Shown here piece by piece: positions 1 to 64,000 of a stretch of DNA of 64,000 nucleotides. This DNA is from a bacterium (GTDB lineage: Bacteria > Pseudomonadota > Gammaproteobacteria > UBA9339). The notes below the pieces were generated by a model. The model did not search any database. It was given only the letters and a program-made list of their open reading frames with translations, and was not told the origin of the DNA. The position numbers were made by a program, and so were the translations under genes. The stretch spans positions 9,484 to 73,483 of the forward strand of contig JBAXAM010000003.1 in NCBI GenBank assembly GCA_037142515.1, in the 5' to 3' direction. Within the stretch, counting starts at the first letter, position 1. Every line of letters starts with the position of its first letter.

Positions 1-186
1 GCAACTGTAGAAGATATTGTACTAATGCGTAAGATTGTCGGTGAGAATATGCACGTTAAAGCTTCTGGTGGAATTCGTACCAAAGAAGACGCAGAAAAAA
101 TGGTAAATGCTGGAGCAGACAGAATTGGCGCCTCAGCAAGTGTGGCAATTGTAACTGGCAAGCAAGCAAAAGCTGGTAACTATTAA
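1..186 (+). CDS. deoC: deoxyribose-phosphate aldolase, C-terminal fragment (5' end lies outside the window)
   Basis: Frame 1 reads [51 protein letters not shown]...NY and ends at TAA 184-186. KASGGIR followed by GAxRIGxS is the C-terminal pattern I associate with DeoC/LacD-family aldolases. Confidence 0.8.
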
Positions 187-211
187 TTATAATATAATAT
201 GGGATAAACAT

Positions 212-856
212 ATGTTCGAATTACGCACCTTGACCTTTATAGATAATTTGCAACCCCAGCTTGCTCATTTTATTCCAGAAGAGCATATGGTTTATGCTCC
301 TTCTGAAAATGATGCAATGCTAATTATAGAAATAGCCCCAGCGATGGAAATTCATTCGATGGTTGATTTAGCGTTAAAGAGAACTAAAGTGCAGCTCGGT
401 GCGTTAATAACAGAAAGATATTTTGGTCAGTTATTTATACAACATTCTGATCAGGGTGAAGTAATCGAAGCTGGGCGAGAAATTTTGCGTATCACCGGCC
501 TTGATGAAAAGAATCGCGCCAAAATTGAAGTTCTTACCAACAAAATTATTCGTAGCGTTGAGCCAGATCACGCAAAATATTTCAATATCGATGCAGTGAA
601 CAATAAAGTAATACCAGGCGAATCAGTTTTGCTTATAGAGACAACTCCAGCAGCATATTCTGCTATTGCTTGTAATGAAGCATTGAAGGCCGCAAATGTA
701 AAGCTAATAACAATCAGGCCGTTTGGAGCTACAAGTAGATTAGTTATGAGCGGGCCAGAATCAGAAATTGATTCAGCAGCTGAAGCAGCTATCAAGATAA
801 TCGATAAGCTTAATGAGATGCGAGCAAATAAAACCCATAAACAATTAGGCGTATAG
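212..856 (+). CDS. tandem BMC-domain protein (bacterial microcompartment shell, BMC-T-like)
   Basis: This 214-aa ORF has two internal copies of the BMC pattern. Residues ~35-95 read MLIIEIAPAMEIHSMVDLALKRTKVQLGALI...GEVIEAG. Residues ~137-200 read SVLLIETTPAAYSAIACNEALKAANVKLITIRPFGATSRLVMSGPESEIDSAAEAA. Compare PduA [52 protein letters not shown]. Confidence 0.7.
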   Translation: MFELRTLTFIDNLQPQLAHFIPEEHMVYAPSENDAMLIIEIAPAMEIHSMVDLALKRTKVQLGALITERYFGQLFIQHSDQGEVIEAGREILRITGLDEKNRAKIEVLTNKIIRSVEPDHAKYFNIDAVNNKVIPGESVLLIETTPAAYSAIACNEALKAANVKLITIRPFGATSRLVMSGPESEIDSAAEAAIKIIDKLNEMRANKTHKQLGV

Positions 857-859
857 TGC

Positions 860-1564
860 ATGGGCAATCGACGTTCATTCATAGTAAATGAAATCGTAAA
901 ATACAGCCAAAAACTAGATCAAAAAGGTTTTGGCGCTAATCACGACGGCAATATTTCTGTTAAACTCGATGATGTGTTGCTGGCAACACCAACTGCTGTT
1001 AGTAAGGGTAATATAACAGCTGATCTAGTCATAACTTTAGATAAAAATGGCAATAAAATAGCGGGTTTCGGCAAGCCCTTTTCTGAAATTAAACTACACT
1101 TAATTGCCTATCGTGAGCGCCCCGAAGTTAATGCGGTTGTTCACGCGCACCCACCGTTTGCTACTGCGCGTGGTTTATTGAATTTACCAATTAAACCGGC
1201 AATTCCTGAAGCAATTGTTTCAATTGGTGATATTGTTCCAGTTGTTGCATTTGCTATGCCTGGCGCAAAAGAAAACGATGGTATTATTGCAAAGGCTTTA
1301 GCTGAAGTTGATGTTTTTATTATGCCAGGAAATGGAGTGTTTGCAGTTGGCGATAGCGTAGAGCAAGCTTATTTGCGTTTAGAGCTAGTAGAACATCTGG
1401 CTAAAATCGATTATTATGCGCAGGGTCGTGGGATGCCAATGAAACTTGCGGACGAAGATGTTTCTAGTCTTATGAAAAAGCGCTCTGATATTGGCCTTGG
1501 GCCGAAAAAAAATGTGTCAGAACTTAAAAGAATAATTTTAGAAGAAATTAAAAAAGTACTATAA
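860..1564 (+). CDS. class II aldolase/adducin-family protein (FucA/RhaD-like)
   Basis: This 234-aa ORF contains NHDGNISVK, KPFSEIKLHLIAY, NAVVHAHPPFATA and IMPGNGVFAVGDSVEQAYLRLELVE. These match the metal-binding His and substrate motifs of class II (fuculose/ribulose-phosphate type) aldolases. Confidence 0.8.
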   Translation: MGNRRSFIVNEIVKYSQKLDQKGFGANHDGNISVKLDDVLLATPTAVSKGNITADLVITLDKNGNKIAGFGKPFSEIKLHLIAYRERPEVNAVVHAHPPFATARGLLNLPIKPAIPEAIVSIGDIVPVVAFAMPGAKENDGIIAKALAEVDVFIMPGNGVFAVGDSVEQAYLRLELVEHLAKIDYYAQGRGMPMKLADEDVSSLMKKRSDIGLGPKKNVSELKRIILEEIKKVL

Positions 1565-1594
1565 ACAAAGTATTATAAAGTGAGGATAAAGTTT

Positions 1595-2356
1595 ATGAGA
1601 ACACCGCTTATTGCTGGCAATTGGAAAATGAATAAAGCTATTGGTGAAGCGCTTGATCTTGCAAAAGCACTGCATCATGGCTTATCACACGCTGATGCAG
1701 CCAAGCTTGAGGTTGTTGTTGCGCCGCCATATACTGCGCTTAACAAGATAGCAGAATTTTTAAAAGATTCTTTTATTGGTGTTAGCGCTCAAGATTTATT
1801 TTGGGAGGATGCTGGGGCTTTTACGGGAGCAATTTCTGCTCCAATGATCAAAGATGCTGGAGCTGAATACGTAATTATTGGTCATTCAGAGAGACGTCAA
1901 TTGTTTGGTGAAACTGACAGCACCGTAAACAAAAAAGTAAAAGCGGCGCTCAAAGTTGGTTTAATTCCAATTTTTTGTGTTGGTGAGACTCTGGCAGAGC
2001 GTGAAGCAGGAAAAGTAAACGCTGTTATTGGAACCCAATTTTCTGGTGGGCTTGCCGATTTAACCACAGAAGATATGAAGCAAGTAGTGATTGCTTACGA
2101 ACCAGTATGGGCAATTGGTACCGGTAAAACTGCAACGCCAGGGCAAGCCGAAGAAGTTCATGCTATGATTCGTAAAATGCTCGTTGAAAAGTTTGGCCAG
2201 GCAATTGCCGATATAGTAAGGCTTTTATATGGCGGTAGCGTCAAGCCTTCAAATAGCAAAGAATTGCTGTCTGAGCCTAATATCGATGGAGCATTAGTCG
2301 GCGGTGCTAGTCTAAAAGCAGAAGACTTTATTGGTATTATAAAAAACGCGATTTAA
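1595..2356 (+). CDS. tpiA: triosephosphate isomerase
   Basis: Motifs present are MRTPLIAGNWKMN, IIGHSERR, AYEPVWAIGTG and LYGGSVKP. I chose ATG 1595, with GAGGA 7 nt upstream, over the GTG 1580 used in the ORF track. Confidence 0.95.
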   Translation: MRTPLIAGNWKMNKAIGEALDLAKALHHGLSHADAAKLEVVVAPPYTALNKIAEFLKDSFIGVSAQDLFWEDAGAFTGAISAPMIKDAGAEYVIIGHSERRQLFGETDSTVNKKVKAALKVGLIPIFCVGETLAEREAGKVNAVIGTQFSGGLADLTTEDMKQVVIAYEPVWAIGTGKTATPGQAEEVHAMIRKMLVEKFGQAIADIVRLLYGGSVKPSNSKELLSEPNIDGALVGGASLKAEDFIGIIKNAI

Positions 2357-2385
2357 AAATCCTACTAAAAAATTTCTCATTTCAA

Positions 2386-2414
2386 TTGACAAAGTGTTGC
2401 TAATCAGCAAAAAT
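2386..2414 (+). promoter_or_regulatory. putative sigma70 promoter for the tRNA-tufB operon
   Basis: TTGACA at 2386-2391 is followed by a 17-nt spacer and then AAAAAT at 2409-2414, about 27 nt upstream of tRNA-Tyr. The -10 hexamer is weak. Confidence 0.35.
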
Positions 2415-2440
2415 GATCGGCTCAAATTTTTTTATAAAGG

Positions 2441-2523
2441 GGAGGGGTTCCCGAGCGGCCAAAGGGATCAGACTGTAAATCTGCCGGCTTATGCCTTCGT
2501 AGGTTCAAATCCTACCCCCTCCA
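2441..2523 (+). tRNA. tRNA-Tyr (anticodon GTA)
   Basis: GGAGGGGTTCCCGAGCGGCCAAAGGGA...CTGTAAA...GGTTCAAATCCTACCCCCTCCA is near-identical in layout to E. coli tRNA-Tyr. It has a 7-bp acceptor stem (ggagggg/cccctcc) and a long variable arm. No CCA is encoded. Confidence 0.95.
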
Positions 2524-2549
2524 AAAGATTGATTTTTGGTGTTTTTTAT

Positions 2550-2623
2550 GCGGGCGTAGTTCAATGGTAGAACTTCAGCCTTCCAAGCTGATAGCGTGGG
2601 TTCGATTCCCATCGCCCGCTCCA
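2550..2623 (+). tRNA. tRNA-Gly (anticodon TCC)
   Basis: Acceptor stem gcgggcg/cgcccgc, anticodon loop cTTCCaa, T-loop GGTTCGATTCC and an encoded CCA. Confidence 0.95.
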
Positions 2624-2647
2624 GTTTCGAAGGCTTAGAAAGTATTC

Positions 2648-2723
<76 letters not shown>

Positions 2724-2750
2724 GGAAAAATTTTATTTATTTTAATAGGT

Positions 2751-3965
2751 TATAAAAATAGGAGTACAAACAATGGCAGAAAAAGAAAAATTTGATCGAA
2801 CCAAGCCGCATATAAATATCGGTACTATAGGGCATGTAGATCATGGTAAAACAACGCTAACAGCAGCGATGACGATGGTACTGGCTGCAAAATTTGGTGG
2901 TGAAGTAAAGAAATTCGACGAAATTGACAATGCCCCAGAAGAAAAAGAAAGAGGCATAACAATAGCAACTTCGCATGTTGAATATCAAACAGCGAAATTC
3001 CATGTTGCTCACGTAGATTGCCCAGGACATGCTGATTATGTAAAAAACATGATTACTGGAGCAGCACAGATGGATGGAGCTGTTTTGGTTGTAAGTGCAG
3101 CTGATGGTCCAATGCCACAAACCAGAGAGCACATTCTTTTGGCCAGACAGGTTGGAGTGCCAAAAATTATTGTATATTTAAATAAAGCTGATATGGTGGA
3201 CGATCCTGAGTTATTGCAGCTGGTTGAGATGGAGATTAGAGATTTATTGAATAAATATGAATTTCCAGGAGATATAACGCCGATTGTTGTTGGTTCTGCC
3301 TTAAAAGCGCTTGAAGGAGATAAAAGCGAATTGGGAGAGCCATCGATATTGAAATTGGCTCAAACGATAGATGAGTATTTTGTAATACCAGAGCGTCCAA
3401 AAAACAAACCGTTTTTGATGCCAATAGAAGATGTATTTTCTATATCAGGAAGAGGCACGGTAGTAACTGGAAGAATTGAAAGAGGTATAGTTAAGTCTGG
3501 AGAAGAAGTAGAGATAGTTGGGATTCGTCCTACACAAAAGACTATATGTACCGGTGTTGAGATGTTTAGAAAGATTTTGGACCAAGGAGAAGCTGGAGAT
3601 AATGTTGGAGTGTTATTGCGTGGCACTAAGAAAGAAGATGTCGAAAGAGGTCAGGTATTAGCGCATCCAGGAACGATAACTCCACATACTAAGTTTGAAG
3701 CTGAAGTATATGTACTTTCGAAAGAAGAAGGTGGAAGACACACAGCGTTTTTCAAAGGATATCGTCCACAGTTTTATTTTAGAACTACTGACGTAACTGG
3801 AGCAGTGGAATTACCATCTGGTGTTGAGATGGTGATGCCCGGAGATAATATTAAGATAGTAGTAGCCTTAATAGTACCGGTTGCTATGGAAGACGGGGTA
3901 AGATTTGCAATAAGAGAGGGCGGCCGAACAGTTGGCGCTGGGGTTGTAACTAAGATTATTGAATA
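2751..3965 (+). repeat. tuf repeat copy 1 (about 1215 bp, identical to 18843..20057)
   Basis: The proteins are identical. The three antisense shadow ORFs are also identical at a constant offset of 16092 nt, which requires nucleotide identity over those spans. Identity starts 22 nt upstream of the ATG (tataaaaataggagtacaaaca) and ends inside the stop codon (TAA vs TAG). Confidence 0.9.
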
Positions 3966-3966
3966 A
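2773..3966 (+). CDS. tufB: elongation factor Tu (copy at the tRNA-tufB-secE position)
   Basis: This 397-aa ORF carries [18 protein letters not shown] and NKADMV. It follows the Tyr/Gly/Thr tRNA cluster as in the enterobacterial thrU-tyrU-glyT-thrT-tufB operon. Confidence 0.98.
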
Positions 3967-4042
3967 AGGTCAGTAGCTCAATTGGCAGAGCGGCGGTCTC
4001 CAAAACCGTAGGTTGGGGGTTCGATTCCCTCCTGGCCTGCCA
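3967..4042 (+). tRNA. tRNA-Trp (anticodon CCA)
   Basis: Acceptor stem aggtcag/ctggcct, anticodon loop ctCCAaa, T-loop GGTTCGATTCC and an encoded CCA. It starts immediately after the tufB stop codon. Confidence 0.95.
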
Positions 4043-4064
4043 ATGTGGTGATAAAGATAAAAAA

Positions 4065-4451
4065 ATGGAAATAATAAATAATACTCATAATGTTCCGTGC
4101 CCCAAACTAGATAAGTTTTTGTGGGCGCTGATACTAGCGTTAGTTGCAGCAGGTGCTTTTGCTAATTATTATTTTAGCGAACTGGCTTGGGCTTTGCGTT
4201 TTACAGGTTGGATTATTTTAATTTGCGTTTTGATTGGGTTGGCAGCTGCGACGTTGCAGGGTAAAAGAACTTGGGATTTTGCTAAGAATGCCCGAATAGA
4301 GTTGCTCAAGGTTGTGTGGCCAACGCGTGAGGAGACTGCGAAAATCACAATGGTAGTTGCAGCTCTGGTGCTTGTTGCATCAATAATTCTTTGGGGTATT
4401 GATTCTGTTTTACTTCGGATTGTTGCTTGGCTAACGGGAACATTAACTTAA
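4065..4451 (+). CDS. secE: preprotein translocase subunit SecE
   Basis: This 128-aa ORF has three hydrophobic segments and ends ...[42 protein letters not shown], the conserved SecE C-terminal region. It sits upstream of nusG. Confidence 0.93.
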
Positions 4452-4461
4452 GAACCTTTTT

Positions 4462-5031
4462 ATGAATACTGAACCTCAAAAATTAGATGAGACAAAACCA
4501 AACATCAAATGGTATATCGTCCATGCTTATTCTGGTAAAGAATTGGCGGTAGTGCGTAATATTAGCGAGAGAATCAAATTGCACGACGTTGGAGATAAAT
4601 TTGGTGAAATTATTGTTCCGACTGAAGAAGTTGTGGAGATGCGTGGTGGACAAAAATGTAAAAGTACGCGTAAATTTTTTCCTGGTTATGTTTTAGTTCA
4701 AATGGAAATGAATGACCAAACTTGGCATTTGGTTAGAAACACACCATGGGTTATGGGATTTATTGGTGGGACGAGTGATAAGCCGGTTCCTGTTGATAAT
4801 AAAGAAATTAATGATATTTTACATCGAGTACAGGAAGGGGTCGAGAAGCCGCGGCCAAAAATTTTATTTGCACCTGGTGAAGTTGTGCGTATTATTAGCG
4901 GTCCATTTTCAGACTTCGATGGTGTGGTTGAAGAAGTTAACTATGAAAAGAGTAGGCTCGTTGTTTCAGTATTAATTTTTGGACGATCAACGCCAGTAGA
5001 ATTAGAGTTTGGACAAGTACAAAAGTCTTAA
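4462..5031 (+). CDS. nusG: transcription termination/antitermination factor NusG
   Basis: Motifs [20 protein letters not shown] and the KOW region [21 protein letters not shown]. The secE-nusG-rplK synteny is conserved. Confidence 0.96.
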
Positions 5032-5076
5032 TATTTTTTTGGGGAGCTCGATGAGCGCTAAGACCCAGGAGGTAAT

Positions 5077-5520
5077 ATGGCAGTAAAAAAAGCAGCAAAA
5101 CTAATTAAGTTGCAAGTAAAAGCCGGTGAAGCAAATCCGGCTCCACCAGTTGGTCCGGCATTAGGACAACATGGCATAAACATAATGGAGTTTTGTAAGG
5201 CGTTTAATGCACAAACGCAGAAAATGGAAAAAGGATTGCCTATACCCGTTATTATTAGTGTTTATGCTGATCGTAGCTTTTCCTTTATTCTAAAAACTCC
5301 TCCGGCTTCAATATTATTATTGAAAGCTGCTGGGTTGAGTAAAGGTAGTGCTACGCCGCATAGTCTAAAAATCGGTAAAGTTAATTTAGCTCAAGTAGAA
5401 GAGATTGCTAAAATTAAAACATCAGACCTCACTGCTGCAGACTTAAAAGCAGCGATGCGCACTATTATTGGTAGTGCCAGGAGCATGGGAATTATTGTGG
5501 AGGGCTCTGAGAATGTCTAA
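5077..5520 (+). CDS. rplK: 50S ribosomal protein L11
   Basis: [33 protein letters not shown] is the L11 signature. AGGAGG lies upstream of the ATG. Confidence 0.97.
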
Positions 5521-6202
5521 AATTACTAAGCGTCGTAAAATTATTAATGAGAAGGTTGTTATAGGGAGGCAATATTTAGTGGATGAGGCGTTAGAATTGC
5601 TTAAGTCTTTGCCACCACTAAAATTTGCTGAAGGTGTTGATGTCAGTATTAATTTAGGTATTGATACTAAGAAATCTGATCAGACTGTACGTGGTGCAAC
5701 TGTATTACCACATGGTACTGGGCGCAAAGTTAGAGTTGGAGTATTCGCTCAAGGTGAATATGCTGAAATTGCAAAAACAGCTGGAGCTGATGTCATTGGG
5801 TTCGAAGATTTAGCAGAAAAAATTAAACAAGGCGTTATTGATTTTGATGTGTTAATTGCAACACCGGATGCAATGCGTGTTGTTGGCCAGTTGGGCCAAA
5901 TTTTGGGTCCGCGTGGTTTGATGCCGAATCCAAAAATAGGTACGGTAACTGCAGATGTTGCTGGCGCCATTAAAAATGCAAAAGGTGGGCAAGTAAGTTA
6001 TCGTGCTGATAAAGGTGGTGTTGTGCATTGCACTATCGGAAAGGTGAATTTTGCTGTCAATGCTTTGAAAGAGAATTTAGTTACCTTGCTCAATGATTTG
6101 AAAAAGACCAAGCCAAGCGGTTCTAAGGGTATTTATATTAAAAAGATAGTGTTATCAAGCACTATGGGTCCTGGTCTGATTATTGATCAAGCTAGTATTT
6201 AA
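5513..6202 (+). CDS. rplA: 50S ribosomal protein L1
   Basis: MSKITKRRK... with [18 protein letters not shown] and [12 protein letters not shown] 5513 overlaps the end of rplK. The longer ORF-track start at 5468 lies inside rplK and was rejected. Confidence 0.96.
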
Positions 6203-6335
6203 TGATTTCACGGCTGAAGTTGTAGCTGTTGGAGACCGTAGGTCACACAGGTGTGTTAATTGAGAGTTCTCAACCTACGTAAACGGTGCCGTGTGTTGTA
6301 GCGGCATTAATTTGTGTTTATCCGGAGGTGTATCA
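6203..6335 (+). promoter_or_regulatory. rplJ 5' leader (candidate L10/L12 autoregulatory leader)
   Basis: This is a 133-nt untranslated spacer between rplA and rplJ, the position of the L10 leader in gammaproteobacteria. It contains a 7-bp stem, cgtaggt (6237-6243) with acctacg (6274-6280), that encloses a smaller hairpin. I did not run a covariance-model check. Confidence 0.4.
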
Positions 6336-6860
6336 GTGGCTCTGAGACTAGAAGATAAAAAAGCTATTGTAGCTGAAGTGGCGGATGTTGCTGCGAAAGC
6401 AGTATCTGCTATCGCTGCTGATTATCGCGGTTTAACTGTGACGGAAATGACCGATTTGCGAGCGAAAGCACGTAAAAATGGCGTTTATTTGCGAGTGGTG
6501 CGTAATACTTTGGCGAGAAGGGCTCTAGAAAATACTGATTTTGCTTGTATGCAAGACTCACTTGTAGGTTCTGTATTTTTAGCTTTTTCGCAAGAAGATC
6601 CGGGAGCTGTAGCTCGTTTATTGAAAGATGCAATGCGCGACTATGAAAAGCTTACGGTTTGTGCTTTGGCTTTAGGTAGAAAACTACTGAGTGTAGGAGA
6701 TGTTGACGCCGTAGCCAAGTTGCCAACTCGTGATCAATCATTGGCGGTTTTAATGTTAGTGATGCAAGCGCCAGTTACCAAATTGGTACGAACTATGGTG
6801 GAACCATATGCCATGTTGGTACGTACAGTTGCAGCAATACGCGATAAGAAAGCTGCATAA
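6336..6860 (+). CDS. rplJ: 50S ribosomal protein L10
   Basis: A GTG start at 6336, with GGAGG at 6324-6328, gives (M)ALRLEDKKAIVAEV...YLRVVRNTLARRA, collinear with E. coli L10 MALNLQDKQAIVAEV. Confidence 0.95.
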   Translation: MALRLEDKKAIVAEVADVAAKAVSAIAADYRGLTVTEMTDLRAKARKNGVYLRVVRNTLARRALENTDFACMQDSLVGSVFLAFSQEDPGAVARLLKDAMRDYEKLTVCALALGRKLLSVGDVDAVAKLPTRDQSLAVLMLVMQAPVTKLVRTMVEPYAMLVRTVAAIRDKKAA

Positions 6861-6896
6861 ATTTTAATGTTAATAAATTTTTTGAGGAGAAATTAA

Positions 6897-7268
6897 ATGA
6901 CCGTTACTAAAGATCAGATTTTAGAAGCAGTTGCAAAAATGAGTATTATGGATGTTGTCGAGCTTGTTAAAGAGATGGAAGAAAAGTTTGGTGTTTCTGC
7001 TGCTGCTGCAGTTGCTGTTGCAGCTGCGCCAGCTGCTGCCGCAGCTGCTGAAGAAAAAACATCTTTTAATGTTGTTATGACTAACTTTGGTGCAAATAAA
7101 ATAAACGTAATTAAAGTTCTTCGTGAGATCACAGGCTTGGGTCTTAAAGAAGCCAAAGATATGGTCGAAGGTGTACCATCAAACGTTAAAGAAGGTATTT
7201 CTAAAGATGATGCAGCCAGTATCAAAAAGAAGCTTGAAGAAGCTGGTGCGACTGTTGAAGTTAAGTAA
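6897..7268 (+). CDS. rplL: 50S ribosomal protein L7/L12
   Basis: An Ala-rich hinge ([20 protein letters not shown]) is followed by [22 protein letters not shown]...[10 protein letters not shown]. Confidence 0.97.
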
Positions 7269-7288
7269 TCGAGTAGTTTATGCGTTCT

Positions 7289-7309
7289 GTGTCTATTAAA
7301 AATAGGCAC
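7289..7309 (+). other. hairpin in the rplL-rpoB spacer (possible attenuator or processing site)
   Basis: An 8-bp stem gtgtctat/ataggcac (one G-U pair) closes a 5-nt loop. It sits where E. coli has a partial terminator/RNase III site. No U-tract follows. Confidence 0.3.
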
Positions 7310-7345
7310 GGGACAGTTTCGTGTTGTTTATTTAGAGGGTAGTTG

Positions 7346-10300
7346 ATGAATCACATTCAGCAAGTCAAAACTCATGGTGGTAATCGAGCGGTATTATCCT
7401 ACACTGAAAAAAAACGCATTCGCAAAAGTTTTGCTAAGCATCCGATTACAGTGGTGCCGCCTAATCTTTTGGCAGTACAGGCAGATTCTTATCGTGATTT
7501 TATCCAGACTGGGGTTTTGCCCGAAGAACTGGCTGATGTTGGGTTGCATGCAGTATTTAAATCCGTTTTTCCGATTGTAAGCTATGCTGGCAATGCACAG
7601 CTTGATTATGTAAATTATAGCCTGGGTGAGGCGATGTTTGATGTTAGAGAATGTCGGACCCGTGGTTTAAACTATGCCGCAGCGCTTCGAATCAAGTTAC
7701 GCCTTACTGTTTATGAAAAAGATTCTGCTGGTAATAAAACTGCAAAAGATATTAAAGAGCAAGAAGTTTATATATGCGATTTGCCTTTAATGACTGATAC
7801 AGGGAGTTTCGTAGTTAATGGTATTGAGCGTGTAGTAGTATCACAGCTACATCGTTCGCCTGGAGTGTTTTTTGAGCATGATAAGGGTAAGACCCATTCT
7901 TCCGGTAAGTTGCTTTTTTCTGCTCGTGTAATTCCATATCGTGGTTCTTGGCTCGATTTCGAGTTTGATCCTAAAGATTGTGTTTTTGTACGAATTGACC
8001 GTCGTCGTAAGTTACCAGTTACTGTTTTATTGCGTTCGCTAGGCTATACGACTGAGCAAATTTTAGACATGTTTTTTGAAGCGGATACCTATCGTTTGGT
8101 TGGTGAAGATATTATTTTAGATTTGAATCCCGAGCGCCTGCGCGGCGAGCTTGCGGTTATAGATATTAAGGGCAAATCTGGGGACATTATTGTTGAACAA
8201 GGTAGACGTATTTCACAGCGTCATGTGTCATTAATGCAAAAAGCTGGTATTAAAACTTTAAGTGTGCCCCTAGAGTATTTGCTCGATAAGGTTATTGCCA
8301 AGCCAGTTATCGACAAAAAAACTGGAGAAGTACTAGCGGCAGCTAACATAGAGGTTACCGCAGAATTAATTAAACAATTTCATAAAGCAGGTATTGGATC
8401 GTTTGAGACGCTCTATGTTAATGATCTAGATCGTGGGCTTTATATTTCCGATACATTACGTATAGACTCCTCATCTACGCAACTAGAAGGATTGGTCGAG
8501 ATTTATCGGATGATGCGGCCAGGTGAGCCGCCGACTAAAGAAGCGGCTGAAACATTATTCCGTAATTTATTTTTTTCGAGTGAGCGCTATGATTTGTCTA
8601 CTGTTGGGCGCATGAAATTCAATCGTCGTTTGGATCGGTCAAGCTTCGAAGGCCCAGGGGTATTGTCCAAAGATGATATTGTCGACGTGATTAAAACATT
8701 GATTAGTATTCGTGATGGTAAAGGTGAGGTTGATGATATTGATCACTTGGGTAATCGTCGCATACGCAGTGTTGGTGAGATGGTAGAAAACCAATTTCGC
8801 ATGGGTTTGGTGCGAGTAGAGCGTGCAGTAAAAGAGCGCTTAGGCTTGGCCGATACTGAAAACTTATTGCCACAAGACTTGCTTAATGCTAAGCCTATTG
8901 CCGCTGCAATTAAGGAATTTTTTGGTTCTGGTCAGCTGTCGCAGTTTATGGACCAAAATAACCCATTGACTTCAATCACGCACAAACGCCGTATTTCGGC
9001 ATTAGGGCCTGGTGGTTTGACCAGAGAACGAGCGGGGTTTGAGGTGCGTGACGTTCACCCGACTCACTATGGTCGTTTGTGTCCAATTGAGACACCTGAA
9101 GGACCGAATATTGGTTTAATTAACTCGCTAGCTATTTATGCGAAGATTAATAAATACGGTTTTATTGAAAGTCCATATCGTAAAGTAGTTGCGGGTAAAA
9201 TAACCGAAGAAATTGTGCATTTGTCGGCAATTGAAGAGGGAAATTTTTATATTGCTCAGGCGAACACTACAATCGACAAGCACGGTAATTTAGTGGATGA
9301 GTTAATTCCATCTCGTTATAAAGGCGAGTCTATTTTAACCACAGCAGAGCATGTAAATTATATTGATGTATCGCCTAGTCAGATTGTTTCAATAGCAACT
9401 GCATTAATTCCATTTTTGGAACATAACGATACTAGTCGTGCGCTTATGGGATCAAACATGCAACGTCAGGCAGTGCCAACTATACATGCGGAGAAACCAT
9501 TAATTGGTACTGGTATGGAATATAGAGTTGCTATTGACTCTGGTGTAACCGTGGTTGCGCGTCGTGGTGGTATAGTTGATTCAGTTGATGCTTCGCGTAT
9601 CGTGGTTCGTGTTAATGAGAGCGAAGCTGTTGGTGGTGAAGAAGCTGCTGTAGATATTTATAATCTTATTAAATATTCCAGGTCTAATCAAAACACCTGT
9701 ATTACTCAACGGCCATTAGTTGAAATTGGTGATCATGTTGCGATTAGTGATGTGCTTGCTGATGGTCCAAGTACCGATCTTGGTGAGTTAGCATTGGGTC
9801 AAAATTTATTGGTCGCATTTATGCCGTGGAATGGTTATAACTTTGAAGACTCAATTGTTATTTCCGAGCGCGTGGTGCAAGAAGAGCGTTTTACTACAGT
9901 GCATATTCAAGAATTAACTTGTGTAGCGCGTGATACCAAAATTGGTCCAGAAGAAATTACTGCCGATATTCCAAATGTTGGTGAAAGTGCATTAGCTAAG
10001 CTAGACGCATGTGGCATAGTGCATATTGGCGCAGAAGTTGTGGCTGGTGATATTCTTGTAGGGAAAGTTACTCCTAAGGGAGAGACTCAATTAACACCAG
10101 AAGAAAAATTATTACGTGCTATTTTTGGTGAGAAAGCATCTGATGTTAAAGATACTTCGCTTCGAGTGCCGTCGGGAACCAATGGTACGGTTATTGATGT
10201 TCAAGTGTTTACACGTGATGGTGTTGAAAAAGATGAGCGTGCCAAAGCAGTTGAAAAAGCGAGTTTGATGAAAATTAAAAAAGATTTATCTGATGAGTTA

Positions 10301-11470
10301 CGTATTAAGGAGGATGTAGTTTATCAAAAGATCAGAAATATTTTACTTAAGCAAAAAGCTGAAAGTGGCCCAAAGCGATTGAAAAAGGGAACGATTATTG
10401 ATAGTGAGTATTTAGATAAGCTTCCGCGTGAGCAATGGCTTGAAATTAGTTTAACTAATGGAGCAGCTAATCAGGGATTAGAGGCGGCAGCTAAACAACT
10501 AAAACAGCTATTAAAAGATCATGATAAAAAATTAGACAATGAACGAAAAAAACTTGCACAAGGCGATGATTTGGCGCCTGGAGTGCTCAAGGTTGTTAAG
10601 GTTTATTTAGCAGTCAAACGCCGTATGCAAGTGGGTGATAAAATGGCTGGCCGGCACGGTAATAAGGGTGTTATTTCGATTATTGCTCCAGTCGAGGACA
10701 TGCCATTTCTTGCTGATGGTACGCCGGTTGATATTGTTCTCAATCCGCTTGGAGTGCCATCGCGTATGAACGTTGGTCAGGTCCTAGAGACCCATTTGGG
10801 TTGGGCGGCAAAAGGCCTAGGATTAAAAATTGCTAAGATGCTAGATGAGCATTGCAAGATGGCCGAACTGCGAGAGTTTTTGCAAAGAGTTTATGATGTG
10901 GGCCAGGGTGAAAAAATTGACTTAGAAAAACTTACGAACGACGAAATTAAAGTATTAGCTAATAATCTGCGTGATGGTGTCCCAATTAATACTCCAGTAT
11001 TTGATGGCGCGACTGAAAATGAAGTGCGAGAAATGCTGCGTTTGGCTGAATTGCCAGAGTCAGGGCAGACGTGGTTGTTTGATGGTTGCTCCGGTAAGAA
11101 ATTTGATCGTCCAGTTACGGTTGGCTATATGTATATTCTTAAATTAAATCACTTAGTTGACGATAAGATGCATGCGCGCTCGACTGGATCATATAGTTTA
11201 GTGACACAACAGCCTCTTGGAGGCAAAGCTCAATTCGGTGGTCAACGTTTTGGTGAAATGGAAGTGTGGGCGCTTGAAGCTTATGGTGCAGCTTATACGC
11301 TACAAGAAATGTTGACTGTTAAGTCTGATGACGTTGTTGGCCGTACAAAAGTTTATAAGAATATTGTTGATGGTGATCATAGTATGGATGCTGGGATGCC
11401 AGAGTCATTTAATGTTTTGGTTAAAGAAATAAGATCGCTTGGTATAGATATAGAACTTGAGGGGGAATAG
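7346..11470 (+). CDS. rpoB: DNA-directed RNA polymerase subunit beta
   Basis: About 1374 aa, with [22 protein letters not shown] and PSRMNVGQ motifs. The ORF track uses TTG 7343, but the adjacent ATG 7346 is equally possible. Confidence 0.98.
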
Positions 11471-11473
11471 AGC

Positions 11474-14400
11474 TTGAGAGATCTACTTAATTTAGTAAAA
11501 AAGGGTCAGTTCGAAGAATTTGATGCTATTCGTATCGGCCTTGCATCACCCGACATAATTCGCTCTTGGTCTTATGGCGAAGTAAAAAAGCCAGAAACTA
11601 TTAATTATCGCACCTTCAAGCCAGAGCGTGATGGTTTATTTTGCGCCAAAATCTTTGGACCAACTAAAGACTACGAGTGTTTGTGTGGTAAATACAAGCG
11701 CTTAAAACATCGCGGCGTTATTTGCGAGAAGTGCGGTGTTGAAGTGACAATTTCACGTGTGCGTCGTGAACGTATGGGCCATATTGAGCTTGCTTGTCCT
11801 GTAGCGCATATCTGGTATTTAAAATCTTTGCCGTCGCGTATTGGCATGTTGCTTGATATGAGTCTACGTGATATTGAGCGTATTCTTTATTTTGAATCAT
11901 ATGTTGTTGTCAATCCGGGAATGACTCCGCTTACACACGGTCAGTTACTTTCTGATGAGACTTATCAAGAAGCAATAGAGCAATACGGTAATGATTTTGA
12001 AGCAATGATGGGCGCTGAAGCAATCCAACGTATTTTGCAAGAAGTAGATCTTGCCGCACAAGTTGAAGAGTTGCGCTGTGAGTTAGCCAAAACAAACTCT
12101 AGCACTAAATTTAAAAAAATTAGCAAGCGTCTACGTGTGCTTGAGGCATTCCAAGAATCAAGCAATAAGCCCGAATGGATGATTTTAACTGTGTTACCAG
12201 TGTTACCCCCAGATTTGCGTCCGTTAGTGCCGCTTGATGGTGGTAGGTTTGCGACTTCAGATCTTAATGATTTATATCGTCGCGTCATCAATCGTAATAA
12301 TCGCCTTAAGCGTCTTTTGGATTTAAATGCTCCAGATATTATTGTGCGCAATGAAAAGCGGATGTTACAAGAATCAGTTGATGCTTTGTTGGATAATGGT
12401 CGTCGTGGTCGCGCCATCACTGGTGCTAATAAGCGTCCATTAAAATCACTTGCCGATATGATCAAGGGTAAACAAGGTCGTTTTCGTCAAAATCTTTTAG
12501 GTAAACGCGTTGATTATTCCGGGCGTTCAGTAATTGTTGTTGGTCCGGCGCTTAAATTGCACCAGTGCGGCTTGCCGAAAAAAATGGCTCTTGAATTATT
12601 CAAGCCATTTATTTATAGCAAGCTGCAATTTAGGGGACTTTCTACTACGATTAAAGCTGCAAAAAAGATGGTAGAAAGCGAAGTTCCAGAAGTTTGGGAT
12701 ATTTTAGAAGAAGTAATTCGTGAGCATCCTGTTCTTTTGAATCGTGCGCCAACCTTACATCGTTTGGGTATACAAGCGTTTGAACCGTTGTTGATTGAGG
12801 GTAAAGCGATTCAGTTGCATCCACTGGTTTGTACGGCTTATAACGCAGACTTTGACGGAGACCAGATGGCGGTGCATGTGCCTTTAACAGTGGAAGCGCA
12901 AATTGAAGCACGAACCTTAATGATGTCGACTAATAATATTCTTTCTCCGGCGAATGGTGAGCCGGTTATTGTCCCTAACCAAGATGTGGTTTTGGGTCTG
13001 TACTATATGACCCGTGAAAAAATTAATGTACTGCGTGAAGGTAGTGGTTTGTTTACTGATCCGACCGAAGTGTTGCGTGCTTATGAGACTGGTAATATAT
13101 CGTTGCATGCCAGAATCAAAGTGAGAATTAAAGAAGTTATTTTTGACGATAAAGGCGAGTGTCATGAAAGCATTGACCTCGTTGACACAACAGTTGGCAG
13201 AACATTGCTTTGGAGTATTGTTCCAGAAGGGTTGCCGTTTAAATTAATTGATAGGCCGCTTACTAAAAAAGTACTGTCTGGTTTGCTTAACAGTTGTTAT
13301 CGTGTTTTGGGAACTAAAGCCACCGTAATTTTTGCTGACCAACTTATGTACACTGGCTATAAATATGCAACTGGTTCTGCGATTTCAATTTGTCTTGATG
13401 ATTTAGTTGTGCCTGAGGAAAAGCGCAGCATTATTTCTAAGGCTGAAGCAGAAGTTTTGGAAATTGAAAAGCAATACGCTTCGGGTTTGGTTACACAAGG
13501 GGAGCGTTATAATAAAGCAATTGATATTTGGTCTCGAGCTAGTGATCAAGTTGCCAAGGCAATGATGGTAAATTTATCTACCGAAATTGTTGTCGATAGT
13601 AAAGGTAAAAGTACTAAGCAAGATTCTTTTAATTCAATTTTTATGATGGCTGATTCTGGAGCAAGAGGCTCTGCTGCTCAGATTAGGCAGCTGGCAGGTA
13701 TGCGTGGTTTGATGACCAAACCAGATGGTACAATTATCGAAACGCCAATCACGGCAAATTTCCGTGAAGGATTAAGTGTGTTGCAATATTTTAATTCAAC
13801 GCATGGTGCGCGTAAAGGGTTGGCTGATACAGCTTTAAAGACCGCTAATTCTGGATATTTAACTAGGCGGCTAGTTGATGTATCACAAGATATGGTGGTT
13901 AGAGAACTTGATTGTGGTACTGATAAATATATTACTATGAAACCACTAATTGAAGGTGGTGATGTAGTTGAGTCATTACACGAGCGTGTACTCGGTCGTG
14001 TTACCGCGGAAGAAGTGATTGATCCAGCAAGTGGTAATGTGTTGATACCAGTTGATACACTGCTCGACGAAGCTAAAGTTGAACTCATTGAGAAATACAG
14101 TATTGATCAAGTTAAAGTGCGCTCACCAATTACTTGTGAAACCTTGCATGGCGTTTGTGCAATGTGTTATGGCCGAGATTTAGCTCGTGGCCATCTGGTA
14201 AATATTGGTGAAGCAGTTGGAATCATGGCGGCACAATCTATTGGTGAGCCAGGAACGCAGCTAACCATGCGTACCTTCCATATTGGTGGTGCAGCTTCGC
14301 GTGCTACCGCAATTAATAGTGTTCAGGTTAAGTCTAGTGGAAGTGTAAAGTTGCATAACATGAAAACAGTTAGGCACACTAATGGTAATTTAATTGCAGT

Positions 14401-15706
14401 TTCGCGTTCTGGTGAAGTGGCTGTTGTTGATAGTACTGGTCGTGAGCGCGAACGTTACAAAGTTCCGTATGGCGCAGCGTTAACAATTAGTGACGGTGAT
14501 ACTTGTAGTGCTGGCCAAACAATTGCACAGTGGGATCCGCATACTCATCCAATTGTTACAGAAGTTGCAGGTGCGGTGCGGTTTGTTGATTTAGTCGAAG
14601 GCGTAAGTATGCGTAGGCAAACTGACGAACTTACCGGATTGAGTACTATCGTTGTTATTGGGTCCACACAACGTAGCAATGTGAGCAAAGAACTGCGTCC
14701 TATGGTGAAATTAGTTGATAGAAAAGGCAAAGAACTTTGTTTGAGTGGTACTAATATGCCAGCGCATTATTTTTTACCTAGTGGAGCAATTTTGCATATT
14801 GAAGATGGTTCATCGATTGAGGTTGGTGATGTCGTTGCGCGTATTCCGCAAGAAATTTCCAAAACGCGTGATATTACCGGCGGTTTGCCGCGTGTTGCTG
14901 ATTTATTTGAAGCGCGCAAACCCAAAGAGCCTTCGATGCTTGCTGAGATTTCAGGGGTTATTAGTTTTGGTAAAGAAACTAAAGGTAAGCGACGTTTAGT
15001 AATTACTGCTGCAGACGGCGCTGCTCATGAAGAGCTAATTAATAAATGGCGTCATGTTAGCGTATTTGAAGGAGAGCATGTAGAGAAGGGTGAGACCATT
15101 TCTGATGGTCCATCTGATCCGCAAGATATTTTGCGCCTACTTGGTGTAAATGCTTTAGCCGTTTACATTGTTAATGAAGTGCAAGAAGTTTATCGTTTGC
15201 AAGGTGTAAAAATTAATGATAAGCATATCGAAATTATTTTGCGTCAGATGCTGCGCAAAGTTATAGTTACTGTGCCGGGTGATACTAAGTTTTTAAAGGG
15301 CGAGCAATTAGATAAGACTGTGGTGCTAGAGGAGAATCAACGTATACTCGAGCAAAAGGGTATGCCAGCGCAATTCGAGTTATTATTGCTTGGTATTACG
15401 AAAGCTTCGCTTGCTACAGAGTCATTCTTTTCTGCCGCTTCATTCCAAGAGACTACTAGAGTGCTTACAGAGGCTTCAGTTACTGGTAGACGCGATTATC
15501 TGCGCGGACTAAAAGAAAATGTTCTGGTTGGGCGTTTGATTTCAGCTGGTACGGGTTACGCCTATCACGCTGAGCGTCATAAACAGCGCCAGGCAGAGAT
15601 AAAAACTGAGGCAATGATTGAAGCTGAGGCTGAGATGGTAGCTAAAAAAGCAGAGCAAGCATTAAGTGATGCTTTAAAATCTTCTGAAATGGGAAGTCAG
15701 GCGTAG
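11474..15706 (+). CDS. rpoC: DNA-directed RNA polymerase subunit beta'
   Basis: 1410 aa. A TTG start gives (M)[51 protein letters not shown], collinear with E. coli RpoC. NADFDGD is present. Confidence 0.98.
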
Positions 15707-15735
15707 TGTTTTTGTATTTTTTTGTATGTTTTCTC

Positions 15736-15764
15736 TTGACAGGTTGGATTTGGCTAATTAGAAT
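15736..15764 (+). promoter_or_regulatory. sigma70 promoter of the str operon (rpsL-rpsG-fusA-tufA)
   Basis: TTGACA (15736-15741), a 17-nt spacer, then TAGAAT (15759-15764), 44 nt upstream of the rpsL ATG. Confidence 0.65.
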
Positions 15765-15807
15765 CGCGCCTCCATCCTGAATGACCAGTGGAAGTTGGAT
15801 TAAAATC

Positions 15808-16182
15808 ATGGCAACTGCAAATCAATTAATAAAGAAGCCAAGGCGACTTAGAACTTGGAAAAATTCTGTACCAGCGTTAGCTGCATGTCCGCAAAAACGA
15901 GGTGTTTGTATGCGTGTTTATACAACAACTCCTAAAAAGCCAAACTCGGCATTGCGAAAAGTTGCGCGTGTACGTTTGACTAATGGTATGGAAGTAACTA
16001 CTTATATTGGTGGTGAAGGCCACAACTTACAAGAGCACTCAGTAGTGTTAATTCGAGGTGGCCGTGTTAAGGATTTACCAGGTGTGCGTTATCATATTGT
16101 TCGTGGGAGTTTAGATACCACAGGTGTTGATGGACGCAAACAAGGAAGATCTAAGTACGGAGCCAAGAAGGCAAAGAAATAA
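15808..16182 (+). CDS. rpsL: 30S ribosomal protein S12
   Basis: [13 protein letters not shown]...[19 protein letters not shown]...[14 protein letters not shown] used ATG 15808 rather than the upstream ORF-track start at 15781. Confidence 0.98.
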
Positions 16183-16727
<545 letters not shown>

Positions 16728-16736
16728 AGAGAAATA

Positions 16737-18827
16737 ATGTCACGTACACATCCATTAAAATATTATAGAAACATTGGTATTGCGGCGCACATTGATGCGG
16801 GCAAGACTACGACTACCGAAAGAGTGTTGTTTTATACTGGTGTTTCGCACAAGATGGGTGAAGTGCATGAAGGTACTGCTGTCATGGATTGGATGGAGCA
16901 AGAGCGTGAACGCGGTATTACGATCACTGCTGCAGCGACCACGTGTCGCTGGAGTGGAATGAATAAACAGTATCAAGAACATCGCATTAATATTATTGAT
17001 ACACCTGGACATGTTGATTTTACTATTGAGGTTGAGCGCTCGCTTCGTGTGCTTGATGGTGCGGTGGTTGTATTTTGTGCTGTTGGTGGTGTTGAGCCGC
17101 AGTCGGAAACTGTATGGCGTCAAGCTAATAAGTATAAGGTTCCGCGAATTTGTTTTGTCAATAAAATGGATCGTGCTGGAGCTGATTTTTTCCGCGTCGC
17201 AAAACAAATTGTTGACCGTTTAGGTGCTAATGCGGCTGTTATGCAGGTGCCAATTGGAAAAGAAGAAAATTTTAAAGGCGTAATAGATTTGGTTGGTATG
17301 CGCGCTATTTTTTGGAGTGAAGAAGATAAAGGGATGACTTATAAAGAAGAGAATATTCCGGAAGATTTGCAGTCTATTTGCGATGAGTTGCATGAAAAGT
17401 TGATTGAGCAAGCAGCAGAAGCTGATGAAGAATTAATGCATAAATATTTAGAAGGTCACAAGTTGACAGTAGAAGAGATTAGAGCGGGCATCAGAAAACG
17501 CACGATTGCCAATGAAATTGCTCCAGTATTTTGTGGGTCAGCCTTTAAGAACAAGGGCGTTCAGGCGGTATTAGACGGTGTTATTGATTATTTGCCTGCG
17601 CCAAATGAGATTGCGGCAATCAATGGTATACTTGAAAATGGTACCGAAGCGATTCGCAAAGCTTCTGATGAGGAGCCTTTTGCTGCACTGGCTTTCAAAA
17701 TTGCTACTGATCCGTTTGTGGGCGCTTTGACATTTTTTAGAGTTTATTCCGGTGTTTTGCGTTCAGGGGATGGGGTTTATAACCCAGTAAAGTGTAAAAA
17801 AGAACGAATTGGTCGTATTGTACAATTACATGCGGATACGCGCTTAGAGATTAAGGAAGTTTATGCTGGTGATATCGCCGCCGCTGTCGGTTTAAAAAAT
17901 GTTACTACTGGTGATACGCTTTGTGATGAAGATAATATTATTACGCTAGAACGCATGGAGTTTCCTGAGCCTGTTATCTCAGTTGCTGTTGAGCCAAAAA
18001 CTAAGGCTGATCAGGAAAAAATGGGAATTGCGCTAAATAAGTTAGCACAAGAAGATCCATCTTTTCGTGTTCACACAGATGAAGAGTCAGGTCAGACAAT
18101 TATTGAAGGGATGGGTGAGTTACATTTAGAAATTATTGTTGACCGTATGAAGCGTGAGTTTAGTGTTGATGCTAATGTTGGTAAGCCACAAGTTGCTTAT
18201 CGTGAAACTATACGTAAACTTGTTGAGCAAGAAGGTAAATACATTAAACAATCAGGTGGTCGTGGTCAGTATGGACATGTTTGGATCAAAATTGAGCCGT
18301 TGGCACGTGGTGCAGGGTATGAATATGTTAATGATATTGTAGGCGGCGTGATTCCGAGAGAATATATACCAGCAGTCGATAAGGGTATTAAGGGGCAAAT
18401 GGAAAATGGTGTTATAGCTGGCTATCCTGTGGTTGATGTTCGGGTTACTTTATTTGATGGTTCTTATCACGATGTTGACTCGAGCGAAATGGCGTTTAAA
18501 ATAGCCGGTTCAATGGCTTTCAGAGAGGGTGCTCTTAAAGCGGATCCTGTGCTTTTAGAGCCTATAATGAGTGTTGAAGTAGTGACGCCTGAAGAATATA
18601 TGGGCGATGTGGTTGGTGACTTGAGTCGTCGTCGCGGTGTTATTCAAGCGATGGATGCAGGTCCATCTGGAAAAATTATTAAAGCTGAGGTTCCTCTCGG
18701 CGAGATGTTTGGTTACGCTACTGATGTGCGTTCAATGAGTCAAGGGCGAGCGACATATACAATGGAATTTGCTAAGTATAATGAGGCTCCTTCTAGTATA
18801 ACCGAGTCGGTAGTAAAGAAAAAATAA
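16737..18827 (+). CDS. fusA: elongation factor G
   Basis: 696 aa with [34 protein letters not shown] and NKMDR. Confidence 0.98.
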
Positions 18828-18842
18828 GTATTTTTAAAAACC

Positions 18843-20057
18843 TATAAAAATAGGAGTACAAACAATGGCAGAAAAAGAAAAATTTGATCGAACCAAGCCG
18901 CATATAAATATCGGTACTATAGGGCATGTAGATCATGGTAAAACAACGCTAACAGCAGCGATGACGATGGTACTGGCTGCAAAATTTGGTGGTGAAGTAA
19001 AGAAATTCGACGAAATTGACAATGCCCCAGAAGAAAAAGAAAGAGGCATAACAATAGCAACTTCGCATGTTGAATATCAAACAGCGAAATTCCATGTTGC
19101 TCACGTAGATTGCCCAGGACATGCTGATTATGTAAAAAACATGATTACTGGAGCAGCACAGATGGATGGAGCTGTTTTGGTTGTAAGTGCAGCTGATGGT
19201 CCAATGCCACAAACCAGAGAGCACATTCTTTTGGCCAGACAGGTTGGAGTGCCAAAAATTATTGTATATTTAAATAAAGCTGATATGGTGGACGATCCTG
19301 AGTTATTGCAGCTGGTTGAGATGGAGATTAGAGATTTATTGAATAAATATGAATTTCCAGGAGATATAACGCCGATTGTTGTTGGTTCTGCCTTAAAAGC
19401 GCTTGAAGGAGATAAAAGCGAATTGGGAGAGCCATCGATATTGAAATTGGCTCAAACGATAGATGAGTATTTTGTAATACCAGAGCGTCCAAAAAACAAA
19501 CCGTTTTTGATGCCAATAGAAGATGTATTTTCTATATCAGGAAGAGGCACGGTAGTAACTGGAAGAATTGAAAGAGGTATAGTTAAGTCTGGAGAAGAAG
19601 TAGAGATAGTTGGGATTCGTCCTACACAAAAGACTATATGTACCGGTGTTGAGATGTTTAGAAAGATTTTGGACCAAGGAGAAGCTGGAGATAATGTTGG
19701 AGTGTTATTGCGTGGCACTAAGAAAGAAGATGTCGAAAGAGGTCAGGTATTAGCGCATCCAGGAACGATAACTCCACATACTAAGTTTGAAGCTGAAGTA
19801 TATGTACTTTCGAAAGAAGAAGGTGGAAGACACACAGCGTTTTTCAAAGGATATCGTCCACAGTTTTATTTTAGAACTACTGACGTAACTGGAGCAGTGG
19901 AATTACCATCTGGTGTTGAGATGGTGATGCCCGGAGATAATATTAAGATAGTAGTAGCCTTAATAGTACCGGTTGCTATGGAAGACGGGGTAAGATTTGC
20001 AATAAGAGAGGGCGGCCGAACAGTTGGCGCTGGGGTTGTAACTAAGATTATTGAATA
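18843..20057 (+). repeat. tuf repeat copy 2 (identical to 2751..3965)
   Basis: See copy 1. The offset between the copies is 16092 nt. Confidence 0.9.
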
Positions 20058-20058
20058 G
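18865..20058 (+). CDS. tufA: elongation factor Tu (str-operon copy)
   Basis: The 397-aa product is identical to that of the 2773-3966 copy. It occupies the canonical fusA-tufA position. Confidence 0.98.
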
Positions 20059-20066
20059 GTTTAAAC

Positions 20067-20393
20067 ATGTCGGCTGTTATAAAAAAGAGTCAAAGAATTC
20101 GTATTCGCTTAAAGGCATTTGATCATCGTTTGATCGATCAGGCGACACATGAAATTGTTGAAACTGCAAAGCGTACTGGCGCACAGATTCGTGGGCCGAT
20201 TCCGTTGCCGAATCGTATAGAGCGTTTTACTGTTTGTACTTCGCCAAATGCAGATAAAGATGCACGGGATCAGTATGAGATTCGTACTCATAAACGTTTG
20301 CTCGACATAGTGTTTCCAACTGATAAAACAGTTGATGCGTTGATGAAGTTAGATTTAGCTGCTGGAGTTGAGGTTCAGATCAGTGTTGATTAA
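20067..20393 (+). CDS. rpsJ: 30S ribosomal protein S10
   Basis: [40 protein letters not shown]. It starts only 8 nt after the tufA stop codon. Confidence 0.97.
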
Positions 20394-20408
20394 TTAAGGT
20401 TTAAGAAA

Positions 20409-21074
20409 ATGACTATTGGTTTAATAGGAAAAAAATGTGGCATGACTCGAATATTTTCTCTCGAGGGTAAGTCAATCCCGGTGACGGTTATTGAGGTTTT
20501 GCCTAATCGTATTGTACAAGTTAAAACTAAAGAGAATGATTTGTATAATGCTATTCAAGTTACTACTGGCACTAAAAAACCCCTTAAGGTTAATAAGGCT
20601 ATAGCTGGTCATTTTAGCAAAGCTAATGTTGCCACTGGAGATGGGTTATGGGAGTTTCGTTTAGCTGAGAATGAAGACAAGGATTTAGTGGTGGGTAGTG
20701 AGTTTACGGTTGATTTATTTAAAGTTGGGCAGATAGTTGATGTTAATGGTGTAACGAAAGGAAAAGGGTTTGCAGGTGTAATTAAACGCCATCATTTTTC
20801 TGGCGGTCCTGCTAGCCATGGAAATTCTTTGTCGCACCGCGCTCCGGGATCTATTGGTCAGCGCCAAACTCCTGGCCGTGTATTTAAAGGCAAAAAAATG
20901 GCTGGTCATTTAGGTAGTGTTAACAGAAGTATTCAGAGTCAAAAAGTTGTTAAAATTGATAATGAGCGCAATTTAATTATGATTAAAGGTGGTATCCCCG
21001 GTGCTCCAGGTGGATACGTTGTAATAACCCCTGCGGCTAAAGTAAAAACAAGAGGAGATGGGGATGGAGCTTAA
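20409..21074 (+). CDS. rplC: 50S ribosomal protein L3
   Basis: [14 protein letters not shown]...[32 protein letters not shown]. Confidence 0.97.
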
Positions 21075-21669
21075 AATATTAGATACATCTGGTGTGGTTT
21101 GTGTTGCAGATGAGATTTTTACTAAAAAATTCAATGAAGATTTGATTCATCAGGTTGTTCAAGCGTATCGTGCTGGTGGTCGATCTGGTAATCGAGCACA
21201 AAAGAGCCGCTCTGAAGTGCGTGGTGGTGGTGCAAAACCAAGGCCGCAAAAAGGTAGTGGCCGCTCGCGTGCTGGTACAATTCGTAGTCCAATATGGCGT
21301 GGTGGTGGCGTTACATTTGCGGCAAAACAAAAAGATTTTTCGCAAAAGATTAATAAGAAAATGTATTCTGGTGCGATGTGCTCTATTTTGTCTGAATTGG
21401 TGCGTCAAGATCGCTTGGTATTGGTGGATAATTTTGTTATTGCTAGTCAAAAGACCAGAGATTTTACTAAAAAATTAGCTGAATTTGGTCTTAAACAAGT
21501 TTTAATTGTGGTTGATGAGATTGATCCGAATTTGTACTTGGCTTCACGCAATTTAATAAACGTAGATGTATGTGATGTGAACGGTGTTAATCCGGTAAAT
21601 TTAATTGGTTTTGAGAAAGTTTTATTTACGGTACCCGCGCTGAAAAAAGTTGAAGAGAGATTGGCATGA
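21064..21669 (+). CDS. rplD: 50S ribosomal protein L4
   Basis: MELKILD...[20 protein letters not shown]...[26 protein letters not shown]. The start could also be ATG 21058. Either choice overlaps the end of rplC. Confidence 0.95.
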
Positions 21670-21962
21670 ATAATAATAAAAGCAAATTAATGAAAATTAT
21701 TATAGCGCCTTGTGTGTCAGAAAAATCAACAGGCGTAAGAGTAGATCGCCAATATGTTTTTCGTGTGCAGAGCGTTGCAACCAAGCCGCAGGTTGCGCGC
21801 GCAATAAAATTATTGTTTGATGTTGATGTTGATGCTGTACGTGTAAGCAACGTAAAAGGTAAGACCCGTAGGTTTGGTAATATTCAGGGGCGACGTAAAG
21901 ATTGGAAAAAGGCTTATGTTACTATTAAAGAAGGCCAGACAATTAATTTGGGTGGAGCTTAG
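21666..21962 (+). CDS. rplW: 50S ribosomal protein L23
   Basis: A 98-aa ORF between rplD and rplB, with an ATGA stop/start overlap. It reads ...[31 protein letters not shown]...[11 protein letters not shown]. Confidence 0.95.
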
Positions 21963-21965
21963 TTT

Positions 21966-22799
21966 ATGGCTATTGTAAAAACCAAACCAACTTCTCCGGC
22001 GAGACGCTTTGTTATTAAAGTTGTCAACCCGGATTTGTATAAAGGCAAGCCATACGCCCCGCTCTTGGCTTCCAAGCAGCGAGGTCGTGGTAGTGCACGT
22101 AATAATTTAGGCAGAATGACTGTCAGACACCATGGTGGTGGCAGTAAGAGACAGTATCGTGTTATTGATTTCAAGCGTGACAAAGATGGTATTGCTGCTC
22201 GAGTTGAAAGATTAGAGTACGATCCAAATCGCAGGCCATATATTGCTTTAGTTTTATATAAAGATGGTGAGCGCAGATATATTATTGCGCCGAAAGATTT
22301 AAAAGTTGGTGATGAAATAGTGTCAGGCCCAGATGCGGCAATTAAGACCGGAAATTGTTTGCCGTTAAATAGTATACCAGTTGGCACTATGGTGCATTGC
22401 ATAGAGATGCGGCCTAAAAAAGGCGCCCAAATAGCTCGTAGCGCTGGTGCTTCGGTGCAGATTGTTGCTCGTGAAGGAGAATACGTAACACTGCGCTTGC
22501 GTTCTGGTGAAATTAGAAAGATTTTAGCAACATGTAGAGCGTGTGTTGGAGAAGTGTCCAATGCTGAGCATAATTTGCGCTCTCTTGGTAAAGCTGGTGC
22601 TTCACGTTGGCGCGGTATTCGCCCAACAGTTCGCGGTGTTGCTATGAACCCAGTTGATCATCCACATGGTGGTGGTGAAGGTAAGACCTCTGGAGGTCGT
22701 CATCCTGTGACTCCTTATGGTCAACCAACAAAGGGATATCATACACGCAATAATAAACGTACTAATTCGATGATTGTTCGTCGTCGTCATGCTAAGTGA
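21966..22799 (+). CDS. rplB: 50S ribosomal protein L2
   Basis: [15 protein letters not shown]...[11 protein letters not shown]...[28 protein letters not shown]. Confidence 0.98.
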
Positions 22800-22809
22800 G
22801 GATTAAAAC

Positions 22810-23112
22810 GTGCCACGTTCGGTTAAAAAAGGACCTTTTGTTGATGCTCATCTACTAAAGAAAGTAGAAGCAGCGCAAGAGTCTAAAAGTAAAAAGCCAA
22901 TTAAAACTTGGTCGCGTAGATCAATGGTTATTCCAGATATGGTGGGTTTAACTATTGCGGTTCATAACGGTAAAGATCATGTGCCAGTTTTTATTACTGA
23001 GAACATGGTTGGCCACAAACTTGGTGAATTTGCACAAACTCGTACTTTCCGTGTTCACTCTGGTGAGCGTAAGGTACAGAAAGAAGATACTAAAGATAAT
23101 AAGAAAAAATAA
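22810..23112 (+). CDS. rpsS: 30S ribosomal protein S19
   Basis: A GTG start with GAGGA upstream gives (M)[18 protein letters not shown]...[32 protein letters not shown]. Confidence 0.96.
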
Positions 23113-23116
23113 TAAA

Positions 23117-23458
23117 ATGGAAACAATAGCTAAACATAAACATGCGCGTTCTTCTGCACAAAAAGTGCGATTAATTGCTGATCAAATTCGGGGCTTGAAA
23201 GTTGCGCGTGCGCTTGATGTTTTGAATTTTAGTACTAAAAAAGCCGCGTCTTTGGTTCAAGAAGTTTTAAAGTCGGCAATTGCTAATGCTGAGCATAATG
23301 CTGGTGCAGATATAGACGAATTAAAGGTATCTCGTGTTTTTGTTGATGAGGCTACCAGAATGAGACGTATGCATGCGCGCGCTAAAGGTCGAGGTTGTCG
23401 CATTTTAAAGCGCACTTGTCATATTAATGTTGTAGTTACCGATGGCAAGGGGAATTAG
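23117..23458 (+). CDS. rplV: 50S ribosomal protein L22
   Basis: [26 protein letters not shown]...AEHNAG. The N-terminal extension in the ORF track (22955) overlaps rpsS and was rejected. Confidence 0.96.
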
Positions 23459-23460
23459 GC

Positions 23461-24144
23461 ATGGGTCAAAAAGTAAATCCAGTTGGTATACGCTTAGGAA
23501 TAGTTCGGGATTGGACATCTACTTGGTATGCTAATTCAAAAACATATTCTAGTTATTTAAATTCAGATATTAAATTACGTAATTATTTAACAAAAAAATA
23601 TGTAGGGGCTTTAATTAGTCGCATTCAAATTGAAAGACCTGCAAAAAATGCACGTATTACGATTTATGCCGGTAAGCCAGGTATTATTTTGGGTAAAAAA
23701 GGTGGGGATGTTGATGCGCTCAGAAAAGAGCTTGGGGCTATGCTTGGCATTCCAGTGCATGTCAATATTGAAGAGATTAAAAAAGTAGACTTGGATGCTA
23801 AGTTAGTTGCTGAGAATATCGCGCAGCAACTAGAACGTAGAATCATGTTTCGTCGTGCTATGAAGCGTGCAGTGCAAAGCGCTTTAAAAGCAGGAGCTTT
23901 AGGGGTAAAGGTTCATGTCAGTGGGCGTTTGGGTGGATCAGAAATTGCTAGAGCCGAGTGGTATCGTGAAGGTCGTGTGCCGTTACATACTTTTCGTGCT
24001 GACATTGATTATAGCCTAGCTGAAGCAAATACTACTTATGGAATAATCGGTGTGAAAGTATGGATATTTAAGGGTGAGAAAATCGGCAAAACTGTTCTTG
24101 CTGCAGAGGCACCTCCGGTAGTCGAAGAAAAAGGTGAAAATTAA
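23461..24144 (+). CDS. rpsC: 30S ribosomal protein S3
   Basis: [24 protein letters not shown]...[30 protein letters not shown]. Confidence 0.98.
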
Positions 24145-24147
24145 TTT

Positions 24148-24561
24148 ATGTTGCAACCGAAGAAAACAAAGTACCGTAAGCAATTCAAGGGACGCAATCG
24201 TGGTATTGCTACTCGTGGTGCTGCGGTAAGTTTTGGTGAATACGGCTTAAAAACAGCTGAGCGTGCTCGTCTTACGGCTAGACAGATAGAGGCAGCACGG
24301 CGTTCTATCACGCGTCATATTAAGCGTGGTGGTAAATTGTGGATTCGTGTTTTTCCGGATAAACCAATTACTAAAAAGCCACTTGAAGTTCGCCAAGGTA
24401 AGGGCAAAGGCCCTGTTGAGTATTGGGTGGCCTTGGTTCAGCCAGGAAAGGTTTTGTTTGAAGTTGAAGGTGTTCCCGAGGCGCTGGCGCGAGAAGCGTT
24501 TGTTTTAGCAGCAGCTAAATTGCCAGTGAAAACAGTATTTGTTGCGCGGACGATAATGTAA
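24148..24561 (+). CDS. rplP: 50S ribosomal protein L16
   Basis: [19 protein letters not shown]...[34 protein letters not shown]. Confidence 0.98.
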
Positions 24562-24761
24562 TGAAAGCAAGTGAATTAAGAGCCAAAACATCTGATGAGT
24601 TAACTGCTGAGTTGGCAACTTTACAAAAAGAGCAGTTTAATTTGCGTATCCAGAGAAGCACTGGTGAGGCTCCGCGTACGCATAATTTTCGACTAGTGCG
24701 ACGTAAAATTGCGCAAATTAAAACTATTTTGAATGAGAAAATACATGAACAAAAAGGCTAA
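24561..24761 (+). CDS. rpmC: 50S ribosomal protein L29
   Basis: A 66-aa ORF reading [31 protein letters not shown], in the conserved position. Confidence 0.95.
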
Positions 24762-25014
24762 AGTTGTTCGTACACTGAGTGGCAGTGTGGTTAGTAATAA
24801 AATGGATAAAACCATTGTGGTATTGGTTGTGCGTAAAATTAAGCATCCTCTCTATGGTAAATATATAAAGCGCTCAACCAAAATTCATGCACATGATGAA
24901 AAAAATATTTGTAAAGAAGGCGATGTTGTTGTTATTGTAGAGTCTCGACCAATTTCCCGTACTAAACATTGGAAATTGCACGAGGTAATTAAAAAATGTG
25001 GTGAGGAATCTTAA
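24745..25014 (+). CDS. rpsQ: 30S ribosomal protein S17
   Basis: [52 protein letters not shown]. The start could also be ATG 24733. Confidence 0.93.
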
Positions 25015-25382
25015 TGATTCAAATGCTAACAGTGTTGAATGTGGCAGATAATAGCGGTGCTCGCCGAGTTATGTGTATTAAGGTATTGGGTAGTACTAGA
25101 AATCGTTATGCTCATATTGGCGATGTCATTAAAGCTTCGGTAAAAGATGCTATTCCCGATGGTAAGGTTAAAAAAGGTGAGGTGGTATTTGCTTTAGTAG
25201 TTCGTACTAAAGAGGGGGTGCGTCGTGATGATGGTGCTCTGATTCGTTTTGATGACAATGCAGTTGTTTTGTTGAATGCTCAAATGCAACCCATTGGTAC
25301 GCGTGTTTTTGGTCCAGTAACGCGCGAACTTAGAAATGAAAAATTTATGAAGATTGTATCGCTTGCTTTAGAGGTGCTTTAA
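25014..25382 (+). CDS. rplN: 50S ribosomal protein L14
   Basis: [26 protein letters not shown]...[12 protein letters not shown]. Confidence 0.98.
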
Positions 25383-25383
25383 T

Positions 25384-25704
25384 ATGCGTAAGATAAAAAA
25401 AGGCGATGAAGTTATAATATTAACCGGCAAAAGCAAAGGGGTGCGCGGCAAGATTTTGCGTACTCTTGAGAAAGGCGCTAGGGTTATGGTTGAAGGTGCG
25501 AACATGGTTAAGAAGCATGTTAAGCCAAATCCGAATACCAATACGCAGGGTGGTATTATTGAGCGTGAGGCGTCGTTGCATATTTCTAATGTCGCTATTT
25601 ATAACCAAGGTACAAAAAAAGCTGATCGCATTATTTTTAAAGTTTTACAGGATGGAAAAAAAGTCCGCTGTTTTAAATCTAATAGCGAGTTGGTAGAGAT
25701 TTAA
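25384..25704 (+). CDS. rplX: 50S ribosomal protein L24
   Basis: [25 protein letters not shown] (KOW motif), in the conserved position. Confidence 0.96.
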
Positions 25705-25705
25705 T

Positions 25706-26254
25706 ATGACAACAAGATTTGAAAAATTATATAAAGATACAGTCGTTAAGCAATTAATGAAGCACTTCAAGTATAAAAACATTATGCAAGTGCCTAAAAT
25801 AACTAAAATCACTCTTAACATGGGTGTGGGTGAAGCAGCGGCAGACAAAAAAATTATGACTAATGCGCTTGATGATCTAACCAAGATTGCTGGGCAAAAA
25901 GCTGTTGCGACTTTATCGCGTAAATCAATAGCAGGTTTCAAAATTCGTTCTGATTGGCCAATTGGCTGCAAAGTAACTTTGCGTAGTAAGCGTATGTATG
26001 AGTTTTTTGATCGCTTAGTTACCATAGTTATTCCACGTATTCGTGATTTTCGCGGTTTGAATGCTCGTTCATTTGATGGACGTGGTAACTATAGTATGGG
26101 TATTAAAGAACAGATAGTTTTTCCTGAAATTAATTACGATAAAATTGACACTTTACGTGGTTTGGATATTGCTATCACTACTACGGCAAAAACCGATGAA
26201 GAAGCTAAGGCATTATTGCGAGCTTTTGGATTACCATTAAGAGAGTTGAAATAA
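25706..26254 (+). CDS. rplE: 50S ribosomal protein L5
   Basis: ...[16 protein letters not shown]...[20 protein letters not shown]...RDFRGL...[20 protein letters not shown]. Confidence 0.98.
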
Positions 26255-26262
26255 GGGGCCCT

Positions 26263-26568
26263 ATGGCAAAAACATCAATGATTGCTCGTGAGGCTAAGCG
26301 CCATAAGCTTGTAAAAAAAGCGATGGTTAAACGAGCTGAGCTACGTGATATTATTAAGAGTCTGAATACGAGTTTTGAAGAAAAAATGATTGCGGTGGAT
26401 AAGCTTAGTAAGAGTCCGCGCGATGAGAGTGCAATTCGTATACGTAGTCGTTGTCAGATATGTGGACGCCCACGTGCTGTGTATAGGAAATTTGGTTTAT
26501 GTCGTATACATTTGCGTGAAGCAGCAATGCGCGGTGATGTACCTGGATTAGTAAAGGCGAGTTGGTAA
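26263..26568 (+). CDS. rpsN: 30S ribosomal protein S14
   Basis: [13 protein letters not shown]...[28 protein letters not shown]. Confidence 0.97.
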
Positions 26569-26595
26569 ATAATATTTTGTAAAAGGCATTAAATT

Positions 26596-26991
26596 ATGAG
26601 TATGAGTGATCCGATTGCTGATATGTTAACGAGGATTAGAAACGCACAGGCGGCGCGTAAGCCAGATGTTTCTATGCCCATGACAAAACTTAAGGCTGCA
26701 ATAGCAGAAGTTTTGAAGACCGAAGGATATATTTTAGATTATAGGGCAGAAGAAATTGATAATAAAAAGCAGTTGGTGCTCGACTTAAAATATTATCAAG
26801 GTAAGCCGGTTATTGAAAATATTCGACGTATTAGCCGCCCAGGACTGCGTGTATATCGAGATAAGAGTAAGATACCACAAATTATGGGTGGCATGGGGAT
26901 TGCTATTGTTTCTACATCAAAAGGAATAATGAGCGATCGTGCAGCACGCCTTCTTGGTGAAGGTGGCGAACTATTGTGTAGCGTGAATTAA
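26596..26991 (+). CDS. rpsH: 30S ribosomal protein S8
   Basis: [20 protein letters not shown]...ISRPGLRVY...[21 protein letters not shown]. Confidence 0.98.
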
Positions 26992-27001
26992 AGGGGCCCA
27001 G

Positions 27002-27535
27002 ATGTCAAGAGTTGCAAAAAAACCGATAGTTATCCCAGCTGGGGTTGAAGTGAGTATTCACGGGTCAGAAGTTAAAATTAAAGGACCCAAAGGTACCATG
27101 CAGCTGCATTCTCAGGAAATGGTCGGTGTTAAAAAAGAGAATAACGAAATTACATTTGTGCCTGATGAAAAATTTGAAAATTCCGATGCGATTGCCGGTA
27201 CAACTAGAGCATTACTGGGAAACATGGTTATCGGAGTTACCAAGGGTTTTGAGCGTAAATTAATATTAGTTGGCGTTGGTTTTAAAGCTCAAATTCAAGG
27301 CAAGGTTTTGAATTTGGCTCTTGGTTTTTCACACCCGATTAAATTCTCAATTCCGGTTGGGATAAGTATTGAAGCACCAAGTCAAACAGAAATTATAATC
27401 AAAGGTATAGATAGGCATATGGTTGGTCAAGTAGCAGCAAAGATTAGAGGTTTCAGGCCACCAGAGCCATACAAAGGAAAGGGTGTAAGGTATGACGGCG
27501 AGGTTATAGTTAAAAAAGAGGGTAAGAAGAAATAA
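27002..27535 (+). CDS. rplF: 50S ribosomal protein L6
   Basis: [17 protein letters not shown]...GVGFKAQ...[11 protein letters not shown]. Confidence 0.97.
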
Positions 27536-27885
27536 TGGATAAGAAAAAGACGCGCATGCGTCGTGCTAAAAAAACGCGTTCAAAGATTAATGAATTAAGC
27601 ATGCCACGTTTAAGTGTGTATCGTACGCCTCGCCATATCTATGCGCAGTTAATTATGCCTGGTGGTAAGGTTGCTACTAGTGCATCTACACTCGATACTG
27701 ATGTGAAAAAAGGTTGTGCGTATGGTGGTAATATTAAGGCAGCAGCTGTGGTTGGCAAGACAATAGCCGTGCGAATTAAAGAGATTGGGATTGCTAAGGT
27801 AGCTTTTGATCGGTCTGGTTTTAGGTATCATGGCCGGGTGAGAGCACTTGCTGATGCTGCACGTGAACAAGGTTTAGAGTTTTAG
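27535..27885 (+). CDS. rplR: 50S ribosomal protein L18
   Basis: ...[16 protein letters not shown]...[28 protein letters not shown]. Confidence 0.97.
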
Positions 27886-27897
27886 GAAATAAAAAAG

Positions 27898-28407
27898 ATG
27901 GCAACTACAGATAAAAACGCAGCTGATGCATTACAAGAAAAATTGGTGTCGGTAAAGCGTACTGCTAAAGTCGTGAAGGGTGGTAGAATTTTTGGTTTTG
28001 CTGCCATTGTAGTAATTGGTGACGGTAAAGGAAGAATTGGTTTTGGTATGGGTAAGTCGCGTGAAGTTCCAGCGGCAATTCAAAAAGCTATGGAAAGCGG
28101 GAGGCGCAATATGTACCGTATTCCTTTAAAAGGTAGCACGATTCAGCATCCTATAATCGGACGGCACGGGGCAACTAAAGTTGTGATGATTCCTGCTGGC
28201 GAAGGTACGGGATTAATTGCTGGCGGTGCAATGCGTGCGGTTTGTGAAGTTATTGGTATTCGCGATATTTTAGCTAAGTGTGTAGGCTCAAGAAGCCCAA
28301 TTAATGTTGTGCGTGCGACGCTTAAAGCTTTAACTGAGATGACAACACCTGAAGATATTGCGGCAAAACGCGGTCTTAGTGTTGACGAATTGATATCGAA
28401 AAAATAG
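27898..28407 (+). CDS. rpsE: 30S ribosomal protein S5
   Basis: ...[49 protein letters not shown]. Confidence 0.98.
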
Positions 28408-28422
28408 TAAAAAAATAAATTT

Positions 28423-28596
28423 ATGATTAAAATTACTTTAGTAAAAAGTACTAATAAAAAATTGAAGAGCCATAAAGCATGTGCCCATGGTTTGGGTTTG
28501 TTTCGTATTGGCCAAACAGTCAAGGTTAAAAATACCCCAGAAAATTGCGGTATGATTAACAAAGTTAATTATTTATTGAAAGTTGAGAAAATTTAA
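28423..28596 (+). CDS. rpmD: 50S ribosomal protein L30
   Basis: This gene is not in the ORF track because it is shorter than 60 aa. My translation is MIKITLVKSTNKKLKSHKACAHGLGLFRIGQTVKVKNTPENCGMINKVNYLLKVEKI (57 aa), in the gap between rpsE and rplO. Confidence 0.92.
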   Translation: MIKITLVKSTNKKLKSHKACAHGLGLFRIGQTVKVKNTPENCGMINKVNYLLKVEKI

Positions 28597-29028
28597 ATGC
28601 GCCTCAATACATTAAAGCCAGCGGTTGGGTCAAAACAAGAGCGAGTACGAGTTGGTCGTGGCATGGGTAGCGGTTTGGGTAAAACATGTGGACGCGGTCA
28701 TAAGGGAGCAAAAGCTCGTTCTGGCTATAGCTGTAAAAGTGGTTTTGAGGGTGGACAATTGCCTTTGCAACGTCGTCTGCCAAAGTTTGGATTTACTTCT
28801 TTACGAGCTAATGAAAACGCTGAAATACAGTTGCGTGATTTAAATAAGGTTAAAGCAGCGCGCATTGATCTTGCTGAGCTGGAAAAAGCAAATTTGATTG
28901 GTAGTAGTATTAAGCGTGCCAAAGTTATTTTGGCTGGTAATATCAACAAGGCTGTTACTTTAGTTGGTATCGGAGTTACAGCTGGAGCCCGCAAGGCAAT
29001 TGAAGCAGCCGGCGGAAAAATCGAGTAG
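28597..29028 (+). CDS. rplO: 50S ribosomal protein L15
   Basis: [43 protein letters not shown]. Confidence 0.97.
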
Positions 29029-29036
29029 TATTAATA

Positions 29037-30356
29037 ATGGCACAAAAAAGTTCAGCTGGAGCAAAAAGTGGTTTAAGTGAGCTAAAGCAACGGTTGTTGT
29101 TTTTGTTGCTTGGTATTTTGGTTTATCGCATTGGTTCTCATATTCCAGTTCCAGGAGTAGATCCGCAGCGATTAGCTGATTTTTTTAATCAGCAAAAAAA
29201 CGGAATACTAGGTTTGTTCAGCATGTTTTCTGGTGGTAATTTTGCAAAATTTACAATTTTTGCTTTGGGAGTGATGCCGTATATTTCTTCCTCTATTATC
29301 ATACAATTATTTTCTTCTATAGTGCCGCAATTAGAGCAATTGAAAAAAGAGGGAGAGATTGGGAAACGGAAAATTAACCAGTATACGAGATATGGAACGC
29401 TTGCGCTTTCACTTTTTCAGGCGCTTGGTATCTCCAAGTATTTGACTGCTTCTGGAGTAGTACTAATTCCGGGACCATATTTTTATTTTGTTGCAACGTT
29501 GACGCTTACTACTGGTACTATGTTTATAGTATGGCTTGGTGAACAAATGACCGAGCGCGGTATTGGTAACGGTATTTCGATGATAATTTTTGCTGGAATT
29601 GTTGCGCGTTTTCCGGAAGCTGTAATTAAAGTGATGACGATGGTTCGTCAAGGGCAGATGCAAGTTATATCGTTGTTTTTGTTGGTAGCTGTAGTTATTG
29701 TTGTAACTGGTTTTGTGGTTTTTGTTGAGCGAGGTCAAAGACGAATTACTGTAAACTACGCTAAAAGACAGACTGGAAGAATGTTATATAATGCTCAAAG
29801 TAGCAACCTGCCGCTTAAAATAAACATGGCAGGAGTGATACCGCCGATTTTTGCTTCGAGCATTGTTATGTTTCCTGCTACTTTGGCGCAGTGGTTTGGG
29901 CAGACCAAGGGAATGGAGTGGTTAGGCCAGTTTGGTCTTTTTATATCGGTGGGGCAGCCCCTGTATTATATTTTTTACGCTGTAGCGATAGTTTTTTTCT
30001 GTTTTTTTTATACTGCGCTAGTTTTTAATCCAAAAGAAATAGCGGAAAATTTGAAAAAATCTGGAGCATTTATTCCCGGTATTAGACCGGGTGAGAACAC
30101 AGCATCGTATATTGATTTGGTTATAACGCGTTTGACATTTTTTGGAGCAATTTATATTACTTTGGTTTCATTGTTGCCCGACTTGTTAATGTTTAAGTGG
30201 CATATGCCGTTTTATTTTGGAGGTACGTCTCTTTTAATTGTGGTTGTGGTATTGATGGATTTTATGTCGCAAGTGCAAGCGCATTTGCTGTCGCATCAAT
30301 ATGACTCAATCATGAAAAAATCTCGCTTAAAAGGCGGTGGGATGATGGTAAGGTAA
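29037..30356 (+). CDS. secY: preprotein translocase subunit SecY
   Basis: A 439-aa polytopic membrane protein with [41 protein letters not shown] and [11 protein letters not shown]. It occupies the rplO-secY-rpmJ position. Confidence 0.98.
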
Positions 30357-30375
30357 AAACATATAGAGTATTAAT

Positions 30376-30489
30376 ATGAAAGTAAGAGCATCAGTTAAAA
30401 AAATGTGTCGTAATTGCAAAGTGGTTCGTCGCAGAGGCGTGATTCATATTATCTGCAAAGAGGCGAGGCATAAGCAGCGACAAGGATAG
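30376..30489 (+). CDS. rpmJ: 50S ribosomal protein L36
   Basis: This gene is not in the ORF track. My translation is [37 protein letters not shown] (37 aa, CxxC...C....H zinc-ribbon form). Confidence 0.93.
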
Positions 30490-30590
30490 CTTAAAATTGA
30501 TTTTTATTTTATTTAATGTATTCTTGACGCCCCTGGTGTTCGAGAGTTTTGGTGAATTATGAAATATATACATAAAGATGGAGTGTTGTA

Positions 30591-30971
30591 ATGGCACGTA
30601 TCGCAGGTATTAATATTCCGGTGCATAAGCACGCGAGCATTGGGTTAACCGCTATTTTTGGTATTGGCAGAAAGCGCGCGCTTGTTATTTGTGAAAAAGC
30701 AAAAGTCGATCCTTCGCGTAAAATTAAAGACTTGACTGAAGCAGAGGTTGAGGCTTTGCGTGTTCAGGTAAGCAAATTTACTATTGAGGGAGATTTGCGC
30801 CGTGAAGTTTCCATGAGTATTAAACGACTCATGGATCTTGGATGTTATCGTGGGGTACGTCATCGCCGTGGTTTGCCTGTGCGCGGTCAACGTACCAGAA
30901 CTAATGCGCGTACCCGTAAAGGTAAAAGAAAAGCAGCAGTAACTCTACAAAAGGCTCCAGCAAAAGGGTAA
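30591..30971 (+). CDS. rpsM: 30S ribosomal protein S13
   Basis: [26 protein letters not shown]...[26 protein letters not shown]. Confidence 0.98.
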
Positions 30972-30975
30972 TAAT

Positions 30976-31368
30976 ATGACAACACCAGCACGTGCTCCAG
31001 TTAAGAAAAAAATAAAACGCAATATCGTTGATGCGATTGCGTATATTAGTGCTTCTTTTAATAATACGATCATTGCGCTTACCGATAAGCAGGGGAATGT
31101 TTTAGCTTGGTCTTCGGCTGGTACTTGTGGTTTTAAAGGCTCACGCAAGAGTACTCCGTTTGCTGCCCAGGTTGCTGCCGAAAAAGTAGGTATTATCGCT
31201 AAAGAATATGGTGTTAAGAATATAGAGCTTTACGTTAAAGGGCCGGGGCCGGGAAGAGATTCAGCGGGTCGTTCGCTTAATGCTTTGGGATTTAAAATCA
31301 CTAGCGTCACTGACAAAACTCCTCTGCCGCATAACGGCTGCAGGCCTAGAAAAAAGAGAAGAGTATAA
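30976..31368 (+). CDS. rpsK: 30S ribosomal protein S11
   Basis: ...[42 protein letters not shown]...[13 protein letters not shown]. Confidence 0.98.
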
Positions 31369-31385
31369 CTTTGAGGGTTGCTTAG

Positions 31386-32009
31386 ATGGCAAAATATATC
31401 GGTCCAAAATGTCGCTTATCGCGTCGTGAAGGTGTTGATTTACTGCTCAAAAGTAGAGCGCGTTCTTTAGAATCAAAATGTAAGGCTGATACTCCTCCCG
31501 GACAGTTTGGTGATAAGGTTGGTAAAAAAGCGACGGATTACAGTGTGCAGCTGCGTATGAAGCAGTTGGTCAAACGCTACTATGGAATTTTAGAAAAGCA
31601 GTTTCATAATTACTACAAGCGTGCTGATAGTCGCAAAGGATCAACTGGTAAAAATTTGATTCACTTACTCGAATCAAGGCTAGACAATGTGGTATATCGT
31701 TTAGGATTTGCTGCAACACGCGCTGAGGCACGGCAGTTGGTAAGCCACAAAGCGGTAGCGGTTAATGGTAAGACTGTTAATATTCCATCGTATTTAGTTG
31801 GTGTTAATGATGAGATTTCAATTAAAGAAAAGAATAAAAAACAAGGCCGTATTACTTCATCCCTAGAACTTGCTGAAAAAGGCACAACTTCTGAGTGGTT
31901 AATTGTAGATGCTAGCAAAATGACCGGTGTTTTTAAGCGTTTTCCAGATGTTAATGAATTCCCACCTGAATTTCAGGTTCACTTGGTGGTTGAGCTTTAC
32001 TCAAAATAA
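31386..32009 (+). CDS. rpsD: 30S ribosomal protein S4
   Basis: [19 protein letters not shown]...[35 protein letters not shown]. Confidence 0.98.
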
Positions 32010-32019
32010 AGAGGCTAGA

Positions 32020-33048
32020 ATGCAGGATATTTATCGTAGTTTTTTAACGCCACGCGTTATTCAAGTTAAAAAAATTAGCTCGACTAGTGCCGAGATTGTG
32101 CTCGAACCTTTTGAGCGTGGTTTTGGGCATACGTTAGGCAATGCTTTGCGGCGTATTTTGTTGTCTTCGATGGAAGGAGCAGCAGTAACGGCGGTGCAAA
32201 TTGACAATGTATTACATGAGTATAGCACTATCGAAGGAGTGCGTGAGGATGTGGTTGACATTGTGCTAAATTTAAAAGGCGTTCGTTTTAAAATGTATGG
32301 GCGTCGTAAAATAGTGCTAGAATTGAATAAAGATACTCCTGGACCAGTAACGGCACAAGATATCAAACTTGAACATGATGTTGAAATTGTAAATCCAGAG
32401 CATGTGATTGCACATATTTCTGGGGGTGGTAAGCTTGGTATGCGTATTACGGTAGCTTTGGGTCGTGGTTACCAGCCATCAAATGTGCATACTCAAGATG
32501 AAGAAAAGAGTCGTGCGGTTGGCAAGATATTAATTGATGCTTCTTTCAGTCCTGTATTAAGAGTTGCGTATCATGTTGAAAATGCCCGTGTTGAAAAGCG
32601 TACTGACCTTGACAAATTAGTCATCGATTTGGAAACTAATGGTACTTTGGATCCAGAAGAAGCGATCCGTATTGGTGCTACGATTTTGCAACATCAACTT
32701 GAAGCATTTGTTGAATTGCGCAAGCCTGAAGAGCCAAAGGTTGAAGAAAAAAATGATGAAATAAATCCGTTATTAATGCGTCCAGTTGATGATTTGGAGT
32801 TAACAGTACGTTCTGCCAATTGTCTCAAAGGTGAAAATATTTTCTTCATTGGAGATTTAGTGCAGCGTGATGAAAACAGTTTGCTTAGAACGCCCAATTT
32901 AGGCAAAAAATCACTAAACGAAATTAAGACTATCTTAGCCACGCGAAGTTTGTCGCTAGGAATGAAAATAGAAGGTTGGCCGCCTCCTGGTTTAGAAGCT
33001 CCTGTGGTTGAACCTGATTATGATGCTGAAAATAAAAATATAAAATAA
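32020..33048 (+). CDS. rpoA: DNA-directed RNA polymerase subunit alpha
   Basis: [16 protein letters not shown]...[17 protein letters not shown]... plus the C-terminal domain [24 protein letters not shown] used ATG 32020. The track start at 31927 overlaps rpsD. Confidence 0.97.
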
Positions 33049-33065
33049 AAAAGTGGTAGGAAATT

Positions 33066-33446
33066 ATGCGCCATCGTAATAGCGGTAGAAATTTAAGTCG
33101 TACCAGTAGCCATAGAAAAGCTATGTTTTGTAATATGGTTGCTTCGTTGTTTAAACATGAAGTAATTAAAACCACTTTAGCTAAGGCTAAGGAGCTTCGT
33201 TGCGTGGCTGAGCCATTGATTACTTTGGCGAAAAAAGATTCAGTGGCTCATCGTCGTTTAGCTTTCTCTCGCTTGCGAGATGATGTTGCTGTTGGTCGAT
33301 TATTTACTTCTTTGGGCCCACGCTACAAGGCGCGTCCTGGTGGCTATTTGCGTATTATTAAATGTGATGTTCGTACTGGAGATAAGGCACCAATGGCAAT
33401 TGTTGAATTGCTTGATCGTAAGCCAGAATCCGAAGAGAACGAATAA
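33066..33446 (+). CDS. rplQ: 50S ribosomal protein L17
   Basis: [45 protein letters not shown]. Confidence 0.98.
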
Positions 33447-33469
33447 GAGTTGTTGTAAAATAAAACAAA

Positions 33470-33497
33470 AATCCCCAGAAAGCTGGGGATTTTTTTA
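33470..33497. terminator. bidirectional Rho-independent terminator (rplQ / ssb)
   Basis: The stem tcccca (33472-33477) pairs with tgggga (33484-33489) across the loop gaaagc. It is flanked by aaaaa upstream and ttttttt downstream, so it can work for both convergent genes. Confidence 0.75.
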
Positions 33498-33971
33498 TCA
33501 GAATGGAATGTCGTCATCGATCGGCGCATGCGACGTTGCTGTGCTAACACTTTCTAAGTGGCCATTTGTAGGAATTTCTACAGAATCATGAATTGGTGGA
33601 GCAGTCTTTTCTCTGCTACTACCACCAGCGCCAGAGCGGCTATCAAGCATATGCATTTCGTTTGCAATAATTTCAGTGGTATAACGATCCATGCCAGTTT
33701 TATCCTGCCACTTACGAGTGCGTAATGAGCCCTCAACGTATATTTTTGAGCCTTTGTGTAGGTATTCACCAACAATTTCAGCCAAACGATTAAAAAAGAC
33801 TACTCGGTGCCACTCAGTTCTGTCCTGTAATTCACCAGATTGCTTATCTCTCCATGTTTCACTAGTTGCTAATGAGATAGTAGCAACTGCATTGCCATTT
33901 GGGGTATATCTAACTTCTGGATCGTTGCCAAGATTGCCAATTAAAATTACTTTATTCACTCCTCGAGCCAT
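33498..33971 (-). CDS. ssb: single-stranded DNA-binding protein
   Basis: [47 protein letters not shown]...TEWHRVVFF... ending in the acidic tail DDDIPF. I used the internal ATG 33971 rather than the track start at 34028. Confidence 0.96.
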
Positions 33972-34063
33972 GTTTTTTTCTCCAATTAAGGTGTTATAAG
34001 TGTACAAAATCTGATACATTCTACCCACTATTTATTGTTTTTGCATCCCCTTTGTTTTTAAAA

Positions 34064-34142
<79 letters not shown>

Positions 34143-34164
34143 AATTGAGGTTACAATTGGTACT

Positions 34165-34959
34165 ATGTTTGCTATGTTAAAAAATAAGTTAAAAATTTTT
34201 AGAGTGATGCTGCTGGCTGTTTTTATTTTCGGTGTGACTGGCTGTGCTATTAGTAAAGGACCTGTCGATCCGCAGGACCCTTATGAGCATTTTAATCGCA
34301 ATGTTTTTGCTTTTAATCTGGCTCTTGATCGTGCATTGCTTAGACCTGTAGCAAAAGCTTATGATTTCGTATTACCTTGGCCGGTAAAAAAAGGTGTACA
34401 TAATTTTTTTGATAACGTTGGTGATATTACTTCAGCCGCAAATGAAATTTTACAGTTAGATTTTCCTCAAGCTATAGCAGATATTGCTCGCGTGGTTATT
34501 AATACGATATTTGGTATTGGTGGTTTATTTGATGTGGCTACTCGATTGGGTGTGGAAAGAGATGTTGAAGATTTTGGTTTAACTCTTGCGCATTGGGGAT
34601 CTAGAGATACGCCATATATAGTGCTGCCTTTTTTCGGTCCAGCTACAGTGAGAGATGCTGTTGCGCTGCCCGTTAATTACTTTTTGCTGAGTCCTTGGGG
34701 ATATGTTAACTCTCAAGAAGTGCAGTATATTACAGCCGGATTATATTTCGTCCAGCGTCGTTCAGAGTTGTTGATAGGTGACAAAGTAGTTGGGCAGGCA
34801 TTTGACCCATATGTGTTTGTGCGCGATGCGTATTTACAGCGCCGAGAGTTTTTAATCAATGAAAATGATGCACGCCGTGTTGAGCGCTATGTTGCTGAAG
34901 ATGGTACCAAGCATCGAAAAACTCAAACCATACGACCCGAGAGTCATATTGTATATTAG
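34165..34959 (+). CDS. mlaA: MlaA/VacJ-family outer-membrane lipoprotein
   Basis: Signal peptide with lipobox (VFIFGVTGC), then DPYEHFNRNVFAFNLALDRALLRPVAKAY and the GLTLAHWG..PYIVLPFFGP motifs of VacJ/MlaA. The start was trimmed to ATG 34165 because the track ORF runs through tRNA-Pro. Confidence 0.88.
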   Translation: MFAMLKNKLKIFRVMLLAVFIFGVTGCAISKGPVDPQDPYEHFNRNVFAFNLALDRALLRPVAKAYDFVLPWPVKKGVHNFFDNVGDITSAANEILQLDFPQAIADIARVVINTIFGIGGLFDVATRLGVERDVEDFGLTLAHWGSRDTPYIVLPFFGPATVRDAVALPVNYFLLSPWGYVNSQEVQYITAGLYFVQRRSELLIGDKVVGQAFDPYVFVRDAYLQRREFLINENDARRVERYVAEDGTKHRKTQTIRPESHIVY

Positions 34960-34966
34960 GTGGATA

Positions 34967-35416
34967 CTATCGTAGCTTTGCCAGTCTTTGTTTTTGTCTT
35001 TCCCAATCGCGACTTTTTATAGATGCACGTTTGTCGTATTGTTTTTTGCCGCGTGCCAATGCGATATCAATTTTAACTTTATTTTTCTTCCAGTGTAAAT
35101 TAAGCGGGATAATTGTATATCCCTTGCGAGCGATCGCGCCAACTAATTTATTGAGTTCTTTTTTGTGGAGCAATAATTTGCGCGTTCGGTCGGCAACCGC
35201 GTGGACATGTGTTGAGGCGGTTGGTAGTGGCGCAAAATGAGAATTTAGTAAAAACGCCTCTCCATTTTTGAGGATTACGTGGCTTTCGCTAAGCTGCGCT
35301 TTGCCAGCACGTAGGCTTTTTATTTCCCAACCGGTAAGAGCTAACCCAGCTTCTAGTGTTTGTTCGATACTATAATCATGGCGTGCTTTACGGTTGTCGG
35401 TAATTAAGCTTGTCAT
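34967..35416 (-). CDS. smpB: SsrA-binding protein SmpB
   Basis: [40 protein letters not shown]...[32 protein letters not shown]. Confidence 0.96.
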
Positions 35417-35699
35417 TTTTAAACTCGAGTATTAGCTTTTTCTTTTCTATTTTTCCGCCATTGATTTGGTTTGTATAGACGTAGGTCCAGGTGTCGGTGT
35501 TAAACATATCAGTGAGCAATGGTGCTCCCAAAATGGAAGCCACTTCACTCTTGCTCAATCCAGTGTGTAGCTTAACCACCGTATGTTGATCAATGATGTT
35601 GCCCTGTTGTACATCTACACGATAAGGGCGTAGTCTGCTGCACCCGTCTAATAAAAGCAATAAAGACATGGTTACGAATATCAATAAAATTTTACGCAT
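35388..35699 (-). CDS. bamE: outer membrane protein assembly factor BamE (SmpA/OmlA)
   Basis: Lipoprotein signal (LLLLDGC), then [39 protein letters not shown]....W.YVY. Its 3' end overlaps the 5' end of smpB by 29 nt. Confidence 0.88.
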
Positions 35700-35799
35700 G
35701 GTAATGCCGCTCCGCTATTTTTGTTATATGATTCGACCCATATGATATGCCAACTATGGTTTTTTGTAAATTCAGTTATAATTTGGTACAATTTGCTAT

Positions 35800-36354
35800 A
35801 TGGTAGAGGAAACCTCAGCTTTTAATATTTGGAGTGAGCGCGATCTTGGTGTTGATACGACCACGGACCAAGATTTTGACACGGTATCAGAAGCTGATGT
35901 TAAGTATTGCTGTAACTCCTTTTATCCCTTTATACAGCTTGTTAATGCGGATGCAGTATTTGGTGAAGAACAGCCGCTAACTTTTGTTAAAGCGTCAACC
36001 GGTTGGATGCTTCACGATTACGGTGAGGCTATTAGTGCTTCCTCTCCTTATTCAGCAGAACAACAAAAAACCGCAAATAGCGTTCTTGACCAAGCAAAAA
36101 CCGTTGAAGAAATCGGAAAGCTCATTGCTGCAAAAAACTGGGTTTCAGTTGAGGTAATTGCGGGTTCGCCAATGATGAAGCGCTTTGTTTGGATAGAGGC
36201 AAAAAGATCCAAATTTGATTTGATTGGATATGAGCCAAATGCCAGCGATGAAAAATGCTACGATCGTTTAGCCAAGCGTGCTAAGGATATGGGGCTAGTT
36301 TGGGAGCATCCTATAAAAGTCCAGCCACAATCTAGTATAACCACAGCGACATAA
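35800..36354 (+). CDS. hypothetical protein (184 aa, acidic N-terminus; no family recognised)
   Basis: An open frame with the right codon periodicity, 41 nt upstream of the giant ORF on the same strand. TATAAT (35777-35782) and TACAAT (35787-35792) lie just upstream. There is no clear SD, so the start is uncertain and the mRNA may be near-leaderless. Confidence 0.55.
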   Translation: MVEETSAFNIWSERDLGVDTTTDQDFDTVSEADVKYCCNSFYPFIQLVNADAVFGEEQPLTFVKASTGWMLHDYGEAISASSPYSAEQQKTANSVLDQAKTVEEIGKLIAAKNWVSVEVIAGSPMMKRFVWIEAKRSKFDLIGYEPNASDEKCYDRLAKRAKDMGLVWEHPIKVQPQSSITTAT

Positions 36355-36395
36355 AAGACATGTTTTTTTGTGAAATTTGAGGGATAGGAAACTTT

Positions 36396-39300
36396 ATGGA
36401 ACAAGATACGGCAAAAAAAGCAGATGAGCAAATAACGCCGATACAAGTCGGTATGTCGCCGCCCGAGTCTAAAAAAGGTCAAAAACCACCATCTATACTT
36501 ACCATTGACAAGGCTTATAATATATTGCTGAGTTCCAGATATCCAGTTAGTGACAATAGTGCAATTGATGAGAATGATGTTGATGAGAAGCGTGTCTCGA
36601 CAGGGAAAATTAATTGCATGATGGAAACGTTGCGGTGTAAGCCTTATCCTAATTGTGAAGCAGTTAAAAAGTGTCCTCTTGATAAATTAGAAAAGGATAA
36701 AGAACGCCTTTTGAGGGAAAGGCTTGATTACGTAGTAAATATGAGTAGCGGTATGTTGTTTCAGGCTATTCCTGAAATAGATTATGGGAAGTCGGATGAC
36801 GCAAGTAAAAAGATTAAAGAGAGTATTGAAAAAGGCATACCAACTTTCGAGATTTTTTTAAAAGAAGCAGGAATAGATATTAACGAAGATGGTAAATATG
36901 CAAATGCTAAAAAACAGCTTGAAGAATTCCATAAAAAATATGATGAAATGCGTGAAAATCTAATCGAACGGAATGTTAAGTTGTACCTTAATGGTGCAAC
37001 TAGAGGAGCCGTGATAGAAGAAGAGGAGGTTTTAGCGGAGAAAATTGCCGTTGAAGGGGAAAGAAAATATAGAGAAAGATTCGAGGCAATGGGAGACGAA
37101 AAAGATTTAAGAGAGTTACAAAATATGCATAAAGGCATGGATGATGCCACTTTTATGGGTCAATTGGCTAAGTTTAATCCGAAGACATCGTCATACAGAA
37201 CTATTGATGACCTGTTAGAGGGCGAAACACAAAAAGTCCCTAATTCTAATGGATTGTATGTTAGGTGTGGCAGTGATGGTGAAAAAATTTTTATCCTTAA
37301 AGAGCCTAATAGGGAAAATACCCTGAAGGTTATTGAAGCAAAAAAAAATAAAGAACAAATTAATTGGACTGGTGTTTCTGAAACTGACTATGCTAGACAA
37401 AGTGAAATACTGACGCTGTGCTTAGCAGCGGGGAAAAAATGTACTATTAATGGAAAAAAACTTCCATTATCAGAAACAATGCCATCAGGAGAGCCAGAAA
37501 ACTATACTCAGTGGGTTAAAAATATTATTGAGTTATATGGGTCGGATGAGAAAAAGCGTGCTGAGCTTTTGAAACAGTTGGGTCGTGTTCTCGACGAGAA
37601 AGGACCTGATGAAAAAGAAAAATTTTTGTTTCATCTGAGCGAGAACGGTTCAGTGGAAGAGCGCAAGGTGGCTGAGGAAGCTATGAGAGGAACTGGGGTT
37701 ATAGTTCGAAATAGAATTGTTGATGAAAGTCATTGGTATGATAATACTGCTCCGGGAAAGGAAAAGAAAACGAGAACGTATAGATACGACGAAGAAACGC
37801 CGTGTTTAAAAGATGTTGTTGTTAAAAAATTAGAAGCGGCTGAAAAAAAATTACTTGAAGCAATGGGAACAGAACCAAGAGATGAACCGTATATAGCTCA
37901 ATGTAAGGCCGAAGTTGATAATCGTAGTAAAGCTCTTATGAAGCTCATTGAAAGCAATACGGAAGAAGAGAACGTTAAAGCGAGATCAATACTGGGGTTT
38001 AACGAGAGGTATATTGATCGGTTAGACGATATTGCAAAAAAAATAGCAAAAGCAGAAGAGCGGCAAGGCACGATGGTGAAAAAAGCGGAAGAGGAGAAGG
38101 CCGGTGCATTAGAAAAAGTAAGAAGATTGTCGTTGCCAGAAGAAAAAAGAAATCTAATTGAGTATATTGAAAAGCTAGAAAAATTAGAAGAGCTAGAAAA
38201 ACTAGAAAACCCGGACAAAGCAGATGAAATTAAAAAGTTGAAAGAGGAGATGGCTAAGTTAGAAAATGTTGTAGTGGAAGGAAAAAATACTGTGAATGGT
38301 TTGAAAGTATTAAATGAAGAAATTTATAAGTGCGCAGACGATTTGAAAGGCTTAGAAAAGGATAATAAGGAGTTATCAAAAAAACTAGAAGCACCCGACA
38401 AAGCAGATAAAGAAAAGGTAAATAATTTTTTAGAAAAGCTAAAAGAACGAGACAAGGCGAGAAAAAGCGACGAACCTGATGAAGAAAAAATAAAGGAACT
38501 GAAAGGGGCGCTTGGCGTCTTACAAGAGAGTTTAGGAAAAGATGTGGATTCTTTACTAGAGGTAGATTCGGAAATTGCGACGAAGCGTAAAGATTTGAAA
38601 AGAAGTAAAAAATATAAAAGCGAGTTGTTGGTAACTGCAAAAAAAATGCTTGAGAAAAAAGTAGATGTAGATGATGCTCCGGTGCTGTCGTTAAAAGAAT
38701 ATCTTAAAAAACGAAAAGAAGCGGCAGATGCTACTGATATTTTAGAAAAAACGAGATTGGAAAATGAGCTGAAAGTAGCGAAAGACAAAGTTGTTGATGG
38801 TGAAAAAAAAGATGTAAATGATTTAGTAGAAAAAGATGAGGCCGTTGAAAAAGCAGTTAAGGATGTGGCAGAAAAGAAAAAAGCTCAAGATGGAGCATTA
38901 AAAGAAGTAAAAACGCTTAGTAATACAGTCTCAGTAAATGAAAAACCATTGTTAGATAGTTATATTAAAAGCCACGAAGAATTGGAAAAAGAAAATAAAA
39001 AAGGTGATAAGTGCGATAAGGCTGTAGTAAAAAAACTGGAAGAAAATCTGGCGTTAGCGGAAACAGGACTTCAAAGCAAGGAGTCTCAGCTAGCTTTAAC
39101 AAATTTAAAAAAACACGATCAAGAACTTAAGACGGCAAATGATAGCAAGAAAGAAGCAGAAGCGGAGCGCGATGAGTCCCTAAAAAAAGTAACAGAGCCG
39201 GTAATACAGATGCAGTTAAGGGGGTATCTTAAAAAACGAAAAGAGCTAGAAGGTGAAAATAAAAAAGGCGGTAAGCGTGATAACAAGAAAGTTGAAGAAC

Positions 39301-41558
39301 TAAAAAATGAGATGGCTGCTTTAGTGGGGGAAATAAAGTCACTAGGGGATAATAATGCAGTCAAAGCTATAGAAGCTTTAGAAAAATCAGAAGAAGGTAA
39401 TCCGGAAGAAGAAAAAGTAAAAAATTCGATAATAGAATCGAGAAATGAGTTTGATGCTGCGGAGGTAGGTCTTTTATGGTCCATTGAGAACAATCCAGAG
39501 CAATTAAAAGAGCTTGTGAGTAAATTGAGCAAGCATCCAAAGGGGTTCAAAGATATTGTCAAGAATGTTAAAAATGATCAAAGACAAGCTTTTCAAACAG
39601 CTTGTGTTAACGCATTAGACGAGCTTGTTGATGAAGAAGAACAGCGCATACAAGCTGGTGCCATAGCAGAAACGCTAGCAAGTTTTCCTGTTGATCCTGC
39701 GAACCCAGAGCGATCGAGCCCAGAGCAATTAAAGGAGCTCTGGGCTAATATTAAAAAAGCTAAAAATGAAAAAGTTGTTGATCTATGTGCCTCTTGTTTG
39801 AAGCCAGAGCAAAAAGCTATTTTATTAGCAGATAAAGCTGAGTTATTACTTAGGGTTTCTCCAGAAAAGATAGGAGAAGTAAGAAGTGAGGTTGAAGTAA
39901 ATAAAAAATCTTGTGAAGCAGTTAAGCAGCCGCGTTCTGATAAGTTTGAAGCATATTTAAATAAACGAAAGGAGTTATTGCAAAAAGGTTACTTTGCGGA
40001 AGAAGATGTAACGCTCCTTAATGGTTTAGCGGTAGATATTAAAAAATCGGCAGAATTAAAAGTTGCAAAAGGCATGCAGATGGCAGATGAAAAATTGCAG
40101 AAAATAGAAGGCGATTTAAATGATGCTAAGAAGGATATTGGTTTGATTATTGGAGCAACTAAAAAACCAGAAGAATTACGCGAACTTTGGGTTAGGCTTA
40201 GTAGTAATAATACACTAGAAGAAAAGCTCAGTGTATATAGAAAACATTTTAGTGAAGAGCAAAAAAATGGTTTGCAAAAGCACTATACTGATGTGTTAAA
40301 AGAGACTAATGAGAAATTAGGAAAAGCGACAACTAATGTTGAAAAAGATAGTCTAAATAAAGAACTTGTTAAAATACGAAAGGAACAATTGAGTTTTATT
40401 GGAACAGATCCAAGACGATTATTAGATACAAGTAAGGTGCAAGAAGCTACAGATGCAGCAGCAAGAGGGACTAAGGCAATAAGTGACTGGGCAGGGCGAG
40501 GAAATAAATTACCAGGGGAAGGCACATTGCTTTTTATTTATCTTGATAATCGAAAGAAACTAAATGACAAAATAAAGGAACTACGAAAGGCAGGTACGAG
40601 CATTGCTAATAACGAGGAAGTTAATAAATTGAGACAAAACGTCGCCGACGCAGTGAAAAATATAGAGGTAGAAGTAGAGAAAAAAGAAAACAAGAAGGAA
40701 AATATAAAAGAAGAAGCAGGTCTGGTAGCGTTGTTAGAAGCCGAAGATAAAAAGATAATGGAAGTAGAGCAGGAGGAAATCGATGGACTCGCTAAAGATT
40801 TATCTGAAGAGCAAGAAGGCGCTTTATTAAAATACTGTGGGGATACGATAAGCGACAAATGCGTTCCGCAATTTGAAAAAGGAGTTAAGGAGGCTGAAGC
40901 TGCTTTAGCTGAAAAGTTAAAGGTAGTAGAGGGAATTAAGGGTGTTAGGTCTGTTGTGGAATATGGGGGCGAGCGAAAGAAGTTGGTGGAAAAACGAAAG
41001 GAACTAGAGGGATTTAAAAGGGCTTTAAAAACATTGGATGAAGTGTTAAAAAAGAACCCAAACGATGCTGGTCTTGCTGAAGAGAAAAAAGATATAGAAG
41101 AGAAGATAAAAAAAGCCACTAAAGAAATTGAAGGCTTACAAGTAAAGGTCACCGATGCGACGAAAAAAGTGCCTGACAAAGAAGGAAGAAGGGCTGTAGA
41201 TGGCGTAGAAGAAGCGGATAAGGAGTTGCAAAAACAACGAGAAGGTTTAGAAAAAGCTAGAAATGACAGAGATGCGGGATTGCTTGCAGCTATAGAGAAA
41301 ATATATGGATTTCTTGTTGCTAATGGAGCTAAAAGACCAGGGATTACAATTACAAATCTGACAAAAGAAATGCAAAACCCTCAAACTCGATTAGAAGTAT
41401 TAAATGGACTACCAGAACCTTATGGGACGGCGGTAAAAAAAGAAAAAGCTTATATTGATTTAGTAAAAGAAGTTGAAAAACTAAAGCAACCTCAAAAAGA
41501 ACAAGAGCCCGGAAAACAAAATATCAATAGATCTGTGATGAGGTCCAACAACAGCTGA
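36396..41558 (+). CDS. giant Lys/Glu-rich repetitive coiled-coil protein (1720 aa), candidate secreted effector
   Basis: An uninterrupted 5.2-kb ORF with GGATAGGAAAC upstream of the ATG. The protein is dominated by K/E/L heptad-like stretches (for example EKLEKLEELEKLENPDKADEIKKLKEEMAKLE). I recognised no enzymatic motif. Confidence 0.85.
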   Translation: MEQDTAKKADEQITPIQVGMSPPESKKGQKPPSILTIDKAYNILLSSRYPVSDNSAIDENDVDEKRVSTGKINCMMETLRCKPYPNCEAVKKCPLDKLEKDKERLLRERLDYVVNMSSGMLFQAIPEIDYGKSDDASKKIKESIEKGIPTFEIFLKEAGIDINEDGKYANAKKQLEEFHKKYDEMRENLIERNVKLYLNGATRGAVIEEEEVLAEKIAVEGERKYRERFEAMGDEKDLRELQNMHKGMDDATFMGQLAKFNPKTSSYRTIDDLLEGETQKVPNSNGLYVRCGSDGEKIFILKEPNRENTLKVIEAKKNKEQINWTGVSETDYARQSEILTLCLAAGKKCTINGKKLPLSETMPSGEPENYTQWVKNIIELYGSDEKKRAELLKQLGRVLDEKGPDEKEKFLFHLSENGSVEERKVAEEAMRGTGVIVRNRIVDESHWYDNTAPGKEKKTRTYRYDEETPCLKDVVVKKLEAAEKKLLEAMGTEPRDEPYIAQCKAEVDNRSKALMKLIESNTEEENVKARSILGFNERYIDRLDDIAKKIAKAEERQGTMVKKAEEEKAGALEKVRRLSLPEEKRNLIEYIEKLEKLEELEKLENPDKADEIKKLKEEMAKLENVVVEGKNTVNGLKVLNEEIYKCADDLKGLEKDNKELSKKLEAPDKADKEKVNNFLEKLKERDKARKSDEPDEEKIKELKGALGVLQESLGKDVDSLLEVDSEIATKRKDLKRSKKYKSELLVTAKKMLEKKVDVDDAPVLSLKEYLKKRKEAADATDILEKTRLENELKVAKDKVVDGEKKDVNDLVEKDEAVEKAVKDVAEKKKAQDGALKEVKTLSNTVSVNEKPLLDSYIKSHEELEKENKKGDKCDKAVVKKLEENLALAETGLQSKESQLALTNLKKHDQELKTANDSKKEAEAERDESLKKVTEPVIQMQLRGYLKKRKELEGENKKGGKRDNKKVEELKNEMAALVGEIKSLGDNNAVKAIEALEKSEEGNPEEEKVKNSIIESRNEFDAAEVGLLWSIENNPEQLKELVSKLSKHPKGFKDIVKNVKNDQRQAFQTACVNALDELVDEEEQRIQAGAIAETLASFPVDPANPERSSPEQLKELWANIKKAKNEKVVDLCASCLKPEQKAILLADKAELLLRVSPEKIGEVRSEVEVNKKSCEAVKQPRSDKFEAYLNKRKELLQKGYFAEEDVTLLNGLAVDIKKSAELKVAKGMQMADEKLQKIEGDLNDAKKDIGLIIGATKKPEELRELWVRLSSNNTLEEKLSVYRKHFSEEQKNGLQKHYTDVLKETNEKLGKATTNVEKDSLNKELVKIRKEQLSFIGTDPRRLLDTSKVQEATDAAARGTKAISDWAGRGNKLPGEGTLLFIYLDNRKKLNDKIKELRKAGTSIANNEEVNKLRQNVADAVKNIEVEVEKKENKKENIKEEAGLVALLEAEDKKIMEVEQEEIDGLAKDLSEEQEGALLKYCGDTISDKCVPQFEKGVKEAEAALAEKLKVVEGIKGVRSVVEYGGERKKLVEKRKELEGFKRALKTLDEVLKKNPNDAGLAEEKKDIEEKIKKATKEIEGLQVKVTDATKKVPDKEGRRAVDGVEEADKELQKQREGLEKARNDRDAGLLAAIEKIYGFLVANGAKRPGITITNLTKEMQNPQTRLEVLNGLPEPYGTAVKKEKAYIDLVKEVEKLKQPQKEQEPGKQNINRSVMRSNNS

Positions 41559-41563
41559 GCGTT

Positions 41564-42034
41564 TTATATAATCTCTCTCCGAGCTTTGAAGAAGTCTGAC
41601 AAGATTTTGCTGCATTCAATAGCGAGAATATAGCCTTGGTATTCGATTTTGTGATTTGAATTTTTTTCATCTAATAATTTAAAAACACTTACAACCGCTC
41701 CGGTTTTTGGATCTAATGCTCCAAAAACCAAGCGTTTAATGCGTGAGTGCAACATGGCGCCAACACACATTGCGCATGGTTCTAGAGTCACATATAAAGT
41801 CACGTCAGGTAAGCGATAATTATTTAATTTTTGTGCGGCCTGTCTTAAAGCTATAATTTCTGCGTGTGCTGTTGGATCGCAAGTACTGATAGGGCAGTTA
41901 AATCCTTCGCCAATTATTTCATTATTTACTACGGAAATAGCACCAACTGGCACTTCATTGGCGCTCTTGGCTTTTTCTGCCATCCTAAGCGCGTGCTGCA
42001 TAAAAAAAATATCTTGTGATCTTGAATTAGGCAT
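41564..42034 (-). CDS. tadA: tRNA adenosine(34) deaminase
   Basis: MQHALRMAEKAKSANEVPVGAI..., HAEIIALR and LYVTLEPCAMCVGAM (the CDA zinc motifs H-A-E / PCxxC). Confidence 0.93.
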   Translation of the reverse strand: MPNSRSQDIFFMQHALRMAEKAKSANEVPVGAISVVNNEIIGEGFNCPISTCDPTAHAEIIALRQAAQKLNNYRLPDVTLYVTLEPCAMCVGAMLHSRIKRLVFGALDPKTGAVVSVFKLLDEKNSNHKIEYQGYILAIECSKILSDFFKARREII

Positions 42035-42038
42035 TAAG

Positions 42039-42320
42039 TTATTTTTTTAAGTTGCGATAAAAGTTTTCATGTGTCCCAACATCTAGCAAGATAATTTCTT
42101 TTTTTGATTCGTAATACTTATATGCAATCAAAGTAAGCTGGCCTATCATATGAAATTTATAGACTTTCACACCTAAGCAATCTCCTTTTTTATTTTCTCC
42201 AATGTTGGGATTGACACGTATTTTTTCGATACTTTTTTCTAATGAGATTGCTTGATTGTTGTGTAGCCTTTTTGCCGAACGCTTGAAAGCGTTAGTTTTG
42301 TTTATTTGCACTAAACTCAC
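42039..42320 (-). CDS. type II toxin, RelE/ParE superfamily
   Basis: A 93-aa ORF reading ...FKRSAKRL..NQAISLEKSIEKIRVNPNIGENKKGDCLGVKVYKF.MIGQLTLIAYKY...KEIILLDVGTHENFYRNLK. This is the typical RelE/ParE fold pattern, and the ORF overlaps the upstream antitoxin gene by 29 nt. Confidence 0.75.
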   Translation of the reverse strand: MSLVQINKTNAFKRSAKRLHNNQAISLEKSIEKIRVNPNIGENKKGDCLGVKVYKFHMIGQLTLIAYKYYESKKEIILLDVGTHENFYRNLKK

Positions 42321-42534
42321 CCTTTGTATATGGTTCTACTCTTCCAGCGTCGACATCTGCCAACCCCTCAAAAATTTTTATAATAAATTCAACTGGCAAA
42401 TCTGGATTGTCTATGGCGGCGCGTCCAATTTTTGCCCAATAAGCTATTTGATTAGGAACAGAGCGATATTGCGCTTGCGCTATTGGCTTTGCTGCGTTAT
42501 AAAGCTCTTCGTTAATTTTTATTGCAATGCTCAT
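42292..42534 (-). CDS. ParD-like type II antitoxin
   Basis: An 80-aa ORF reading MSIAIKINEELYNAAKPIAQAQYRSVPNQIAYWAKIGRAAIDNPDLPVEFI. This resembles the ParD_like antitoxin family as I remember it, and it sits immediately 5' of the toxin. Confidence 0.7.
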   Translation of the reverse strand: MSIAIKINEELYNAAKPIAQAQYRSVPNQIAYWAKIGRAAIDNPDLPVEFIIKIFEGLADVDAGRVEPYTKGEFSANKQN

Positions 42535-42558
42535 AATTTACCTATTTAAGTATCGATT

Positions 42559-42574
42559 AGTTACAATAGTAACT
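42559..42574. promoter_or_regulatory. candidate operator palindrome of the TA operon
   Basis: AGTTACaataGTAACT (6-4-6 inverted repeat) lies 25 nt upstream of the antitoxin start. On the reverse strand it follows TTGACA-N17-TAAGTT. Confidence 0.4.
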
Positions 42575-42622
42575 TATATAAACTTTAATGAATTGTCAAG
42601 AATATGTTAATATTACATACTG

Positions 42623-43819
42623 ATGAACATAATGCCAGAGAGAAAAATTTTTAAAGTATCGCAAATTAATGCTGCAGCTAGAGCAATTCTAGAAGCCAAT
42701 TTTGATCACGTGTGGATTGAAGGAGAAATATCAAATCTGGCCGAACCAAGCTCTGGTCATATCTATTTCTCACTTAAAGATGAATCAGCTCAAGTTCGTG
42801 CGGCAATGTTTCGTAGTAGAAAATTGGCTCTTAAGTTTCAGCCAAAAGATGGAGTGCACGTAATTGTTAGCGCACAAATTAGCCTCTATGAGCCAAGAGG
42901 TGACTATCAGCTAATTATTGAACATATGGAACCTGCTGGCGTCGGAGTTTTGCATGCTAAATTTTTGCAGCTGAAGGCAAAGCTCGAAGCTGAAAAGCTT
43001 TTCGATGTTAAATACAAAAAGCCTTTGCCAAAGTTACCGCGATGTATTGGTGTGATCACTTCGCCAACCGGTGCTGCAATTCGCGATATTTTGAGTGTGC
43101 TCAAACGCCGTTTTGCAGGCGTTACTGTTATTATTTATCCCACGCAGGTACAGGGCAGTGAAGCAGCTGCGCAAATTGTCTTAGCATTGCAGACTGCAAA
43201 CATGCGTCATGAGAGTGATGTATTAATTTTAGCGCGTGGCGGCGGGTCTCTGGAAGACTTGTGGTCGTTTAATGAAGAAGTTGTTGCGCGTGCGATTTTT
43301 GCGAGCTCTATTCCGGTTGTTAGTGCGGTTGGACACGAAACTGATTTTACGATTGCTGATTTTGTTGCTGATATGCGAGCACCGACACCATCAGCTGCGG
43401 CGGAGCTTGCGGTTCCGGATGCTGTGGAATGGTTGGCGGCTTTAGTAAATTTTAAGCAAAGATTAATTAATTTAATACAATATAAATTACAACAAACGAA
43501 ATTATTATTAGAAAGTTTAAAAAATCGTTTGCGCCCCCCGCAGTATTATTTATCCCAGCAAGCGCAACGTTTGGATGAAGTGGAGCGCCGCCTTCATATG
43601 GCAATGCAGCATCAACTAACTTATTGGCAGCATCGACTAGTCAAAGCGAGCGCTGCACTTAATTTAGTTAGTCCGCTCGCAACACTAGTACGTGGTTATG
43701 CAATTGTCAGCAAGGATAGCAGAGTAGTACAAACAACCAAAGACGTTATTGTCGGTGATGCGATACAAACAAAATTGGCGGATGGAACACTTTGTTGTTT
43801 GGTAGAAAAAATAATCTAG
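42623..43819 (+). CDS. xseA: exodeoxyribonuclease VII large subunit
   Basis: ...VSQINAAARAILEANFDHVWIEGEISNLAEPSSGHIYFSLKD..AQVRAAMFR...IGVITSPTGAAIRDIL...RGGGSLEDLWSFNEE. Confidence 0.95.
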   Translation: MNIMPERKIFKVSQINAAARAILEANFDHVWIEGEISNLAEPSSGHIYFSLKDESAQVRAAMFRSRKLALKFQPKDGVHVIVSAQISLYEPRGDYQLIIEHMEPAGVGVLHAKFLQLKAKLEAEKLFDVKYKKPLPKLPRCIGVITSPTGAAIRDILSVLKRRFAGVTVIIYPTQVQGSEAAAQIVLALQTANMRHESDVLILARGGGSLEDLWSFNEEVVARAIFASSIPVVSAVGHETDFTIADFVADMRAPTPSAAAELAVPDAVEWLAALVNFKQRLINLIQYKLQQTKLLLESLKNRLRPPQYYLSQQAQRLDEVERRLHMAMQHQLTYWQHRLVKASAALNLVSPLATLVRGYAIVSKDSRVVQTTKDVIVGDAIQTKLADGTLCCLVEKII

Positions 43820-44298
43820 CGAGTTTCTGATAGCTTAATGATATTTTGGTTGCTCGAACCGCGGAAGGACAGATTGAGATCGTTTTTGTTTACGTCATAT
43901 GGTCCATCAATCAAAATGTCAGTTGATTGCAAAAATTTTTCAATTGCTGGATTTTTTGTTGCCATAGAGAGTAACTCAGCGTAGTAATATCCACTGTAGG
44001 TTATAATATTTAAATTATTTTTATTTTGTTTTATTAACTCAGCTAATTTTGCACAGGCAGCTGCTTGTGCGAACGGTTCTCCTCCAGAAAATGTTACGCC
44101 ATCGATTAATTTTGTTTCGTTGATCGAGTCCAATAGCTTGGTAATGGAAATATCATAACCACCAGCAAAATCTTGAGTGTCTGGATTGTGGCAGCCGACG
44201 CAGCGATGCGGGCACCCTTGGGTAAAAATTACATAGCGTAGTCCCGGTCCATCGACGACGCTTTCTTTAATTATTCCTGCTATGCGAAGTTGAGTCAT
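43816..44298 (-). CDS. nrdG: anaerobic ribonucleoside-triphosphate reductase activating protein
   Basis: ...ESVVDGPGLRYVIFTQGCPHRCVGCHNP (radical-SAM CxxxCxxC) and GVTFSGGEP. I used ATG 44298, 4 nt after the nrdD stop codon. Confidence 0.92.
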   Translation of the reverse strand: MTQLRIAGIIKESVVDGPGLRYVIFTQGCPHRCVGCHNPDTQDFAGGYDISITKLLDSINETKLIDGVTFSGGEPFAQAAACAKLAELIKQNKNNLNIITYSGYYYAELLSMATKNPAIEKFLQSTDILIDGPYDVNKNDLNLSFRGSSNQNIIKLSETR

Positions 44299-44302
44299 AC
44301 AG

Positions 44303-53050: not shown

Positions 53051-53116
53051 AATGTTAAGTGAAACTCGAATTATAATTCGTAAAATAGGCATCTTATTAA
53101 TTTATAAGAAAAAATC

Positions 53117-53504
53117 ATGGAAAAAAATTTTAAATATTCAAAACCCTCATTGGGCAAATGTATCGTATAAGCAAATCTCTGACCGATCTGTGCTTGATCG
53201 GCTAATAAAAAAACTGTCGCTTAAAGAGATACAAGTGCTCTTGGGTGTAAGACGATCAGGAAAATCCACCCTATTTAAACTTTTGATCAATCATATTCTA
53301 AAGCAGGTAGATGGGAAAGAAATTTTTTATATTAATTTGGATGATCCGTTTTTTTCCGAAGTTTGGGATGATGCGAAAAAATTATATTCCGTAGTAGAAA
53401 CAGCTGAGAAAATAACCGGAACTAATAACCAAGAAGAAAAAATTAGCGAAAAAATAGCAGTTATCCCTTTTTGGAAGTGGTGGTTTTTAATTGACACCAT
53501 GTAG
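53117..53504 (+). pseudogene. remnant of an AAA_14/DUF4143-type ATPase gene
   Basis: The reading frame gives ..ILNIQNPHWANV...VLLGVRRSGKSTLFKLL...IFYINLDDP (N-terminal P-loop part). It then jumps directly to a family-typical C-terminal ...KIAVIPFWKWWFL, so roughly 270 aa of a ~400-aa protein are missing. The only nearby ATG (53117, in atggaaaaaaatttt) is out of frame across an A-run. Confidence 0.6.
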
Positions 53505-54281
53505 AAAATGAAACGCTCCATAACCTACTACTTGGTCTTTTGATCCAGCAGTGTCACCAGAATTGCGCAGATCAACTTGTGTTGCGCGCATCTTTTTCTT
53601 GGCAGCAACAGTCAGCAAGCCCTTTATAGCTGTTGCACCGCAGGCCTGTTCTGATGAAAAACCCTCTGGATACAGTGCAATAATAGCACCCGCTGTTTTT
53701 TTGTCTAAAGATTGTGCTAGGTCGTAAGGGTAGTAATGGCTCAAATCGGAACTAATGATAATTATAGTTTCTGGACCACCCCATAATTTCTCTAAAATAT
53801 TTGCTACTTGTGCAACTGTAGCTAAGCCAACCAATAATGGTACTAAAGAAAAATTTTCTAGTGTTAACTGTAAGAATGGTAGGTGTACTTCGATGGCATG
53901 TTCTGAAACAAAGGCTTCTTCGATTGCTTGTACATAAGGTAAATTTATTTTAGCTATGCTTTTTTGATCGATGGTAATTTGACCCAGTGGAGTAATATAA
54001 AATTCAGCGTTGGTTGTAGCAATGCCATCTACAGGATATTGATGTGATGGTGCAAGCAATACTACTTGATGAATTTGCTTTTTGGCCTTTGCGAGGCTTG
54101 CATAAGCGGATGCAGCAATTGGTCCTGAGTAAATGTAACCAGCATGTGGAGCAATAATTGCTTTTGGGATTGGTAACGCGGCTTTATCGGATGCGTCTAC
54201 AAGCATTTTTAAAATGTTCTGGCATAGCACATCAGGATTTGTTGGATAGAACTTGCCTGCGACGTTTGGATAAATTACCAT
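53487..54281 (-). CDS. amrB: MEMO1-family protein (AmmeMemoRadiSam system protein B)
   Basis: MVIYPNVAGKFYPTNPDVL...AIIAPHAGYIYSGPIAASAY...VVLLAPSH...IIISSDLSHY are MEMO-family motifs. Confidence 0.88.
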   Translation of the reverse strand: MVIYPNVAGKFYPTNPDVLCQNILKMLVDASDKAALPIPKAIIAPHAGYIYSGPIAASAYASLAKAKKQIHQVVLLAPSHQYPVDGIATTNAEFYITPLGQITIDQKSIAKINLPYVQAIEEAFVSEHAIEVHLPFLQLTLENFSLVPLLVGLATVAQVANILEKLWGGPETIIIISSDLSHYYPYDLAQSLDKKTAGAIIALYPEGFSSEQACGATAIKGLLTVAAKKKMRATQVDLRNSGDTAGSKDQVVGYGAFHFLHGVN

Positions 54282-54284
54282 AAT

Positions 54285-55316
54285 ATGGTTATGTTATCAC
54301 AAAGTTATCCAACAAAATATTGGCACAAATTAGAAAATGATAGAGTCCAGTGTGACCTTTGTCCCCAATTTTGTAAATTAAACGAAGGACAGCGTGGTAT
54401 TTGCTATGTAAGAGTGCGGCAAAACGACCAAATTGTGCTTACTGCTTATGGGAGATCGAGTGGTTTTTGTGTTGATCCAATTGAAAAAAAACCGCTAAAC
54501 CATTTTTTGTCCGGTTCAGCTGTTTATTCCTTTGGTACCGTTGGTTGTAATTTATTATGTAAGTTTTGTCAAAATTGGGATATAAGTAAAGTGCGTGAAG
54601 ATGATGGTTTGGCGGCCATAGCTACGCCACAAAATATTGCCAAGATTGCTAAGAAGCAGCAATGCCAAAGCGTTGCTTTTACTTATAATGAGCCAATTAT
54701 TTTTATGGAGTATGCCATCGATGTTGCCAAAGAATGTCACAAGCTTGGCATTAAGACCGTGGCGGTGACCAATGGTTATATTTGCGATGAGCCGCGCAAA
54801 GAATTTTTTTCTCACATGGATGCTGTTCGTGTTGATCTTAAGAGCTTTACCGATAAATTTTATAAGAATATAACTAGTTCACGTTTGCAGCCAGTGCTGG
54901 ATACTCTTGTTTACTTAAAAAAGCATACAAATATTTGGTTTGAAGTTATTTGTCTTTTAATTTCTGGTGAGAATGATTCTGTCGCTGAAATTGAAGAATT
55001 AACTAAGTGGCTCGTAGAAAACTTGGGGGTAGATGTTCCTGTGCATTTCACCGCTTTTTACCCAGCATGGAAGATGCTTGATAAACCAGTAACGCCACTT
55101 GAGATTTTAATTCGCGCACGTGATATCGCTATGAAAAATGGAATGCGATATGCTTATACAGGCAATGTCTATCATCCCGAGGGCAGTAAAACTTTTTGCC
55201 ATAACTGTAAAAAATGCGTAATTGTCCGGGCTAGTTATACTATTGAGGAATATCACCTGAATGATACAGGGAATTGCAAGTTTTGTGGAGCTGAATGTGC
55301 CGGGGTCTTTATTTGA
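54285..55316 (+). CDS. amrS: AmmeMemoRadiSam system radical SAM enzyme
   Basis: The N-terminal Cys cluster reads VQCDLCPQFCKLNEGQRGICYVR, the radical-SAM motif reads GCNLLCKFCQNW, and the C-terminal cluster reads CHNCKKC...GNCKFCG. The gene is divergent from amrB. Confidence 0.88.
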   Translation: MVMLSQSYPTKYWHKLENDRVQCDLCPQFCKLNEGQRGICYVRVRQNDQIVLTAYGRSSGFCVDPIEKKPLNHFLSGSAVYSFGTVGCNLLCKFCQNWDISKVREDDGLAAIATPQNIAKIAKKQQCQSVAFTYNEPIIFMEYAIDVAKECHKLGIKTVAVTNGYICDEPRKEFFSHMDAVRVDLKSFTDKFYKNITSSRLQPVLDTLVYLKKHTNIWFEVICLLISGENDSVAEIEELTKWLVENLGVDVPVHFTAFYPAWKMLDKPVTPLEILIRARDIAMKNGMRYAYTGNVYHPEGSKTFCHNCKKCVIVRASYTIEEYHLNDTGNCKFCGAECAGVFI

Positions 55317-55560
55317 ATTTATTGTTGCTTGTCACATATATATTCAGGGCTCTCAAACAATCGTAAAACATATTAATAAAACCACCGCAGGAATAGTGGA
55401 TATCTTTGTGCAAATATCCATGCGCTTTCCATTGGTCGCAACATATTGCCCTGCAGAGATTAGCGTTCTTAACAGAAAAAGATAAAGATTTGCCGTCGCA
55501 TTTGCACGATTCAACGCCACCAGATACTAAACACATCTCCTGAATACTTAAAGGTCTCAT
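55309..55560 (-). CDS. Cys-rich small protein with double-glycine (GG) leader; candidate bacteriocin/RiPP-like precursor (83 aa)
   Basis: My translation is MRPLSIQEMCLVSGG/VESCKCDGKSLSFSVKNANLCRAICCDQWKAHGYLHKDIHYSCGGFINMFYDCLRALNIYVTSNNKFK. The leader matches L(-12)S(-11)xxE(-8)[LM](-7)xx[IV](-4)xG(-2)G(-1). GAGGTG lies 5 nt upstream of ATG 55560. The longer track start at 55593 lies upstream of the predicted TSS. Confidence 0.6.
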   Translation of the reverse strand: MRPLSIQEMCLVSGGVESCKCDGKSLSFSVKNANLCRAICCDQWKAHGYLHKDIHYSCGGFINMFYDCLRALNIYVTSNNKFK

Positions 55561-55596
55561 TGTCACCTCTGTCAGATGATTGATGTTGTACATGGC

Positions 55597-55625
55597 ATTC
55601 TATCTTACTGCTCTTTGCTTTTCAA
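55597..55625 (-). promoter_or_regulatory. sigma70-type promoter for the GG-leader peptide gene
   Basis: The reverse strand reads TTGAAA (55625-55620), a 17-nt spacer, then TAGAAT (55602-55597). The -10 hexamer overlaps the rph stop codon. The predicted TSS is near 55590, about 30 nt upstream of ATG 55560. Confidence 0.55.
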
Positions 55626-56310
55626 AAATTTGTTTAAGTCCGAGCTTTGCTAGATCAAGCAGGGCATTTAATTCGTGTTGATTGAAGGTACCATGTTCTG
55701 CTGTTCCTTGGATTTCGATAAAATTTCCATCTTCGGTCATAACAATATTCATGTCAGTACCAATATTACAATCTTCGTTATAGTCGAGGTCAAGTATTAG
55801 GCTGCCTTTGTAAAGACCGACTGAAACCGCTGCGACCAGTTGCCTGAGTGGGTTTTCTTTTAGTTTAAGTTTTTGTTGCAGATGGTTGAGCGCATCAACC
55901 AATGCAATACAACTGCCGGTTATAGCCGCGGTTCTAGTGCCGCCATCGGCTTGAAGTACGTCGCAGTCAATGGTGATTGTGTTTTCACCGATAAGTTTTA
56001 GATTGACTACAGATCGTAGCGAGCGGCCGATCAAGCGTTGAATTTCTAGGGTGCGCCCACCTTGTTTGCCACGTGCTGCTTCGCGGTCAGTACGGGTATG
56101 AGTAGAGCGTGGTAACATGCCATATTCTGCAGTTAGCCAGCCTTGGCCGCTACCCTTGAGAAATTTTGGTATGCCACTAATTATCGATGCAGTACACAAT
56201 ACTTTAGTATCGCCAAATTCTATTAATGCTGAGCCCTCGGCATGCTTAGTGTAGTTGCGTGTAATTTTGATGACTCGTAATTCGTTGAAAGCACGGTTGC
56301 TTGGGCGCAT
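55600..56310 (-). CDS. rph: ribonuclease PH
   Basis: [12 protein letters not shown]...[22 protein letters not shown]...[15 protein letters not shown]...[18 protein letters not shown]. Confidence 0.97.
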
Positions 56311-56375
56311 AATAGCTCTCCATTTTTATTGCAGTTATAATAATTAAATAGTAACTTATTTCAGAGAGGCTGTAT

Positions 56376-57242
56376 ATGGTTCAAAGCATGACTACATTTG
56401 CAAGATTTTCTGACCAAGGAGCTTGGGGTATGGCTACTTGGGAAATTCGCGCTGTTAATCATCGGTATTTTGATTGTAGTATTAAAATGCCAGAAGTTCT
56501 GCGATCGCTTGAAACTAATATTAGATTGTGTCTGCAGCAACAGCTTCATCGTGGGCGTGTTGAGTGCGCATTGAAATTTCAACCGGGTGAGCAAAGCGGT
56601 TTGAATTTAATGTTAAACATCAGTTTGGTAAAAAAGCTGGCTGATGCGATTGGTGAGGTGAAAAATTATGTGGCGACAAAGCCTGCAGTTGATCCCATGA
56701 AAATTTTAGCTTGGCCACAGGTTTTACAAGTTGTTGAAGAAGATATTGAAGCGGTGCATAAAATAATTTTGCAATTATTCGAAAAAACGCTGATAGATTT
56801 AATTGCTACGCGTAAGCGTGAGGGAGCGGCGCTTGTGAAAATAATGCAAAGCAAGTTGCGGGAAGTTTTAGCTATAACGGGCAAAGTAAAAACTAAAATT
56901 CCGCTAGTTCTCGCAAATCAACGCGCAAAAATTATGCAGCGGTTGGATGAGATAAAAAGCGAGTTGGATCAGACTCGCTTGGAACAGGAAATGGCATATA
57001 TTGTTCAGCGGATGGATGTTGCTGAGGAGCTTGATCGCTTAGAAACGCACAGTAAGGAAATTGGGCGTATATTAATGACAGGTGGCAATATTGGTAAGCG
57101 TCTTGATTTTTTGATGCAGGAGCTAAACCGAGAGGCTAATACTTTGGCATCAAAATCTGTAGATATTGAAGTAACGCAAGCTGCGGTAGAATTGAAAGTG
57201 TTGATCGAACAAATGCGTGAGCAGGTACAGAATATTGTTTAA
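56376..57242 (+). CDS. yicC: YicC-family stress-induced protein
   Basis: MVQSMTTFAR....GAWGMATWEIRAVNHRYFD is collinear with E. coli YicC MIRSMTAYAR..GEWGSATWEMRSVNQRY. The C-terminus reads FLMQELNREANTLASKS. Confidence 0.92.
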   Translation: MVQSMTTFARFSDQGAWGMATWEIRAVNHRYFDCSIKMPEVLRSLETNIRLCLQQQLHRGRVECALKFQPGEQSGLNLMLNISLVKKLADAIGEVKNYVATKPAVDPMKILAWPQVLQVVEEDIEAVHKIILQLFEKTLIDLIATRKREGAALVKIMQSKLREVLAITGKVKTKIPLVLANQRAKIMQRLDEIKSELDQTRLEQEMAYIVQRMDVAEELDRLETHSKEIGRILMTGGNIGKRLDFLMQELNREANTLASKSVDIEVTQAAVELKVLIEQMREQVQNIV

Positions 57243-57754
57243 GAAATAATCTCGTCCATTACTACATCCCATGGGTTTGGTTCAAATTTGACTTTCTGCC
57301 ACTTATACCCAACCCCAAGTAAGTAAGGTTTTGCTTTAGGGTTTTGTTGTTTAAACTCAAAGGTGCGGTCATAACAACCGGCTCCGCGCCCAAGACGAAA
57401 GCGATTATTGTTAAAGCCAAGTAGCGGCACAATTACTAAATCTAATTTTTGCGGTGCAATGATTTTTATTGAGCAGGCTTTTGGATGATGAAACTTAATG
57501 AAGTATAAGTTTCTTTTTGTTTTTGGGTCATAAATTGGTAAATAGCAGTTTTTCCCCTGTTGCCAAATAGCTTCAATAATTGGCCAAACGTCGATTTCGT
57601 TACCAATTGGAATGTAACAGGCGATATTTTTGCTATGGGTAAATATATTGCTTGTTACAACCTTGGTTTTGATCTTTTGTGAGGCCGCAAGGCGAAAATC
57701 CGATGTTAAGTCGCAGAGCTTTTTTTTGATTTGTTGGCGCAGATCATTTTGCAT
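57239..57754 (-). CDS. ygfA: 5-formyltetrahydrofolate cyclo-ligase
   Basis: LRQQIKKKL...IACYIPIGNEIDVWPIIEAIWQQGKNCYLPI...DLVIVPLLGFNNNRFRLGRGAGCYDR are MTHFS-family motifs. The gene sits downstream of zapA as in other gammaproteobacteria. Confidence 0.88.
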   Translation of the reverse strand: MQNDLRQQIKKKLCDLTSDFRLAASQKIKTKVVTSNIFTHSKNIACYIPIGNEIDVWPIIEAIWQQGKNCYLPIYDPKTKRNLYFIKFHHPKACSIKIIAPQKLDLVIVPLLGFNNNRFRLGRGAGCYDRTFEFKQQNPKAKPYLLGVGYKWQKVKFEPNPWDVVMDEIIS

Positions 57755-58037
57755 TTGCCAATGTTTGACGTAATTTGTTTAAGCGGATGCTTAAGTTGCG
57801 GTCATCCAATTGAGATTGTTGTTTTGTGAGTATCAATTCATGAGCGATGTTCAAGGCTGCGGTAACGGCAACGCGATCAATAGTTATAAGTTTGTTGCCA
57901 TGATGCACCTCTTGCATTTTATCGTTGAGGTAACTAGCTGCTTTTTTTAATTCGGCAACCTTGTCCTTGGGACATTTGATTTTAAACTCGCGGCCCAAGA
58001 TGTTTACAGTTACGGTGTCGGTTACTGAATTCATCAT
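57744..58037 (-). CDS. zapA: cell division protein ZapA
   Basis: A 97-aa ORF reading VTVNILGREFKIKCPKDKVAELKKAASYLNDKMQEV...RVAVTAALNIAHEL, which is the ZapA pattern. Confidence 0.88.
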   Translation of the reverse strand: MMNSVTDTVTVNILGREFKIKCPKDKVAELKKAASYLNDKMQEVHHGNKLITIDRVAVTAALNIAHELILTKQQSQLDDRNLSIRLNKLRQTLANAK

Positions 58038-58237
58038 GATAGTTTATCTCGCAGCTCTGTAATTATTTTCTGTATTGATTCAGCTATTTTTTTCTTTTTA
58101 TTTAATAAAGTAGCGCGTTCATGATGCAAGCGAGCCACTTCTTTATGTAATGAGTTGTTTTCAATAATGAGCTGCCGGAAAGATTTAGCAAAATCATTTA
58201 CTTGTAATTCCAAGCTGTCTAGTTCAGATTCGCTCAT
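58034..58237 (-). CDS. small coiled-coil protein upstream of zapA (TIGR02449-like; tentative)
   Basis: A 67-aa ORF reading MSESELDSLELQVNDFAKSFRQLIIENNSLHKEVARLHHERATLLNKKKKIAESIQKIITELRDKLS. I remember a short coiled-coil gene at this position in the Pseudomonas pepP-ygfB-zapA region. I used the internal ATG 58237. Confidence 0.6.
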   Translation of the reverse strand: MSESELDSLELQVNDFAKSFRQLIIENNSLHKEVARLHHERATLLNKKKKIAESIQKIITELRDKLS

Positions 58238-58280
58238 AATGATGATAATATATTGCTTTTGTAAGGTCTGGTCAAATTTT

Positions 58281-59465
58281 ATGCAAAATGACAAATTCAA
58301 ATTACGTCGTGATGAATTATTAAAGCAAATTGGTGCGGGTAGTATTGCTGTTGTTCATGCAGCAAAAGAATGTATTCGAAGCGACAGTGAATATTATCCA
58401 TATCGACAAAATAGCAATTTTTATTACTTAACTGGCTTTACTGAACCTGAATCAATTGCAGTTTTTGCTCCCGGCCGTAGCAAAGGAGAGTTTATTTTGT
58501 TTAGCCGCAAACGTGATGTAACAAAAGAGCTGTGGCATGGTCCATGCGCGGGTCAGGAAGGAGCTTGTCGCGACTTTGGTGCGGATCAGGCATTTTCTAT
58601 TGAAGAAGCTGATGTTTTGTTGCCTCAATTATTGGTTGATCGAAAGTCGATCGACATAAGCGAAATTTTGCATGAAATGCGCCTGAAAAAAGAGTCATAT
58701 GAGCTAGAGCTAATGCGCATGGCAGCAGAAATTACTGCGGCTGGTCATCTAAGGGCTATGCAAACATGCCGTCCTGGAATGCATGAGTTTGAATTGGAGT
58801 CAGAGCTTCTGTATGAGTTTACGCGGCTTGGGGGTCGAGATAAGGCTTTCCAAACCATAGTTGGAGGTGGTGCAAATGCTTGTACGCTACATTACTCAAA
58901 AAATGCTGATAGATTGATTGATGGTGATTTAGTATTAGTAGATGCCGGTGTTGAATATAAATATTATTGCGCCGATGTTACCCGTACGTTTCCTGTCAAT
59001 GGAAAGTTTACTCCAAAGCAACGTGCTATTTATGAGGCGGTGCTTACAACGCAGCTTGAAGTAATTAATCAAATTCGTCCAGGGATAAGGTTTAATAGTT
59101 TGCAGCTTTTGGCTGAGCGTGTAATTACTGAGCACTTAGTGAGCTTGGGTCTACTTAAAGGCAAGGTAGGTGATTTGGTTGCCGAGCAGTCCTTCAAACC
59201 ATTTTTTATGCATAAAATTGGTCATTGGCTTGGGCTTGATGTGCATGATGTTGGTAAATATCAGACTGATGATGCGTGGCGTGTTTTGGAGCCAGGTATG
59301 GTGTTTACTGTTGAACCTGGAATATATATTGCGCCTGATATTGGAGTTAGAGTTGAAGATAATATTTTGGTTACAGAAAACGGTTGTGATGTTTTAACTA
59401 AGATGATACCAAAAACTATCGAAGAAATTGAGGCAACAATGAAGGATTTTAAAAAACATTTTTAG
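58281..59465 (+). CDS. pepP: Xaa-Pro aminopeptidase
   Basis: MQNDKFKLRRDELL...SEYYPYRQNSNFYYLTGFTEPESIAVF, DGDLVLVDAG.EY..YCADVTRTFPV, HKIGHWLGLDVHD and FTVEPGIY are M24B metal ligand motifs. I used ATG 58281. Confidence 0.93.
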   Translation: MQNDKFKLRRDELLKQIGAGSIAVVHAAKECIRSDSEYYPYRQNSNFYYLTGFTEPESIAVFAPGRSKGEFILFSRKRDVTKELWHGPCAGQEGACRDFGADQAFSIEEADVLLPQLLVDRKSIDISEILHEMRLKKESYELELMRMAAEITAAGHLRAMQTCRPGMHEFELESELLYEFTRLGGRDKAFQTIVGGGANACTLHYSKNADRLIDGDLVLVDAGVEYKYYCADVTRTFPVNGKFTPKQRAIYEAVLTTQLEVINQIRPGIRFNSLQLLAERVITEHLVSLGLLKGKVGDLVAEQSFKPFFMHKIGHWLGLDVHDVGKYQTDDAWRVLEPGMVFTVEPGIYIAPDIGVRVEDNILVTENGCDVLTKMIPKTIEEIEATMKDFKKHF

Positions 59466-59470
59466 ATTTT

Positions 59471-59494
59471 TAGTGTTATCTATAGTGCTATCTA
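59471..59494 (+). repeat. 12-bp tandem direct repeat upstream of the OMP promoter (possible regulator site)
   Basis: tagtgttatcta (59471-82) is followed by tagtgctatcta (59483-94), 11/12 identical. The pair ends 21 nt upstream of the -35 hexamer. Confidence 0.8.
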
Positions 59495-59514
59495 TTGGAA
59501 AAATAACAAAACAC

Positions 59515-59542
59515 TTGCGTGCTTGGTTTTTTTTGGTACAAT
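59515..59542 (+). promoter_or_regulatory. sigma70 promoter with extended -10, upstream of OMP paralog 1
   Basis: TTGCGT (59515-20), a 16-nt spacer ending in TGg, then TACAAT (59537-42). This predicts a 5' UTR of about 210 nt before ATG 59761. Confidence 0.5.
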
Positions 59543-59760
59543 AGCTTCTGCGTCAGTCAATAATATTGATTGATATTTTAGGGGTTCGCTGAGGAGGACT
59601 GGTACCGTTCGTAGAGACAGTGGATGCCCGCAAAACAGACGCACTTGTGTACAAAAGTTACGCAGAGCTCTGAAGGAAGTAGCGCTTTTTATCGGAATGA
59701 ATGGTGCGCTGTTTTGAAACCATATTCCAAATTTAAATTTAAATTAGGAGAGAAAAAAGG

Positions 59761-64000: not shown

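Follow-up and report, generated by a model that had tools for sequence, protein, structure and literature searches.

More than 280 sugar-phosphate-utilisation (SPU) metabolosome loci had been catalogued by 2021 (PMC8217296) and an SPU DERA was assayed in 2024 (PMC11585597), so the class is no longer poorly studied, as the original prediction for the locus described here had it. A hallmark of SPU loci is a DERA (pfam01791) that is extended at its N-terminus, unlike DERAs outside microcompartments (Axen 2014; Sutter 2021; Dwyer 2024). Sutter et al. 2021 described the SPU5 subtype (PMC8217296; Supplementary Data 2), and Dwyer, Sutter & Kerfeld 2024 curated it (PMC11585597). Its shell genes comprise one BMC-H, a triplet of BMC-P, a BMC-Ts with a pore cysteine paired with PduS, and a CsoS1D-like BMC-Tdp, while its cargo comprises an acylating aldehyde dehydrogenase (AldDH) with an N-terminal encapsulation peptide (EP), a DeoC with an N-terminal extension and a pfam00596 aldolase with a C-terminal EP. 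SPU5 loci lack pfam02502, PTAC, satellite loci and a second BMC type, and their hosts are Proteobacteria, including unclassified groundwater Gammaproteobacteria. The aldolase is found in 5 of the 8 catalogued SPU5 loci and DeoC in only 4 of the 8 (PMC8217296), and hence the subtype may have a further signature enzyme besides DERA. The loci of Haliangium ochraceum (HO), a large-genome myxobacterium, also have a BMC-P triplet, a pfam00596 aldolase and an AldDH which is nearest to that of SPU5, but the main HO locus is without DeoC. In PVM organelles, an aldolase of the PF00596 family is the signature enzyme.

We analysed a stretch of 64,000 nucleotides (henceforth the window) from contig JBAXAM010000003.1 of a gammaproteobacterium (GTDB UBA9339; assembly GCA_037142515.1). 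A 13-gene, single-strand cluster spans positions 2895-11839 of the contig (C3), and its last four genes make up the first 2.4 kb of the window, meaning that the window starts inside the cluster (window positions equal L008 positions minus 9483). The features in and just beyond this part of the window are:

1..186, + strand: 3' end of deoC, last 61 codons and stop (TIGR00126)
212..856, + strand: BMC-Tdp, a tandem permuted BMC-domain shell protein of 214 aa (PF00936, CcmP model, PDB, AF2)
410..418, + strand: codons Thr67-Glu68-Arg69 with the pore Glu-Arg pair (alignment to HO-5816, translation checked)
860..1564, + strand: class II aldolase/adducin-family protein of 234 aa (PF00596, 127 bits)
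1517..1561, + strand: encapsulation peptide at the aldolase C-terminus, amphipathic helix SELKRIILEEIKKVL (helix conserved, preceding linker variable)
1580..2356, + strand: tpiA, triosephosphate isomerase (PF00121, 330 bits)
2441..2723 (L008 11924-12206), + strand: tRNA-Tyr, tRNA-Gly and tRNA-Thr (ARAGORN)
from 2773: tuf, 3' of the tRNA trio, with which a tRNA-tuf-secE-nusG-rplK block begins

The cluster reads, on one strand, cdd, punA, BMC-H, BMC-P, acylating aldehyde dehydrogenase, PduS, PduT, two further BMC-P genes and DeoC, followed by the BMC-Tdp, the class II aldolase with its C-terminal EP and tpiA. BMC-H, BMC-T and BMC-P genes are thus clustered with an acylating AldDH, as in SPU loci, with the one BMC-H, the three BMC-P, a PduT-like BMC-T, the AldDH and a PduS homologue all lying within C3:4197-8742. 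Shell-domain matches (PF00936 in three upstream domains and in the BMC-Tdp; PF03319 in three genes) were confined, genome-wide, to this locus (C3:4221-10297). The original prediction had taken the window for the edge of an SPU locus and expected BMC-H, BMC-P, an acylating aldehyde dehydrogenase and PduL upstream of it. A full cluster of SPU5-like composition does lie upstream on the same contig and strand, and it holds all of these except PduL (PF06130, PTAC), which was not found in the 100%-complete genome and whose absence is normal for SPU5. The alternative set out beforehand, an orphan or degenerate domain with no BMC-H or BMC-P genes elsewhere in the genome, does not apply, as one BMC-H and three BMC-P genes lie on the same contig and strand.

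The locus shares the SPU5 features listed above (for the CsoS1D-like clade of its BMC-Tdp the support is indirect, see below), including the absences: RpiB-like PF02502 is missing from this genome (G000, 100% complete) and from 22 relatives, with control genomes scoring positive. Judging by this match to the published description, it is a complete metabolosome locus of the SPU5 subtype, i.e., of an already catalogued type. Beyond that description, the cluster begins with cdd and punA and ends with the only tpiA of the genome. On the gene content, we consider it highly probable that the cluster encodes an SPU5-type metabolosome together with feeder enzymes. Gene identities, the fold and predicted trimer of the shell protein, conserved catalytic and pore residues, encapsulation peptides and distribution are results of this analysis, while substrate, fluxes, gating, electron path and operon structure are inferred.

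Intergenic gaps within the cluster measure 3-36 nt (21 and 36 nt for cdd and punA, which lie directly 5' of the shell genes), no terminator-like site was found between genes, and an extended -10 promoter-like site lies 50 nt upstream of cdd; together these suggest that the cluster forms one operon. Its 3' boundary is set by the tRNA-tuf block, which is unrelated to the microcompartment and has a promoter-like TTGACA-17-AAAAAT at L008 11869-11897, ahead of the tRNA genes. In one relative (G002) the genes 3' of tpiA run on the opposite strand. The gene order is the same in the nine other shell-bearing genomes of the family, as far as their contigs extend. Upstream cdd and punA are also found in G001, and this adjacency was seen only in genus g1.

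The shell protein in the window, ORF 212-856, matched the Pfam BMC model PF00936 with 42 bits (cut-off 24.5) in its second repeat only (residues 141-200), and aligned to the NCBIfam CcmP model over residues 3-209 with 157 bits, under the equivalog cut-off of 340. Searches against PDB with phmmer covered both repeats and ranked the HO and CsoS1D proteins ahead of CcmP (HO-5816, E 2e-47; Halothiobacillus neapolitanus CsoS1D, 2e-42; Prochlorococcus CsoS1D, 1e-40; CcmP, 6e-37). Given the full-length alignment to the CcmP model and the PDB matches spanning both repeats, the two BMC repeats that had been proposed by eye are real. The AF2 model (pLDDT 89.5) has two beta-alpha-beta repeats and superposes on 7dhq, 5v75, 3f56 and 4ht5 with TM scores of 0.88-0.95 and rmsd of 1.4-1.5 A (Foldseek), so that the structure prediction proposed as a check returned a BMC-Tdp fold. 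The core is not PduA/PduT-like as first thought: the protein belongs to the gated, double-stacking class of CsoS1D, CcmP and HO-5816. Its closest solved relative is HO-5816 (Haliangium ochraceum BMC-T2; 5v74, 5v75, 6mzu), with 45% identity and a TM score of about 0.9.

With CsoS1D (3f56, 7dhq) and CcmP (4ht5, 5lsr) the protein shares the tandem permuted fold and the Glu-Arg pore pair. In the published structures of CsoS1D and CcmP this pair gates the pore of the trimer, and the trimers stack and have been proposed as conduits for large phosphorylated metabolites. In our protein, Thr67-Glu68-Arg69 is aligned to the VVER segment of HO-5816. It is unchanged in all 40 homologues compared, which reach down to 63% identity, and by analogy with those structures Glu68-Arg69 may gate its pore. 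A three-copy model gave a head-to-tail ring with an ipSAE of 0.89 (best control 0.00; in the calibration set, the mark used was reached by 20 of the 30 solved homomers and by 1 of the 23 single chains), a pass that may mirror likeness since similar complexes are already solved; at least 94% of contacts agreed between runs and pLDDT was 91. The predicted assembly is a pseudohexameric trimer around a gated central pore. CsoS1D and CcmP serve CO2-fixing organelles, whereas here the locus has no accompanying carboxysome genes. A carboxysome, suggested by CcmP being the best NCBIfam match, was rejected, as the score is under the cut-off and the locus carries AldDH, DERA and PduS/T and no carboxysome genes. 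A same-genus orthologue (ACD_21C00205G0007; 88% identical) is already present in the trees of Sutter 2021, in the "melon, CsoS1D-like" BMC-Tdp clade (labelled Tdp_melon_S1Dlike; PMC8217296), and the PduT of that ACD_21 relative (Ts_dullTeal) adjoins an SPU5 PduT in the catalogue tree.

The three enzymes that had been named as neighbours of the shell protein, i.e., DeoC, a class II aldolase and triosephosphate isomerase, were all recovered by family models (TIGR00126, PF00596 and PF00121). The full deoC gene (L008 8764-9669) starts 719 nt ahead of the window and encodes a protein of 301 aa whose core, at residues 82-297, matches PDB DERA 6d33 (E 5e-72) and which scores 273 bits against TIGR00126 (cut-off 117). 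Residues D169, K231 and K260 (motifs EIDMV, FVKTSTGF and VKASGG) correspond to E. coli D102, K167 and K201 and are invariant or near-invariant among 36 homologues; the codon of Lys260 is at window positions 58-60. The N-terminal extension of 80 residues consists of an EP helix (3-22) and a disordered linker, with cysteines at 37, 44, 47 and 50, and when searched alone it had no match in Pfam. Family members that carry shell genes have a deoC open frame of about 300 aa (except for G016, whose copy is frame-broken), and those without shell genes have one of 218-248 aa.

The AldDH scored 638 bits against PRK15398 (cut-off 403). PduS has Complex1_51K, SLBB, Fer4 and RnfC_N domains, and PduT scored 134 bits against TIGR02526, under the cut-off of 250, with its pore Cys39 (NPVCPGKY) kept in 8 of 8 orthologues. 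Encapsulation peptides, each a conserved helix with a variable linker, were found at the N-termini of AldDH and DeoC and at the C-terminus of the aldolase.

The aldolase was described in the original prediction as FucA-like, which holds for its class II family (PF00596, 127 bits); it is not a plain FucA, because one zinc ligand is lost. All NCBIfam aldolase equivalogs score far under their cut-offs (TIGR01086 fucA: 81 versus 400). In a hand-counted alignment to E. coli FucA (1fua/1dzw), Glu76, His95 and His97 are retained (FucA Glu73/His92/His94) along with the phosphate-binding motifs, while Asn158 stands at FucA zinc ligand His155 and Glu117 at FucA Tyr113, and a C-terminal EP is added that FucA does not have. 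These five residues are unchanged in 120 of 120 homologues, as are Asn31, Thr43/Thr45, Ser75 and the phosphate-site motifs (GN, TPT, FSE), and the clade is tied to microcompartment loci. The replacement of the third zinc-binding His by Asn throughout the clade (120 homologues checked) is a modest novelty of this work. It speaks against the published suggestion that the SPU5/HO-type aldolase carries out simple fructose-1,6-bisphosphate synthesis, and marks the enzyme as a specific assay target. The C-terminal helix is conserved both among 8 orthologues from the family and among the distant homologues sampled, and the aldolase is present in every family locus whose contig extends that far, with two tandem copies in G002.

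In one rival reading, the organelle is built around the aldolase, or around two signature enzymes: the EP-tagged aldolase would split a ketose-1-phosphate into DHAP and an aldehyde, as in PVM organelles, with TpiA taking the DHAP and DERA being one of two aldehyde sources. Its EP, its presence in all family loci reaching so far, the tandem copies in G002, the invariant Glu76, His95, His97 and phosphate-site motifs, the position of tpiA directly after it in four genomes and its higher count than DeoC in the SPU5 catalogue (PMC8217296) all fit this reading. However, His155 to Asn and Tyr113 to Glu replacements in all 120 homologues mean that FucA-type chemistry is not assured, the equivalog scores are far under their cut-offs, the locus has no linked sugar kinase or isomerase, and an IF-2B/MtnA-type isomerase of the 5-deoxyribose/methylthioribose route was not found in the genome. 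We therefore consider this reading unlikely. A DHAP-shunt role for the aldolase (5-deoxyribose or methylthioribose) is likewise unsupported given the missing IF-2B/MtnA isomerase.

The altered metal site (Asn158), the C-terminal EP and the lack of RpiB in SPU5 could also mean that the aldolase-like protein is a non-catalytic, core-packing scaffold which substitutes for the catalytically weak RpiB-like protein of other SPU subtypes; in SPU6, RPI is nearly inactive and complexed with DERA, and a packaging role was proposed for it (Dwyer et al. 2024, PMC11585597). Yet Glu76, His95, His97, Asn31, Thr43/Thr45, Ser75 and Glu117 are invariant in the 120 homologues, a pattern that suggests an active site, and not a scaffold surface, under purifying selection, making this explanation improbable.

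The oddity of a tpiA inside the cluster, which had been remarked upon, is borne out: the copy at the end of the cluster is the sole TIM gene, with no second tpiA in the genome. The orthologues in G002, G013 and G006 also lie 3' of the aldolase and start at MRTP, and the true start here is likely the ATG at 1595 (MRTPLIAGNWKMN). As it has no terminal extension, TpiA is probably cytosolic. Elsewhere, the genome encodes a housekeeping pta-ackA pair, a GAPDH gene and, on another contig, deoB (496 bits), and Fe-ADH alcohol dehydrogenase (PF00465) was not found in it. The deoxynucleoside feeder route is not universal, since deoB is unlinked and two or more BMC-positive relatives whose genomes are at least 97% complete (G001, G014) do not have it.

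Returning to the SPU5-type metabolosome with feeder enzymes, its most likely fuel, on the gene content, is the deoxyribose of DNA. Cdd would deaminate and PunA phosphorolyse deoxynucleosides, and DeoB would convert deoxyribose-1-phosphate to deoxyribose-5-phosphate, which would enter the shell made of BMC-H, three BMC-P, PduT-like BMC-T and BMC-Tdp. Inside, DERA, anchored by its N-terminal helix, would yield glyceraldehyde-3-phosphate and acetaldehyde, and the EP-tagged AldDH would turn the trapped acetaldehyde (volatile and toxic) into acetyl-CoA; the EP-tagged aldolase-like protein would be a second cargo. As no alcohol dehydrogenase is encoded, regeneration of NAD+ probably falls to the PduS flavoprotein, whose electrons would pass via an Fe-S cluster that PduT is expected to hold at its Cys39 pore. 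Because no PduL is encoded, acetyl-CoA and CoA probably cross the shell via the BMC-Tdp pore, i.e., the wide, Glu-Arg-gated pore of stacked trimers, after which cytosolic Pta-AckA would make ATP from acetyl-CoA. Glyceraldehyde-3-phosphate would exit to GAPDH and TpiA. The PduT Fe-S cluster, the gating of BMC-Tdp and the passage of acetyl-CoA are taken from other systems and may apply here by analogy.

The host is a small-genome, Dot/Icm-carrying freshwater relative of Coxiella, which is unusual for SPU5; that such a reduced-genome family carries the subtype was identified here and is unmentioned in the catalogue (PMC8217296). A DotB equivalog scored above cut-off in this genome and in 19 of the 22 genomes of its family, in agreement with the Legionellales-type host that had been suspected, and family members are presumed to be protist associates. 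Sequencing runs matching this DNA are freshwater and lake metagenomes from several studies, with no RNA runs listed. A search of genome contigs for related loci returned one locus, in strain GD-1. Among searchable papers, we found none linking microcompartments with Legionellales or Coxiellaceae.

The locus is present in 10 of the 22 family genomes and missing from 12. Such patchiness, a genome of 1.48 Mb (100% complete; family genomes are 1-2 Mb), AldDH and aldolase linkers about 20 residues shorter than in relatives and a DeoC that appears split in G016 could point to a decaying relic in a shrinking genome, with the working organelle lost. Against this, none of the 11 shell and core genes is broken or has an internal stop, catalytic, pore and EP residues are conserved, and gene order and content are preserved across genera only 60-70% identical, leaving decay very improbable. 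The gene trees favour ancestry of the locus in the family plus losses; the DotB tree is of a single gene with several unresolved forks, and that it agrees with the tree of the shell genes is no more than suggestive. We tentatively propose, as one possibility, that the SPU5 metabolosome is ancestral, has been kept vertically and is used on deoxynucleosides from the host's digestive vacuole or cytoplasm, with an aldolase reaction new to the family. If so, this would be the first time that a catabolic microcompartment has been linked to professional intracellular bacteria.

By itself, the locus is one more example of a catalogued organelle type, to which the linkage of cdd and punA and the presence of deoB, pta-ackA and GAPDH add independent genomic support for the DNA-sugar hypothesis. 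A set of 11 genes is costly for genomes of 1-2 Mb and is kept by about half of the family, which makes it probable that these bacteria draw a significant part of their food from deoxyribose or a related sugar phosphate.

Four open reading frames, all in one direction in a six-frame listing, occupy window 1-2356, which the original prediction read as the possible edge of a sugar-phosphate-utilising (SPU) microcompartment locus. Its identities for DeoC, the class II aldolase and triosephosphate isomerase were confirmed with Pfam and NCBIfam, and the two BMC repeats of ORF 212-856 are real (Pfam, NCBIfam and PDB alignments), with a PF00936 match of 42 bits over residues 141-200 and a full-length alignment to the NCBIfam CcmP model (157 bits, under its cut-off of 340). 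In the assembly (1.48 Mb, 74 contigs, 100% complete), where the window is C3:9484-73483, every further PF00936 and PF03319 match lies just upstream of the window, within a cluster of 13 co-directional genes spaced 3-36 nt apart (read on contig stretch L008, C3:1-12500).

Genes of the cluster in order, with window coordinates and strand for those reaching into the window.
1: cdd, cytidine deaminase
2: punA, purine nucleoside phosphorylase
3: BMC-H
4: BMC-P
5: acylating aldehyde dehydrogenase (AldDH; PRK15398, 638 bits)
6: PduS homologue (Complex1_51K, SLBB, Fer4 and RnfC_N domains)
7: PduT-like BMC-T
8: BMC-P
9: BMC-P
10: DeoC (deoxyribose-phosphate aldolase, DERA), 301 aa; C-terminus at 1-186, +, open at the 5' end
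11: 212-856, +, BMC-domain protein of 214 aa, assigned to BMC-Tdp
12: 860-1564, +, class II aldolase, 234 aa (PF00596, 127 bits)
13: 1580-2356, +, triosephosphate isomerase (tpiA), 258 aa (Pfam, 330 bits)

No terminator-like site was found between the cluster genes. A promoter-like site of the extended -10 kind is located 50 nt 5' of cdd, and tpiA is followed by tRNA-Tyr, tRNA-Gly, tRNA-Thr and then tuf, which have a separate promoter-like site. The BMC-H, BMC-P, acylating AldDH and encapsulation peptides (EPs) expected upstream are present, but PduL, also expected, was not found genome-wide; nor were RpiB, Fe-ADH or IF-2B/MtnA. The same genome carries deoB on another contig, ackA-pta on contig C4, and GAPDH. 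The tpiA of the cluster, which the original prediction noted as the only one visible in the window, is the sole triosephosphate isomerase gene of the genome. Besides the C4 ackA-pta, a second acetate/butyrate-kinase-like gene (352 bits) adjoins a short PTA_PTB gene (123 bits; C1:134123-135878, - strand), a pair that could encode a kinase for butyrate or propionate and the matching phosphotransacylase. An ORF6N/Rha-type phage regulatory-domain gene (L008:2188-2733) lies immediately upstream of cdd; its neighbours are genes for DNA alkylation repair and for a 4'-phosphopantetheinyl transferase on the opposite strand.

The gene content agrees on every item with subtype SPU5 of the catalogue of Sutter et al. 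2021 (PMC8217296), i.e., absence of pfam02502 and of satellite loci, an N-terminal EP on AldDH and a C-terminal EP on the pfam00596 aldolase, a shell with one BMC-H and a BMC-P triplet, a PduS-associated BMC-Ts with a cysteine pore, a CsoS1D-like BMC-Tdp (found in half of SPU5 loci), and hosts in Proteobacteria, including unclassified Gammaproteobacteria. A same-genus orthologue 88% identical to ORF 212-856, ACD_21C00205G0007, is placed as Tdp_melon_S1Dlike in the catalogue tree (flagged 'incomplete, omitted'), and the PduT of its locus stands beside that of an SPU5 locus, which lends indirect support to the CsoS1D-like placement of the window's protein. Given this fit and the catalogued orthologue, the cluster is an SPU5-type metabolosome locus, complete and intact, and a further member of an already catalogued type, which supports the original SPU reading.

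The shell protein itself is of a different class from the PduA/PduT-like core first proposed for it. Using phmmer against the PDB, we found that residues 3-198 align with HO-5816, the double-stacking trimer of the Haliangium ochraceum shell (E 2e-47), followed by CsoS1D (2e-42, 1e-40), MSM0275 and CcmP (6e-37). The AlphaFold2 model, made with 40 homologues as input (pLDDT 89.5), superposed in Foldseek on the same chains (TM 0.88-0.95, rmsd 1.4-1.5 Å), with TM below 0.4 for EutL and PduB. Thr67-Glu68-Arg69, the counterpart of the class's pore-gating pair, is invariant in 40/40 homologues. Taken together, the PDB matches, predicted fold and invariant pore pair identify ORF 212-856 as a BMC-Tdp protein (of the tandem-BMC, double-stacking class) and rule out a PduA/PduT-type identity. 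Three copies were modelled as a head-to-tail ring (ipSAE 0.89 vs. 0.00 for the best control; at least 94% of contacts common between runs; pLDDT 91). The calibration comprised 30 solved homomers, 20 of which reach the mark, and 23 single chains, of which one does. Since homologous trimers are already solved, this pass speaks for likeness, not binding. The protein is common (783 relatives at E≤1e-10), and the closest named relative, from strain GD-1, is 92% identical and annotated 'Bacterial microcompartment protein trimer-2'. Same-class matches of about 40% identity in genomes G040, G039, G033 and G028 (L024-L027) lie near paired BMC-P and BMC-H in what look like alpha-carboxysome loci with CsoS1D; G028 holds an unrelated metabolosome with two BMC-Tdp and a 548-aa AldDH.

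Alignment of family orthologues revealed a conserved amphipathic helix with a variable linker at three places, TpiA having no terminal extension:

AldDH N-terminus: MISDKQISSIVDRVVEQL
DeoC N-terminus: MTDKIDELVELITKRVTERL (model helix 3-22, then linker with pLDDT <50)
Aldolase C-terminus: SELKRIILEEIKKVL

The EP-to-core linkers of AldDH (L008:4839-6236) and the aldolase are about 20 residues shorter than in every relative, a difference that resembles short in-frame deletions and would accord with genome reduction. The DeoC frame spans about 300 aa in family genomes with shell genes and 218-248 aa in those without, and because its length tracks the shell genes, comparison within the family gives good support for an extension that serves the compartment. 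The exception is G016 (L018:970-1885), where a frameshift or assembly error breaks the frame in two, leaving pieces of 111 aa and 177 aa. The extension (L008:8764-9003, 719 to 480 nt 5' of the window start) contains four invariant cysteines in the motif C37-x6-C44-x2-C47-x2-C50 (…SCTNCGLC…), and after it a conserved KKPxAVxNI…GAxRIG segment. A profile of the extension matched 80 cluster representatives, 63 with the full C-x4-12-C-x2-C-x2-C; the ones examined with Pfam were for the most part DeoC, with RpiB-DeoC and flavoprotein-DeoC fusions among them. Dwyer et al. 2024 (PMC11585597) make no mention of cysteines in the extension. DeoC retains its catalytic D169, K231 and K260, and PduT its pore Cys39.

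Fitting the scheme of Dwyer et al. to this gene set, with all fluxes inferred, Cdd, PunA and DeoB would yield deoxyribose-5-P, which encapsulated DERA would cleave to glyceraldehyde-3-P and acetaldehyde, and AldDH would convert the latter to acetyl-CoA and NADH. As ADH is absent, NADH may be re-oxidised through PduS and the Fe-S pore of PduT; as PTAC is absent, acetyl-CoA and CoA may pass through the gated BMC-Tdp, SPU subtypes without PTAC typically encoding one (PMC11585597). The last steps (Pta-AckA, GAPDH, TpiA) would be cytosolic.

Aligned to E. coli FucA (numbered on chain 1dzw), the aldolase retains Glu73, His92 and His94 (as Glu76, His95 and His97) and the phosphate motifs, whereas the zinc ligand His155 is Asn158 (window 1331-1333) and the catalytic Tyr113 is Glu117 (window 1208-1210). 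All five residues are invariant in the best 120 homologues, down to 56% identity, a clade attached to SPU5/HO-type loci, whose sampled members carry the C-terminal EP. These invariant replacements, for which we found no description in the literature searched, rule out a plain fuculose-phosphate aldolase. The published proposal that the SPU aldolase makes fructose-1,6-bisphosphate (PMC11585597) is unsupported by its family or site, judged from sequence. The enzyme may use another metal and substrate, or be a scaffold, as proposed for SPU RPI. We consider it unlikely that the aldolase acts as a second signature enzyme alongside DERA, and rank the scaffold role lower still, as improbable. In the sister strain GD-1 (G002, L010:10649-12196), two tandem EP-tagged paralogues precede tpiA, one of 252 aa with 84% identity to the copy in the window and one of 257 aa with 78%; genes for a PLP enzyme and an amino-acid permease are inserted between punA and BMC-H. 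In G006 (L022:4307-10916), about 4.7 kb separate DeoC from BMC-Tdp, and 1.2 kb BMC-Tdp from the aldolase.

A DotB equivalog is encoded in the source genome (614 bits against a cut-off of 463) and in 19 of the 22 genomes of its GTDB family (0.4 to 2.0 Mb). The BMC-P triplet occurs in 10 of the 22, across 8 of 13 genera, with cluster gene order conserved among carriers, and several studies of fresh water and lakes have metagenomes that contain the DNA. We found no link of microcompartments with Legionellales or Coxiellaceae in the searchable literature, and neither name appears in the catalogue supplements (PMC8217296). Carriers are scattered on the DotB tree, where at least four changes are needed. 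The groupings (G000, G002)+G001, (G004, G008) and (G010, G014), G000 being the source genome, appear again when PduT, two BMC-P and DeoC are used for the tree, which speaks more for an ancestral locus lost several times than for one transferred several times, as read from one marker gene (DotB) with unresolved forks. What is modestly new is the host lineage, the sole tpiA within the cluster, and the Asn site of the aldolase.

Follow-up and report, generated by a model that had tools for sequence, protein, structure and literature searches.

A fast-diversifying modular giant protein and its conserved partner gene at a fixed chromosomal site of UBA9339 protist endosymbionts: a candidate type IVB secretion substrate

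The window, meaning the whole stretch of 64,000 nucleotides that was analysed, carries between bamE and tadA a partner gene followed by a giant gene, a vertically inherited two-gene operon that is restricted to a small clade of UBA9339 protist endosymbionts, which are Coxiellaceae-like and intracellular. The giant gene evolves about 10 times as fast as the genes around it, with its reading frame kept. The best explanation, to which a probability of roughly 0.45 is given, is that its product is a fast-evolving modular substrate of a type IVB secretion system (T4BSS) acting on the host. Uncultured Legionellales-like protist endosymbionts are widespread, and their host-manipulation repertoire is little known beyond counts of ankyrin and LRR proteins. 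The locus described here combines a site fixed throughout the clade, the absence of detectable relatives from the rest of 1.8 billion protein clusters and a local hot spot where amino acids and repeat number change between strains that are otherwise near-identical, and loci of this kind are usually those at which host and symbiont meet in an arms race. Two easy misreadings, those of a "generic coiled coil" and of an "orphan insertion", are corrected below.

The giant ORF (36396..41558, + strand) was correctly delimited in the original prediction; it encodes 1720 aa (195 kDa, pI 5.85), has AGGA 6 nt upstream of its ATG, and its product is identical in two independent assemblies, the NCBI MAG entry taking a later start that gives 1646 aa. 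The protein contains 15.0% Lys, 14.0% Glu, 10.1% Leu and 7.5% Ala. Purines make up 65.7% of the coding strand, compared to 53-55% in other genes, confirming the reported skew, and the Ser/Phe-rich ORFs on the antisense strand are also present, at lengths of 106-213 aa. No signal peptide or TM-grade hydrophobic segment was found, as had been stated, nor a Walker A motif, and searches of Pfam, NCBIfam and PDB returned 0 matches. At the 3' end, the TGA (41556-58) is separated by the expected 5-nt gap from the stop codon (41564-66) of the convergent tadA (tRNA adenosine deaminase; 41564..42034, - strand; Pfam MafB19-deam and dCMP_cyt_deam_1), which is the downstream boundary of the module, and inspection of this gap revealed no terminator-like hairpin.

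Relatives of the giant protein were collected by an exhaustive HMMER search with aa 1-560, which yielded 14 clusters at E<=1e-3 among 1.84 billion (1.84e9) protein representatives; aa ~118-427 is the one region matched throughout these clusters. Word-index searches based on the whole protein or on aa 1031-1720 were swamped by K/E-rich words, the second missing even the entry of the protein itself, and their negatives were discarded. The window comes from a Coxiellaceae-like bacterium whose closest relative is GD-1 (SmpB 91% identical). The order bamE, partner of ~185 aa, large protein of 533-1720 aa and tadA is found in at least 8 related genomes, and the wider arrangement MlaA-smpB-bamE / partner-giant / tadA-xseA-nrdG recurs in GD-1, L002, L004, L083, L085, L087 and L091, tadA holding the same position in GD-1, L083, L085, L087 and L091. 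The giant gene had been described as inserted between bamE and tadA, which is not the case, as the pair is found at this site in all related genomes that were examined. A recent horizontal insertion was rejected on the grounds of this synteny together with an only mildly lower GC, the latter being expected with the Lys/Glu codon content of the giant gene. Metagenome contigs repeatedly end inside this gene.

The partner gene (35800..36354, + strand, 184 aa) lies directly upstream and is present at every locus carrying the giant gene, a conserved linkage that had not been part of the original prediction. Since the 41-nt gap between them contains no terminator, both genes are likely co-transcribed. 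The partner has 12 homologous clusters at 55-84% identity, with 38 invariant columns, and its dN/dS is 0.026 between the strains L085 and L091. Ahead of it, a consensus scan located a conserved divergent promoter block (35742..35792, covering both strands), which is kept in all 10 orthologous loci, the intergenic sequence outside it being divergent among them. The + strand element, TTGTAA-N17-TG.TACAAT (35764-35792), lies ahead of the partner, and on the - strand an overlapping promoter, TTTACA-N17-TATCAT (35770->35742), faces bamE. In the window, the -10 element ends 7 nt upstream of the partner ATG, and the transcript, judging from this spacing, looks leaderless. The sequence ahead of the operon was also inspected for a tandem box of PmrA type, but no such site is claimed, as two overlapping divergent sigma-70 promoters are the better explanation of the conserved block.

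The one known similarity of the partner is to LPD7 (PF18821), whose positions 35-83 match its residues ~97-149 in 5 of 13 homologues, at a best E of 9.6e-4; all these matches stay under the Pfam gathering threshold (16.9 bits against 27). LPD7 is a domain of the "polyvalent proteins" of phages and conjugative elements, whereas the partner is a stand-alone chromosomal protein, belonging neither to a polyvalent protein nor to a mobile element, and a literature search on LPD7 provided nothing useful for it. An anti-phage defence or a phage/mobile-element module was also rejected, given that neither the partner nor the giant protein has a match in PADLOC or PHROGs and that the pair keeps its chromosomal neighbours throughout the clade.

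The giant protein begins with a variable region (aa 1-117; 36396..36746, + strand) that is K/P-rich, probably disordered and outside the conserved stretch of the family; in 8 of the 12 family members it carries the motif L-T-x-[DE]-[KR]-A-Y-x-I (aa 35-43 in the window protein), preceded by Pro/Lys-rich sequence. It is followed by the conserved family domain, or head (aa ~118-427; 36747..37676, + strand), where helices accompany a compact alpha/beta core at aa ~255-425. In the family alignments C342, L343, K347, L358 and S359 are invariant, and W324, M362 and P363 nearly so. The AF2 model of the head has a mean pLDDT of 76, reaching 85-95 in the core, and its fold found nothing matching by Foldseek against PDB and BFVD or by a profile search against PDB.

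Further along, five tandem helical modules of ~88 aa (38133..39473, + strand; aa 580-670, 667-752, 759-843, 848-935 and 934-1026) are each opened by the motif P..L..Y-L-K-K-R-K-E-L, at a spacing of ~88 aa, and the self-similarity at offset 88 is 74 against a null maximum of 60. A BLASTP of the protein against itself returned no repeats and a two-unit profile gave weak in-register matches alone; the repeat family emerged after seeding with orthologue modules, followed by leave-out and shuffle controls. On the five modules, a profile from which the window protein had been left out gives 6.2, 5.6, -0.5, 1.9 and 16.1 bits, the control maximum being 3.7 bits in 100 local shuffles, and remnants of the repeats are discernible in the DNA (families D1 and D4). 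A less charged helical island (aa ~1040-1176; 39513..39923, + strand) with "NPEQLKELV/W" motifs comes next, having 24% K+E compared to 36% in the tandem modules and aligning with GD-1 and P0003. Three more copies lie on the + strand beyond it: copy 6 (aa 1177-1261; 39924..40178) with 8.3 bits in the leave-out profile, a score reached by 0 of 100 shuffles; copy 7 (aa 1371-1477; 40506..40826) with 23.6 bits; and copy 8 (aa 1554-1636; 41055..41303) with 37.3 bits, which aligns across 7 proteins and is kept in all full-length family members. There are at least 8 copies in the window protein, 5 in GD-1 and 1-2 in the short relatives, and the differences in length between orthologues are largely gain and loss of modules. 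The conserved C-terminal module (aa ~1637-1690; 41304..41465, + strand), with the pattern L-A-A-x-E-[KR]-x-x-G ... N-P ... L-P-E-P, has L, A, G and P columns that are invariant in 7 family members, and the protein ends in a disordered, polar and net-basic tail of 30 aa (41466..41555, + strand; KEVEKLKQPQKEQEPGKQNINRSVMRSNNS; pLDDT < 50).

This architecture bears directly on the idea, raised in the original prediction, that the protein imitates, or is homologous to, the long coiled-coil rods of eukaryotes, such as the myosin tail, SMC proteins or lamins. Its helical K/E/L/A-rich composition and an amphipathic periodicity significant in some stretches could suggest such a likeness. The description of the protein as almost entirely heptad-like does not hold, as the head contains alpha/beta structure, the 3.5-residue periodicity is significant in patches only, and the AF2 model, whose packing is unreliable at a pTM of 0.31, breaks the chain into about 40 separate helices of 10-62 aa. 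Long coiled-coil rods require hundreds of uninterrupted heptad residues, and the longest stretch free of Pro and Gly measures 47 aa. The segmented helices are arranged in ~88-aa modules specific to the family, and the rod proteins share neither sequence nor fold with it: the searches of Pfam and PDB were without match, Foldseek with both models gave no match at E<1e-3 but only non-significant generic helical ones, and Walker A is lacking. The rod reading is disfavoured and considered very improbable.

The giant gene stands out from its neighbours by its rate of change. With the GD-1 orthologue its product shares 34% identity, compared to 84-92% for the flanking proteins and 82% for the partner, and the divergence of the head domain is likewise far above that of the neighbours. 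Between L085 and L091, which are near-identical strains, the giant gene has 95 nonsynonymous and 28 synonymous codon differences, compared to 9 and 10, respectively, over ~2100 codons of the flanks, resulting in a dN of 0.036, a dS of 0.033 and a dN/dS of 1.10, a value near 1 that comes from one pair of metagenome assemblies and does not amount to formally testing for positive selection. By part, the ratio is 1.59 in the module body, 0.65 in the head and 0.31 in the C-terminal module, the last being the lowest and derived from few sites. When the window organism is compared with another of its strains, 16 of the 18 mismatches lie in the giant gene, within its first 959 nt, so that this second strain pair points to the same hot spot. 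Synonymous divergence, too, is raised here and suggests alleles that are old or have been recombining.

A ratio near 1 could be produced by a dispensable gene drifting neutrally towards loss, where no selection acts. The whole-gene value of 1.10 agrees with this, as do the great length variation between genomes and the copy of L081, which is truncated within the head domain and has an IS element nearby. However, genomes that span 72-91% in SmpB identity still carry intact ORFs of 533-1720 aa, all 9 of the 9 indels between L085 and L091 are in-frame, and the invariant residues of the head, the ratios below 1 of the head and C-terminal module and the conservation of both promoter and partner gene weigh against drift, which is quite improbable.

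Fast evolution could also reflect weak constraint on helical filler, if the giant protein were a cytoplasmic scaffold or cytoskeleton-like bacterial protein, rich in coiled coil and structural in function, involved in shape, division, the nucleoid or developmental forms, with the partner as its assembly factor. Its strictly conserved core-genome position, the conserved sigma-70 promoter region common to bamE, its presence in every clade member sampled, the lack of a recognised secretion signal, a tail that forms no E-block and the body predicted to be all-helical with patchy amphipathic periodicity all fit such a role. Meanwhile, the ratios obtained from near-identical strains, ~1.1 overall and 1.6 for the module body, are well above what purifying selection usually leaves on a structural protein, and the raised synonymous divergence, a module number going from 1 to at least 8, the tandem paralogues found in a single genome (L002), the divergence of the head and the absence of long uninterrupted heptad stretches from which filaments could form also argue against it. 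We regard the scaffold reading as unlikely, and, if correct, it would describe an unusually fast-evolving one.

The reading as a T4BSS substrate takes its context from GD-1, an intracellular ciliate endosymbiont of the GTDB order UBA9339 that carries 21 Dot/Icm genes (PMC13103400), and from the pT4SSi system, considered ancestral to these orders (PMC9418006). The original prediction of a candidate translocated effector is thus sustained by the Dot/Icm-bearing lifestyle of GD-1, the absence of a Sec signal or TM segment from every family member and the hypervariability of the gene, whereas the specific arguments first given for it were weak or wrong. This applies to the likeness to rod proteins and to the insertion, both treated above, and also to the tail, whose sequence was correctly quoted and which is indeed polar, but whose alleged Glu-rich block does not exist, as the last 30 aa contain 7 K/R against 4 D/E, with a pI of 9.8. 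In the relatives the tails are also polar and disordered, with no sequence conservation, and most of those of orthologues carry a net positive charge and have 1-5 Glu residues between positions -8 and -25. An acidic, Glu-rich tail is not a universal requirement, IcmSW-dependent and Lem8-like effectors being without one. DotM binds net-acidic tails only (PMC5802825), and the basic tail found here is not a signal of the E-block type.

Other observations also weigh against a translocated effector. No homology to curated effector families, including those of Legionella and Coxiella, was detected in NCBIfam, with its T4SS effector equivalogs, or in Pfam, where 8 relatives were included, and Pfam found no eukaryote-like domain in the giant protein. 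The core-genome neighbourhood and a housekeeping-type sigma-70 promoter placed back-to-back with that of bamE suit a role in bacterial cell biology equally well, and the structure of helical proteins of low complexity is by itself enough to make them evolve fast. The 64-kb window contains no dot/icm genes. On the supporting side, it encodes a SET-domain protein with weak resemblance to the effector LegAS4.

Variation that evades host or phage recognition might also be expected from a protein exposed on the surface or released by a route other than the T4BSS, such as a T1SS or vesicles. The hypervariability, changing repeat number and in-frame indels would be explained in this way, and GD-1 encodes a T5SS and other secretion systems (PMC13103400). 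However, the giant protein lacks a signal peptide and a TM anchor, as well as any beta-barrel, autotransporter domain or repeats of the RTX or Ig-like kind, and its highly charged all-alpha composition is atypical of Gram-negative surface proteins, so that this route is improbable.

If the giant protein is a T4BSS substrate, it would be exported without Sec, most plausibly by the Dot/Icm type IVB system of the lineage, and would then act on a host component, with the conserved head as its functional or binding unit. The helical modules may serve as an extended, adjustable spacer or as a multivalent scaffold under diversifying selection, and the C-terminal module and tail could be what the secretion machinery recognises. 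The partner, likely co-transcribed and subject to strong purifying selection, would be a dedicated adaptor, chaperone or regulator. A broader proposal, tentative and rather doubtful, is that the pair is an ancestral determinant of host interaction throughout the UBA9339 clade, in which a head of new fold stands on a stalk of helical modules of adjustable number, maintained at one chromosomal site under diversifying or balancing selection and perhaps shaping the host range of each strain; it would constitute a new effector architecture with a dedicated partner, outside the described effector families. In case of translocation, the giant gene would give strain typing and work on host specificity a tractable marker, and its product would offer a new domain and module for study.

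Comparing the giant protein with known systems, its ~88-aa tandem modules resemble spectrin-type repeats (~106 aa) in size and in being predicted as a few helices with short loops, and their copy number differs between orthologues. They differ in that Pfam spectrin is unmatched in the giant protein, the Foldseek hit to plectin repeats is non-significant (E 0.43, TM about 0.13, from a model of low packing confidence), and the module signature P..L..YL.KR..L is unique to its own family.

Among Dot/Icm effectors, some are large and helical, and some of these are paired with an adjacent small regulator, as SidH is with the metaeffector LubX. Those of Legionella and Coxiella (SidH with LubX, LidA, LepB and SdhA) are, like the giant protein, very large, mostly helical, lineage-restricted and devoid of Sec signals, and the likeness extends to the polar disordered C-terminus, the small co-located gene, the intracellular protist life of the broad-sense Legionellales and the Dot/Icm system of the sister genome GD-1. 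The differences are the absence of sequence or profile similarity to any curated effector family, the basic tail and the fixed core position, as most effector repertoires turn over. Tarp of the chlamydiae, obligate intracellular bacteria, is a repeat-variable, fast-evolving protein secreted at the host interface; it has no homology to the giant protein, involves another secretion system and is unlike it in regard to the conserved partner and the non-repeat head domain. Nevertheless, the giant gene shares with Tarp-type host-interface proteins the change in repeat number, the in-frame indels and a high nonsynonymous rate on a near-clonal background.

The giant gene occupies 36396..41558 (+) and encodes 1720 aa, exactly as read from the sequence alone, with an AGGA Shine-Dalgarno at 36386-36389, 6 nt 5' of its ATG. 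Because independent assemblies of the same organism call an identical product, residue for residue, an origin of the ORF as an assembly artefact can be dismissed. In the NCBI record of the MAG ('bacterium', WCH10_01465), the start is placed at Met75 (36618), giving 1646 aa, while the Shine-Dalgarno and two further gene calls support the upstream ATG at 36396. The protein (195 kDa, pI 5.85) is composed of 15.0% K, 14.0% E, 10.1% L and 7.5% A. Its coding strand is purine-biased (65.7% purine vs 53-55% in the window's other genes), which accounts for the Ser/Phe-rich antisense ORFs that had been noticed. The boundary with tadA described at first is also confirmed, the TGA (41556-41558) and the convergent tadA stop (41564-41566) being 5 nt apart with no terminator-like hairpin between them.

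Regarding its relatives, a word-index homology search was misleading, as it was swamped by K/E-rich words and missed the giant protein's own entry. An exhaustive HMMER search of 1.84 billion cluster representatives with aa 1-560 as query retrieved 14 proteins at E<=1e-3, from 167 to 1646 aa long, all of them sharing window residues ~118-427, the head domain. Related genomes were anchored via the neighbouring SmpB, whose best match belongs to 'Gammaproteobacteria bacterium strain GD-1' (91% identity), followed by Coxiellaceae MAGs (71-80%). As seen by their genomic context, the homologues are positional orthologues: in the seven genomes listed here, the order MlaA, smpB and bamE, then a ~185-aa protein followed by a large protein, then tadA, xseA and nrdG (optionally nrdD) recurs. 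The large protein measures 1537 aa in GD-1, 1371 and 1383 aa in the near-identical strains L085 (protein P0003) and L091, 816 aa in locus L087 (P0006), 808 aa in L083 and 533 aa in L004. The seventh, a Coxiellaceae MAG (L002, 377..8432 (-)), carries a local expansion of the family, with two paralogues in tandem (1183 and 1014 aa) that share 65% identity across 580 aa, plus a 406-aa fragment akin to their C-terminal parts. Profile searches of all ORFs of 80 SmpB-anchored loci found the giant gene and its upstream partner in the four closest loci only, the pair being absent beside smpB/bamE in Legionella and other Coxiellaceae. Since the gene order recurs in the relatives and the pair is missing from these other loci, it is a module that resides in a narrow clade and is inherited vertically; it keeps one position across related genomes, contrary to the original description of a gene inserted between bamE and tadA.

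In a related 1.8-Mb genome (L081, 10559..14047), the module is possibly disrupted: the partner is separated from a 731-aa family member by a 226-aa protein whose N-terminus resembles a signal peptide, the family member itself stops abruptly within its head, a fragment of an ISL3 transposase is close by, and the tadA context is lost. In addition, the region after tadA appears to collect toxin-antitoxin modules, with a ParE-like/ParD-like pair directly after it in the window (42039..42534 (-)) and another pair (RelB/YafQ) slightly further on, past xseA, in L085 and L091.

The partner (35800..36354 (+), 184 aa) is found wherever the giant gene occurs. Its homologues form 12 clusters with 55-84% identity and 38 invariant positions, and the one known family that it resembles is LPD7 (PF18821), matched below threshold in 5 of 13 members; PDB, NCBIfam, PADLOC and PHROGs returned no match. 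The gap of 41 nt between both genes, without terminator, makes their co-transcription likely. When the stretch between bamE and the partner was aligned across 10 loci, a single conserved block emerged, an extended -10 sigma-70 promoter facing the partner (TTGTAA-N17-TG.TA(C/T)AAT), overlapped by an opposite-strand TTTACA-N17-TAT(C/T)AT facing bamE; no convincing PmrA-type box was found in this region. In the window (35787..35802), the -10 ends 7 nt 5' of the partner's ATG and there is no Shine-Dalgarno, a sequence arrangement that suggests a leaderless mRNA in this organism; the orthologous leaders measure 25-65 nt.

The evolutionary rate is the most telling result, as the giant protein diverges far faster than its neighbours. 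Among ten neighbourhood proteins compared with GD-1, identities are 92% for RpoA, 91% for SSB and SmpB, 89% for BamE, 88% for MlaA, 87% for XseA, 86% for TadA, 84% for NrdG and 82% for the partner, against 34% for the giant protein. A codon analysis of L085 vs L091, whose flanking proteins are 97-100% identical (BamE 97.0%, the rest 99-100%), counted 9 nonsynonymous and 10 synonymous differences across ~2100 flanking codons, and 95 and 28, respectively, in the giant gene (Fisher's test p=0.011, or 1.2e-5 with the partner pooled into the flanks). As counts from metagenome consensus sequences with a single pair per comparison, rather than a site-model test, these give the giant gene a dN of 0.036, a dS of 0.033 and a dN/dS of 1.10, distributed as 0.65 in the head, 1.59 in the module body and 0.31, on few sites, in the C-terminal module; the partner has 0.026. 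Within the window's own species, this hot spot is replicated: of the 18 mismatches to a second strain (L094, L096) along 2555 nt, 16 fall in the giant gene's first 959 nt (10 nonsynonymous and 5 synonymous codons), one, synonymous, in the partner and one in smpB/bamE (1000 nt).

Neutral decay, in which the giant gene would simply be eroding, is hardly probable. The ORF is preserved, as seen in its in-frame indels only (9/9 between L085 and L091), intact copies clade-wide, head invariants and the conserved C-terminal module, promoter and partner. At the same time, the helical body evolves at the neutral rate or faster and changes in module number. The main rival, a bacterial cytoplasmic scaffold, would suit the gene's constant place in the core genome and a promoter of housekeeping type; however, it fits poorly with a body dN/dS above 1 and with the elevated diversity, and is considered rather unlikely. 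The raised synonymous divergence reaches past the giant gene into the partner (L085 7398..7952 vs L091 10001..10555), with 10 synonymous and 1 nonsynonymous differences and a dS of 0.088 compared to about 0.01 (roughly 0-0.03) in the flanks, which hints at old, long-maintained or recombining alleles. Five independent metagenome contigs (L088, L089, L090, L094 and L096) end soon after the partner or inside the giant gene, consistent with assembly breaks from strain heterogeneity or repeats.

The K/E-rich body is built from ~88-aa modules, each starting with P..L..Y-L-K-K-R-K-E-L, a motif found at aa 590, 678, 769, 856, 944, 1187 and 1382, and self-similarity at offset 88 scores 74 compared to a maximum of 60 among locally shuffled sequences. 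An iterated profile seeded with GD-1 and window modules (shuffled controls <=9.7 bits) recognises 7 modules within the window protein, compared to 5 for GD-1 and 1-2 for the shorter relatives. A leave-out profile from other organisms' modules only (none of 100 shuffles above 3.7 bits) recovers copies at aa 580, 667, 934, 1177, 1371 and 1554 with 5.6-37.3 bits; two more, starting at aa 759 and 848, keep the register yet score weakly. Judged by these profiles, the protein holds at least eight modules, five of them in tandem, and module number explains much of the length gap to the GD-1 orthologue. Module 8 and a terminal module, L-A-A-x-E-R-x-x-G ... N-P ... L-P-E-P, are kept in all full-length members.

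The original description of the protein as almost entirely heptad-like is not confirmed: 3.5-residue periodicity reaches significance only in places (aa ~477-730, 785-840 and ~1010), no stretch free of Pro and Gly exceeds 47 aa, and AlphaFold2 models aa 560-1720 as all-alpha, with short loops linking ~40 helices, most of them 15-35 residues long and a few 50-62. With a mean pLDDT of 67 and a pTM of 0.31, the helix boundaries are credible and the packing is not. The protein is a coiled coil in the loose sense only, and its body is better pictured as a series of short, antiparallel bundles of helices with a loose likeness to spectrin. Foldseek with the same model returned generic, non-significant helical matches alone (plectin spectrin repeats, alpha-pore-forming toxins and axonemal proteins) and no Walker A motif was found in the protein; thus, the proposed resemblance to myosin-tail, SMC or lamin proteins is compositional, neither structural nor evolutionary, and true mimicry of eukaryotic rod proteins is barely credible.

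The N-terminal region (aa 1-117) is variable and K- and P-rich, with a motif L-T-x-[DE]-[KR]-A-Y-x-I present in 8 of 12 relatives, followed by the conserved head (aa ~118-427). In a 13-sequence alignment, C342, L343, K347, L358 and S359 do not vary, and W324, M362 and P363 are almost constant. The AlphaFold2 model from this alignment (mean pLDDT 76, with 85-95 across aa ~255-425) has a beta-hairpin/alpha/beta/alpha/beta core surrounded by helices. Foldseek found no match for it in PDB (best E 0.22, TM<0.2) or BFVD, and searching by profile gave no match among PDB sequences, in Pfam or in NCBIfam; as modelled, the head has no recognisable fold relative, and the family is undescribed in Pfam, NCBIfam, PDB and the literature.

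GD-1 lives as an endosymbiont in a magnetotactic freshwater ciliate and is placed in GTDB order UBA9339 beside Coxiellales, and its 2.0-Mb genome encodes 21 Dot/Icm genes and also ankyrin and LRR proteins (PMC13103400). UBA9339 is among the GTDB orders composing NCBI's Legionellales, where a Dot/Icm-type pT4SSi is considered ancestral (PMC9418006). No secretion-system genes lie within the 64-kb window. A second effector-like candidate, by sequence, is a 429-aa protein (49894..51183 (+)) whose SET domain (PF00856, E 3e-8) is of a eukaryote-like type; it has a weak NCBIfam match, far under cutoff, to the Dot/Icm effector AnkI/LegAS4 (E 4e-5). Adjacent paralogous ORFs (59761..61092 and 61241..62668 (+)) are siderophore porins of LbtU, a Legionella-type iron-uptake family, by NCBIfam (E 1e-43 and 3e-75), with no match in Pfam. 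A BMC (bacterial microcompartment shell) domain protein (212..856 (+)) adjoins class II aldolase and triosephosphate isomerase, a BMC/EutN/aldehyde-dehydrogenase cluster lying close to the corresponding region in L081 (16928..20558); a microcompartment is unexpected for a reduced endosymbiont genome. At 52490..55316, an AMMECR1, Memo and radical-SAM trio forms a conserved cluster of largely unknown function.

The most economical reading, with a probability of about 0.45, is a T4BSS-delivered, host-acting giant, because the ORF is kept while its body diversifies, the lineage is obligate intracellular with Dot/Icm, and the protein lacks a Sec signal as well as relatives elsewhere. On this view, the head would carry the function, with the modules as an adjustable stalk or scaffold and the partner as an adaptor or regulator. 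Effector status is inferential, and export via another route is distinctly unlikely. No family member has a signal peptide or a TM-grade hydrophobic segment (maximum 19-residue Kyte-Doolittle mean <=1.5), in agreement with the first reading of the giant protein. While the eukaryotic-mimic angle fails, the clade-wide synteny, conserved partner and replicated hypervariability sustain interest in the locus.

The final ~30 residues are polar and disordered, and the Glu-rich block once assigned to them is not borne out (4 D/E vs 7 K/R, pI 9.8). The tail does not qualify as an E-block, which is compatible with translocation, because many substrates rely on IcmSW or internal signals. Orthologue tails differ in sequence and are likewise polar, disordered and mostly net positive. 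DotM binding of Glu-rich tails requires net acidity, and the Lys-neutralised tail of Lem8 is unbound by DotM, nevertheless belonging to a bona fide substrate (Meir et al., PMC5802825); the giant protein's tail is, at best, similar in style. The protein is of a familiar kind, that of giant proteins in intracellular bacteria which evolve fast, vary in their repeats and are putatively secreted.

Follow-up and report, generated by a model that had tools for sequence, protein, structure and literature searches.

A candidate double-glycine-signal pre-peptide in the lineage-specific rph-amrS spacer of an uncultured Coxiellaceae-like bacterium

Double-glycine peptides and the candidate frame

Class II microcins are made with a signal of 15-18 aa that ends in GG or GA and precedes a core of about 60-90 aa (5-10 kDa), and it is unusual among them for a toxin to have no immunity gene beside it (PMC10233263). 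The PCAT (C39 peptidase ABC transporter) and membrane fusion protein that serve them are mostly encoded in the same cluster. The core peptides of the known members share almost no similarity (PMC10233263), so that missing homologues are not unusual in this class. Class IIa microcins that combine a GG signal with disulfides, including multi-Cys, DsbAB-dependent ones, have been described and are reported to be pervasive in Gram-negatives (PMC12219008). The initial annotation of the locus considered here had supposed that an exported peptide of this kind was not yet described, and these reports supersede that view. Among Gram-positive bacteria, the consensus LSxxELxxIxGG is the one given for double-glycine class II bacteriocins and pheromones (Havarstein et al. 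1994, as cited in PMC10233263). Sactipeptides and ranthipeptides/SCIFF, which are Cys-rich RiPP precursors modified by radical SAM enzymes, offer a further comparison, as the locus likewise places a small Cys-rich ORF beside a radical SAM gene.

The window, that is the whole 64-kb stretch of DNA that was analysed, carries this ORF between rph and amrS, two neighbours whose identification was upheld by profile matches, as was the presence of Memo and AMMECR1 (Table 1). The full frame (55309..55593, minus strand) encodes 94 aa when read from its first ATG; the ATG at 55560 gives an 83-aa product, which begins with MRPLSIQEMCLVSGG. As the initial annotation had described, the 83-aa product has a 68-aa core with seven Cys (laid out as CKC, C, CC, C, C), and the stop codon of the ORF (55309-55311) lies against that of amrS (55314-55316) in an 8-nt overlap. 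An eighth Cys lies in the leader; the odd number in the core was counted against the reading of the ORF as a gene. The hexamer GAGGTG, reported earlier as lying 5 nt from the ATG, is indeed present, with the correction that the hexamer itself ends 3 nt before the ATG and only its GAGG core 5 nt before. A comparable Shine-Dalgarno sequence precedes 19 of the 46 trusted genes in the window. No such site was found for the upstream ATG at 55593, GAGG being correctly spaced for the second ATG only. A single-sequence AlphaFold2 model of the product was uninformative (pLDDT 51). A truncated AAA_14 ATPase fragment was also observed at the same locus, between amrA and amrB.

Table 1. Positions of the features discussed, numbered from the first nucleotide of the window.
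Feature	Position	Strand	Remark
amrS, AmmeMemoRadiSam radical SAM enzyme, convergent neighbour	54285..55316	+	TIGR04337, 556 bits
rph-amrS spacer, 283 nt, lineage-specific	55317..55599		comparison with closest relatives
rph (RNase PH), co-directional upstream neighbour	55600..56310	-	stop 39 nt before the ATG of the ORF
Candidate pre-peptide ORF, 83 codons and stop	55309..55560	-	from the Shine-Dalgarno-preceded ATG
Double-glycine signal MRPLSIQEMCLVSGG, 15 codons	55516..55560	-	likeness to the colicin V signal
Core, 68 codons	55312..55515	-	7 Cys, net charge about +4, without homologue
Shine-Dalgarno-like GAGGTG	55564..55569	-	GAGG core ends 5 nt before the ATG
Promoter-like TTGAAA-N17-TAGAAT	55597..55625	-	10/12 matches; its TAG is the rph stop codon
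9-bp A/U-rich hairpin within the ORF	55394..55417		loop holds the sister-strain insertion; local fold z-score -1.64
1-nt insertion in L081/L082	55408..55408		CAC AAA to CAC TAA, stop after His51

The candidate resembles the class IIa microcins (MccV/colicin V, MccL, MccN and the set of Parker et al. 2025, PMC12219008) in its Gly-Gly signal of 15 aa, inside the published range of 15-18 aa, in a pre-peptide shorter than 150 aa whose 68-aa core falls inside the 60-90 aa range and has no similarity to members, and in Cys residues able to form disulfides together with the lack of a Gly/Ser-rich siderophore-attachment tail. It differs from them in having no immunity gene beside it, in the lack of a PCAT or membrane fusion protein over about 74 kb, in a core that is not Gly/Ala-rich, and in its host, an uncultured Coxiellaceae-like bacterium in which the ORF is putative and is truncated in a sister strain. 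Classic class IIa microcins have 2-4 Cys, against seven in the candidate core. The Gram-positive double-glycine bacteriocins and pheromones are matched by L at -12, S at -11, E at -8, hydrophobic residues at -7 and -4, and GG at -2/-1; the present host is by contrast Gram-negative, so that export would also require a membrane fusion protein and TolC.

Rarity of the colicin V-like leader

A double-glycine signal of the C39/PCAT type had been recognised in this N-terminus from L-12, S-11, E-8, M-7 and V-4 relative to the GG. All of these residues are read directly from the sequence, and the N-terminus is a very good match, with signal and core sizes that fit class II microcins. Aligned residue for residue with the colicin V signal MRTLTLNELDSVSGG, itself verified in cvaC-annotated plasmids, the leader has 8/15 identical and 12/15 similar residues, for a BLOSUM62 sum of 38. 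Among 88,810 simulated Met starts, an identity of at least 8/15 to the colicin V leader occurred once and a sum of 38 was never reached (maximum, 33). For real starts, the runner-up among the 590 of the window has a sum of 13, and the 8,835 from other loci reach at most 24. An N-terminus of the LSxxELxxIxG[GAS] type is present once in the window, on the candidate ORF itself, and is absent from 697 kb of other loci; the simulation produced two in 300 windows, never with GG. Since simulated starts almost never match it, the resemblance is both real and rare, and a likeness of this degree would arise by chance about once in a few hundred windows, without yet asking for an intergenic position and a Shine-Dalgarno sequence. 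The leader fits Motif 1 of PMC12219008 as well; this motif is very permissive (11 spurious matches in about 700 kb), and the fit was set aside as unable to carry weight.

Searches with GG-leader profiles reached no family cut-off in Pfam or NCBIfam, the models Pfam Bacteriocin_IIc, Pfam MccV and the NCBIfam leader models giving no match to the peptide at E up to 10. In the corresponding control, colicin V passed its own family model only and fell below the cut-offs of the other leader models. As generic libraries miss even the colicin V leader, the test has little power and the silence of the libraries is uninformative. The initial annotation had recognised no homology, and this was borne out by protein, metagenome, plasmid, phage and profile searches. 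Against 1.84 billion representative proteins, phmmer found no genuine homologue; its four matches were rejected as artefacts because they came from repeated weak matches to repeat proteins, and one of them (P0125) is translated from a tandem DNA repeat of 174 nt lying between dcuC and infB. A word-index protein search with the peptide returned nothing, a tblastn scan of metagenomes matched only one contig, at 100% identity, no relative of the peptide turned up in plasmids, phages or viral contigs, and PDB, Pfam, NCBIfam, PHROGs and PADLOC gave no match to it. Neither the 83-aa nor the 94-aa product was found as an exact entry in a collection of about 15 billion proteins.

The partner genes expected of a double-glycine peptide were sought in the same way. 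No C39 exporter (PCAT), membrane fusion protein or immunity gene was present in the 64-kb window, where ORFs of at least 120 aa were scanned for PCAT, or in the 10 kb past its left end, which agrees with what had been noted earlier on transporter and immunity genes in the window and extends it to a total of about 74 kb. No immunity gene is adjacent to the ORF: beside rph and amrS there are only antisense or overlapping ORFs without family matches. The possibility that the frame is the remnant of a known gene in another frame was likewise rejected, these antisense and overlapping ORFs having no Pfam match.

On this evidence we tentatively favour, by a narrow margin, the interpretation that the ORF is a genuine gene for a double-glycine-signal peptide of the class II microcin type, or was one until lately. 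Such a gene would be an orphan, and probably a decaying one, because it has no adjacent immunity gene and no exporter over about 74 kb, and because only 51 codons of the frame are left in the sister strain. The gene may have arrived with the lineage-specific insertion, in one uncultured Coxiellaceae-like species whose rph/amrS junction is variable. Transcripts could reach it from rph, as the rph stop is 39 nt upstream and no terminator intervenes, or could start at a weak promoter in that place, and its translation would begin at the ATG at 55560, which a Shine-Dalgarno sequence precedes. A PCAT encoded elsewhere would then recognise MRPLSIQEMCLVSGG through its C39 peptidase domain and cut after the Gly-Gly, releasing a cationic core of 68 aa with 7 Cys. 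The ORF and the rarity of its signal are shown by the sequence, whereas translation, cleavage and export, like any activity of the peptide, are predictions.

A lineage-specific insertion and its truncated allele

The closest relatives, defined by an RNase PH 88-91% identical, show one of three arrangements at the rph/amrS junction: a spacer of 48-56 nt, an ankyrin gene, or rph and amrS directly overlapping. The spacer described here is about 230 nt longer than the 48-56 nt of these relatives and cannot be aligned with theirs. The ankyrin gene occupies the junction in L088 and L089, so that foreign DNA has demonstrably been taken up there. The ORF itself was found neither in L086-L089 nor in the contig carrying P0012; conservation in close relatives, by which the initial annotation would have judged the gene, is thus lacking. 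A sister strain (contigs L081 and L082), 99.8% identical over 8.2 kb, does carry the frame, in a form cut to 51 codons by a 1-nt insertion. Only two indel events separate the two strains in 8,205 aligned nt, the other being at 53449, in a pseudogene fragment; both fall in stretches without an intact gene. Besides the window, five independent assemblies or samples carry the intact allele.

These observations bear on the main rival to the tentatively favoured gene, namely that the frame arose by chance in a non-coding, lineage-specific spacer made of junk or remnant DNA, left over at a junction that varies, in a decaying genome of the intracellular type. The likeness to a GG signal would then be a coincidence brought up by the scanning of many windows, and the spacer would serve to separate, and perhaps weakly terminate, the rph and amrS transcripts. 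We consider this nearly as probable as the gene, the odds between the two being about even, and most of the evidence other than the leader indeed argues against a working gene. An unrelated spacer of 48-56 nt in the nearest relatives, a frame-breaking insertion tolerated in the sister strain at one of the only two indel sites in 8.2 kb (the other being the pseudogene fragment), the absence of a homologue at any sensitivity, and other debris at the locus, such as the AAA_14 fragment, all speak for a chance frame. The stop codon of the ORF lies in the conserved amrS flank, outside the inserted DNA, and the frame therefore ends only on reaching that flank.

The composition of the ORF points in the same direction. 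In codon score, synonymous usage and GC phase it cannot be told apart from the window's 99 out-of-frame ORFs. Its codon score of -0.08 per codon sits at the shadow-ORF mean (-0.11 +/- 0.17), while none of the 45 long genes falls below 0.098 and real small genes range over 0.15-0.67; on synonymous usage alone it ranks near the 4th percentile of gene chunks; and its GC1-GC3 is reversed, at -0.07 versus 0.22 +/- 0.09 in genes, a value as low being found in 0/333 gene chunks. Shadow ORFs as rich in Cys as the candidate make up 3% of those in the window. Gene callers rejected the ORF in every assembly (uncalled in 7/7).

Signals around the frame fit a chance origin as well. A TTGAAA-N17-TAGAAT element lies over the rph stop codon, as the initial annotation had placed it; its standing above chance was not upheld. 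Promoter-like sites number 5 in 1.7 kb versus 4.8 +/- 2.2 in shuffles, and the -35 hexamer consists of the conserved rph codons Phe-Glu-Lys, found also in relatives without the ORF. The earlier argument that the ORF has its own promoter, and hence is a real gene, loses its basis, since such matches occur at chance frequency and half of this one belongs to the conserved coding sequence of rph. At 55382-55425, weak terminator-like matches are grouped on both strands, again at the frequency seen in shuffles, and offer mid-ORF weak hairpins to both convergent transcripts; the fold of the A/U-rich hairpin listed in Table 1 is not significant.

Several features are nevertheless poorly accounted for by a chance frame. 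A colicin V-like leader, at about 1e-5 per start, an ORF that fills the whole spacer (an ATG-initiated ORF of at least 83 codons arises in 2% of spacer shuffles, p = 0.02), an intergenic position and a correctly spaced GAGG sequence are jointly rare, the rough product of these rates being of the order of 1e-5 to 1e-4 per window. The GC content of the spacer (0.385) is near the genome mean, unlike that of several other spacers, which are AT-rich. No structured RNA or repeat gives the spacer another purpose: a repeat or mobile element was rejected as no second copy was found within the window, and a structured RNA, riboswitch or terminator as no Rfam match appeared at E up to 1 and the whole-spacer fold z-score was -0.29. 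Spurious intergenic or shadow ORFs of AT-rich genomes resemble the candidate in composition, orphan status and tolerance of a frame-breaking indel; they do not normally combine a near-archetypal export signal with a Shine-Dalgarno sequence and full occupancy of a spacer. The locus offers, in this respect, a calibration case, in which a near-archetypal signal motif stands on an ORF judged non-coding by all other lines of evidence.

Less probable readings: a live exported peptide or an AmmeMemoRadiSam substrate

The strongest form of the double-glycine gene explanation, and a subset of it, is that the ORF encodes a live and functional exported peptide (a bacteriocin or a signal), with the exporter and any immunity gene elsewhere and the truncation as a loss in one strain. 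We regard this as unlikely. The leader, the Shine-Dalgarno sequence, the ORF statistics and the further occurrences of the intact allele speak for it; against it stand the non-genic composition, the lack of conservation, the odd number of Cys and the absence of partner genes within about 74 kb, a missing adjacent immunity gene being atypical (PMC10233263). It is similarly doubtful that an uncultured, probably host-associated Coxiellaceae-like bacterium expresses a new cationic 7-Cys peptide family and exports it through a PCAT encoded elsewhere, as a microcin-like toxin or signal that has no sequence relatives, came in very recently at a junction of housekeeping genes and is already polymorphic in the population, with intact and truncated forms. 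If real, such a peptide would add to the class II microcin-type peptides a core family without relatives, would extend the class to a Coxiellaceae-like lineage in which secreted interbacterial or host-directed peptides are little known, and would exemplify how such genes escape gene callers.

The suggestion of the initial annotation that the peptide is a substrate or dedicated partner of the neighbouring AmmeMemoRadiSam radical SAM system is highly improbable, and effectively refuted, because the ORF does not co-occur with amrS: it is absent both from the relatives and from the 80 listed amrS loci. What favours the link is adjacency alone, the 3' end of the ORF overlapping that of amrS by 8 nt, and a Cys-rich core. 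The ORF points towards amrS and is read in the same direction as rph. The closest relatives retain amrS, amrB and amrA and have in place of the ORF a junction of 48-56 nt, an ankyrin gene or an overlap. The 80 listed amrS loci, drawn from many phyla, served as a negative set for co-localisation (AmrS identity of 65% or less among the matches listed); tblastn of the peptide against them gave noise only, and a strict GG-leader ORF was found in 0 of the 80. The best tblastn match, in L054 (E = 0.012), was rejected as an out-of-frame stretch inside an rtcB-like gene. AmrS itself is PFL-activase-like, with Pfam matches to Radical_SAM and Fer4_12 only and no SPASM or RRE match. In radical-SAM RiPP pairs the maturase carries a SPASM/twitch domain and/or a RiPP recognition element (RRE), and precursor and maturase genes share one orientation in an operon. 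From sactipeptides and ranthipeptides/SCIFF the locus thus differs in an AmrS (TIGR04337) without SPASM/RRE match, in the convergence of the two genes and in a pairing of ORF and amrS that is kept in no relative. A peptide substrate for AmmeMemoRadiSam, a system whose substrate the initial annotation gave as unknown, would have been the more exciting claim, and it fails on the comparison with relatives; the three-gene system is indeed far more widespread than this ORF of a single species.

Leader and start signals of the frame between rph and amrS

The leader of the candidate ORF is striking and the observation was accurate, while its novel interpretation fails; what is left is an orphan, as yet unproven, whose class is already well described. 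The initial annotation gave correctly the coordinates and start of the frame, its 68-aa core with seven cysteines, and the 8-nt overlap of its stop with the end of amrS (see table). The core has a net charge of about +4, and an AlphaFold2 single-sequence model of the peptide was of low confidence (pLDDT 51). A Shine-Dalgarno-like site precedes only the second ATG (55560), as do sites of comparable kind 19 of 46 trusted genes; the GAGGTG reported there exists, but the 5-nt spacing holds for its GAGG core, whereas the full hexamer ends 3 nt before the ATG.

A pattern modelled on LSxxELxxIxG[GAS] was matched by this ORF alone among the 590 Met starts of the window, by not one of the 8,620 starts examined elsewhere (697 kb from other loci), and by two starts, neither with GG, in 300 simulated windows. 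The colicin V signal MRTLTLNELDSVSGG was used as an independent reference (the CvaC sequence used is 100% identical to cvaC-annotated plasmid genes). The first 15 residues of the ORF share 8 identities with it, a count that only 1 of 88,810 simulated starts reaches, and their BLOSUM62 sum is 38, which no simulated start attains (simulated maximum 33; next best in the window 13, best in other loci 24). Microcin Motif 1, as published (PMC12219008), is matched too, a fit that carries no weight because this permissive motif gave 11 spurious matches in about 700 kb. An ORF of 83 codons or more starting with ATG arose in 2% of dinucleotide shuffles of the spacer. Leader match, Shine-Dalgarno site, intergenic position and full spacer occupancy are jointly very unlikely by chance, at a rough estimate of 1e-5 to 1e-4 per window, which argues against a chance frame in junk DNA. 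The TTGAAA-17-TAGAAT match advanced as the ORF's own promoter is present, but such sites are as frequent as in shuffles (5 found versus 4.8 expected) and its -35 hexamer consists of conserved rph codons (F-E-K), also found in relatives without the ORF.

Positions of the features discussed (window coordinates unless a contig is named)
Feature	Position	Strand	Remarks
Candidate ORF	55309..55593	-	94 codons from first ATG
Shorter ORF form	ATG at 55560	-	83 codons; begins MRPLSIQEMCLVSGG
rph-amrS spacer	55317-55599		283 nt, between two convergent genes; holds the ORF
rph	55600..56310	-	
amrS	54285..55316	+	TIGR04337, 556 bits
Memo/amrB and AMMECR1/amrA			further left of amrS
P-loop ATPase fragment	52992-53504	+	truncated
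amrA-amrB spacer	53093-53486		
Microcompartment locus	1-2356 and L095 3870-11497		runs into the window's left end
NrdD and NrdG activase	43816-46342	-	anaerobic ribonucleotide reductase
Eukaryote-like SET-domain protein; large proteins of 1720, 443 and 475 aa	49894-51183; 36396-41558; 59761-61092; 61241-62668	+	
Two 397-aa ORFs	2773-3966; 18865-20058	+	
Small ORF pair	42039-42534	-	93/80 aa
Small ORF pair	46533-47035	+	56/111 aa
Ankyrin-repeat gene of relatives	L088 4759-5967; L089 1855-3063		402 aa
P0125	L092 3001-3447		also L093, L094

Composition, relatives and sister strains

Composition was in line with a chance frame. A codon model built from the window's 45 long ORFs gave the candidate -0.08 bits per codon, versus a mean of -0.11 +/- 0.17 for 99 out-of-frame shadow ORFs; training genes all scored at least 0.098 (mean 0.31 +/- 0.10) and recognisable small genes 0.15-0.67. 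This deficit is due in part to Cys codons, which are rare; scored on synonymous choice only (-0.03), the ORF still lies near the shadow mean and ranks at about the 4th percentile among gene chunks of 83 codons. GC by codon position was 0.33/0.38/0.41, versus 0.52/0.37/0.31 in genes, and the GC1-GC3 difference (-0.07) was below that of all 333 real-gene chunks (0.22 +/- 0.09), a value usual for shadow ORFs (-0.05 +/- 0.18), 3% of which equal the candidate's Cys richness. If a gene, the ORF is compositionally foreign.

Conservation in relatives, which the initial annotation had held to bear on the reality of the peptide, was not found: no search route gave a homologue, and the junction differs in the closest other species. 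The exact 83-aa and 94-aa products were absent from about 15 billion proteins, and every assembly carrying the locus lacks a gene call in the amrS-rph interval. A word-index search gave no homologue, and phmmer against 1.84 billion representatives none that was credible, its four matches being repeat-protein artefacts. One of these, P0125 (148 aa), is a called protein that translates a 174-nt DNA repeat, present in three tandem copies between dcuC and infB of an unrelated bacterium, and surfaced because one weak match was counted three times. Back-translated patterns and tblastn found only an identical 1.3-kb contig among metagenome contigs and no homologue among viral contigs; none was found in plasmids and phages (tblastn or blastn), nor in PDB, Pfam, NCBIfam, PHROGs and PADLOC, libraries that, in a control, likewise miss the leader of colicin V except in its own family.

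By its RpoB, the organism lies close to uncultured "Coxiellaceae bacterium" MAGs (82-84% identity), and RNase PH of the closest other species is 88-91% identical. In these relatives, rph and amrS are separated by 48-56 nt (L086, L087) or by an ankyrin-repeat gene (L088, L089), overlap (the P0012-carrying contig), or have entirely other neighbours (L090, L098). Homology ends at the rph stop and restarts exactly at the amrS stop, so the spacer, about 230 nt longer than in the closest relatives, is lineage-specific DNA at a junction that repeatedly gains or loses DNA. The ORF's stop codon lies outside this new DNA, within the conserved amrS flank. The spacer had no Rfam match, no significant fold and no second copy in the window.

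Five contigs from other samples were 100% identical across the ORF region. Contigs L081 and L082 match the window at 99.8-99.9% over 8.2 kb and 2.1 kb, and differ within 430 nt around the ORF solely by a 1-nt insertion (CAC AAA to CAC TAA) that ends the frame after His51; as both possibly derive from the same sample, this truncated allele counts as one observation. Across 8,205 aligned nt, L081 is separated from the window by 12 substitutions and by two indel events. The second indel (2 nt at 53449) falls in the truncated ATPase fragment (AAA_14 type) that sits between amrA and amrB, so both lie in stretches without an intact gene. This fragment, which covers only positions 3-49 of 129 of the Pfam AAA_14 profile and retains a Walker A motif (GKST), looks like pseudogene debris; in relatives (L086), unlike the window, amrB and amrA are adjacent.

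Partner genes and the status of the ORF

A C39 ABC transporter, whose presence the initial annotation proposed to check, was found neither among the scanned larger ORFs of the window nor in the 10 kb beyond its left end, where a microcompartment locus lies, and the same holds for a membrane fusion protein and a plausible immunity gene. Those larger ORFs encode housekeeping proteins, NrdD/NrdG, an MFS transporter, a SET-domain protein and several orphans.

Genuine peptides of the double-glycine kind occur commonly, evolve fast and often escape annotation (PMC12219008; PMC10233263). We tentatively suggest, as slightly short of an even call, that the ORF is a genuine gene of the class II microcin type, or was one until recently, and is now an orphan probably in decay; within this reading, a live and exported peptide seems unlikely. 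A chance frame in junk DNA is also a serious possibility, itself somewhat under even, in line with a composition unlike that of genes, the absence of any relatives, the truncated allele, the partner genes that are missing and a stop codon supplied by the amrS flank. The two readings stand near parity in a rough likelihood bookkeeping whose weights are judgement and not a calibrated model. The ORF resembles class IIa pre-microcins in its signal, its size and its cysteines; it cannot be filed among them, because no immunity gene adjoins it, any exporter is putative, and it did not prove to be a "real conserved gene" when examined for class II microcin membership. If real, it would add a new core family to a described class, and no new kind.

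The AmmeMemoRadiSam locus and other neighbours

The proposal that the peptide is an AmmeMemoRadiSam substrate is refuted by the criterion its own proponent had set, a lack of co-occurrence, since the ORF, convergent with amrS and downstream of rph, is missing from every relative keeping the three-gene system; tblastn of the peptide against 80 amrS loci from many phyla gave only noise, no strict GG-leader ORF occurs in them, and the architecture of AmrS is PFL-activase-like, with neither a SPASM nor an RRE domain match. The best tblastn match lay out of frame within an rtcB-like gene.

The microcompartment locus comprises BMC and EutN shell proteins, aldehyde dehydrogenase, an RnfC-like protein, DeoC, class II aldolase and triose-phosphate isomerase, with cytidine deaminase and a nucleoside phosphorylase just upstream. 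Together with NrdDG, it represents an anaerobic sugar-phosphate or nucleoside-type metabolism, unexpected in a Coxiellaceae-like genome. Proteins of 1720, 443 and 475 aa lack any Pfam family; with the SET-domain protein, the ankyrin genes of relatives and the RpoB placement, they suggest that the lineage is host-associated and effector-bearing. The two 397-aa ORFs share identical 20-nt upstream regions (TAAAAATAGGAGTACAAACA) and, from their position in the ribosomal-protein region, are presumably a duplicated tuf gene. The NrdDG region is flanked by two pairs of small ORFs, adjacent or overlapping, whose codon scores are gene-like; these pairs may be toxin-antitoxin-type modules.
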